DNA of 33,340 nt from the IMG/VR virus record IMGVR_UViG_3300035562_000038, positions 1 through 33,340 of that record; one strand, written 5' to 3'. This document shows, piece by piece, positions 1-33,340 of the stretch. The translations under genes and the position numbers were made by a program. The notes under the pieces were generated by a model, which made no database searches, had not been told where the DNA came from, and saw only the letters and a list, made by a program, of their open reading frames with translations. Numbering within the stretch: position 1 is the first letter of the stretch; each line of letters begins with the position of its first letter. The stretch is from a virus. Its lineage: Duplodnaviria > Caudoviricetes.

Positions 1-18
1 AACGTTACCGCTATCTAA
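1..18 (+). CDS. cspC: 3' end of host cold-shock protein, CspC-like (partial)
   Basis: AAC GTT ACC GCT ATC TAA = NVTAI*, the C-terminus of enterobacterial CspC; followed by an intrinsic terminator. Only 5 codons are visible. Confidence 0.6.
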   Translation, partial: NVTAI

Positions 19-37
19 TCGGCTTCTGCTGATTAAT

Positions 38-63
38 AAAAACCCGCCAAGGCGGGTTTTTTT
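38..63 (+). terminator. Rho-independent terminator of the csp gene (potentially bidirectional)
   Basis: AAAAACCCGCC-AA-GGCGGG-TTTTTTT. Confidence 0.85.
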
Positions 64-84
64 GTGTCTGTAATTTATCGCAGG

Positions 85-126
85 CAAAAAAAAGCCCGCA
101 AGTCTGCGGGCAAAAGTTCCTTGTTA
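85..126. repeat. att core, ogr-proximal copy (42 bp)
   Basis: CAAAAAAAAGCCCGCAAGTCTGCGGGCAAAAGTTCCTTGTTA, identical to 33214-33255; contains a minus-strand terminator hairpin GCCCGCA-GACT-TGCGGGC-T8. Confidence 0.95.
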
Positions 127-143
127 AACCTTTTTATATGGTT

Positions 144-156
144 TAACTATTTGTTT
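144..156 (-). promoter_or_regulatory. Possible IHF site in att arm
   Basis: Reverse complement AAACAAATAGTTA, one mismatch to WATCAANNNNTTR, between core and arm site. Confidence 0.4.
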
Positions 157-178
157 TTTATTGTTTATATTTTTTATT

Positions 179-191
179 TGTCCACATTTTG
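179..191. promoter_or_regulatory. Integrase arm-type binding site
   Basis: TGTCCACATTTTG, also at 33072-33084; reverse complement contains TGTGGACA, the P2 Int arm consensus. Confidence 0.7.
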
Positions 192-207
192 GCTCTTGTT
201 CTTGCGT

Positions 208-429
208 CTACCCAAAAACCAGCGAAGCTTGACCGCCGCTTTGTGGGTGAGGGGGAACCGGGTTAACGTTATGCGGCTTTGAAATTACGCGGGTAAAGGT
301 TTCATGGCTGACAAACGTGCATCCACAGTTGATGTTTGTGCACTGGTTGTAGCGCTCTTTGGTCGTATTGGTGATGTAGCTCGATGATCTGGTGTGTGCG
401 GCTTGGCCGCATTCAGGACAATGCATCAT
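208..429 (-). CDS. ogr: Ogr/Delta family zinc-finger late-gene activator
   Basis: MMHCPECGQAAHTRSS...ERYNQCTNINCGCTF; C4 zinc finger; GGAG RBS before ATG 429; position after D. Confidence 0.95.
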   Translation of the reverse strand: MMHCPECGQAAHTRSSSYITNTTKERYNQCTNINCGCTFVSHETFTRVISKPHNVNPVPPHPQSGGQASLVFG

Positions 430-503
430 GGCGGGGTTCTCCGTCATGTTCCCGGCTAAGGCCAGTATTGCTGATAATTATGCACAAATACTGGCCGTTT
501 GCA

Positions 504-1595
504 TTATTCCATTTCCAGCTCGTCGATTTTTACCTCAAGATCCAGCGACGTCGTAAACCCGCTGCTGTTCAAACTGTGTGTTACTGTGACCAGCGTCCAC
601 TTTGCTTCATCGATCTCACGCTTAAAGCCTTTGACCGTGACGGGGGCCTCCGGGTAAAGCTCTGCACGGCCGCGCGCCAGCTGGATCGAGAAAGTGGCGA
701 CGCCGCGCTGTATCCGTTCCCAGTTGGCCTTTGCCGCGCGCTGGGCGTTGTATTTTGTCGCGTAGGTATGGCGTAACACCAGGACGTTTTCATCGCTGCC
801 GACTAAATATTCCCCCTGTTTTTCTTCCTCAACCATTGGCTTTTTCTTGCGGCGGCGCTTGACCTTGACCGGCTCGCTTTTCGCGGCGCGGGTGTTTAAC
901 CAGTTCGCCACCACGCCCGTATATGCTCCGCGATCGGTCAACGTGAATTGATGACTGTCGCCCGACTGGCGATTGATTAGCATTTCTGGGATCTGTTTGC
1001 CGTTGACGGTCTGATTTTGGCCTTGTTTGAAGAACAGCAGATTACCGTTCTTAACAGCGGCCACTGCGCCATTTTCTTTCGCTATGCGGGTGATGAAACT
1101 CCCGTCCGACTCGTTGGTCTGGTCGATGTGAGGAATGGCGATATCAGCCATATTTTTATTGATGACCGGCGTTAGCTTGTTGCGAATGGCGACGGTTTTC
1201 ACGATATCGCCCAGGGTTTTCTTGTGATAGGAGTTGTCGCGCTGCACGTTTAGCGTTTGTCGAAAATCAGCGCTGCGTGCCGTGATCGTCAACTTATCCG
1301 GCGCGCCGGAATGCCCGATTTCATCCACCACAAACAGCCCTTTGTCGATGGTGCCGGTATCTTTCCAGCCGATAGCCACGGCGATGCTGACGCCGCGACG
1401 GGGTAGTATTAGGCTGCCGTCGCTGTCGTCAAGCTCGATCTCCAGCTGGTCAGCCTCAAAGCCTCGGTTATCGGTTAGAGTCAGGCTCAGCAATTTTTCG
1501 TTCACTTTCCCGGTAATATCAACGCCGTCAATCTTCAACGTATAGGCCGGCGTATTGCTGCCGCCGATCTTGTCCAGGGTGTCGAGCAAGCTCAT
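504..1595 (-). CDS. D: Tail/baseplate hub protein D (late control D family)
   Basis: LTDNRGFEADQL...IDQTNESD motifs; P2 synteny. Confidence 0.93.
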   Translation of the reverse strand: MSLLDTLDKIGGSNTPAYTLKIDGVDITGKVNEKLLSLTLTDNRGFEADQLEIELDDSDGSLILPRRGVSIAVAIGWKDTGTIDKGLFVVDEIGHSGAPDKLTITARSADFRQTLNVQRDNSYHKKTLGDIVKTVAIRNKLTPVINKNMADIAIPHIDQTNESDGSFITRIAKENGAVAAVKNGNLLFFKQGQNQTVNGKQIPEMLINRQSGDSHQFTLTDRGAYTGVVANWLNTRAAKSEPVKVKRRRKKKPMVEEEKQGEYLVGSDENVLVLRHTYATKYNAQRAAKANWERIQRGVATFSIQLARGRAELYPEAPVTVKGFKREIDEAKWTLVTVTHSLNSSGFTTSLDLEVKIDELEME

Positions 1596-2056
1596 GATAA
1601 AAGCCCCCCAACGGTGTCAGACACCTGAGTGGCGAGATCTTCAAATTGCTGGGATAAATCGCCGAACATATCTTTTAATCCTTCATCCGTGCGCTTCAAC
1701 GTGATGGTAAACTCAATGCGCCTGGCGGATCCGTCCTGAAAGAAAACGGTTTTGCTTCGGGTCAGACTCTCGATCACGAACATGCCATGAATCGCGCCGC
1801 TGCCTTCGATAAGCGACCATGCCTTGCCTGTTTCTGCCATCAGCTGTATCGCCATTAGCGACACTCTGCCGCCGGTCAGTTCCGGCAATAGGACGCCGCT
1901 CAATGTGATCGTTTCATCGTCCGGCCCCAAAAACTGGCTTTGCGGTCGAAACCCGACGCGGCTATTTGTCGGGTGTCGCCATGACATTTGATGTTGAAAT
2001 TCTTGGTATGGAACGGTTTGCAGCATGAACACGAACATGCCTAATGCCATCATCAT
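1592..2056 (-). CDS. U: Tail protein U (tube initiator)
   Basis: MMMALGMFVF...QFLGPDDETITLSGVLLPELTGG; start approximate. Confidence 0.92.
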   Translation of the reverse strand: MMMALGMFVFMLQTVPYQEFQHQMSWRHPTNSRVGFRPQSQFLGPDDETITLSGVLLPELTGGRVSLMAIQLMAETGKAWSLIEGSGAIHGMFVIESLTRSKTVFFQDGSARRIEFTITLKRTDEGLKDMFGDLSQQFEDLATQVSDTVGGLLS

Positions 2057-2067
2057 AATGATCATCC

Positions 2068-4986
2068 TCACTCGAAATCGTTGTAACTGCTGTTCACCTT
2101 GGCGCGCGCCTGCCGTTCTCTCGCATCCAACTGCCTGGCGACTTCCCGCGCGATATCCAACGCGCTCTGTCCTGGCTGCGGATTGATGGTTATCGGCGCG
2201 TGTATCTCGACAATCGGCGCATTGGTACGCTGATATGATGCGCTGCCGGCTGAGCGGTATTGGTTCCCGGCCAGGCTGTGCGGGTGTAGCGGAGCGTCCG
2301 CTGCTGTTGCGCCATTCATGAACAGGGTGGCGATTGCTGCCATTGCTGCGGTGTTTCGGCGGCTGGTTACGTTTGCCGGCCCGCTGACGATTTCCGGCCC
2401 ATACTCTCCGACAATGCCGAATTTACCCAGCGGGATACGGCCGCCGTTGTCATGCTCTCCGGTGTAGCGATAGCGTATTGCATCAGCTGAATTTCCTGTC
2501 GGCCCTGGCGTCATCATGACACCGGCGCGGCGGGCCGCATCGGCAACGGCAGGGTTTTCCTGCGTCAGTTTGCGCGTTTCTGCCGACCGTACTTTGATTT
2601 CGTCCAGCTTATCCAGTACCCATTTGATTGAGTCCGTCAGCAGTTTCAGTGGGGTTAGCGCCATCTCAATGCCTGCCGCCAGAAATTCGCCGAAGGTCTT
2701 CCCGGCCGATGCCGCGCTGTCCAAATTGTCTTTTGTCGATTTCACCGGCGTCAGCAAATCTGTGAACCAGCCCCACAACGCTTTAACCTTGTCGCCTATC
2801 CAGTTGAATACTGGCATCAATGGTGCAAAAGCGTCTTTGATCGGTGCGGCGGCGTTTTTGAATCCTTCGACAACACCGCCGAGAAACGCCTTGATAGGCT
2901 TCCAGTATTTGTAAATCAGCACACCAGCGCCGACGATCGCGGCCGCAATCAGTCCCAGCGGGCTGAGTAGAATGCCGAACATACTCGCCAAGCCGCCGAG
3001 GGCGAAGCGGAGGAATCTCAGCGGTGAGGTTGCCAGCCAGGTAAATACGCGCCCAACTCCTTTCATCCCCTTGGCGGCTGTCTGTAGTGGTGATGATGCA
3101 AATGTCATTACTGCGCGGCTGGCGTTCCCTAACCCTTGCTTGGAGAATGTCAGCGCGCTTTTCCCTGCTTCAAGTAATGAGCGGCTGAAGCTCCCGACTT
3201 GCTTTTTAGTGATAGGCGTCGTACTGGCGAATTTCAGCATGCTGAGTGAGAGGTTAGGCAGCAGGCGAATACCTAACATGCGGGTGCTGAACCGTAGCAG
3301 GGCAAACGGGCCGAGCAGCCCGACGACGGCGATCGCCAGCGTACCGAAAACGGTCGTTGCAATAGCGGCTGCTGCCCCTATCTTAACAATGGCGGCGCTT
3401 ATGTTGGGGTGCGCTTTTAAAAACTCAGCGACGCCGTGCAAAACGTTGCTGATACCTTTGGCCGTTTTCCGTAACCAAGCGTCGTTTTTTTCAAACAGTT
3501 CAACGCTGATATTTTCCAGGGCGGCATGTAGCATTGTCATGTCGCCTTTCATGTTATCCAGCATAGTGCCGGATACGCGCGCGGCCTCGCCATCATACTC
3601 GCCCGGCGCACCGCGCATTTTTTGCAGCTTGCCGTCTGATACCGCACGCATCAACTCACCGAATCCTGTGACGGCATACATGCCAGCAATATCTTTGAAA
3701 ATCTTACCGCGATCGACGTTCCCCATTTTGGACGTCTTCTTGTCGATATCTTTCAAAATATCGACCAGGTCGCGCATATTGCCGTCTTTGTCTTTGGTTT
3801 CGACGCCTAGTTTTCTGACGGTGGGGCTGTTGCCAATTCTGCTGAGAATAGCGCGCATTGCTGTACCAGCTTGGCTACCTTGAATGCCCGCGTTTCCCAT
3901 GATCGCCGTGGCGGCTGAAACGGTTTCCAGGCTTTGACCATATTCGCGGCCGACGCCGGCGGAATATTTCAATGACTCGCCCAGCATCGGAATATCAACG
4001 TTGTTCCGTGTGAACAGCGCGGTAAGCACGTCCGCCACTCTGTCCATTTTTTCCGCCGGGATCCCCATCGCGGTTTGAATGTTTGACGCAATATCGGCTG
4101 TCGTGCCCAGGTCAATGTCGCCGGCCGATGCCAGATTCAGCATCCCCGGCATGGCTTTTAATACCTGCTGCGGTGAATAACCCGTCCTCCCGAGGAAGTA
4201 TTGCCCCTCGGCAACCTGGAGATCGGTAAATTTTGACGATAGCGGCAGGGTTCTTGCCTGATGACGCATGGCCATCATTGCTGGATCTGACTTGGACGGG
4301 ATGCGCGTTACAGCCTGTGTTTTGCTCATCATCGCGTCAAAGTCATAACCGACGTGCAAGGCATTTGCCAGCCCGCGACCCATCGCGCGCCCGGTGGCCA
4401 TCGAGGTATAACCCACCCCGGCAGTCATGACTTTTCGCTGATTACTCTCGTCGAATTGATGGCGTGCAGCATTCAGCCGTTTTTGCTGCTGGGCCTGCTG
4501 CTCAAGTCTTCGCTGCTGTGCTGCAAGTGCGCCGGTTGTCCCGCTGATATTGGCGCGCAGCGATCGCTGGGCCTCACCAAGTCGGTTAGTCGCCATGCCG
4601 CTGTTTTGAAGCGCGGTGCGCTGGTTTTGCAGTGACAGCCGGAGATCTGAATATTTTTGCTGAAGGCGGGCCGCTTCCTCCCTGGCCTTCTGAAATTGGC
4701 GCGCCTGCCTGGCCGTCGGGGTTTCCGTTGATTTCATGGCGATAGACAGGCTGCGCGCTCTATCGCGGGCAGTGCTTAGCGCCTGCGCGGCTGCGGCTAC
4801 CTGGGCTTTTGTCTTACGGAAACCGTCAATTTTCCCAGCCTGATTATCCAGCTGTTTTAATTGGTCTTTGGTGGCTTTAACCGAAGCGGCCAGCGCTTTA
4901 TTGCTGGCCTGCATGGATTTAAACGGGCGGGTGACTTTATCGACCGCGCTCAGTAAAACCTGCAATCGGAGGTTTTTATCACTCAT
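2068..4986 (-). CDS. T: Tail tape measure protein
   Basis: MSDKNLRLQVLLSAVDKVTRP start; TP901-type core; hydrophobic segment; C-terminal GKFGIVGEYGPEIVSGPA. Confidence 0.93.
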   Translation of the reverse strand: MSDKNLRLQVLLSAVDKVTRPFKSMQASNKALAASVKATKDQLKQLDNQAGKIDGFRKTKAQVAAAAQALSTARDRARSLSIAMKSTETPTARQARQFQKAREEAARLQQKYSDLRLSLQNQRTALQNSGMATNRLGEAQRSLRANISGTTGALAAQQRRLEQQAQQQKRLNAARHQFDESNQRKVMTAGVGYTSMATGRAMGRGLANALHVGYDFDAMMSKTQAVTRIPSKSDPAMMAMRHQARTLPLSSKFTDLQVAEGQYFLGRTGYSPQQVLKAMPGMLNLASAGDIDLGTTADIASNIQTAMGIPAEKMDRVADVLTALFTRNNVDIPMLGESLKYSAGVGREYGQSLETVSAATAIMGNAGIQGSQAGTAMRAILSRIGNSPTVRKLGVETKDKDGNMRDLVDILKDIDKKTSKMGNVDRGKIFKDIAGMYAVTGFGELMRAVSDGKLQKMRGAPGEYDGEAARVSGTMLDNMKGDMTMLHAALENISVELFEKNDAWLRKTAKGISNVLHGVAEFLKAHPNISAAIVKIGAAAAIATTVFGTLAIAVVGLLGPFALLRFSTRMLGIRLLPNLSLSMLKFASTTPITKKQVGSFSRSLLEAGKSALTFSKQGLGNASRAVMTFASSPLQTAAKGMKGVGRVFTWLATSPLRFLRFALGGLASMFGILLSPLGLIAAAIVGAGVLIYKYWKPIKAFLGGVVEGFKNAAAPIKDAFAPLMPVFNWIGDKVKALWGWFTDLLTPVKSTKDNLDSAASAGKTFGEFLAAGIEMALTPLKLLTDSIKWVLDKLDEIKVRSAETRKLTQENPAVADAARRAGVMMTPGPTGNSADAIRYRYTGEHDNGGRIPLGKFGIVGEYGPEIVSGPANVTSRRNTAAMAAIATLFMNGATAADAPLHPHSLAGNQYRSAGSASYQRTNAPIVEIHAPITINPQPGQSALDIAREVARQLDARERQARAKVNSSYNDFE

Positions 4987-5158
4987 CACTTGCCCCACTG
5001 CGGATTATGGCTTTATGCCGCCACTCCAGCAGCTCGGCCAGCGGCATTGAGTCGGTGACGGTCGGCGGCCAATGGAAGACGGCGGCAATATCCGCCGTCA
5101 GATCTTCTACTGTCAGCTGTTCAGGAAATCTGACCTGACCGAATTCGGTAAGAAAAAA
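4979..5158 (-). CDS. E': gpE' extension made by programmed -1 frameshift (gpE+E')
   Basis: Slippery T7 run (ATTTTTTTC on minus strand, 5152-5160); the -1 frame reads LTEFGQVRFPEQLTVEDLTADIAAVFHWPPTVTDSMPLAELLEWRHKAIIRSGASDE*, matching the P2 E' ADIA.FHWPP...L.EL..WR motif. Not in the ORF track. Confidence 0.88.
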   Translation of the reverse strand, partial: FFLTEFGQVRFPEQLTVEDLTADIAAVFHWPPTVTDSMPLAELLEWRHKAIIRSGASDE

Positions 5159-5439
5159 ATCGCCACAGCTTGCGACAGCTGATAAAAGTCAGCCGGATCG
5201 AGGTTGGCAACCTCGGCCGCCGTCAGGTTCGGCGTGGTGATGCGCGGCAATACCCTGATCAGTGAATCGACGTCGGTTTCGATCAGCGCCTGCAAACGGG
5301 TGCCGCGCAGCGCGCCGGAATTCGGCTTGTTGACGGTCACTTCGGTGATCTGCGTAGTGCCGCGCACGATCGGAACGTCCAGGGTGATCGGCTGGTTGGT
5401 CGCCAGTTCTGCGCCGTCTGTCGTCTGTTTTTCTTTCAT
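5113..5439 (-). CDS. E: Tail assembly chaperone E
   Basis: ITLDVPIVRG...KPNSGALRG...LPRIT; between FII and T. Confidence 0.9.
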   Translation of the reverse strand: MKEKQTTDGAELATNQPITLDVPIVRGTTQITEVTVNKPNSGALRGTRLQALIETDVDSLIRVLPRITTPNLTAAEVANLDPADFYQLSQAVAIFFLPNSVRSDFLNS

Positions 5440-5510
5440 CACGTTATCCTAATGATTGATGCTGTTTAGGCGGCCCCTGCGGGCCGCATGAAATACCTGT
5501 CAGCAGGCGA

Positions 5511-6026
5511 TTACAAACCGATGGCGCGGCGGTGTTCCGCCAGGCGGTCAACACCATCAATGATCTCGACCATGTTCACGGTGTCGATTTCCATCAGGAC
5601 GCTGCCGTCCCATGTCAGCTTGAAATAGGTATTCTTGGCGCTCAGCTTGGTCTGCGTGTTGTCGCCCTGCTTATAGTTGCCATGATCAAACTCGGAGAAA
5701 CGCCCGCGCATGACCACTTCGATGGCAATGATCTCGGCGGTGTCGTCACGCTGGAATGAACCGGCAAAGCGCAGGAGTACGCCGTCAACTTTGGCGATGC
5801 CCCATTGCTTGTAAATCTGCGCCTCAATGCCGCCAAGAGTGATCTCGGCGTCAAGTGCGCCATCATCCAGCCCCAGATCAACGCTGGCGCTGCCGTTCAT
5901 GCCGCCGCCCCGGAATGCTTCAAGCTTTCGCGTCAGCTTCGGCAGGGTGATTTCTTCAATAACGCCCTGATAGCTGTTGGCGTCATTGAACAGATTCAGG
6001 TACTTCAGTTTGCGTGGTAAGGCCAT
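5511..6026 (-). CDS. FII: Major tail tube protein
   Basis: MALPRKLKYLNLFND...LPKLTRKLEAFRGGGM. Confidence 0.96.
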   Translation of the reverse strand: MALPRKLKYLNLFNDANSYQGVIEEITLPKLTRKLEAFRGGGMNGSASVDLGLDDGALDAEITLGGIEAQIYKQWGIAKVDGVLLRFAGSFQRDDTAEIIAIEVVMRGRFSEFDHGNYKQGDNTQTKLSAKNTYFKLTWDGSVLMEIDTVNMVEIIDGVDRLAEHRRAIGL

Positions 6027-6036
6027 CGCGTCCCCC

Positions 6037-7212
6037 TTAACTGTTCACGTTCTGAGTGAAGTTCATCAGATACTTGTCGGTGATGCGCTGGCGCAGCAGC
6101 AGGTTTTCGAGCGGCGGCACAGGCGTGTAATCGTAATCCAGCACCAGCTTGCCGGCTTTCAGGGTGTCCTTGTCATTGGCCGCTTCATCAATCCAGCAAT
6201 CCCCGTCAACGATGTAACCGCCGGTTTTCAGCTCGCGGAATTTGGCTTTGATGCCCTCGATAATGTCCGTAGCAAGAGAGGGGTACAGCGGCTGATCTGC
6301 GGCCCACATCTGCGCCTCGGCCATCGTGTCGGCCAGCACTTGCGCGGTGCGGGTGTAATTTTCAAACTGGAACAGCGGATCGTCGGAACAGGTACGCGAC
6401 CCCCAGAAGCGGAATCCGTCTTTTCGGATCAGCGTGGTGACGTCGTTTTTGTTCAGCAGGTTGGCATCGGTGGCCGTGTCCTGCAAATCCCAATAGACAT
6501 CTGCGCTGATGCCGGTCACGCCGTTAACACCGACGTTGGACAGGGTTTTGTGCCAGCCGACGTTCTGATCCAGCTTGGCGCGCAGCCCGAGCGCGCGGGC
6601 GGTTGCGAAAGCTGTTGCGGATGCGTTGGTCGTGGTATCCCAGCTCAGGAAATCCGGCCAAATCAACATAGCTTCGCGCTGGCTGAAGTTTTTGCGGTAG
6701 TCGAGCGCCTCGGATACCGTCTTGCAGCCATAGGCGCTGAGGTAGGCGAAGGCGCGGAGGCTTTGCGCCACGGCCAGTAATTCGGAAGCAACCGCCTCGT
6801 TATCGTGGCCCGGCACACCCAGAATGCGGGGTTTAACGCCAAGCTGGCTTTGTGCGGCCAGCAGGGCTTTCATGCCGGTTTTCTTGCCCTCGGTGGTCAC
6901 GCCGCCGATGATATTGGTTGTCGTCTCGGCTTCGGTTTCGCCCTGGTCGACACGCACCACAACAGTGACGGGCTTGGCCTGAGCGGCGATGGCATCCAGC
7001 GAGCGGGCTAGGGTGCCGGTTTCGCCGGCCTTGCCACTGGCGGCCAGGACGTCGGTAATTAACACGGGGGTGTTTAACGGGAATGCTTTTGCGTCGGCGT
7101 CGTCACCGGTACAGACCATACCGACGATGGCGGTGCTGACAGTGGTGATGGTGCGGGTGCCTTCGTTGATTTCCTGCACGCGCACGCCGTGGTGATAATC
7201 GTCTTGAGCCAT
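6037..7212 (-). CDS. FI: Tail sheath protein
   Basis: [20 protein letters not shown]...[11 protein letters not shown]; AGGAG RBS before ATG 7212. Confidence 0.96.
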
Positions 7213-7282
7213 TAGGCGGATCTCCTGTAACGGTGTTCCCCTATGGTGGCGGCGGTGCGCGGTTAATGCATGCGGTGGGCTT

Positions 7283-7300
7283 TGTGTGGTGGCTGGCACA
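7283..7300 (-). promoter_or_regulatory. Ogr-binding box of late promoter PF
   Basis: TGT-GTGGTGGCTGGC-ACA (TGT-N12-ACA) upstream of FI. Confidence 0.85.
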
Positions 7301-7361
7301 ATGCGGCGCGAAATCAACGCGCGGCAGGATGTATGGTGATTACAATGACGGTATTTGCCGT

Positions 7362-7386
7362 AAAAATAAAGCCCCGTATGGGGCTT
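7362..7386 (-). terminator. Terminator of the V-W-J-I-spike-H operon
   Basis: AAGCCCC-ATAC-GGGGCTT-TATTTTT on the minus strand at the H stop codon. Confidence 0.75.
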
Positions 7387-8464
7387 AGGCTACGCGGTGC
7401 CACAGCATTTGCAGCTTGTGTCGCTCGACGACGCTGATCGCCTGGCCCTGGCCGAGCGCTTCGGTTTGCGCCCAAACGGTATGAGCGTGCGCCGGCACAG
7501 TGACCTCGTGGATATGGTCTTCTGCCTCGCTGGTGTAGTTGCGCGTTCTGTGGCTGTCGTTGTCGGAGCCGACAATATAATCGCCATCCCACGCTTCGCC
7601 GGGCGCGGACATTCCCCCCTGATGCCGGTGTCTACCCGCCGGCGTTGTTTGCAGCGTCTGCGCCCCTTGCTCGCTTGTGCTTCCCGACACATTCAGCACC
7701 GACTGCGGCAGATTGGCGCGCGAGATGTTTACCGTATCGCTGCCGCCCAGAGTGCCTACGTCGGAGCCGTCCGCTTTTGCCGTTCTGATCGTCAGGTGTT
7801 CGCCGGCATACTCCCATGTTGACCACGGCCATTTAGTGTTAGGGTTCACGTTCTGATTGAACAGGCGCGACGAGCCGACAGGGTTGTCTTGCTCCCAGGC
7901 GTCTCGGATAGCTCCTTTCACAGCGTCGGCGATAGCATTTTTTATGCTTTCGTCCAGCTTGCTCAATTCCTCGTCCGTGTAGTCCTTGGCCTCGTTTTTT
8001 ACGGCGGTAACGTCTTGCTGGGTAGCGATGACGACGGCCGGATCAATAATCAGCTCAATATTGTCAGTGCTGCTGACCGTCAGTTGCATACGCACAGCTG
8101 CGGTGCGGCTTGAGCCGTCAGTCGTCAGAGGTTTGTAACTTTCCGGCATGTTACCGACGGCTATACATGCACCATCGGACGCGAACAACGCTACCTCGCG
8201 CAGCCACCACCCGCCAGCCTTGGCGGGGATAATCATTTCAGCTTCAACGACATTAGCGGCAGCACTGGTAATGGACAGGCGATTTAATGGCTCGCGAAAG
8301 ACTTCATTGATCAGCGCCGTTTGTTCTGGGTTTGGCCGTGGCAATACGCCGCCGCCGTCGCCGACGGCCATCTCGGTAATGTCCAACAGAGTGCCGGTGG
8401 CGACAGCGTCGGCCAGCCTGGCCGCGCCGATGTTTGTGATAACAGAGTAATATTTTTTCATCAT
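7385..8464 (-). CDS. H: Short tail fibre with a gpH-type N-terminal baseplate anchor
   Basis: [14 protein letters not shown]...MAVGDGGG...GGWWLRE...PESYKP (DUF3751-like); C-terminal HxH motifs (HRH, HIH, HAH). Confidence 0.85.
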
Positions 8465-8482
8465 GTGCAATCCGCCCGGCTG

Positions 8483-10372
8483 TTAAAGGGACTCCATAAA
8501 GACGCGTATTTTCCTCGCCATTACCTGATGGCCGGCATCATTTGGGTGCAGCCCGTCCGGCTGCGTGCCGCCTGGCTGCGTAAAATAGTGCGCGTTGCCT
8601 GCGGGGATATACACCGGCAGATTACTCTCATGGTAAAGATCGAGGCAGGGGATAGAGTAATGCGCCGCGTATTGCTGAATTAACTCTGCAAGCTGCTCAA
8701 GCGTAAATCCTGACGCGTTATTGCTCGCATTGCTGCCGTAGCTTGTCAGGCGCGGGATAGGCGTCAATATTGCGATCTTTTTGTCGTAAAATTTGGTGAT
8801 AATGTCCCGGAGCAATCTATTTATGCATCCCGACACCGTCGCCGTTCCCTCGTCGAAAAGTGCGCCAAGCGGTTTTCGGCCTCCCACTTCGCCGAAATCG
8901 TTTGTACCCAAAAATATCACGACATAATCAGGGTTTTCTTTAATGGTGGCTGCATCCGCGTAGCGGTTATAAAATCCGCTGCCGCTGATCCCATAGTTTC
9001 TGATTTGCATCCCGCCAACAGCCTCGGCGATGTATTCGTGATAGTTTTTCTTTGTGCGGGGATTTTTGGCTGTAATGCTGTCGCCAAAATAGACCGCCTC
9101 TTTACCCGTTAAAATCGACGACTCGCCCAAACTTGCGATCATATCGCGGGCTTTGGCGTCGTACACCTCATGGCCGTTGATACTTTTCGCTTTCAGCGCG
9201 GGGCCTGTTACTGTCAATCCGGTGCGAATATCCCATTTTTGCAGTGGCAGCACGACGTTCATAAACGCAAATCGCGCCGGGCTGTCTGCCGGTATGAAGA
9301 ACGATCTGTAGCTCCCGCCGTTCTCCAGCTCAATCAGCCCCAGCGTGCTCCCCGTTAATGCGCTGTCAGTTTTCAATGCGACGACAAAGAAATCAGGGGC
9401 AAAGTCTGATGCATAGATCGTGTATTTTTTACCGGGGGTGACGGGGAAATACGTCAGTATTGCGCCCGGAGACGTCTGTATTTTCCCCGCGTCAGCGCCG
9501 AGCGCCCTGACAAAATAATTCACCTGGTCATTTTCCGGTGCGTACAGTTGCCCTCCATCCTCTTCAACAAATGCAAGACTGCTTTCGATCAGCGATTCAC
9601 GCGCCCAGTCATCGACAATGGGAATGCCGTTAACCTGATTGATTTGGTCTACTTCAACGGCGAGATTATCCCGAATATCAAATTTACCATTTGGGATGAC
9701 GGTATTAATAAAGGCAAATTTCGCCGGGCTGTCAGGTGGAACAGTAAACGACTTGCGATCACCGTTGTCTGTAATTGAAACTAATCCCAACGTATCACCG
9801 ATCAGTGAGCTATCCGTTTTCAGCGCGATAGCAAAATAATCAGACCGGTAATCGTCGGCCGTTACATTATAGGTCTGGCCGGTATAAACCGGGAAGCAGG
9901 CGACCGCCGTACCCAGTGAGGTTTGGATTTTTCCTGTATCTGGCCCGGTAGCCCTGACAAAATAATTGTTTGTCTCGCCTGTTTGGTCGTACAACCGGAC
10001 ACCCAACCACTGCTCAATATTCAGGATGGATTTGCCATTGCGCAGATAGTCATGGGTTCGTGTGACTGCGCCGTCCACATTTTCATAACGCCACGCCCAA
10101 ATATTACCGTTGCCCTTAACGGGGATAAATCGACGCTTTTCAACGCCGGCATTGATGGCATTTTGGGCGTCAGCTGCTGAGGCGTAAACACCCATATCAG
10201 CGAGAGCCAAATCACTGACGGCAGACACCTCGCGCTTTAGGTGTTGGGTACGGTTAGCCAGTTGCCCCGCCTGTTTGTTGACTGCGCCGTCTCGACCGCC
10301 GGCTACGCGCTCGCTGCGTGCGATCAAGTGGACTTCGTCTTCCCAGCGCTCGATCTCTGTGATTTTTGTCAT
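8483..10372 (-). CDS. Putative tailspike with SGNH/GDSL esterase domain and two tandem ~135-aa repeats
   Basis: N-terminal GGRDGAVNKQAGQLANRTQHLK fibre-anchor motif; SGNH blocks FGDSIT, GISGS, GTND, DGLHP; located between I and H. Confidence 0.8.
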   Translation of the reverse strand: MTKITEIERWEDEVHLIARSERVAGGRDGAVNKQAGQLANRTQHLKREVSAVSDLALADMGVYASAADAQNAINAGVEKRRFIPVKGNGNIWAWRYENVDGAVTRTHDYLRNGKSILNIEQWLGVRLYDQTGETNNYFVRATGPDTGKIQTSLGTAVACFPVYTGQTYNVTADDYRSDYFAIALKTDSSLIGDTLGLVSITDNGDRKSFTVPPDSPAKFAFINTVIPNGKFDIRDNLAVEVDQINQVNGIPIVDDWARESLIESSLAFVEEDGGQLYAPENDQVNYFVRALGADAGKIQTSPGAILTYFPVTPGKKYTIYASDFAPDFFVVALKTDSALTGSTLGLIELENGGSYRSFFIPADSPARFAFMNVVLPLQKWDIRTGLTVTGPALKAKSINGHEVYDAKARDMIASLGESSILTGKEAVYFGDSITAKNPRTKKNYHEYIAEAVGGMQIRNYGISGSGFYNRYADAATIKENPDYVVIFLGTNDFGEVGGRKPLGALFDEGTATVSGCINRLLRDIITKFYDKKIAILTPIPRLTSYGSNASNNASGFTLEQLAELIQQYAAHYSIPCLDLYHESNLPVYIPAGNAHYFTQPGGTQPDGLHPNDAGHQVMARKIRVFMESL

Positions 10373-10974
10373 TTAATAACCCCGGAATAATAGGCGTTGC
10401 CGTTATATCGTTGTGCGCCGTCATAAATAATTGAGTCGTCCGCGTCTACGTCCTGCGGATAAATTGTGATGATGTCACCGTGAGTGACGGTCGCACCGAT
10501 CGAGATGATGCCCGTAGTTCTGGTTGCGATGACTATTCCCGCAATGTGCCGGCTGACTGGCTTTGCATCACCAATCAAGCGATCCAGTTCTTTGACGATT
10601 TCGTCCGTGATCCCGACGTCGTTCACGTCAATGGTGAGGCGGAACGTGCCGCGCGGGTCGGCGATCTCCCACCACTCGGCGATCGACATTGAATAGCCCA
10701 TTGCCTCAATGACGCGCCGGATGGCGGCAACCGTCCCCTTTCGGCGATGTATGTAAAAGGCATCCGTCACGGCTTTGCGCTTCTCCGTCGCCGTCCATTT
10801 TTCGTCCCAGCGGTCTACCGAGAACGCCCAGGCCAGATAGGGTAAAAACTTTACCGGGCAGCGCGCCGGGTTCCACAGGTCACGCAGCGGGGCGCTTAGA
10901 TCGCTGATACCGGCGCACGCCTCCGCTGCGCGCCGCTCAAGCTGCGATGAACCAGGCGGCAACAGGCTATTCAT
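10369..10974 (-). CDS. I: Baseplate/tail protein I
   Basis: MNSLLPPGSS...LWNPARCPVKFLPYLAWAFSVDRWD...AKPVSRH. Confidence 0.95.
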   Translation of the reverse strand: MNSLLPPGSSQLERRAAEACAGISDLSAPLRDLWNPARCPVKFLPYLAWAFSVDRWDEKWTATEKRKAVTDAFYIHRRKGTVAAIRRVIEAMGYSMSIAEWWEIADPRGTFRLTIDVNDVGITDEIVKELDRLIGDAKPVSRHIAGIVIATRTTGIISIGATVTHGDIITIYPQDVDADDSIIYDGAQRYNGNAYYSGVIK

Positions 10975-11875
10975 CTGAACCGCCGATCCTGATGTGGTAA
11001 TCGGTGCAGTTGGCGGCCTGGGTACGATCAAGCACCACGTCAGCGAGTGGCGCGGCCAGTTCAACGCGCTGCACGCCCTGGGTATGCAGTGCGGCATAGA
11101 TGGCGGATAGCCGAATATCGCGGCCCAGCCGGCGCTGCTCGTTGATGTAGTTTTTTAGACGCAGCTCAGCATCGGCCATGATCGGCTCAATCGCCGGGCC
11201 GGGGTAAACGTAGAGCGTGGCATCAATTTGATAGTTAACAATTTTTGCAGACTGCACGGTCAGGCGGTCGGCCACCGGGCGGACTTCCTCGTCATTCAGC
11301 GCGGCGCTGACGGCGGCGAGCAGTTCCGGCGATGCCGTGCCGTCGCCGTCGCGGGATAGCACGCTGATGGTGACTTCTGCCGGTGCGGGGCTGATCGCCG
11401 AGGCGTCGGCGACTTTGCCGTCAGCGCTCTGCGCATGAAATTCATAGGCCCCGGTAGGGCCGGCGACGCTCATACCTTCGAACGCGGCAGGGATGCGCTG
11501 GCGCAGATCGGCATCGCTTTCCATCGTCGGCGGTACGGGTGGCACAGCACCCGGATCACCCTGATCGATCACCAATCGTTTTACGTCGTTGTTGGCGGCC
11601 AGTTGGTCTAGGTCGCTGCTCATGGCGTAGGCAACCATTACGGCCTGCGCCGCCTCATTGACGCGCTGGCGTAACAACACCTCACGGTAGGCGGATTCTT
11701 GCAGGACTTTGACGATCGGCTCGGACTCATAGCCCAGCGTGCGGCGCACTGCTTCCCGTTCTTCCTCCGGGTACAGGCTGATCAATCGCTCTTTACGCGC
11801 ATCAAAGAGCGTTTCATAGTCCAGCGCTTCAATGACATTGGGGCGGGGTAGCTGACTCAGGTCAATCGTCGCCAT
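10967..11875 (-). CDS. J: Baseplate protein J
   Basis: MATIDLSQLP...SVAGPTGAYEFHA...VRPVADR. Confidence 0.96.
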   Translation of the reverse strand: MATIDLSQLPRPNVIEALDYETLFDARKERLISLYPEEEREAVRRTLGYESEPIVKVLQESAYREVLLRQRVNEAAQAVMVAYAMSSDLDQLAANNDVKRLVIDQGDPGAVPPVPPTMESDADLRQRIPAAFEGMSVAGPTGAYEFHAQSADGKVADASAISPAPAEVTISVLSRDGDGTASPELLAAVSAALNDEEVRPVADRLTVQSAKIVNYQIDATLYVYPGPAIEPIMADAELRLKNYINEQRRLGRDIRLSAIYAALHTQGVQRVELAAPLADVVLDRTQAANCTDYHIRIGGSDE

Positions 11876-12222
11876 TATTGCCCCCTGATCGGTAATGAAA
11901 ATTGAACACGGCCGGCGGTATCGGTTCGGTTGCCGTCTAGGTCAACAACCATTTCCCCGTCCATGTCCGATGTGATGTTGACGGCGGTCAGGGATATGCG
12001 GTCTTCCCAGCGCAGCACCGCGCCATAAACAGCGGCCATCATCTGAAGCTTGAGCGCCGGATTTTGCGGCTGGTCGATCAGGGCCGACAGCTGCGAGCCG
12101 TATTTGCGACGCATGACGCGGCTACCGACGGGGGTGATCAAAATGTCGCTGACAGACTGGCGGATGTGGTTGATCTCGCTGATAGCCTCGCCGCTGTTAC
12201 GGTTCATGCCGAGATACATCAT
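11875..12222 (-). CDS. W: Baseplate protein W (gp25-like)
   Basis: YLGMNRNSG...HIRQSVSDILITPVGSRVMRRKYGS. Confidence 0.95.
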   Translation of the reverse strand: MMYLGMNRNSGEAISEINHIRQSVSDILITPVGSRVMRRKYGSQLSALIDQPQNPALKLQMMAAVYGAVLRWEDRISLTAVNITSDMDGEMVVDLDGNRTDTAGRVQFSLPIRGQ

Positions 12223-12857
12223 GATGTTGGCCCCCCGGTGTTGCCGCCGCCGTTCTGAACATTGCCGTGATAATGCAGATGGACAATCACGCCGTTGGAG
12301 TTAAAGCCTCCGCCGGTGTGGGTGATATTGCCGTACATCTCGCCGCCGTATTTCAGCAGCAGCGATCCGGCGATCAGCTTGTTGGTGCATTCCACGACGG
12401 GCGCATCCAGCGTGATCATCTGGCCGGCGGTAACGACGACGACGTTTGACGTGGCGCTGATTTTCTCAGCGGCCTGGATATTGGCGTATTTCATGCCGCG
12501 CGCCGTTAGCGTGCTGTTTTCCGGCTCGTACTCAATGACCGCGCCGTCGGGAAAATCAATGCGGACGGCGTCAGGTGAAGCGGATGGCGCAGGGTGCTGA
12601 TCGGAGAACACAGCCGGCAGCACAAAGCCGGTGGTCATCTCACCGAAAATGCTCAACACGATCACCTGTTCGCCTACCGACGGGGCCGACCAGAAGCGCA
12701 CACGGCCGGCGCGCAGCGTCAGCCAGTTCAGCCAGTCGGTTTCATTTGCGCCGGTTAATACGCGGCAAAGGCCTTTCGCCGTATCCACGTCGGACACGGT
12801 GCCGATGCGCACAATGTTAGCCAAGCGGCGGCGTAGTTCAGTGAGGATTGCATTCAT
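12219..12857 (-). CDS. V: Baseplate spike protein V
   Basis: LANIVRIGTV...TDWLNW...WSAPSVGEQV; C-terminal His motif HLHYH. Confidence 0.95.
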   Translation of the reverse strand: MNAILTELRRRLANIVRIGTVSDVDTAKGLCRVLTGANETDWLNWLTLRAGRVRFWSAPSVGEQVIVLSIFGEMTTGFVLPAVFSDQHPAPSASPDAVRIDFPDGAVIEYEPENSTLTARGMKYANIQAAEKISATSNVVVVTAGQMITLDAPVVECTNKLIAGSLLLKYGGEMYGNITHTGGGFNSNGVIVHLHYHGNVQNGGGNTGGPTS

Positions 12858-12903
12858 ACCGCCAGTGTGACGCGTGCGGGCGCGGGGGGCATGCGGTGCG
12901 CCT

Positions 12904-12921
12904 TGTGCCATCGCTGGCACA
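12904..12921 (-). promoter_or_regulatory. Ogr-binding box of late promoter PV
   Basis: TGT-GCCATCGCTGGC-ACA centred about 55 bp from the V ATG, consistent with the near-leaderless V mRNA known in P2; shares flanking GCATGCGGTG with the PF box. Confidence 0.85.
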
Positions 12922-12938
12922 AGGCGGCGGGGATGTAG

Positions 12939-13394
12939 TTATTTGGCTATGTGGGTCAAGGCCAGATCCTTGATCCATTCGATATCGTCGTCAGTAAAGC
13001 CGAGCAGTTGCCGGCGCTCATAACGCACTGTCGGGCCGTTCCGGCTGACTTTATCACGCAGGCCGTAATGGTGGACGGCGGACAAATTCGTCACGCCGGC
13101 GGCGAAGGTGACGGCGGCTTCATCGGGGCCGGATTCCGTTTTCATAAAGCGTGCGGTGCGCAAGCGCGTGAACATCTTGCGGCGGATGCGGCCCTGTTTG
13201 TCCCGGCGTTTGTTCTTACGCGGGACGTAGGGGGAACCGTCCGGGTTTTTTTGCTCTTGGATATGCTTTTGCTGGCGCTGGCGCAATTCTTTCGCCACCT
13301 GGCGGGTGAATATGCGCCGCGACTGCGGGGAAAGCTGTTGGAGCAAGACAGAAAGGGTATCGTCCAGCGTCTGGAAATCGTCTAAGCGGCCCAT
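12939..13394 (-). CDS. S: Tail completion protein S
   Basis: QKNPDGSPYVPRK...KMFTRLRTAR...VHHYGLRD...RQLLGF. Confidence 0.93.
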   Translation of the reverse strand: MGRLDDFQTLDDTLSVLLQQLSPQSRRIFTRQVAKELRQRQQKHIQEQKNPDGSPYVPRKNKRRDKQGRIRRKMFTRLRTARFMKTESGPDEAAVTFAAGVTNLSAVHHYGLRDKVSRNGPTVRYERRQLLGFTDDDIEWIKDLALTHIAK

Positions 13395-13849
13395 GCTGCC
13401 ACCTTCCGGCCCTGCATCCAGATTTCAAACTCGGTGACGTTGTTCGGCGGCGGTGGCGGTTCCTCGGCGTGGCTGACGTGCAGCTTGCCGTTCTCCTCTT
13501 TGACGATCACGCGCTCCGTCAGTTTCAGATCAATGCTGATATCCCTCACCCCGTTATTCAAGAAATCCGCTTCGAAGGTGAAGCCGTCGCCGCGCTTGTC
13601 CGGGTTCGCCATAATGTCCGGCTGATTGGTGCGTAGCCAATGCAGAATAGGGACGATCAACAGATTGGCGTCATCGGCGTAGTTGGTCACTATCATGTTG
13701 AGGGTGTATTGATACTCAAACGACAGCGACGGGGCGAAGGTGCTGTAAATCGTGCCCTTATCAATAAAAATATGCAGAAAATCAGGGTTTTCTCTGATGT
13801 GATTGACGGCGTCGCCCAGGGCGGCGCGCAGGGAGTCGGGTTTTAACAT
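13382..13849 (-). CDS. R: Tail completion protein R
   Basis: MLKPDSLRAAL...SFEYQYTL...WLRTNQPD...LKLTERV. Confidence 0.93.
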   Translation of the reverse strand: MLKPDSLRAALGDAVNHIRENPDFLHIFIDKGTIYSTFAPSLSFEYQYTLNMIVTNYADDANLLIVPILHWLRTNQPDIMANPDKRGDGFTFEADFLNNGVRDISIDLKLTERVIVKEENGKLHVSHAEEPPPPPNNVTEFEIWMQGRKVAAWAA

Positions 13850-13857
13850 GGCAGCTC

Positions 13858-14295
13858 CTACGGTTGCGTCAGGCAGACGTCGCGAATGTAATCTTGCAGC
13901 CCGGCTATCTGGCTATTGGCGGTTTCTATTCGCTTTCTGAGGGTGAAATAATCCCGTTGAGCGGCGTCAGTAAGTCGGGCGGCGGTTGCATCAGCCATGC
14001 CGGCGGTACCGGAGGTCGGGCATGAGGCGTTGAGGCGCAGCCGGCGGCGGCCAGCATCAATATCGCGTTGCAGATCATCAATTTTATTTTTTGCATTGGT
14101 CAGCTCTCGGCTTCGGTTTTCATCGATGCTGGCGACGGCTATTTGGGTTTTATTCTGCCACTCGATCTGGCCGGCCAGTCTCTTGTTGTCGCCTTGCAAC
14201 GTTTCGCGTTCCTGGCGTAGCCCCTGATTGCTGTAAACCAGAAACGCCAGCGCACAAAGCGCGATCAGCGTGATGCCGGCGGCCAGGCGGGTCAT
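13858..14295 (-). CDS. Rz: i-spanin, lambda Rz family
   Basis: N-terminal TM helix; GRRRLRLNASCP...ARLTDAAQRDYFTLR...LQDYIRDVC as in lambda Rz. Confidence 0.9.
   Translation of the reverse strand: MTRLAAGITLIALCALAFLVYSNQGLRQERETLQGDNKRLAGQIEWQNKTQIAVASIDENRSRELTNAKNKIDDLQRDIDAGRRRLRLNASCPTSGTAGMADATAARLTDAAQRDYFTLRKRIETANSQIAGLQDYIRDVCLTQP
13926..14096 (-). CDS. Rz1: o-spanin lipoprotein nested in Rz (56 aa)
   Basis: Hand translation MQKIKLMICNAILMLAAAGCASTPHARPPVPPAWLMQPPPDLLTPLNGIISPSESE*; lipobox AAGC; close to lambda Rz1. Not in the ORF track. Confidence 0.92.
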   Translation of the reverse strand: MQKIKLMICNAILMLAAAGCASTPHARPPVPPAWLMQPPPDLLTPLNGIISPSESE

Positions 14296-14777
14296 TTTTG
14301 CCCCCAGGTGCAGACCTCGTGTTCAATATCGCGGCGATTCATTAAGCCTTTCCACGGCTTACCGCCGGCATAAATCCACTGGCGCAGGCCGTCGCATGCG
14401 CCGGCATAGTCGCCGGCGTTCAGCTTGCGCAGCAGGGACGAGCGCTCAAAGGCGCTGACGCCTACGTTATAGCTGAAACTTATCAGTGCGGCTTTTTGGT
14501 ATTCCGTCGCCGGCACCTTTACAGAACGATTGACCGATCGCGCAAAGGGGATCAGGTCTTTGTCCAGAATTGCCTTGCATTCCGCCTGGGTGTAGCGCTT
14601 GCGCGGCACGATATCGGCCCCGGTGTGGCCGTAACATACGGTCAGTACGCCGGCCACGTCACGATAGGGTTCAAATCTGACGCCCTCAAGCTCTGGGATC
14701 ATCAACGTGGCGATCGCCAGCGCGCCAGTACCGGCCGCACCGAACAGCTTTTTACGCAGGGCAGATGACATTGCCAT
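14292..14777 (-). CDS. SAR endolysin (GH24, phage 21 R-like)
   Basis: Gly/Ala-rich N-terminal anchor GAAGTGALAIATLMI; catalytic E-x8-D-x5-T (EGVRFEPYRDVAGVLT). Confidence 0.9.
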   Translation of the reverse strand: MAMSSALRKKLFGAAGTGALAIATLMIPELEGVRFEPYRDVAGVLTVCYGHTGADIVPRKRYTQAECKAILDKDLIPFARSVNRSVKVPATEYQKAALISFSYNVGVSAFERSSLLRKLNAGDYAGACDGLRQWIYAGGKPWKGLMNRRDIEHEVCTWGQK

Positions 14778-15043
14778 TATTCGGCTTCCTTATTAAAAAG
14801 CCCGCGTTTCGCCGGCGGCTCGGTAATGATCCCGGCGCTGACGCCTTTCTCGTAGGCCCGCGTGCGCCGCCAGTCGAAATAGGTTTGCGTGAGATAGGTG
14901 ATCAGGCCCAGAAGAAAACCGCCGATCACGGCTACCTGATTCCAGTCAACGTGGCGAAACCAGTCGATCAGCCCGCCAGTGCATAAGCCGCCGGCAATGC
15001 AATAGTTAATACCGGCGGCAATCTTTTCAGTCATGAGTTTCAT
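14777..15043 (-). CDS. Pinholin-like holin with dual-start motif (phage 21 S-like)
   Basis: MKLM start, two TM segments, LLGLITYLTQTYF, basic tail; directly upstream of the SAR endolysin. Confidence 0.8.
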   Translation of the reverse strand: MKLMTEKIAAGINYCIAGGLCTGGLIDWFRHVDWNQVAVIGGFLLGLITYLTQTYFDWRRTRAYEKGVSAGIITEPPAKRGLFNKEAE

Positions 15044-15066
15044 TCTCCACCTCCCGCGCGCTGGGA

Positions 15067-15270
15067 TTAATCCCACAGTTGCAGGGTCTGAACCGATTCG
15101 GATTGAACAATGTCCGGCATGTCGACCGGGTAGCCGTGCGGCAATATCGGCCCCTGGCCTGCCAGACCTGGATTATTCAGCAATACTTGCTCGGTCACGT
15201 CCTGCGTCTTGCCGTAGTAGCGCTGGCACAGCGCATCAACGGTGTCGCCCTGGTGTGCATACACCTTCAT
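15067..15270 (-). CDS. X: Tail protein X
   Basis: MKVYAHQGDTVDALCQRYYG...NPGLA...LQLWD. Confidence 0.95.
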   Translation of the reverse strand: MKVYAHQGDTVDALCQRYYGKTQDVTEQVLLNNPGLAGQGPILPHGYPVDMPDIVQSESVQTLQLWD

Positions 15271-15791
15271 CAGATCAGCTCGACCGTCATGCGCGACAGC
15301 GATTGCAGATCATTGATGGCCCAATCTGCATCGCGGCGGAGATCATCGATCGACGGTTCGATAGCGTCGGCGCGCTTTGAACCGGATGCCGTGGCGTCGA
15401 AGCTGCGAAAACGCTCGGTAACGCTGGCCTGAGTCAGGCAGAACACGGCGCGGCGATAAAGCTGCACGCGGGTGCTCTCGTCGTCCAGGTGATCGGCGGG
15501 AACCTGTTCCAGTTCGCTGTAGCCCGCGCGCTGTTGCTGCTTGCGCCAGCCTGCCAGCCGATCGTTGACTTCGTTGATGGCGTTCCGCGCCGCCTCAAGC
15601 AGGCGCGGCTGGGTGATGGTGCCGTCCTGCCGCATGTCTTCGCGGTACTGTTTCAGGTCGATATCCGGCCAAAAGTCCGTATTTTTGATGACGGTGCTGG
15701 CCGGCGGCGTCGGCTGCTTGGCGATGTCGATTTCCAGCGCATTGCTGGGTTTCTTGTCACCGGGGGCGGGTTCTATTGCGATGCTGACCAT
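15270..15791 (-). CDS. L: Head completion/stabilisation protein L
   Basis: IKNTDFWPDIDL...LYRRAVF...RRDADWAI...VELI. Confidence 0.92.
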   Translation of the reverse strand: MVSIAIEPAPGDKKPSNALEIDIAKQPTPPASTVIKNTDFWPDIDLKQYREDMRQDGTITQPRLLEAARNAINEVNDRLAGWRKQQQRAGYSELEQVPADHLDDESTRVQLYRRAVFCLTQASVTERFRSFDATASGSKRADAIEPSIDDLRRDADWAINDLQSLSRMTVELI

Positions 15792-15882
15792 ACGTTTTCC
15801 TGTAGGTGGGCGGTGGACGGGAGCGTTGATGCGGTTTAAACCTGTCGCGGCTCCCGTGCCGCCCTCGCCGGGGGCGATTCGG

Positions 15883-16539
15883 TTAACTTTCTGCCTGAAT
15901 GACTTTTTCCAGCTGCTTGATATCCGTTTTTACGCCGGAGTTTTCATCTTTCAGCAGGGCTTTTTTCAGCATGTCCAGTGCAAGCACGGCGTCGCCGTCC
16001 TGTCGCAATGCATAGCCAACAAACTTGAACAGACGGGCTTTCACCCGATCTGGCATGTCCTGATTTGCCAGCAGTTGCTGCGCGCGTTGCAGCTGCGCCG
16101 TGTTCAGTGGCCGGCCAGCGGAAAGATCGCGCTGTGCAGCGGCGGCGATCTCTTCAGCGAGCAGACAACAGGTCGAGCGGTCGAAACCGTCGGGCGCAAC
16201 TAGGTCATGCCGAATGGCGTACTCGCCAATATCAAGGGCATATTCCAGGTTGCCAATATCCAGAAACCAGACCAGCACACGCATCAGGATCGCATCCTGC
16301 CGGCCAGCGTTGCTTTGCAGCACACCGGCCACCCACGGCATGTAGGTTGGCAGCATGCCGCGCTTCAACTCGGCTTTGGTTTCGTGTGATTCGACGCCGC
16401 TCAGCCGCGCCAGATCCTGCTGCATCTTGAACAGCAACAGGTCGTAATTGCCCAGATGGCTCAGGCTTGCCGCCTCATCCAGTGAGGCGGACTGCTGTGC
16501 GGCAATGTAGTGCTTGTGTCTGCGTGCCGGGCTGCTCAT
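15883..16539 (-). CDS. M: Terminase small (endonuclease-annotated) subunit M
   Basis: MSSPARRH...YMPWVAGVL...QDAILMRVLVWFLDIG...DMPDRVKARLFK...GVKTDI. Confidence 0.94.
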   Translation of the reverse strand: MSSPARRHKHYIAAQQSASLDEAASLSHLGNYDLLLFKMQQDLARLSGVESHETKAELKRGMLPTYMPWVAGVLQSNAGRQDAILMRVLVWFLDIGNLEYALDIGEYAIRHDLVAPDGFDRSTCCLLAEEIAAAAQRDLSAGRPLNTAQLQRAQQLLANQDMPDRVKARLFKFVGYALRQDGDAVLALDMLKKALLKDENSGVKTDIKQLEKVIQAES

Positions 16540-16542
16540 GGA

Positions 16543-17637
16543 TTAGCCCTCCGGGTTTTCCGTTTGTTGCTGCTCTGGCTGCTGGCCGGCTGGCGCTGGG
16601 GCTTTCGCCTTCAGGATCTGGATGTTTTCGATCAGCGCCGCGCCTTCGTAGTCTTCAACGACATAGGCTTCGTTGACCGACTCAAAGTTATCGATGCGGT
16701 CGCGTTTCGGGTTGTCGATGATTGCGCGGCGGCGGGTGCCGTCTTGCCAATAAATCGACAGGTTATCCAGTCTGGTGATCAGGATGGTGTTGTCCGGGAT
16801 GAACGGGACGCGCATCGCTTGCAGACCGCCCAGCCGTTTCTGGCTGATGATGATATCGGCGGCCAGGGCTTCGCTGTTCTCCTGCTTTTTGTTCACCAGC
16901 GGGAAATATTTATCTGCCAGCAGAGAACGGCCGACGATGGCGACAAGCTCGGTATCGTCCTGATACCACGGGGCGATCAGCTCATTGACGGCATCCATTA
17001 CCAGCGCGTCCAGATTTTCATAGTCGCCAGTGTCGCCGATGCGGATTTTTTCCGACACGACGCTGCCATCCTCGCCCAGCACCTTATCCATTACCTGCTC
17101 CGGCGCACCTTTGCGGATTTTTTCCAGCCAGCCGATGTTAACGTCCTGCAACAGTTTGTTGACGGTGATATCCGACGTTTTGGCGCGCTTGATACCGTTA
17201 AAACCGATCATGATGCGGTCGAGGCCCTGACGCTTCACAATCTGATCCCGGATACGGGTCTGAAAGTCCGCGAATTTGGCCCACATATCCAGCTTGGAAT
17301 ATTTCAGCGCGGTGTCGAAGTTGGTTTGCGTACACATGTAACCGATTTCGTCCAGGGTGGTTGGATCGATCGGTTCGCGGTCTTTTTCATCGGTGTTGGT
17401 CGTACTGGCGACGGGGCGGTCAATGCCCAGGCCGAGTTTGGATCCGCTTTGCTCGTCAACAGGATAGATGTTGATCAGCTGTAAAAAGCCGCTGCTTTCC
17501 TGAATCTTGCTTTCCAGTCGCTGCGTTATCGTCGGCTCTACGGTGAATTTTGCCGCAACGTCTTCAGGGTCGATGTGGTTCAGGTTTGCCACCTGAGTTA
17601 GCAACTTTTTGTACTGCTTACGGGTATTCGGTTTCAT
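16543..17637 (-). CDS. N: Major capsid protein N
   Basis: KFTVEPTITQRLE...LDRIMIGFNG...LLQDVNIGWL...NLSIYWQ. Confidence 0.97.
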   Translation of the reverse strand: MKPNTRKQYKKLLTQVANLNHIDPEDVAAKFTVEPTITQRLESKIQESSGFLQLINIYPVDEQSGSKLGLGIDRPVASTTNTDEKDREPIDPTTLDEIGYMCTQTNFDTALKYSKLDMWAKFADFQTRIRDQIVKRQGLDRIMIGFNGIKRAKTSDITVNKLLQDVNIGWLEKIRKGAPEQVMDKVLGEDGSVVSEKIRIGDTGDYENLDALVMDAVNELIAPWYQDDTELVAIVGRSLLADKYFPLVNKKQENSEALAADIIISQKRLGGLQAMRVPFIPDNTILITRLDNLSIYWQDGTRRRAIIDNPKRDRIDNFESVNEAYVVEDYEGAALIENIQILKAKAPAPAGQQPEQQQTENPEG

Positions 17638-17697
17638 TGATTATTCCTTGTTCCGGTCGTTTATGTCGATGCTGTGCCTGTTTTCGTCTTTAACCCG

Positions 17698-18498
17698 TCA
17701 GCAGTCGGTTAAAACTTCATCGCCGCCGCCGGTAGACAGGTCGCGGCGATGGGTAGAACGGTCAGAAGTGCTGAGGGTGGTTTTCAGCTCGGAAAGCTCG
17801 GTTTTCGCGTCTTTCAGCTGGCTTTCCAGCGATTCGACGGTGGTTTTCAGGCCGGAAAATGCTTCGATTTTGGTTTCAAGCCCTTGCTGGCGTTCTGCGA
17901 CAAACTCCACCGCCTGATGAACGTCGGAAAAACGGCCGTCATCGGAGTGCTGTTTTTTGCTGAACATGGCCTTGATTTGGGTCAGAAGGTTCGGTTTTTC
18001 GGTTTCTGGCGCGTCAAATTCCATCACGGTTTCTTCCATCGCTCCGAAGTGCAATCCGCTGGTTTCGGCCAGGTTGTTGGCGGTGAATTTCATGACTTCA
18101 CTACCCAGCGAAGCCGGATTGTCGGTAAACGCCAGCCCGGTCAGATAGGCTTTGCCGGTGTCGGCAAATTGCGGGTAATACTCGATACTGGTGTAAATTT
18201 TTTGCCGATCGTTGTTCAGCTTCACCAGCCCATCCGTCGCATCGACCTGCGCCAGCAGCGCCAGCTTGCCTTTCAATTGGCCGGAGGTGATTTCCTGCGC
18301 CTTCAACGCGACGACGTCGCCCTGGGCCTTAAAATCGCTGTTTGGGAAAATGCTCAGGTAGTGCTCAAGGTTGGCGCGCGCCGGGCGGAATGCAGGCGAG
18401 AACGTTTCCGCCATTTCTTCGATATGACGGCGTTCGATTTTGCGGCCGTCACTGGTCGCGCCTTCAACGGCGACGCGGAAAAATTTTGATATTGGCAT
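17698..18498 (-). CDS. O: Capsid scaffolding protein/protease O
   Basis: SKFFRVAVEGATSDGR...GKAYLTGLAFTDNPASLG...LTDC. Confidence 0.95.
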   Translation of the reverse strand: MPISKFFRVAVEGATSDGRKIERRHIEEMAETFSPAFRPARANLEHYLSIFPNSDFKAQGDVVALKAQEITSGQLKGKLALLAQVDATDGLVKLNNDRQKIYTSIEYYPQFADTGKAYLTGLAFTDNPASLGSEVMKFTANNLAETSGLHFGAMEETVMEFDAPETEKPNLLTQIKAMFSKKQHSDDGRFSDVHQAVEFVAERQQGLETKIEAFSGLKTTVESLESQLKDAKTELSELKTTLSTSDRSTHRRDLSTGGGDEVLTDC

Positions 18499-18590
18499 GG
18501 GTAAGCCCCGATCAGTCAGCAGATGGGCCGGGATTGGCCGTGTTTGGCCTATGTTGGCTGGGGCGGGATGGCGGAACAACGCGGCGGCTT

Positions 18591-18608
18591 TGTGTGGTCG
18601 ATGGCACA
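18591..18608. promoter_or_regulatory. Ogr-binding box in the divergent O/P promoter region
   Basis: TGT-GTGGTCGATGGC-ACA (TGT-N12-ACA). Confidence 0.85.
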
Positions 18609-18685
18609 AGGCGCTTTAGGGGTGTTGGTTGTGGCGCGTAGGTAGCCTTTCGGTATTGAAACATTGAAATTCAGGCCGATAAAGC

Positions 18686-20455
18686 ATGAGCGCTACTACT
18701 ATCAGCACCGATCTTGATCCCCGCCGTCAGGCCATGTACCTGTATTGGCAGGGTCTTCGCGTCACTCGCATCGCCGAAATGATCGGGGAGAATCCCGTCA
18801 CGGTACACAGTTGGAAACGCCGCGACAAGTGGGACGATTACGGCCCGCTCGATCAGATGCAGATCACCACCGCCGCCCGCTATTGCCAGCTGATACTGAA
18901 GCCGGAGAAAGAAGGGCGCGACCTCAAAGAAATTGACCTGCTGGCGCGCCAGGCGGAGCGGCACGCGCGCATCGGCAAATACAACGGCGGCGGTAATGAG
19001 GCCGATCTCAATCCCAACATCGAGAGCCGAAACGCCGGGCCGCGTCGGCGCACGCAAAAGAACGTTTTCACCGACGAACAGCATGCCCGGCTGAAAGAAA
19101 TCTTTCTCGAACAGATGTTTGCCTATCAGCGGCGCTGGTACGAGGCGGGGCTGTCGAAAGATTTTCGTATCCGCAACATCCTGAAATCGCGCCAGATCGG
19201 CGCGACGTACTATTTTGCACGCGAAGCCCTGATCGACGCCCTGGACACGGGGCGTAATCAGATGTTTGTTTCCGCATCCAAGGCGCAGGCGCACCAGTTC
19301 AAAAACTACATCACCGCCTTTGCGCAAGAGGTCGATGTGGAGCTGCGCGGGGAAACCATCATCCTGCCAAACGCGGCGGAATTGCATTTCCTCGGCACCA
19401 ACTCCAACACCGCCCAGGGCCGGCCCGGCAATCTGTATCTGGATGAATATTTCTGGATCCCCGGCTTCAAGAAACTGCGCCGCGCCGCATCGGGTATGGC
19501 GTCGCAAACCCGCTACCGGTCGACCTACTTTTCCACCCCGTCGAGCATGACGCATGAGGCCTATTCCTTCTGGAATGGCACGTTCTTCAACAAGGGGAAA
19601 TCCAAGGATCGCCGCCGTGAAATTGACGTTAGCTATAAACGCCTGGCCGGCGGCGTGCTCTGCGAGGACAAGCAATTCCGCCAGATCGTCAACATTGAAG
19701 ATGCGTTGCGCGGCGGCTGCGACCTGTTTGACCTCGACGAGCTGCGTGAGGAAAACAGCGATGAAGATTTTGACAACCTGTTCATGTGCAACTTCATCGA
19801 CGATACATCATCCGTCTTCCCGATGGGCGAAATGCAGCGCTGCATGGTGGACAGCTGGGAGCACTGGACGGATGTCAAGCCGTTTGCGTTGCGCCCGGTT
19901 GCGTCGCGCGAAGTCTGGATCGGTTATGACCCTGCCAGCTCTGAGGATGGCGACAGCGCTGGGTGCGCGGTCATCCTGCCGCCGCTGGTTGCTGGCGGAA
20001 AATTCCGGGTGCTGGAGCGCCATCAGTGGCGCGGGATGGATTTTGCGGCGCAGGCCCGCAACATCAAGGCGCTGACCGAACGTTACAACGTGAGCTATAT
20101 CGGCATCGACAACACCGGCCTGGGCCGTGCGGTGTCGCAATTGGTGCGCCAATTCTTCCCGGCGGTGAACGCCATCAACTACAGCCTGGAAATGAAAACA
20201 GACCTCGTACTGAAGGCCCGCGACGTGATCCGCTCCGGCCGCCTGGAGTTTGATGCCGGCGCGCTGGATATCGCCCAGGCGTTTATGTCCATCCGCAAGC
20301 AAATGACGGCCACCGGCCGCCGGGCAACCTATGTCACCAGCCGCGCCGAAGGCGTCAGCCACGGCGATGTGGCCTGGGCCGTCATGCACGCCTTATTCAA
20401 TGAACCGCTCGAAGGGGCAACCGGTAGCAATACAGGTTTTATGGAGATCTACTAA
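18686..20455 (+). CDS. P: Terminase large (ATPase) subunit P
   Basis: KSRQIGAT Walker A variant, LYLDEY Walker B, IGYDPAS and HGDVAWA nuclease motifs. Confidence 0.97.
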   Translation: MSATTISTDLDPRRQAMYLYWQGLRVTRIAEMIGENPVTVHSWKRRDKWDDYGPLDQMQITTAARYCQLILKPEKEGRDLKEIDLLARQAERHARIGKYNGGGNEADLNPNIESRNAGPRRRTQKNVFTDEQHARLKEIFLEQMFAYQRRWYEAGLSKDFRIRNILKSRQIGATYYFAREALIDALDTGRNQMFVSASKAQAHQFKNYITAFAQEVDVELRGETIILPNAAELHFLGTNSNTAQGRPGNLYLDEYFWIPGFKKLRRAASGMASQTRYRSTYFSTPSSMTHEAYSFWNGTFFNKGKSKDRRREIDVSYKRLAGGVLCEDKQFRQIVNIEDALRGGCDLFDLDELREENSDEDFDNLFMCNFIDDTSSVFPMGEMQRCMVDSWEHWTDVKPFALRPVASREVWIGYDPASSEDGDSAGCAVILPPLVAGGKFRVLERHQWRGMDFAAQARNIKALTERYNVSYIGIDNTGLGRAVSQLVRQFFPAVNAINYSLEMKTDLVLKARDVIRSGRLEFDAGALDIAQAFMSIRKQMTATGRRATYVTSRAEGVSHGDVAWAVMHALFNEPLEGATGSNTGFMEIY

Positions 20456-21493
20456 ATGAGCAAGCGCAACCGGGGCCGCAAGCACGCCCAGCCAACGACA
20501 CAAAAACAGACTGGCGCGCAGCACGTCGAGGCGTTTACCTTCGGCGACCCGATCCCAATGCTGGATCGCCGCGAAATACTGGATTATCTGGAGTGCTGCG
20601 TCGTCGATCGCTGGTATGAACCGCCTATCTCGTTCAACGGCCTGGCGAAGACGTTCCGCGCGGCGGTTCATCACAGTTCACCGATCACGATGAAGCGTAA
20701 CATCTTAGTGAGCATGTTCAAGCCCCACCGGCTGCTGTCAAAGCAGGATTTTAGCCGCTATGCGCAGGATTTCATGGTGTTCGGCAACAGTTTTATGGAG
20801 TCGCGTTACAACCGCCTCGGCGGGATAATGAAGCTGGTTCCCAGCCTGGCGAAATATACCCGCCGTGGTGTCAATACTGACTCTTATTGGTTCGTGCAAT
20901 CGTGGGCGGAGCCGCATCAGTTTGAAGATGGCACCATTTTCCACCTGCTTGACCCGGACATTAATCAGGAGATCTACGGCGTTCCCGAGTATCTTTCCTC
21001 GCTTAACTCCATCTGGCTGAACGAGGCCGCAACGCTGTTTCGCCGGAAATACTACCTCAACGGCAGCCATGCCGGCTTTATCCTGTACATGAACGATGCC
21101 GCGCACAAACAGGAGGATATCGACAACCTGCGCAAAGCGCTGAAGGAATCGAAAGGGCCGGGCAATTTCCGTAATCTGTTCATGTATGCGCCGGGCGGTA
21201 AGCCGGACGGCTTGCAGCTGATCCCGCTGGCCGAGGTGGCGGCGAAAGATGAGTTTTTGAACATCAAGAACGTGACGCGCGACGATCAGCTGGCGTCCCA
21301 GCGCACGCCGCCGCAGTTGATGGGGATTTTGCCGAATAACACCGGCGGATTCGGGGATGTGGAAAAGGCCGCGCGGGTATTTGCGATTAATGAGCTGGCC
21401 CCGTTGCAGGAGCGCCTTTGCGAGCTAAACGACTGGGTAGGGGAGGAGGTGATCAGCTTCAACCCGTATGAACTGCTCAAGAATGACCAATAA
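20456..21493 (+). CDS. Q: Portal protein Q (PBSX family)
   Basis: AFTFGDP...WYEPP...NQEIYGVPEY...YYLNGSHAGFI...GGFGDVEKA. Confidence 0.97.
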   Translation: MSKRNRGRKHAQPTTQKQTGAQHVEAFTFGDPIPMLDRREILDYLECCVVDRWYEPPISFNGLAKTFRAAVHHSSPITMKRNILVSMFKPHRLLSKQDFSRYAQDFMVFGNSFMESRYNRLGGIMKLVPSLAKYTRRGVNTDSYWFVQSWAEPHQFEDGTIFHLLDPDINQEIYGVPEYLSSLNSIWLNEAATLFRRKYYLNGSHAGFILYMNDAAHKQEDIDNLRKALKESKGPGNFRNLFMYAPGGKPDGLQLIPLAEVAAKDEFLNIKNVTRDDQLASQRTPPQLMGILPNNTGGFGDVEKAARVFAINELAPLQERLCELNDWVGEEVISFNPYELLKNDQ

Positions 21494-21536
21494 GTTGCTA
21501 GCTTATTAAGTTAGTGGCTTGATGTTTGCAATGTGA

Positions 21537-21556
21537 ACCGCCGAAAGGCGGTTTTT
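21537..21556 (+). terminator. Terminator of the PQ operon
   Basis: AACCGCC-GAAA-GGCGGTT-TTT. Confidence 0.85.
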
Positions 21557-21894
21557 GCATTCTTATGCGATGCTATTCATATCGCATTCTTTATCTGTGC
21601 GCTGTTGTGACATGTCACTGGCATTTTTTTTCATTAAAATGTCGCGTCACATAGCTGTTGAAAATTAAAATGTGACGTGGCAGGATGACGTCAAGTCGCC
21701 CGGCATGTTCAATGTCGGCACTCAACCCGCAAGCGCGGTTTTTGCAGAGATCGAAAGTGATTCTTTGCCAAAAAAACGCCGCATATCCTAAGTGCAACAA
21801 TCCGCATAGTTCATTGCATACCTAATCACCCCTCAAAACCGCACCAAACAAGGCTTTAGCCCCTTTTTTCTACTGCATAAAAAGTGAATTGTTA

Positions 21895-21990
21895 AGCATG
21901 CAGCGTGGGGGCGGGGGGGACGGCACGGAACAGGGGATCGATGGGGATCGTTTTTCCTGCCTATCCCCCGCAAACCCCGCACCGCATTCA
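21895..21990. other. Candidate cos/packaging region
   Basis: Non-coding gap after Q where P2 cos lies; G-rich GGGGGCGGGGGGGACGGCAC and TTTTCCTGCCT..GCAAACC loosely resemble P2 cos-region sequence, but there is no exact 19-nt P2 cos match. Confidence 0.3.
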
Positions 21991-22199
21991 CCTGCGCATC
22001 GCTGCAAGGCGATCAGATTTGATGTGCGATCATTGGTGCAAAGAAAAAGCGCCTCGCTGTGTGGCGTATAGGCGCTTTGGTGGGGGCGGTAATATGCGGG
22101 TTTCTATGTTGCTGGGCTGGTGTTATTCATTTCTGTGAATATTCATTCATTTTGATTGCGTCATTTCCCCGGTGCTGCTATTCTCGACTGGCGAAGGTT

Positions 22200-22544
22200 C
22201 TACAGCGTTGCCAGCATCAGCCTTTTATAGCCGGTTGTCTGCCAGCATTGCGTGTCACCTTGCATGCAGCACCCGCCCGGATCGCCCGGCAACGTGTCGC
22301 CGCATTTCCCACAGCTACTTTTACGCAGGTCGGCCAGCTGTTTCTGCAACAGCTTGTTGTCTTGTCGTATGAGGCCGATCAGGTATTCCGTCACCTCGTA
22401 AGGTTCCCTCGCGATCCGGCGCTGCTGGCAACCTTCCAGGATCATCGCCATTTCCTGGCTATCGACGCGCAGAGTGATCGTGGTGATGCCGTTGGCCTTG
22501 TCGCGCTGGCGCTGGCTGCGTTTACGTTCTGCTGGTGTGGTCAT
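22200..22544 (-). CDS. Small phage protein: basic N-terminus, RHH-like middle, Cys-rich C-terminus
   Basis: MTTPAERKRSQRQRD...ITLRVD...YLIGLIRQD...CGKCGDTLP...GCCMQGDTQCW; ATG lies 1 nt after the MTase stop. Confidence 0.8.
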   Translation of the reverse strand: MTTPAERKRSQRQRDKANGITTITLRVDSQEMAMILEGCQQRRIAREPYEVTEYLIGLIRQDNKLLQKQLADLRKSSCGKCGDTLPGDPGGCCMQGDTQCWQTTGYKRLMLATL

Positions 22545-22545
22545 G

Positions 22546-23247
22546 CTACACGTCCCCATTTTGATGAGTAGAAAGAAGTGCTGCCAGTATGGCAAGGCGT
22601 TCCGCTGCCGGTAGATCGCTATAATTTCTGGCCCAACGTTCGGCTTTTCTCTTGATGCGTTGTCGATCGATATAGTTCGCGCCGGCAAACGCCGCGCTGT
22701 ATGCAGCATTCTGGGCATAATTCATCCATAACTTTTCAGTGCGTGGCCCTCCGCGCGTCATCACCTGAAATTCCATGCTACGCCAGTCGCCGAGCAACTC
22801 GTCGTAGAGTGCGGACGGATAGCCGGAGATCATGACGTTGGCGGGCACGCTGCGTAACACGTCGATCAGGCGGCGGTGATCGTCGACGGTATACTCGTGA
22901 CGATACCGCGCGCGGCTGGTGCGGGTTTCTGGAAGATAAGGCGGGTCGACGTAGATCAGCGTGCGACCGTATTTTTCAAAAGGAACGGCGCGCAACAGCT
23001 TAACCGCGTCGCCGATCTCAATCATAAGGCGATCGGCCTGTTCATCCAGATAATCCGGGTTTCCCTGGCAAAATGCCTCAACGGTTTCCGGATCGATATC
23101 CCACCCGATCGTGCGGGCAGCCGGCGGCTTACGCAGCATAATGGCACCGCCGCCGAGGTGTGTTTCGATGTAGGTGTCGTGTGGTGGCATCTGGCTGATT
23201 ATTGCCTGGTATGCGCCGCTTGCGGCCTTGCTTCCTAAATATCCCAT
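22546..23247 (-). CDS. DNA N6-adenine methyltransferase (D12/Dam-like fold), short form
   Basis: GYLGSK (motif X), YIETHLGGG (I), GWDID (II), YVDPPY (IV), MISGY; alternative start at 23262. Confidence 0.88.
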   Translation of the reverse strand: MGYLGSKAASGAYQAIISQMPPHDTYIETHLGGGAIMLRKPPAARTIGWDIDPETVEAFCQGNPDYLDEQADRLMIEIGDAVKLLRAVPFEKYGRTLIYVDPPYLPETRTSRARYRHEYTVDDHRRLIDVLRSVPANVMISGYPSALYDELLGDWRSMEFQVMTRGGPRTEKLWMNYAQNAAYSAAFAGANYIDRQRIKRKAERWARNYSDLPAAERLAILAALLSTHQNGDV

Positions 23248-23259
23248 TAGTCGGTACCC

Positions 23260-23460
23260 CATAGTTGATAATGACGGTGCTGCAGAACAGATATTTCTGT
23301 CTATGCGGTACCAGCAACATCAGCTGGCACAGTTGGAACCGTCTATATTTGCCGGCATGGCCAGAACAGGTATTTCTGTCTATGCGGTACCGGCACCAGG
23401 CGGCACAGATGCCACCGTCTATATTTTTCTGTATGGCCAGAACAGATATTCCTGTCTGTG
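23260..23460. repeat. Array of six 20-bp bipartite quasi-palindromes, organised as ~2.3 tandem units of 76-79 bp
   Basis: MAYAGNT-N6-GWCKRTR at 23260, 23286, 23328, 23365, 23404, 23441; higher-order units start at 23283, 23362, 23438. Confidence 0.9.
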
Positions 23461-23473
23461 CTCGATGTAATTT

Positions 23474-25939
23474 TTATGCCCCAGCGATGGTATTTACTCG
23501 GCCTCGTGCCAAAGCTTGCCAGCGGGATACCAAGTCTGTGGCCTTATGTTTTGCTAGTGATTTACGCCACTGCGGATCCATACCAACAACGATCAGTTCT
23601 CCGGTTACCAGGTTCGCTCGATAAACGGTATCCAGCACAGTGACCTCTTTCCCCAATGCCAGTTGATTAGCTTGATGCTCGCTCACTGTGATTTTTCTGA
23701 TCTTCGCCCAGCGCTGCACCTGCTCAGCGACGCCTGCGACCAATGGCGTAACCTTTTCTTCCATCTGCCTGAGTGACTGCGCGGCGCGCAGGTAACTTTC
23801 GGCCCGCTGGCGATCCGGTTCGGTGCATTCGCCCGCCGTAAGGGCATAAGCCAGCGCCTCAAACTCTTCGGCAGGGGACTTTTTCCGATCCGGTTTGTGG
23901 TTTCGAAGACTTTCGGCAAGCTTTTTGCGCCTGCTGGCCGATTTTTGGCCGATTTCAAGCTGTTCCGGCCCTATATCCAGTGGCGGATCATCGTGCGAAT
24001 CTGGTTGCTTTTTGACCGTGGTACAGTTATTGACACGAGTCCAAGGGGGCGCAGACGCGCCCTGAAGGTCAAGGTCAACCCCATGATCGGCGTCGGCCGA
24101 TGGTTGCGGCTTCATTCTGACAATGCGGAATTTTCGAAGGCGGGTTTCAACCGGCGGGATGTCTGCGGTTGGCATCACCAACCCTTTAATCACCGAAATG
24201 TATTCGCCGTAATCATTCGGTTCGTCTTTGATTTGATACCAGGTGCGGACGCGCAGGTCTTTGCGAAGGACAAACGGCCCGCCCTGCAATAAGGTGTATT
24301 CGCGCCAGTCAGCACCATCGGCGGCACGATGCAGCTCACCAAATAGCGGATTGATCTGGTCTGCCAGTTGTTGATTACGCATGCGGCGCAACTCGCGCCA
24401 AACAGATACCGGTGCACCGCCGAGAAACTGGAATTGACGGATTCCCCAGCATGACGCCCAGGCGGTAGCATGCCTGGCGGTTTCCTTTAATGGACGTCCG
24501 CTTTCGTCGTCTGTCAGCCCGTCCAGTGCATAGCCGTCGACGTTTTTGGATATGTACTTGACGATATAACCCGTTGCACTGCCGACGCTTTCATCGATCG
24601 GCTTCATTTCAAATCGCGGCTGTTTACCGTGGCTGCCGGCAAGTTCTTCGGCATCTTCGCGCGTCGCGTAATCCCGCATGATCTCGCGCAGCGGCTCAAC
24701 GTTTTCTGCTGTGGTGAATAGCAGGCCGTGCCAGTGCGGCGTTCCATCATGATGTGATTCGGCAACGCGCAGGCCAAACGCCGGGATATCCCTTCGCTTG
24801 AGTTCCGCCCGGATTTGTTGCCATACGCGGTTTAGATAACGCTGCGTCTTGCGAGGGTTTGCTCCATTCCACTTGCTGTTACGGTGGCCGCTATAGCTGA
24901 ATGCGTGATAACTGGAAGGGGCTGTTAAGGTAAAAAAGCTGCCGGTAAACCCTTCCTGTGTCGCGACCTTTTCGAAACCGCCGATGCGGGTCATCAACTC
25001 GTTGCGGCGCTTTTCCGGGTTTGAAATACTCTTATCGATTTGCTCTATGAGCGATATTCTTTCGCCAGTGTCCTGATCTTCCAGTTCCAGCTTGCTCATG
25101 ATCGCGCGGCTGCGCTTGCGGCGCTGATCCCATTCCTCAGCATGATGCTTGCTGCAATAAGGGGAAATACCCCGACGAACGTCACCAAAGGCAATGTGTA
25201 AATGTTCGCGCCACCGGATGGCATATTTACGCAGGTTGCGCTGCCAATAGCGCGCATCGCGCATCTTTTGGACGGCTACCACTGCCTCATCTACCCATAT
25301 AGTCTTTTTGGCAGATAGGGGCGGATTAGCCTGGAACATTGCGGTAAGTGCGGAGGCCTCCCGATAGAGCCGCATAGCCAGTTCCCGATCGCCTAACGCT
25401 TCCAGTGTTTCATTTACTTCACTCAACATCGCAGTCATGTAAATCGCAATATCCTGCGCCAACAGCTCAATATCTTCGTCGGTGAAGTCAGGAAGCCGAT
25501 TGAAACGCTCAATCAGCCCGCGCAGGTGTGAAAAGTTATGATAAAGCGCGTCAAGGTGCACAAATGGCGGGAGATCTTCGCCGTCGCCTTTAATAGCGTA
25601 TTCACCGGTGACGCGGGTGATAATCGGCAGATCACGGCGAGCAATATCGCGCAGTTTCAGGCGGGCAATGTGTCGGCCTTTAGTACTGTGAAAGTGGTTG
25701 ATTCGGTCACTCAGTCGCCGACGAATAAAGCGCGGTAGTGGTGCCAGGGTGCGCTGTACCCATGCGCCAAACTCCTGCTCTTGAGCCAGCTCAACGAGAT
25801 CAACAGAAGGAGTCTTGTCCACATGGATAGCCGCTTTGGGCTTATTCCATGCATGGGGGTAGTCAGAAACGTCCGCGCCGCTGCCAGGGTATGGCAACGG
25901 CGGTGATGGTTCATAGCGGCCGCGAATGGGTTTACTCAC
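23474..25939 (-). CDS. A: Rolling-circle replication initiator A (HUH endonuclease)
   Basis: FFTLTAPS, ESHHDGTPHWHG, GYIVKYISKNVDG, IRQFQFLG; GTG 25939 overlaps the upstream stop (ORF track starts at 25984). Confidence 0.95.
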   Translation of the reverse strand: MSKPIRGRYEPSPPLPYPGSGADVSDYPHAWNKPKAAIHVDKTPSVDLVELAQEQEFGAWVQRTLAPLPRFIRRRLSDRINHFHSTKGRHIARLKLRDIARRDLPIITRVTGEYAIKGDGEDLPPFVHLDALYHNFSHLRGLIERFNRLPDFTDEDIELLAQDIAIYMTAMLSEVNETLEALGDRELAMRLYREASALTAMFQANPPLSAKKTIWVDEAVVAVQKMRDARYWQRNLRKYAIRWREHLHIAFGDVRRGISPYCSKHHAEEWDQRRKRSRAIMSKLELEDQDTGERISLIEQIDKSISNPEKRRNELMTRIGGFEKVATQEGFTGSFFTLTAPSSYHAFSYSGHRNSKWNGANPRKTQRYLNRVWQQIRAELKRRDIPAFGLRVAESHHDGTPHWHGLLFTTAENVEPLREIMRDYATREDAEELAGSHGKQPRFEMKPIDESVGSATGYIVKYISKNVDGYALDGLTDDESGRPLKETARHATAWASCWGIRQFQFLGGAPVSVWRELRRMRNQQLADQINPLFGELHRAADGADWREYTLLQGGPFVLRKDLRVRTWYQIKDEPNDYGEYISVIKGLVMPTADIPPVETRLRKFRIVRMKPQPSADADHGVDLDLQGASAPPWTRVNNCTTVKKQPDSHDDPPLDIGPEQLEIGQKSASRRKKLAESLRNHKPDRKKSPAEEFEALAYALTAGECTEPDRQRAESYLRAAQSLRQMEEKVTPLVAGVAEQVQRWAKIRKITVSEHQANQLALGKEVTVLDTVYRANLVTGELIVVGMDPQWRKSLAKHKATDLVSRWQALARGRVNTIAGA
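24023..24052 (-). other. Replication origin (A nick site) inside gene A
   Basis: Minus strand GCGCCCCCTTG|GACTCGTGTCAATAACTGT resembles P2 ori GCGCCTCG|GAGTCCTGTCAATAACTGT. Confidence 0.8.
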
Positions 25940-26322
25940 GCCAACGGCCACTCGTCTAAGTAAAACCACGGCGAGTTTTGCCACTTACGCGACAAAATAT
26001 TGACCGATACCAGTGTTAAACCGCCAGTGGCGTAGTTGCGTTTAAATACGCACTCAACTGACTGGTCTGGGCCGCTGGCAGGGTCATAACTGACTATCCT
26101 GTCCATAAGAGGCTGCTTTCTTCTGGCATGAAGAAGTCTCAGTGTCGCACCTGCGGAAAGCTTGAACGCTGCGCGTATCAGCTCCTGTTGGCGGGCTGCG
26201 TAGGTTTTCCCATAGCGGCGACCTCCGCAGGTGAAAACAGGCTGTACATGATAATTTTGGATGTGATCGTGGCGGCCCAAAATAGCAGCAATAACAAGAG
26301 CGGCATTAGTTTTGCGCATCAT
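25936..26322 (-). CDS. Hypothetical protein with terminase-like short motifs
   Basis: Overlaps both neighbours by 4 nt; contains GGRRYGKT, SYDPASGPDQS and FYLDEW. Confidence 0.7.
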   Translation of the reverse strand: MMRKTNAALVIAAILGRHDHIQNYHVQPVFTCGGRRYGKTYAARQQELIRAAFKLSAGATLRLLHARRKQPLMDRIVSYDPASGPDQSVECVFKRNYATGGLTLVSVNILSRKWQNSPWFYLDEWPLA

Positions 26323-27368
26323 TCACATACCCCCGCATAAACGCTACTGCAACCGGTGTGATCGTTCATGGCGGCGATCAAATCGAACTGCTGCCCGCCC
26401 CTGGTGGTTAGGGCCCAATCGCGATAGGTTTCGATGCCATGCGATTCAACCGTGATGCACTCGATTCGGCTTTCCGCCTTTTTCGGATCTTGCGTAGCAG
26501 GAAAGAAGACGCTGTTCTGGCGACGAGAACAAGCGGCGACCAGCTTTTCCCATCGAGCAACGCGGGCTATCTCTTCCGGCCAACGGGTAAAAATCTCGGC
26601 CAGCTCGGATTTGCATGCGTGAATGCATGGCATGCAGCCGACGCGGCTACAGCCTTGTGTGTACAACGGATTCGGCTTGATGCCGTGATGTTTGGCAATC
26701 GCAAAGACGTCGGCATGTTTCCAATCGAGAATTGGCCGATAAATATTTAGGCCTGGCGTTTTATCGGCATCGCTTTCCCACGCGGGCAATCCCGCGCGTT
26801 GCGGCGATTCCTCCGCCCTAACCCCTTGCCAACTGATCACCTCGTCATACTCGTCTAGCAAAGGCGCAACCAGCTGATCGCGGATCGGGATGTGCTTTAA
26901 CTCGAATGTGCAGAAGCGGACCATTGTTGACGGAAAACGACCCTTCCACATGCAGAGATCAAGGAATGGCACGCCGGTTGGATGAAGGGTTTCAAGTGCC
27001 AGGGCAACGGTCTTTTTTGCCTCTTGCTCAGTCAGCCCACACTCAGTAACAAGTGATACGGGCCAGCGCTCGGCAATAAACCGGCGCTTACCTTCAATAC
27101 GCGCGGTAAAGTCGGCTTTAACGCGGCGAATCGGCCCTAACTTGGATTCGAGATAATCCAGGTATTTCATTGTTAACGGGTGTTCGTGGCCGGTGTCAGC
27201 AAATGCGGCAATAATCTTGACGCCGGCAGCAAGTGCAAGCAGCCATTGCGCCAGGCTGTCTTTGCCGCCGGAAATACTGATCACGTTTATGGCGTCGGTA
27301 GCGAAGACGCGATCGTCGATCAGTGCCGTTCCGGCAGGATATGAGATAGCACGCGAAGGTATCAGCAT
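26319..27368 (-). CDS. PAPS reductase (CysH/DndC-like) family protein
   Basis: SISGGKDS PP-loop, DTGHEH, RFCTFELK, GVRAEES, RVGCMPC. Confidence 0.88.
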   Translation of the reverse strand: MLIPSRAISYPAGTALIDDRVFATDAINVISISGGKDSLAQWLLALAAGVKIIAAFADTGHEHPLTMKYLDYLESKLGPIRRVKADFTARIEGKRRFIAERWPVSLVTECGLTEQEAKKTVALALETLHPTGVPFLDLCMWKGRFPSTMVRFCTFELKHIPIRDQLVAPLLDEYDEVISWQGVRAEESPQRAGLPAWESDADKTPGLNIYRPILDWKHADVFAIAKHHGIKPNPLYTQGCSRVGCMPCIHACKSELAEIFTRWPEEIARVARWEKLVAACSRRQNSVFFPATQDPKKAESRIECITVESHGIETYRDWALTTRGGQQFDLIAAMNDHTGCSSVYAGVCE

Positions 27369-27370
27369 TT

Positions 27371-27697
27371 CTACTTATCCTCCGGCGCAGCCGCTAGCAT
27401 GGCGGCGTAGATGTTGCCGAAGTTCACGCAGAAACTTTCGTCGGCGTTGAACGTGACATCGTCGCAGTTCATGGCTGCGGCGATCATGTCTTCGGTTGGC
27501 TCTACCGGCACCAACTTGTAACCGCCACCTCCAGTTTGAGCGAGTATTGCAGCGCGGCAGGCATCCCATATTGTTTTAGGGTCAGCGCCACATTCAACAA
27601 ACCCTTCGCACTCTGTGTAAATCACGTCAAAGACAGATTTCGGCACGGTTTTCGGTATTGCTGGGGTTGGCTTCGGTTGCGTGGCTTTGGTACTCAT
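27371..27697 (-). CDS. Eaa/Ead-like phage early protein
   Basis: WDACRAAIL...GYKLVPVEPTEDMIAA...IYAAMLAAAP modules; ATG 27697 overlaps the dam stop. Confidence 0.7.
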   Translation of the reverse strand: MSTKATQPKPTPAIPKTVPKSVFDVIYTECEGFVECGADPKTIWDACRAAILAQTGGGGYKLVPVEPTEDMIAAAMNCDDVTFNADESFCVNFGNIYAAMLAAAPEDK

Positions 27698-28515
27698 GCG
27701 GATGCCCTCATTGTTGCGATGATCTCGCCAGCGGTTGCGCGGCTGGTAGCTTTGGCGCTGACAGAACGGCGTGCGGTGGCGGTGGTGATGGTGAAATCGG
27801 AATACAGCTCCCGCGCGGCGTCTGTTTCGCTGTTCGAGGCCACGACGTGGCGGCCGCGTTTTGCCGCGATGCGCAGCATACGCGCCAGCTTTCTCTGCTG
27901 TTCGCTGGTAAAGCCGTCGGTGTGGTAGCTGGTGAAATTGGCGGTGGCGCTGGCTGGGATGTAGGGCGGATCGCAATAAATCACGTCGCCGGCCTGTGCC
28001 ATCCTGATCGCTTCCTGGAATGTGCAGCACAGGAAAATCGCCTTTGTGGCCTGCGCCTTCTCAGAGAACGCCCGGATCTCGTCTTCGGGGAAATAGGGGG
28101 CTTTTCGATGACCGAACGGCACATTAAACTCGCCGCGCAGGTTGTAGCGGCAAACGCCGTTGAATCCGTGGCGGTTCAGGTAAAGGAATTGCGCGGCGCG
28201 GTACAGGAAATTACTGTCGCAGCGCAGATTGAAATCGGCGCGTACAGCGTAATATCCGGCCTCGCTGGCGTGCTCCCTGAACAGGTTGCGCGCTTCGCGG
28301 ATCAGGACGTCCGGCAGGTTTTTGGCGACGTTGTGGAAGTTGATCAGATCGCTGTTGATATCGCACAGCAGATAGCTTTCATAGTCGGTGTTGAGAAACA
28401 CCGCGCCACTGCCGACGAACGGTTCAACCAGCCGCTTTCCGGCTGGCAGGTGCTGGCGCAGCGTGTCTATTATGCTGGCCTTGCTGCCTAGCCATTTCAT
28501 GGCTGGGCGGTTCAT
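27694..28515 (-). CDS. dam: DNA adenine methylase Dam
   Basis: KWLGSK, LVEPFVGSGAV, YLNRHGFNGVCRYN, FNVPFG, YCDPPY; the GATC-recognition hairpin motif is retained. Confidence 0.93.
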   Translation of the reverse strand: MNRPAMKWLGSKASIIDTLRQHLPAGKRLVEPFVGSGAVFLNTDYESYLLCDINSDLINFHNVAKNLPDVLIREARNLFREHASEAGYYAVRADFNLRCDSNFLYRAAQFLYLNRHGFNGVCRYNLRGEFNVPFGHRKAPYFPEDEIRAFSEKAQATKAIFLCCTFQEAIRMAQAGDVIYCDPPYIPASATANFTSYHTDGFTSEQQRKLARMLRIAAKRGRHVVASNSETDAARELYSDFTITTATARRSVSAKATSRATAGEIIATMRASA

Positions 28516-29357
28516 AGGTCACCGCCTTCGACGCTGGAATCGACAATCTCGAATCCGATCAGCACCATGTCGTCATAAATTGCCCCGATAGAGGCGGGCG
28601 CAACCAAAGCATTGATGATGCCCACCATGCCTATGAGGTAGTAGCCATCATAAAAGCCAACCGATGTTTCTTTAGCCAATTTCTCAGAGCAAAAGACACG
28701 GTTATTGACCAGTGCTGTAATCGCGGCGTGGTCTACCTGCAATAACCTGTTAAGGATATCGACAGCTTTCTGTGCCGTAATTCCGTGCGATGCGAGGCGA
28801 TCACTTCCGGCCGCCATTGCCTTAATCACGCCGAGAGTGGTCAGGCAGTCTGAAAGGGCGCGATGCGGCGTTCCTTCAATAATGACGCCTTGCTGTTCAG
28901 CGGCGGCGGTTAACTTCTGCCATTTGTACCCGCCACGCTCGCTGTTCTGGCCGTAGAATTCGGCGTAGGCCAGCATTGCGCATTCAAACGTTGGTCGCTC
29001 GATTTTAAAGTGAATCGTGATCCCCCAATTATCATTGGTCTGATCAAGAATCCGGGTGTCGAAATCACTGTTGTAAATCACGACTTTGCGCCCGCTGATG
29101 ATGTCGTAAAGACTGCGGCACACATGCGGCCAGGATGGCGCAGTCTTTACCATTTCGTTTGTAATGCCGTGAATGGCTGTCGCGGAGGCAGGGATCACGC
29201 TTCGCGGTTTTACCAGCGTGTTCAGCAGAACCCGGCCGGCCGTGTCGATGATGGTGACTTCTACGATCTCGGCATCTTCTCCAAGGCCGGTGGTTTCGGT
29301 GTCCAGAATCAGGCAGTTTTCGCGCAACCATTGCTGCGCTTTCTGTTGTGGTGTCAT
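28512..29357 (-). CDS. DEDDh 3'-5' exonuclease with extra C-terminal domain
   Basis: ILDTETTG, YNSDFD, HRALSD motifs; about 95 additional C-terminal residues. Confidence 0.88.
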   Translation of the reverse strand: MTPQQKAQQWLRENCLILDTETTGLGEDAEIVEVTIIDTAGRVLLNTLVKPRSVIPASATAIHGITNEMVKTAPSWPHVCRSLYDIISGRKVVIYNSDFDTRILDQTNDNWGITIHFKIERPTFECAMLAYAEFYGQNSERGGYKWQKLTAAAEQQGVIIEGTPHRALSDCLTTLGVIKAMAAGSDRLASHGITAQKAVDILNRLLQVDHAAITALVNNRVFCSEKLAKETSVGFYDGYYLIGMVGIINALVAPASIGAIYDDMVLIGFEIVDSSVEGGDL

Positions 29358-29360
29358 GTT

Positions 29361-29579
29361 TTACCCCTTGAAATGGCGTGATTTTGCTTCTCTGGTGGCC
29401 TGGCAGTGCACACAGGTGCTGACGCCATTAATCAGGCGGCGGCGCTGCTCAGGGATGGGTGCTCCGCATTCCTCGCAGTGAAATGCAGAAGGCCCGCAAG
29501 GTTGCGGGCTGGCGTTTTTGATTTGGGCGTCAAGGATTAGCTGATGCCGTTCCTGTGCCATGTCGATTTGATCGGCCAT
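29361..29579 (-). CDS. TraR/DksA C4 zinc-finger protein (P2 Orf82-like)
   Basis: MADQIDMAQE...CEECGAPIPEQRR...CVHCQ. Confidence 0.92.
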   Translation of the reverse strand: MADQIDMAQERHQLILDAQIKNASPQPCGPSAFHCEECGAPIPEQRRRLINGVSTCVHCQATREAKSRHFKG

Positions 29580-29588
29580 TGGGCGTCC

Positions 29589-29729
29589 TTAGTCGTAATT
29601 GCGCAATTCAGGCGGCATGCACTGTTGATTAAACGCCCGGCAGCATTTGCACTGCCGGTATGCGAACCAGCCCACGACCGCAAAGGCGAGGACAAACCAG
29701 ACTGCGATTACAGCAATGAAGGTGTTCAT
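29589..29729 (-). CDS. Small single-TM protein (46 aa)
   Basis: Hand translation MNTFIAVIAVWFVLAFAVVGWFAYRQCKCCRAFNQQCMPPELRNYD*; ATGA overlap with the upstream gene; fills the operon gap. Confidence 0.7.
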   Translation of the reverse strand: MNTFIAVIAVWFVLAFAVVGWFAYRQCKCCRAFNQQCMPPELRNYD

Positions 29730-29923
29730 TTCGCGGCACCTTCTTGTTGAGTGCCGATCTTTTGGCGGGCGGAAATCCAGCTTTTCAGCATGGAAAGGAT
29801 TTGATCGCGGGTGGCGTTGTCGGCCTCAAGGCGTTCAATCCTCGTGCTCAACAACTCCAGAAGTTGCAGCCGTGAAGCGCGGCGGGCATCCGCAAGCAAC
29901 TCCATTAATTCGTCGTCGTTCAT
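29726..29923 (-). CDS. Small early protein, possibly DUF2732/Orf80-like
   Basis: LMELLADARRASR...LSTRIERLE; AGGGGG RBS; position upstream of the TraR gene. Confidence 0.6.
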   Translation of the reverse strand: MNDDELMELLADARRASRLQLLELLSTRIERLEADNATRDQILSMLKSWISARQKIGTQQEGAAK

Positions 29924-30209
29924 AAAAACCCCCTGAATTCAGGATGTAGGAAACCCGCCACCAAAAAGGCGGCATTTTTTATTTCGGGTGGTGGATATAT
30001 TTCAGTAAGCGCTGAATGTGCCCACTGAAATATATGCCGGGTTTTAGCCATGCCCGGCGCATGAGAAGGTAGTCGCCCGATCTAAGCAGCCCATTCTTTT
30101 GTAAGGACGCAACCGGGTTTCATTGCCTATCTGGGAGCACACCCCGGACGCCAATCCCCCACACGTTGATGGGAGGGTGCGCTCTCAGATAGGGCCGGGC
30201 TTTCCCGGC

Positions 30210-30482
30210 TCATGCGGACTGTTCAACCGCTCGCGGGTGAGGAATATCGCCGTTGTTGCAGCGCATGATCAGACTGTCGATAACGGCGGCGTCCGGGGCG
30301 TGGCCGGCGGCTTCTGCTGTACTCAGCAGGCCAGTTAGGCCGATGCACAGACGGAATGCGTAATCGTTCAGTGAAACAGCGCGTACAGCTGGCGCGATCG
30401 CCGTGGCGGCGTTGATGTTGTTGGCTTTGGCGTGGTACTGCGCCAGAAGTTCGCCCACTAATGTGATATATGCCTGTTTCAT
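30210..30482 (-). CDS. Hypothetical early protein
   Basis: ATGA-coupled to the upstream gene in the cox operon. Confidence 0.65.
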   Translation of the reverse strand: MKQAYITLVGELLAQYHAKANNINAATAIAPAVRAVSLNDYAFRLCIGLTGLLSTAEAAGHAPDAAVIDSLIMRCNNGDIPHPRAVEQSA

Positions 30483-30679
30483 GCTGCCGCCTGGTGCTGT
30501 GAGTAAAGTTGGTCGATATAGCCGGTCGCCTGTGCTTGCGCATCGAATAAGCCATAAGACTGATCGCCCTGGCTTACTTCATATCTGGCGATCTTGTTTA
30601 CGGCGGTGCGTGGCCGATGGGTAATGACGAATCCGCGATAACTCGATGAATGCCGGCTCACTTTAATTAATGCGTGCAT
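30479..30679 (-). CDS. Small early protein (DUF4761-like)
   Basis: IKVSRHSSSYRGFVITHRPR...YGLFDAQAQATGYID; GGAG RBS. Confidence 0.65.
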   Translation of the reverse strand: MHALIKVSRHSSSYRGFVITHRPRTAVNKIARYEVSQGDQSYGLFDAQAQATGYIDQLYSQHQAAA

Positions 30680-30693
30680 GGCTATCTCCCGGC

Positions 30694-31044
30694 TTATTGA
30701 AATGCCGTAGCGTTCGCGATGTAGTTGCCGCTGGCCGCCAGGCTGTGGGCGTAGTACGCAACCATGTTCACCTGCAACAGTTCGCGGCGGCCTGGGGTGG
30801 TGCGCGGCATCAACGGCAGGTAGTTGCGGCGTGCATCGCTTTGCACCTGCTCCAGTGGCATCTTGAAGAATTCGGCGAATTCTTTGAGGGTCATACGCGG
30901 CTTGATGCCGTTCTTCGTGATGTACTCCAGCGCCAACTCGGTAGCGCGATTTTCTGAGGTTGATCGCCCGGCGTGTCGCCCGACACGAACCTGTGATCGC
31001 GGTTGATTAACTTCGTTTACCTTTCTTTGAGCTTGGCCTTTCAT
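30694..31044 (-). CDS. cox: Cox/Apl-like excisionase-repressor
   Basis: MTLKEFAEFF...LPLM...QVNMVA winged-HTH signature; first early gene, divergent from C; GAGG RBS. Confidence 0.8.
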   Translation of the reverse strand: MKGQAQRKVNEVNQPRSQVRVGRHAGRSTSENRATELALEYITKNGIKPRMTLKEFAEFFKMPLEQVQSDARRNYLPLMPRTTPGRRELLQVNMVAYYAHSLAASGNYIANATAFQ

Positions 31045-31085
31045 GCGCTATCCTCGCTAGATCACTTTCGATTGGCTTAGATGGT

Positions 31086-31139
31086 GTACATATGTACCCG
31101 TTTAGCCTGAATTTAGGATACATATAGGCACCTTGTCAA
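31086..31139 (-). promoter_or_regulatory. Early promoter Pe and candidate operators of the lysis/lysogeny switch
   Basis: Minus strand TTGACA (31134-31139), 18 bp, TAAATT (31110-31115); TACATAT repeated at 31087 and 31119; palindrome GTACATATGTAC at 31086-31097. Confidence 0.65.
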
Positions 31140-31433
31140 ATGAAACTAAGCGAAAAGATCAAGACTATCAGAGAGAGCGAAGACCTTAGCCAGGTTAAAT
31201 TTTGCGAAATCATAGGGTTATCGATAAATACCTTAAAAAAGTACGAGGGCGGCAAGTTTGAGCCAGGCGGCGAAATGCTGACCAAAATCACTCAGCACCC
31301 ACAGTTTGAGAAGTACACCATGTGGTTGATGACCGGGAAGACAATGCCCGAGGTTGGGCAAATCTCTCCGGCTCTCTCCCCTGATGGGCAAAGCAGCATC
31401 TCCAACCACCAAAGCGGCCGTGCGGCTGGCTAA
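31140..31433 (+). CDS. C: Immunity repressor C (P2-type HTH)
   Basis: LSEKIKTIRESE...TLKKYEGG...HPQFEKYTMWLMT...GQISPAL, matching the P2 C family. Confidence 0.93.
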   Translation: MKLSEKIKTIRESEDLSQVKFCEIIGLSINTLKKYEGGKFEPGGEMLTKITQHPQFEKYTMWLMTGKTMPEVGQISPALSPDGQSSISNHQSGRAAG

Positions 31434-31519
31434 CCATATATAAAATATGGGTAAATTGGGGTATGGGCGGAATTTGTAAAGAGTCGTATTTCTGGGAATA
31501 ACCATAAAAGGAGTTTTAA

Positions 31520-32083
31520 GTGGAAGATTTATTTTTTGCCTACATCACAGCGAGCAAGAAAGTTTCATCTTATGGCCTGTCTTCACCTGAACGGGTTGGC
31601 GACTATGTTCAAGGCATTTGCATGCGTAGCGCCAGCTATAAGACATTTCGATTAGACCGCTTTATCGGCTTTTTCGGCGACATGCAGGAAGCCGAAGAGT
31701 ATGCAGAGAAGGTGCGCCAGTTCCTGCTTGAGTCCCCTGATGCTGAAGAATTGCCTATTTTTGCTGAGCTGCGGGAGCAGAAAAAATATAAACGGTATGA
31801 ATCCCCCGCAATGCTCAGGCCGCTTGACTTCAGCGGGCCGATGGAAATCTGTTTTACCGGATTCAAGAAGGATGACAAGGTGCGGCTTTCCGCTGTTGCC
31901 TCAGAACATGGAATGATCGTTAGAAGCGACGTCACCGTAAACCTTCACTTCCTTTGCGGTGGCTACAACGCCGGCCCGAAAAAATTAGAGGTAGCTCGTA
32001 AAAAGGGCACTCTCATTTTAAGGGAGGACGAATTTTTATCCCTGGTTGCAACTGGTGAGTTGCCTGATGACTATGACAGGTAA
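31520..32083 (+). CDS. WYL-like + BRCT domain protein
   Basis: N-terminal YVQGIC...YKTFRLDRF (WYL-like); C-terminal EICFTGF...VTVNLHFLCGGYNAGPKKLEVAR (ligase/RFC-type BRCT); AAGGAG RBS, GTG start. Confidence 0.8.
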   Translation: MEDLFFAYITASKKVSSYGLSSPERVGDYVQGICMRSASYKTFRLDRFIGFFGDMQEAEEYAEKVRQFLLESPDAEELPIFAELREQKKYKRYESPAMLRPLDFSGPMEICFTGFKKDDKVRLSAVASEHGMIVRSDVTVNLHFLCGGYNAGPKKLEVARKKGTLILREDEFLSLVATGELPDDYDR

Positions 32084-32085
32084 AT

Positions 32086-33099
32086 ATGAGCATAAAATCC
32101 AGTGGTAGTGGCGAATGGCTGGTAGATGTTCGTCCGCAGGGACGTGACGGCCCGCGCGTTCGCAAGAAATTTCCAACGAAAGCGGAGGCGCAGGCGTTCG
32201 AGCGCTGGGTGATTGCCACCCAGCATAATAAGGGGTGGATGGATAAGCCTAAAGATCGCCGGCCGCTCTCGGAACTGATAGAGCTATGGTGGTTGCACTA
32301 CGGCCAAACACTCAAGGCGGGCCGCTGCACCTATTTGGCACTGATTGCCTTTGATGCGTACATGAAATATCCACGAGCCGATCAGATCACGCATGAGCTG
32401 TTCTCTGATTATCGCGCTGCCCGTCTCACGGAAGGGATTAGCCCTCGAACTATCAACAATATGCAGATCCGACTGAGTGGGGTTTTTACCGCGTTGACGG
32501 CCGCCGGCAAATTTCATGGCGAAAACCCGATGAAAGGCCTGAAGCGGGCGAAAACAAAGCGCTCTAAAATGGCGTTCTTGACCAAACCTCAGATCGCGCA
32601 GCTGTTGCAGGAAACGCACCCAAATGACATACGGGCCGTTCGGCTTGCTTTGGCTACTGGTGCTCGTTTCGGCGAAGTCGAAAGCCTGCTCGACGAACAC
32701 ATCATTAAAAATCGCGTCACCTATGTGGACACAAAGAACGGGAAGGATAGAACCGTCCCTATCTCGCCGGAGTTGTTCAAGGATATCAAAGGCTCCATCG
32801 TTGGGCGTCGAGTGTTCCCTAAGTTGAGTTACACACGGGTGCGCCAGTTACTGAAAAAACTGATCCCCGACTTGCCGAACGGGCAAGCAACGCACGTTTT
32901 CAGGCACACGTTCGGTTCTCACTACATGATGAACGGCGGCAATATTCTTGCCCTACAAAAGATTTTAGGGCACGCCACCATTGAGCAAACTATGACCTAT
33001 GCGCACTTTGCGCCCGATTATCTGCTCGATGCCGTAAGATTCAACCCGCTGGAATATCACCAGGATGAGAGTGTCCACATTTTGACAAAATTAGGTTGA
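32086..33099 (+). CDS. int: Tyrosine integrase (P2 family)
   Basis: TGARFGE, TKNGK, HVFRHTF, ILGH, TMTYAH; adjacent to att. Confidence 0.97.
   Translation: MSIKSSGSGEWLVDVRPQGRDGPRVRKKFPTKAEAQAFERWVIATQHNKGWMDKPKDRRPLSELIELWWLHYGQTLKAGRCTYLALIAFDAYMKYPRADQITHELFSDYRAARLTEGISPRTINNMQIRLSGVFTALTAAGKFHGENPMKGLKRAKTKRSKMAFLTKPQIAQLLQETHPNDIRAVRLALATGARFGEVESLLDEHIIKNRVTYVDTKNGKDRTVPISPELFKDIKGSIVGRRVFPKLSYTRVRQLLKKLIPDLPNGQATHVFRHTFGSHYMMNGGNILALQKILGHATIEQTMTYAHFAPDYLLDAVRFNPLEYHQDESVHILTKLG
33072..33084. promoter_or_regulatory. Integrase arm-type binding site
   Basis: TGTCCACATTTTG, identical to 179-191. Confidence 0.7.
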
Positions 33100-33153
33100 G
33101 TCTGATTACTCTCGGTTCGCTTAGATTCGTTTCATTGATTTATGGTTTTTTCG

Positions 33154-33166
33154 TAATTAATTGATT
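33154..33166 (-). promoter_or_regulatory. IHF binding site in att arm
   Basis: Reverse complement AATCAATTAATTA is a perfect WATCAANNNNTTR match between arm site and core. Confidence 0.75.
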
Positions 33167-33213
33167 TTAAAGTGATGAATTTCACCTTCCGCGCCTTGCG
33201 TCCACAAGGAGAT

Positions 33214-33255
33214 CAAAAAAAAGCCCGCAAGTCTGCGGGCAAAAGTTCCTTGTTA
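33214..33255. repeat. att core, int-proximal copy (42 bp); also terminator of a minus-strand host transcript
   Basis: Identical to 85-126. Confidence 0.95.
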
Positions 33256-33340
33256 CTTCTTCATTTGCTGGTACTTCTCTGGGGGGAAGCACCGAGGAAC
33301 AGACTACCTGTTGCGGACTTAAGATTCTGCGGACAAAACG

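Follow-up and report, generated by a model that had tools for sequence, protein, structure and literature searches.

A Dam-fold protein without target-recognition domain is associated with palindromes that place the methylated base of restriction-modification sites at a fixed distance

The gene at positions 22546-23262 (minus strand) of the window, by which we mean the whole stretch of viral DNA analysed (33,340 nucleotides), encodes a protein with the fold of the Dam methyltransferases but without their helical target-recognition domain (TRD), and it is preceded by an array of short palindromes. The base that known methylases modify in the restriction-modification sites beside these palindromes is found at a constant position, the fifth base outward (+5), both here and in relatives on phages and plasmids. 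That the gene, the palindromes and the +5 register form one system is in our view almost certain. Our preferred reading, to which we give a probability of roughly 0.45, is that the protein is a putative methylation sensor which sits on the palindromes and reads the methylation that the host has placed at +5.

The protein and its family

The window is a P2-like prophage, in which the open reading frame (ORF) lies between the portal gene and the P2-type replication gene A (23474..25984, minus strand). The initial annotation had placed a gene at 22546-23262; the gene proved to be real, whereas its start at 23262 is probably wrong. Translation more likely begins at the ATG at 23247, giving a protein of 233 amino acids with the N-terminus MGYLGSK (22546..23247, minus strand). 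The ATG at 23262 falls within the right arm of IR6, the last palindrome, and in a near-identical locus (L015) its equivalent reaches a stop after four codons. A promoter scan of positions 21450-23700 yielded no minus-strand consensus promoter, and no sigma-70 consensus was found in the array.

The same annotation had described a Dam fold with intact motifs, a missing TRD and a basic helical tail, and these three claims are borne out. Motif I (HLGGG, residues 30-34), the motif II aspartate (D50) and DPPY (residues 101-104) are all in place, and the AlphaFold model (pLDDT 80.7) consists of a Rossmann methyltransferase core (residues 1-180) followed by two tail helices (192-210 and 214-229). The motif II aspartate and DPPY are 51 amino acids apart, versus 130 in the canonical Dam of the same prophage (27694..28515, minus strand), which has a full TRD and was used for comparison only. 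Superposition of the model gave DpnM as top structural match (Z 16.3, 163 of 258 residues aligned), followed by T4Dam (Z 14.6, 150 of 241) and EcoDam (Z 14.5, 154 of 243); in the TRD slot the model has just two short helices, and motifs III and IV are not separated by a helical TRD. The Rossmann fold with motif I ahead of the motif IV DPPY is that of the alpha class, whereas Elg et al. (2025, PMC11997246) in their main text call the motif order of the homolog Upf31 beta. Against the Dam family the protein scores 33 bits, with a cut-off of 114.85.

According to the alignment and the AlphaFold model, the basic two-helix tail is conserved (residues 189-229; 22561..22683, minus strand), and F187, Y192 and W205 in the tail region align with Y180, F185 and W198 of Upf31. 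A homodimer prediction (median 0.36, with a mark of 0.42) was set aside as evidence; dimerisation through the tail is proposed by analogy with Upf31, for which a model and mutants have been published, and from the dyad of the operator.

The closest characterised relative is Upf31 of plasmid pBP136, with 47% identity (E 1e-66) over 226 columns, full-length and including the C-terminal domain. A word-indexed search returned 5161 proteins at E ≤0.001 among 7488 candidates, a set which may include ordinary Dam relatives; 695 cluster representatives match at E ≤1e-30, and in 132 of 218 matching plasmid records the match extends over 80% or more of the protein. When 150 distant representatives were taken, the interval from motif II to DPPY was 40-59 amino acids in 67 of the 89 in which it could be measured, and the short interval is, as judged from these sequences, a trait of the family. 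DPPY is conserved in 99-100% of the 105 representatives that were aligned (of 150; 200-300 amino acids).

Gene A is the usual upstream neighbour, with a match in 73 of 79 viral loci. Other members stand ahead of an IS66-type transposase, recognised in 14 of the 16 long ORFs that were scanned downstream of the gene in these loci, and further ones occur in a Zot-bearing phage, on MOBF and MOBP plasmids and in a Chloroflexota prophage. In a series of loci (L100-L116, L120, L123, L124, L129-L134, L136 and L141), the gene heads IS66-type elements, the methylase-like gene coming first and the transposase second; these elements have one palindrome between -35 and -10, and individual genome bins contain them five or six times. 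On a Methylorubrum plasmid (L158:5989-12489), the homolog is followed by a cysteine desulfurase gene, DUF4007, a large ORF and a gene of the PAPS-reductase family, an order that resembles a phosphorothioation operon, although this label is deduced from gene content; no palindrome was found near this homolog.

Palindromes, +5 register and site avoidance

The initial annotation had also pointed to an upstream array, and this array does belong to the gene. It consists of six imperfect 20-bp palindromes of the form CAYAGWY-N6-RWCTRTG (7-6-7), all given here on the minus strand with their two outward flanks and the +5 base in brackets. IR1 (23441..23460) is flanked by CTCG[A]T and CTGG[C]CA, IR2 (23404..23423) by TTTT[T]CTG, the sole flank without a site, and CCGC[C]TGG, IR3 (23365..23384) by CGGT[A]CC and CTGG[C]CA, IR4 (23328..23347) by TTTG[C]CGGC and CCAG[C]TG, IR5 (23286..23305) by CGGT[A]CC and CTGC[A]G, and IR6 (23260..23279), which directly precedes the probable ribosome-binding site, by CTGC[A]G and GGGT[A]CC. 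Restriction-modification sites are thus present in 11 of the 12 flanks, namely CTGCAG, TGGCCA, GGTACC, CCTGG, GCCGGC, CAGCTG and TCGA. The CTGCAG at 23280..23285, which forms the 6-bp spacer between IR5 and IR6, is the only copy in the 33-kb prophage, and the methylated A of each of its strands is at +5 of one palindrome. A tandem period of 76 nucleotides corresponds to two palindrome units; as a repeat unit of its own it was rejected, being local and reported by Tandem Repeats Finder in 3 of 79 loci. Weak palindrome-like matches at 7110 and 17556 have no in-register site and were treated as chance.

The 79 viral loci together gave 213 palindrome calls, with a shuffled mean of 11 (maximum 20). 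Within 250 nucleotides upstream of the gene, 53 of 115 distinct loci have at least three palindromes, 40 have one or two and 22 have none. The same 7-6-7 unit was located in pBP136 with the IncP-1β consensus (23 strand matches, null expectation 0.17). Ahead of the IS66-type elements and of IncP-1β upf31, single palindromes lie between TTGACA and the -10 box.

Palindromes also occur away from the promoter. In 34 of 81 relatives one is located 41-74 bp downstream of the P2-type rolling-circle origin, and in none upstream of it; the origin motif of the window (24021..24050, minus strand) has no palindrome beside it. In pBP136 a palindrome follows the last oriV iteron at a distance of 10 bp. In five relatives, palindromes with in-register sites are found inside the gene at the slot of the missing TRD, in L144 at 3180-3260 and in L071, L128, L155 and L159 approximately 160-210 nucleotides in. 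The long low-complexity linkers that some relatives carry in this slot contain 25 palindrome-compatible peptide windows in 39 linkers, versus 6.8 in shuffles, which suggests that they may be translated arrays. Phages SEN5 and 3LV2017 have extra palindrome groups near the tail-fibre region or the portal end (L150:15054-15100, L151:10414 and 26230), and these adjoin the borders of variable regions.

In 174 distinct palindromes, the arms vary independently: the pairs at arm position 3 are C-G (45), T-G (36), C-A (36) and T-A (28), without covariation, and at arm position 7 there are 63 C-A mismatches versus 12 T-G pairs, so that C-A mismatches are at least as common as wobble pairs. We therefore take the palindromes to be double-stranded DNA operators and not RNA guides. 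These palindromes would provide specificity in cis, as DNA to which the protein putatively binds.

The register is defined by the base that is modified and not by where the site begins. CTGCAG starts at +1, TGGCCA and TCGA at +2, GGCC at +3, CCWGG at +4 and CCGG at +5, and in each case the modified base falls on +5. Among the distinct flanks of relatives, 175 of 255 hold the motif of a known methylase in such a position that the modified base falls on +5, compared with 47 in column-shuffled flanks (maximum 64), 19 in within-flank shuffles and 52 at the next-best position; 80 flanks do not fit. Of 168 distinct 3' flanks, 94% have A or C at +5, as do 79% of 163 5' flanks, and the flanks on both sides obey one dyad register. 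These flanks are drawn from related elements, so that the counts are not independent; in 14 non-P2 loci (118 flanks), A or C at +5 reaches 81%, with 36-60% at other positions, and in eight plasmid loci 29 of 48 flanks are in register. Palindromes away from the proximal array, found by arm score, have an in-register flank in 77 of 93 cases with a background of 4.2% per flank, in a set that includes some displaced proximal arrays and was scored with a 20-motif list drawn up post hoc. As controls, P2, 186, Fels-2 and PsP3, in which no such gene is annotated, gave four palindrome-like matches, none of them with an in-register flank. Most of the IS66-linked operators are without a site on the 3' side.

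A register of the cut positions was dismissed on the basis of the commonly known cut sites: the cut positions of the panel's restriction enzymes are not in register, whereas the methyl positions are. The modified bases of GGTACC and TCGA are at the positions that we take to be the usual ones. The motif list consisted of commonly known motifs and was partly chosen after the flanks had been viewed, and for this reason the modified positions were checked in S3 Table of Blow 2016 (PMC4752239). In the entries compared, this table agrees for eleven motifs (modified positions in capitals: cTgcAg, cTgaAg, caGCtg, gGCc, tgGCca, rCcgGy, aTcgAt, cTcgAg, gAnTc, aGCt and gCcgGc). It differs for GTAC, with m4C at position 4, and for GGATCC, with m6A at position 3; CCWGG and GCCGGC receive mixed calls, and one of the five CTCGAG calls deviates (PMC4752239).

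The spacers between neighbouring palindromes follow the same rule; like the comparisons with non-P2 loci and with palindromes away from the proximal array, this one is independent of the proximal arrays or of the motif list. Among 68 short spacers (5-13 bp), those of 6 bp are CTGCAG or CTGAAG in 25 of 27 cases, those of 8 bp mostly N-TGGCCA-N (4 of 7), those of 11 bp mostly a centred CCWGG or GANTC (6 of 9) and those of 12 bp mostly a centred CCGG, and spacers of 7 bp do not occur. A or C is at +5 on both strands in 58 of the 68. Spacer lengths are thus quantised so as to keep both strands in register, each strand having its modified base at +5 of one of the two palindromes.

The most common sites of the array are avoided elsewhere. 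Outside the palindromes, the window contains no CTGCAG (10.4 expected) and two TGGCCA (13.3 expected), and the 36 kb of pBP136 contain no CTGCAG (13.7 expected) and one TGGCCA (28.9 expected). Given this avoidance in the remainder of each element, the commonest hexamers of the panel are probably real restriction threats that are without genome-wide protection. Other sites are not clearly avoided in the window (CAGCTG 22 observed and 26.6 expected, GCCGGC 52 and 56.1, TCGA 145 and 123.6, CCWGG 86 and 102.3). Three further sites are wholly avoided in the window (1-33340) yet missing from the panel, GGCGCC (0 versus 22.9 expected), CCGCGG (0 versus 19.0) and CCCGGG (0 versus 6.9).

The panel also differs between hosts. 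In-register GATC was found in none of 231 flanks from mostly enterobacterial P2-like arrays, versus 11 of 118 other flanks, and pBP136 is among the elements that carry it. In-register GANTC was likewise found in none of the 231 enterobacterial flanks versus 4 of the 118 others, these four coming from two loci only, one of them a Caulobacter contig. GATC may be kept out of the enterobacterial panels because a site that is always Dam-methylated would jam a sensor.

Reading or writing of the +5 base

In the reading that we prefer, a putative dimer would sit on each palindrome, anchored by tail and core instead of a TRD, and would flip the +5 base into the catalytic pocket, for which the DPPY pocket is the obvious candidate. 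Only the modified base lies at a constant distance, unlike the centre of the site or the position of the cut, which suggests a base-flipping pocket with a fixed reach. Methylation at +5 would alter the occupancy of the operator, and the output would be the level of the protein itself together with read-through from the replication operon; in relatives it may include access to the replication origin. A panel of common sites would reveal the restriction-modification systems of the host, or a fresh arrival. Such sensing fits the published repressor role of Upf31, the tuning to the host and the exclusion of the always-methylated GATC. Several points count against it. Unprotected sites that are removed elsewhere are kept in the array, which is costly on entry into a new host, a cost that is avoided if the protein methylates the sites itself; the invariant SAM and DPPY motifs suit catalysis equally; and several panel sites are m5C targets, for which discrimination of a C5-methyl group by the DPPY pocket is putative. 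Slow self-methylation of the +5 base may join the same switch, and reading and writing could be combined.

The published properties of Upf31 bear on this choice. Thorsted et al. are said to have associated the IncP-1β repeats with restriction-site clusters already in 1998. The link between the upf31 gene and the repeats is attributed to Thorsted et al. 1998 by Elg et al. (PMC11997246), who in their main text describe the four repeat groups of IncP-1β as unexplained and are silent there on phages, flanking restriction sites and register. They report that Upf31 represses its own promoter, approximately 50-fold in a reporter, and that this requires the tail and the three aromatic residues Y180, F185 and W198; Kor-regulon genes including klcA are raised by Upf31, and E. 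coli K-12 loses about half of its fitness to it, with the plasmid only; growth of K-12 expressing Upf31 without plasmid is not slowed (PMC11997246). GATC is unmethylated in dam- JM110(pBP136Km), and Upf31 induced in the methylase-free strain ER2796 gave no SMRT modification signal; this strain held the expression vector only and hence none of the repeat groups of the plasmid (PMC11997246).

The most serious alternative, which we nevertheless consider rather unlikely, is an anchored methylase: a dimer on the palindrome that methylates any A or C at +5, to m6A or m4C. Only palindrome-adjacent sites would be shielded, and the element would retain them in protected form to act as baits, as decoys or as controlled break points. 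The register, the scarcity of G and T at +5 and the double-register spacers, which would give full methylation, fit equally well, the DPPY and SAM motifs are invariant, and the safe carriage of otherwise avoided sites is accounted for. The published SMRT experiment does not bear on this alternative because the strain was without the palindrome arrays of pBP136 (PMC11997246). What speaks against it is that there is no clear benefit in keeping sites that need protection and that the sole activities published in the text of Elg et al. are repression and effects on a regulon (PMC11997246); the absence of GATC in Dam-positive hosts is also more easily explained by a sensor, although a missing threat from GATC-cutting enzymes explains it too.

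Less probable still is a plain autorepressor, that is, a dead or moonlighting methylase whose sites are kept for another reason, for instance as cloning sites for the capture of cargo, with the register as a by-product. Site-free single operators do exist before IS66 transposases, and arrays border cargo regions, both at the P2 hotspot between gene A and the portal gene and at the IncP-1β accessory region. A by-product of this kind is difficult to reconcile with a register of methyl but not of cut positions, with spacers quantised for both strands and with in-register palindromes inside repA, inside a terminase gene and within the methylase-like gene, all of them places in which an insertion would do harm.

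Specificity through the array RNA, as proposed in the initial annotation, or through single-stranded DNA, with either one guiding the enzyme to panel sites genome-wide, is very improbable. The fixed five-base offset is reminiscent of box C/D guides, and the transcript of the array has a better fold than shuffled sequences (z -3.7). Yet the arms are without covariation and rich in C-A mismatches, both flanks follow the same dyad register, the guides would measure only 4-6 nucleotides, the array has no Rfam match, and CTGCAG and TGGCCA are avoided genome-wide. Although the strain of the published SMRT experiment was without array, pBP136 does carry in-register GATC and GATC remained unmethylated in dam- JM110 with pBP136Km (PMC11997246).

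A similarly low probability is given to a relaxed-specificity m6A methylase with anti-restriction function, another suggestion of the initial annotation, for which the absent TRD, the intact catalytic motifs and the adjacent replication genes would speak. It does not agree with the persistent avoidance of the commonest array sites, nor with the lack of a signal from induced Upf31 in ER2796 and the unslowed growth of K-12 without plasmid, both observed with a homolog that is only 47% identical (PMC11997246). Target recognition by the product of the neighbouring ORF at 22200..22544 (minus strand; phrog_536), likewise suggested earlier, would suit an ORF that is adjacent, on the same strand and regulator-like, but can practically be dismissed, because relatives of this ORF occur in 7 of 79 loci and are adjacent in 5, as expected for variable cargo and not for a fixed partner. 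The frame of this ORF is open for 58 codons further upstream, through the methylase tail (22200-22718), and the family match covers the 114-aa part only.

Relation to known systems and further observations

The fold, the motif order and DPPY are shared with Dam, T4Dam and DpnM (Pfam PF02086); the protein differs from them by the lack of a helical TRD and by its extra tail, and its homolog Upf31 leaves GATC unmethylated. M.EcoGII and Hia5 are non-specific phage adenine methylases, which are similarly phage-borne and without ordinary sequence specificity; however, broad methylation is not seen with Upf31, and the protein of the prophage is tied to operators. Control that is gated by methylation is known from the transposase promoters of IS10 and Tn5, from Mu mom via OxyR and from SeqA at oriC. 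As in these systems, the state of host-methylase sites would gate expression or replication. There, a GATC site inside the operator is read by an unrelated protein, whereas in the prophage the would-be reader has a methylase fold and the panel is diverse and lies outside the operator at a fixed distance.

The likeness to Upf31 comprises 47% identity, the tail with its three aromatic residues, the upstream 7-6-7 palindromes and the flank rule in pBP136; the difference is the P2-like setting, in which the prophage protein is without a KorB partner. The Upf31 family and the IncP-1β repeats are thus already known, while the architecture seems to be new and its function is deduced. A BLASTN search of a plasmid database by Elg et al. 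found Upf31 homologs almost only on IncP-1β plasmids (PMC11997246). In the openly accessible literature that was searched, with the main text of Elg et al., neither the register nor the spacer rule was found described, nor the mechanism or any members in phages and IS66-type elements.

Through the +5 rule, the protein and the repeats become connected to the restriction sites; the IncP-1β repeats have been unexplained since 1998. Upf31 was ruled a non-methylase by a test without its palindrome arrays, as far as the main text reports (PMC11997246). It is conceivable, at a confidence somewhat short of even, that the family represents a widespread device of mobile elements, in which a TRD-less methylase fold on palindromic handles addresses a base at fixed distance and a host-tuned panel reads the host methylome. 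The device would gate replication and anti-restriction genes and perhaps pre-write host marks, and its panel would be swappable. Such a device would account for the IncP-1β repeats; with it, the burden that pBP136 imposes on E. coli K-12 is expected to vary with Dam or Dcm. If the protein is a sensor, phages and plasmids would sense host restriction-modification directly, with consequences for host range and plasmid cost; if it methylates, it would be a natural distance-measuring and sequence-indifferent methylase for A and C. Either one would be a usable tool.

A few observations concern the neighbourhood. The ORF at 31520-32083, ahead of the integrase gene, has a weak BRCT match below the cut-off. 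Between Dam and gene A, a gene with a PAPS-reductase domain (26319-27368) may represent a third DNA-modification function of the prophage. In two relatives, tandem repeats of an unrelated, AT-rich kind, 47 and 130 nucleotides in length, are located approximately 940-1110 (L042) and 930-1250 (L072) nucleotides downstream of the gene start.

Follow-up and report, generated by a model that had tools for sequence, protein, structure and literature searches.

The window analyzed here, the whole 33,340-nt (33.3-kb) stretch of viral DNA, is a P2-like prophage, as seen from Pfam matches for portal, terminase, capsid, gene A, and integrase. Its Dam-like methylase gene, whose closest named relatives are from Serratia, follows the replication gene A on the same (minus) strand, and an array of six 20-bp units (Table 1) fills the 226 bp that separate the stop of gene A (23474) from the start of the methylase gene (23247). 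Unit 6 overlaps the translation-initiation region of the methylase gene, an in-frame ATG of which is also found at 23262, and a promoter scan of the array gave no sigma-70 promoter. Of the 193 loci with an upstream ORF, 155 have a gene A homologue cluster upstream of the methylase. The downstream ORFs, in contrast, fall into 60 clusters among 182 loci (by crude ORF picking), and the phrog_536 gene found there in the window is cargo, not a conserved partner of the methylase. For this reason, we dropped it as a dyad binder, a role that an earlier note on this DNA had suggested for the methylase or its neighbor, and as a fixed output. The loci show no conserved cognate endonuclease of the type II restriction-modification kind, the downstream neighbor being variable and the upstream one being gene A, Zot, or variable. 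There is no KorB or ParB among the 20 window ORFs scanned.

Table 1. Coordinates of the array and adjoining features in the window (+5 bases are counted outward from the half-site, with their strand in parentheses)
Feature	Position	Strand	Remarks
phrog_536 "transcriptional regulator," downstream of the methylase	22200..22544	-	phrog match
Upf31-family Dam-like (D12) amino-methyltransferase, 233 aa	22546..23247	-	Pfam PF02086, E 8e-7
Basic C-terminal helix pair, residues 192-231	22555..22674	-	helices 192-210 and 214-231 (predicted model)
Q196	22660-22662	-	co-varies with half-site position 4
Catalytic motif IV DPPY, residues 101-104	22936..22947	-	invariant in 31/31 aligned homologues
Operator unit 6	23260..23279		CTGCAG, +5 A 23284 (+); GGTACC, +5 A 23255 (-)
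Sole CTGCAG (PstI) site of the window	23280..23285		elsewhere 0, expected 14.3
Operator unit 5	23286..23305		GGTACC, +5 A 23310 (+); CTGCAG, +5 A 23281 (-)
Operator unit 4	23328..23347		GCCGGC/RCCGGY, +5 C 23352 (+); CAGCTG, +5 C 23323 (-)
Operator unit 3	23365..23384		GGTACC, +5 A 23389 (+); TGGCCA, +5 C 23360 (-)
Operator unit 2	23404..23423		CCWGG, +5 C 23399 (-)
Operator unit 1 (first in transcription order)	23441..23460		CTCGAT (TCGA), +5 A 23465 (+); TGGCCA, +5 C 23436 (-)
P2-type replication gene A	23474..25984	-	Pfam Phage_GPA, E 2e-98

Distribution of the 8-4-8 dyad

As for the units themselves, the six 20-mers reported in the earlier note are all present, with start-to-start spacings of 26/42/37/39/37 bp, and so are the palindromic hexamers it listed in the linkers (GGTACC three times, TGGCCA twice, CAGCTG, GCCGGC, and CTGCAG). 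The 6-nt center, described there as variable, is so only in part. Its position 1 is a purine and its position 6 a pyrimidine in 150 of 157 unique centers each; since the ends are constrained in this way, the unit is an 8-4-8 dyad, with a half-site consensus Y-A-Y-A-G-H-Y-R. Two unit types do alternate, but the alternation traces to a 76-79 bp two-unit duplication. A close relative (L166, also numbered L006) has four units. With a half-site matrix, five of the six window units are the top five of 12 window matches, the sixth being below the half-site cut-off. In agreement with the earlier note, the array is not a CRISPR: it lacks constant repeats, a regular period, and unique spacers, its linkers measure 5 to over 40 nt across homologue loci, and its flanks recur across distant genomes. 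LexA boxes, integron attC sites, and recombinase core sites were weighed by eye against their consensus sequences and dropped.

Arrays recur upstream of methylase homologues. We fetched 336 homologue loci and collapsed them by their upstream 250 bp to 216, which are phylogenetically non-independent; within 450 bp upstream, 168 of these have at least two units, 31 have one, and 17 none. Among a further 80 metagenome loci, the corresponding numbers are 63, 12, and 5. Upstream of 215 homologue loci, the half-site matrix matches 423 times within 300 bp (1.97 per locus), against 0.00-0.35 per locus in all other 300-bp bins within 3 kb, an enrichment that is partly circular because the matrix was seeded on the window units and trained on those upstream regions. 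In 18 of the 31 single-unit loci, the unit sits exactly between two boxes, TTGAC and TAnnnT, that are separated by 17 bp. In two loci related to these, an IS66 transposase adjoins the methylase gene. The methylase family also heads IS66-type elements (L142:9995-12206, L149:9992-12110, L136, L143, and L145) that occur in several copies in one genome bin and carry a single operator-like dyad in a sigma-70 promoter; on its -35 side, the +5 base is the C that pairs with the G in TTGAC and could be a mark for self-silencing.

Units are not confined to methylase leaders. A search for a unit plus CTGCAG returned 44 viral loci, 31 of which have no methylase within 3 kb, and in many of the 27 inspected the pattern sits between tail genes. 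In P2-like phages, clusters are found after gene A, after tail-fiber genes, and between tail genes. The complete phages 3LV2017 and SEN5 have in-register sites (see below) at 8 of 17 and 7 of 13 relaxed matches, respectively, at several genome places. Units also occur inside coding sequences, namely, gene A and the small terminase gene of 3LV2017, klcB of plasmid pBP136, and the methylase gene of a Shewanella plasmid.

Several arrangements were seen among individual loci. In L514, L526, and L533, units lie on both sides of the methylase gene. In four phages (L072, L105, L109, and L271), the module directly follows a Zot-type gene (Pfam-confirmed in L072 and L271), and three of the four have a promoter unit within the array. 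In L501, L507, L509, L522, and L535, near position 3000, satellite units lie between the gene for tail-fiber assembly and that for the sheath, within a few bases of a TGT-N12-ACA box resembling the Ogr-activated late promoter. The homologue of Klebsiella phage 3LV2017 (L545:8439-9014) stops after ~190 residues, without the C-terminal helices, like the R751 allele; this phage nevertheless keeps its eight in-register units, and 11 other Klebsiella phage records match methylase residues 1-175 only. On a conjugative plasmid of Acinetobacter, two clusters lie 3 and 16 kb away from the methylase gene (L542:23018-23079 and 36163-36315), in the leader of which no units were detected. No operator was found in the upstream stretch examined of five sphingomonad plasmids (L111, L115, L117, L118, and L121) and a Vibrio plasmid (L543), the sphingomonad homologues coming after a zeta-toxin-domain gene.

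Judging from sequence statistics, the repeats behave as double-stranded DNA operators, not RNA hairpins. The earlier note had proposed that most units form G-U-containing hairpins on the coding (minus) strand, perhaps as a multi-hairpin guide RNA that is processed into 37-40-nt units and guides the methylase. The array does lie on a probable transcript and its region folds better than shuffled sequences (z -4.7), but the opposite strand folds equally (z -4.6), so folding is uninformative. Among 225 unique arm pairs, G-U combinations are no more favored than A-C (168 and 178, against 178 and 189 expected), and a median of 5-6 of 8 pairs form. When left arms were compared within 123 unique arrays, the own right arm proved a better pairing partner than the right arms of other units only at positions 6-7 of 8. 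Structured noncoding RNA would show strand-specific pairing that tolerates G-U and is kept by compensatory changes; this was not seen in these arms, and there is no Rfam match (E up to 5). Variable linkers, single units, units far from the gene or inside coding sequences, and the dyad symmetry of the +5 rule described below also speak against such a guide. A hairpin guide of RNA or single-stranded DNA was therefore rejected on the arm-pair statistics, and the RNA version is hardly credible. TIGR-Tas, CRISPR, and box C/D systems similarly combine an array of modular units with a small effector, and the five-base register recalls the box C/D guide rule; here, however, there is no constant period, no unique spacers, and no RNA pairing signal, and units also act as single promoter operators.

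Restriction sites in register with the dyad

The palindromes in the linkers are recognition sites of restriction enzymes and keep a fixed register with the units, a point absent from the earlier note. Flanks on both sides of the units contain PstI, KpnI, MscI, PvuII, TaqI/XhoI, EcoRII, Cfr10I, Eco57I, and GATC sites, and the base methylated by the cognate enzyme lies exactly at +5, counted outward from the half-site. This holds for 11 of the 12 window flanks, the single exception being a T at +5 (23428) in the other flank of unit 2. The lone PstI site presents the target A of both strands at +5 of its two adjoining units. Across homologues, an A or C occupies +5 in 89% of the downstream flanks (171 unique) and in 71% of the upstream ones (221). 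A cognate target is at +5 in 164 of 206 unique downstream flanks and 129 of 243 upstream flanks; the corresponding maxima are 30 and 34 in letter shuffles and 67 and 59 in column shuffles. These counts used a 40-entry table of restriction-modification sites and methylated positions that was compiled after some arrays had been viewed and is therefore not blind. Position +6 also exceeds its controls (102/433, maximum 68), in part owing to GTAC and GATC, each of which the table enters twice, at different positions.

The start offsets of the sites, which are table-free, are site-specific. Offset 1 accounts for CTGCAG (58/59), CTGAAG (8/10), and CTTCAG (10/10); offset 2 for GGTACC (60/66), TGGCCA (56/60), CAGCTG (11/14), and TCGA (48/59); and offset 4 for CCWGG (20/26) and RCCGGY (18/31). 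GATC is the poor case, with 10 of 36 in register (offset 4) and 14 of 36 one base off (offset 3). The register was found again in held-out material: 20 of 29 flanks in pBP136 (shuffle maximum 10), a conservative count since one of the 16 units was entered one base off; 12 of 17 flanks in Acinetobacter and Shewanella plasmids (shuffle maximum 5); and 38 of 86 new metagenome flanks (shuffle maximum 15). Single promoter operators show no restriction-site rule, with 3 of 20 on the -10 side. We consider it highly likely that the operator dyad and its +5 register are real.

The textbook methylated base of CCWGG is the second C. In supplementary rows of Blow 2016 (PMC4752239), the m6A positions agree for CTGCAG, CTGAAG, CTCGAG, and AGTACT, the m4C positions for CAGCTG and TGGCCA, and the m5C position for RCCGGY; CCWGG is written with its first C marked, GGTACC without a position, and GTCGAC is listed as m5C. 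Most of the verified cognate marks are thus m6A or m4C, amino-methyl marks that the methylase fold could copy. The commonest TCGA flank is CTCGAT (43/60). A MTCGAK methylase was rejected as its cognate because the known methylases of this site modify cytosine, off register, and not the +5 adenine (bioRxiv 10.1101/2021.12.28.474362; PMC9684165).

Leader arrays appear to lack sites that their hosts always methylate through Dam and Dcm, with protein-based groups serving as proxies for host. In-register CCWGG occurs in 0 of 58 Klebsiella-type clade arrays and 15 of 55 arrays of a Serratia-type group; in-register GATC occurs in 0 of 113 arrays of two enterobacterial-type groups and 9 of 25 of a distant group. 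As a counter-example, one Klebsiella phage has a single in-register CCWGG, outside the leader. GATC and CCWGG are reported to be methylated in all 14 K. pneumoniae strains of Fu 2021.

Outside the array, some panel sites are depleted from the window, CTGCAG being joined by GGTACC (1, expected 6.1) and TGGCCA (2, expected 15.8), and others are not (CAGCTG 22, expected 22.4; GCCGGC 52; TCGA 145). A 35.9-kb stretch of pBP136 contains no CTGCAG (13.5 expected), one GTCGAC (14.4), no CTCGAG (11.7), and one TGGCCA (26.3); SEN5 and 3LV2017 show similar depletion. Relief of site avoidance in array-bearing phages was not seen for GGTACC or TGGCCA: their observed/expected ratios are 0.33 and 0.28 in 94 array-bearing phage loci and 0.26 and 0.26 in 57 control P2-like loci, in a comparison of unmatched regions that may include host DNA and in which only one of 58 portal-centered loci had the methylase gene. 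For CTGCAG, the picture is mixed, with ratios of 0.69 where the own array has the site, 0.31 where it does not, and 1.60 in controls. The methylase thus does not free these genomes from restriction, yet the array sites persist. The whole window also lacks CCGCGG (27.3 expected) and GGCGCC (29.7 expected), neither of which is in its array, so the panel is not simply a list of the most-avoided sites.

The methylase and its relation to Upf31

The predicted structure of the methylase (pLDDT 86) has E. coli Dam as its best fold match. The protein shares with Dam and DpnM, D12 enzymes of the alpha class, a common fold, the motif order, and motifs I and IV, the SAM-binding motif I being, like DPPY, invariant in 31/31 aligned homologues. 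It differs in lacking ~85 residues of the target-recognition domain (TRD) that lies between motifs III and IV, the alignment jumping from DpnM residue 73 to 169 across 11 query residues, and in having the added basic C-terminal helix pair. In addition, its specific site is a separate operator and its putative target lies outside that operator.

The C-terminal helix pair is the likely operator-reading module of the methylase. Where residue 196 is Q (104 loci), 91% of 570 half-sites have A at position 4; where it is N, H, Y, E, S, or A (67 loci), the share is 1-17%. Recognition of adenine by Gln is textbook knowledge. In a quick tree, used for nesting only, five Q196 rows nested among non-Q rows keep A, and Upf31 (E at 196) is on a separate long branch. 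This co-variation, a correlation among related sequences, is the best evidence that the methylase itself reads the dyad. A homodimer prediction scored 0.34 against a mark of 0.42 and was weighed neither for nor against a dimer.

The methylase is 47.8% identical to Upf31 of the IncP-1beta plasmid pBP136 over 88% of the query (tblastn), and the two modules share a Dam-like N-terminal part, an Upf31-homologous C-terminal helical domain, and clustered 20-bp inverted repeats linked to the gene. The four repeat clusters of pBP136, located at oriV-trfA and tra-trb, consist of the same 8-4-8 dyad in the same +5 register, and one of the repeats lies within the upf31 promoter. The window differs in being a P2-like prophage, in having all six units in one leader, and in having A, not C, at half-site position 4. 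Elg 2025 (PMC11997246, where Thorsted 1998 is cited) calls the purpose of these four clusters unexplained, and restriction sites in register go unmentioned in the sections consulted. There, Upf31 represses its own promoter ~50-fold, for which the C-terminal domain is needed; its effects are plasmid-dependent and include changes in klcA and other genes under Kor control; a fitness cost arises only with the plasmid present; and loss of upf31 stabilizes the plasmid in E. coli. The same paper reports that SMRT sequencing detected no methylation by Upf31 expressed from a vector without plasmid or operators, and that Upf31 did not restore GATC methylation, the genomic DNA of dam-minus cells carrying pBP136Km staying MboI-sensitive; Upf31 was judged probably not to be a methylase and proposed to be a KorB partner. 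Since the SMRT assay used the gene alone, it did not test methylation at +5. Together, promoter geometry, protein-operator co-variation, and the published autorepression support the other proposal of the earlier note, a DNA-binding array for the methylase.

Possible roles of the methylase at the array

The reading that we favor, with a probability of about 0.4, is that an operator-anchored methylase marks the +5 bases and so creates pre-marked bait sites. It builds on several features found here: a conserved dyad with its +5 register, the absence of a TRD, catalytic motifs that are intact, and the co-variation of Q196 with position 4. The TRD-less methylase would bind the double-stranded dyad through its C-terminal helix, presumably as a dimer, which would hold the active site over the base five nucleotides outside each half-site and allow methyl transfer (m6A or m4C) on one strand. 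The prophage would thereby pre-mark a limited set of restriction sites from which the remainder of its genome has largely been cleared, and the marks may protect the few retained sites when the DNA enters a new host. In what is the weakest step, the purpose, hemimethylated sites at several places along related genomes would act as bait for the recipient's restriction-modification proteins, giving its methylase an advantage and keeping its nuclease engaged. Sites that are common elsewhere in the genome, such as TCGA and CAGCTG, and sites absent elsewhere would be of doubtful value as bait.

A possible but less probable alternative is that the protein binds and represses without writing, and that host methylation at +5 weakens binding, so that the element reads the restriction-modification content of its host through a panel of foreign sites. 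Pap/Lrp, Ag43/OxyR, and Mu mom are methylation-sensitive switches and thus precedents, with a regulator beside a methylatable base, and M.SsoII is a methylase that represses itself; these, however, involve one host methylase or the own site, whereas here some ten unrelated specificities fall on one register. A sensor would explain why the register matches the cognate methylase position even for m5C sites and why sites that hosts always methylate are missing from leader arrays, and it suits both the plasmid-dependent effects of Upf31 on Kor-regulated genes and the lack of detected methylation in Elg 2025 (PMC11997246). Writing is favored over reading because the SAM-binding and DPPY motifs are intact and because most verified cognate marks are m6A or m4C. 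The lone PstI site, which a reader would leave unprotected on entry, should need a mark that travels with the DNA, and CTCGAT, fitting MTCGAK whose methylases modify cytosine, suits a writer better. All nine +5 bases of PstI, SalI, and XhoI sites in the four, non-independent pBP136 clusters lie on one strand, which a nick consensus would make the transferred one. A sensor also lacks a conserved output gene and would not account for units inside coding sequences.

Against the writer, one pBP136 TGGCCA (MscI) has its +5 base on the other strand, and the XhoI and SalI targets of the inovirus L271 are on the strand read as non-packaged. No family member has been shown to methylate DNA to date, and Dam-type base flipping uses the TRD that is missing here. 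Single promoter operators do not follow the rule, and GATC is more often off register than in it. Given the genotypes of K-12 strains and the targets of Mrr and McrBC, the plasmid-dependent toxicity of Upf31 in such strains could reflect putative attack by these nucleases on marked sites. The main text of Elg 2025 (PMC11997246) mentions neither mrr nor SOS.

Upf31 and its repeats have been published as one member of the family, without the anchored-methylase design proposed here. Our search of the open-license literature found neither a +5 register of restriction-modification sites described nor a methylase anchored at an operator beside a panel of such sites. Older IncP-beta papers reportedly note clustered restriction sites near the inverted repeats and may anticipate part of the +5 finding. 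The +5 rule names the exact bases to inspect, making the IncP-1beta repeat puzzle directly testable, and links P2-like phages, Zot-bearing phages, IS66-type elements, and several conjugative plasmids through a shared module engaging host restriction. If the writer reading is true, an operator-anchored methylase with a fixed reach would be a compact tool for site-directed methylation.

Our tentative ranking places this writer and its bait sites ahead of the sensor, followed by templating, a guarded polylinker, a plain regulator, and the RNA guide, in that order. Templating, in which the flank held by the docked protein guides methylation of matching sites elsewhere in the element or its cargo, would allow a single protein of 230 residues, together with a shuffled DNA array, to overcome many restriction systems without a TRD, a new class of programmable enzyme. 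The missing TRD, the modular, reshuffled site panels, and clusters spread along genomes and beside cargo regions fit this idea, as does the fact that array bearers (P2-like phages, Zot-bearing phages, and conjugative plasmids) all have single-stranded phases. It is nevertheless unlikely: array-bearing loci avoid GGTACC and TGGCCA like the controls (from different regions), host GATC does not become MboI-resistant with pBP136 although its arrays hold in-register GATC, there is no hairpin selection, and we know of no precedent for duplex-to-duplex reading.

Quite improbable is a guarded polylinker or addiction module, in which the enzyme protects the sites and occasional cutting promotes cargo exchange or punishes gene loss. 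The cluster locations in P2-like phages and pBP136 would suit it, and the register follows protection, cut positions varying among the panel enzymes. Units inside essential genes argue against it, as does the stabilization of the plasmid upon upf31 loss in E. coli, and no cargo bracketed by split sites was seen in the loci viewed by eye. Even less plausible is a pure transcriptional regulator, a KorB-type co-repressor as proposed for Upf31, with the restriction sites as relics; autorepression and plasmid-wide expression changes are shown for Upf31, but site-specific offsets that persist across phages and three plasmid families, in sites depleted elsewhere, are not what relics would show.

Elsewhere in the window, the region upstream of gene A (26319-29357) contains a PAPS-reductase-domain gene, a second, full-length Dam-like methylase (27694-28515), and an exonuclease. 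The ORF directly before the integrase gene, near the expected repressor position (31520-32083), matches phrog_2561 "DNA ligase" and, weakly, a C-terminal segment of NAD-ligase.
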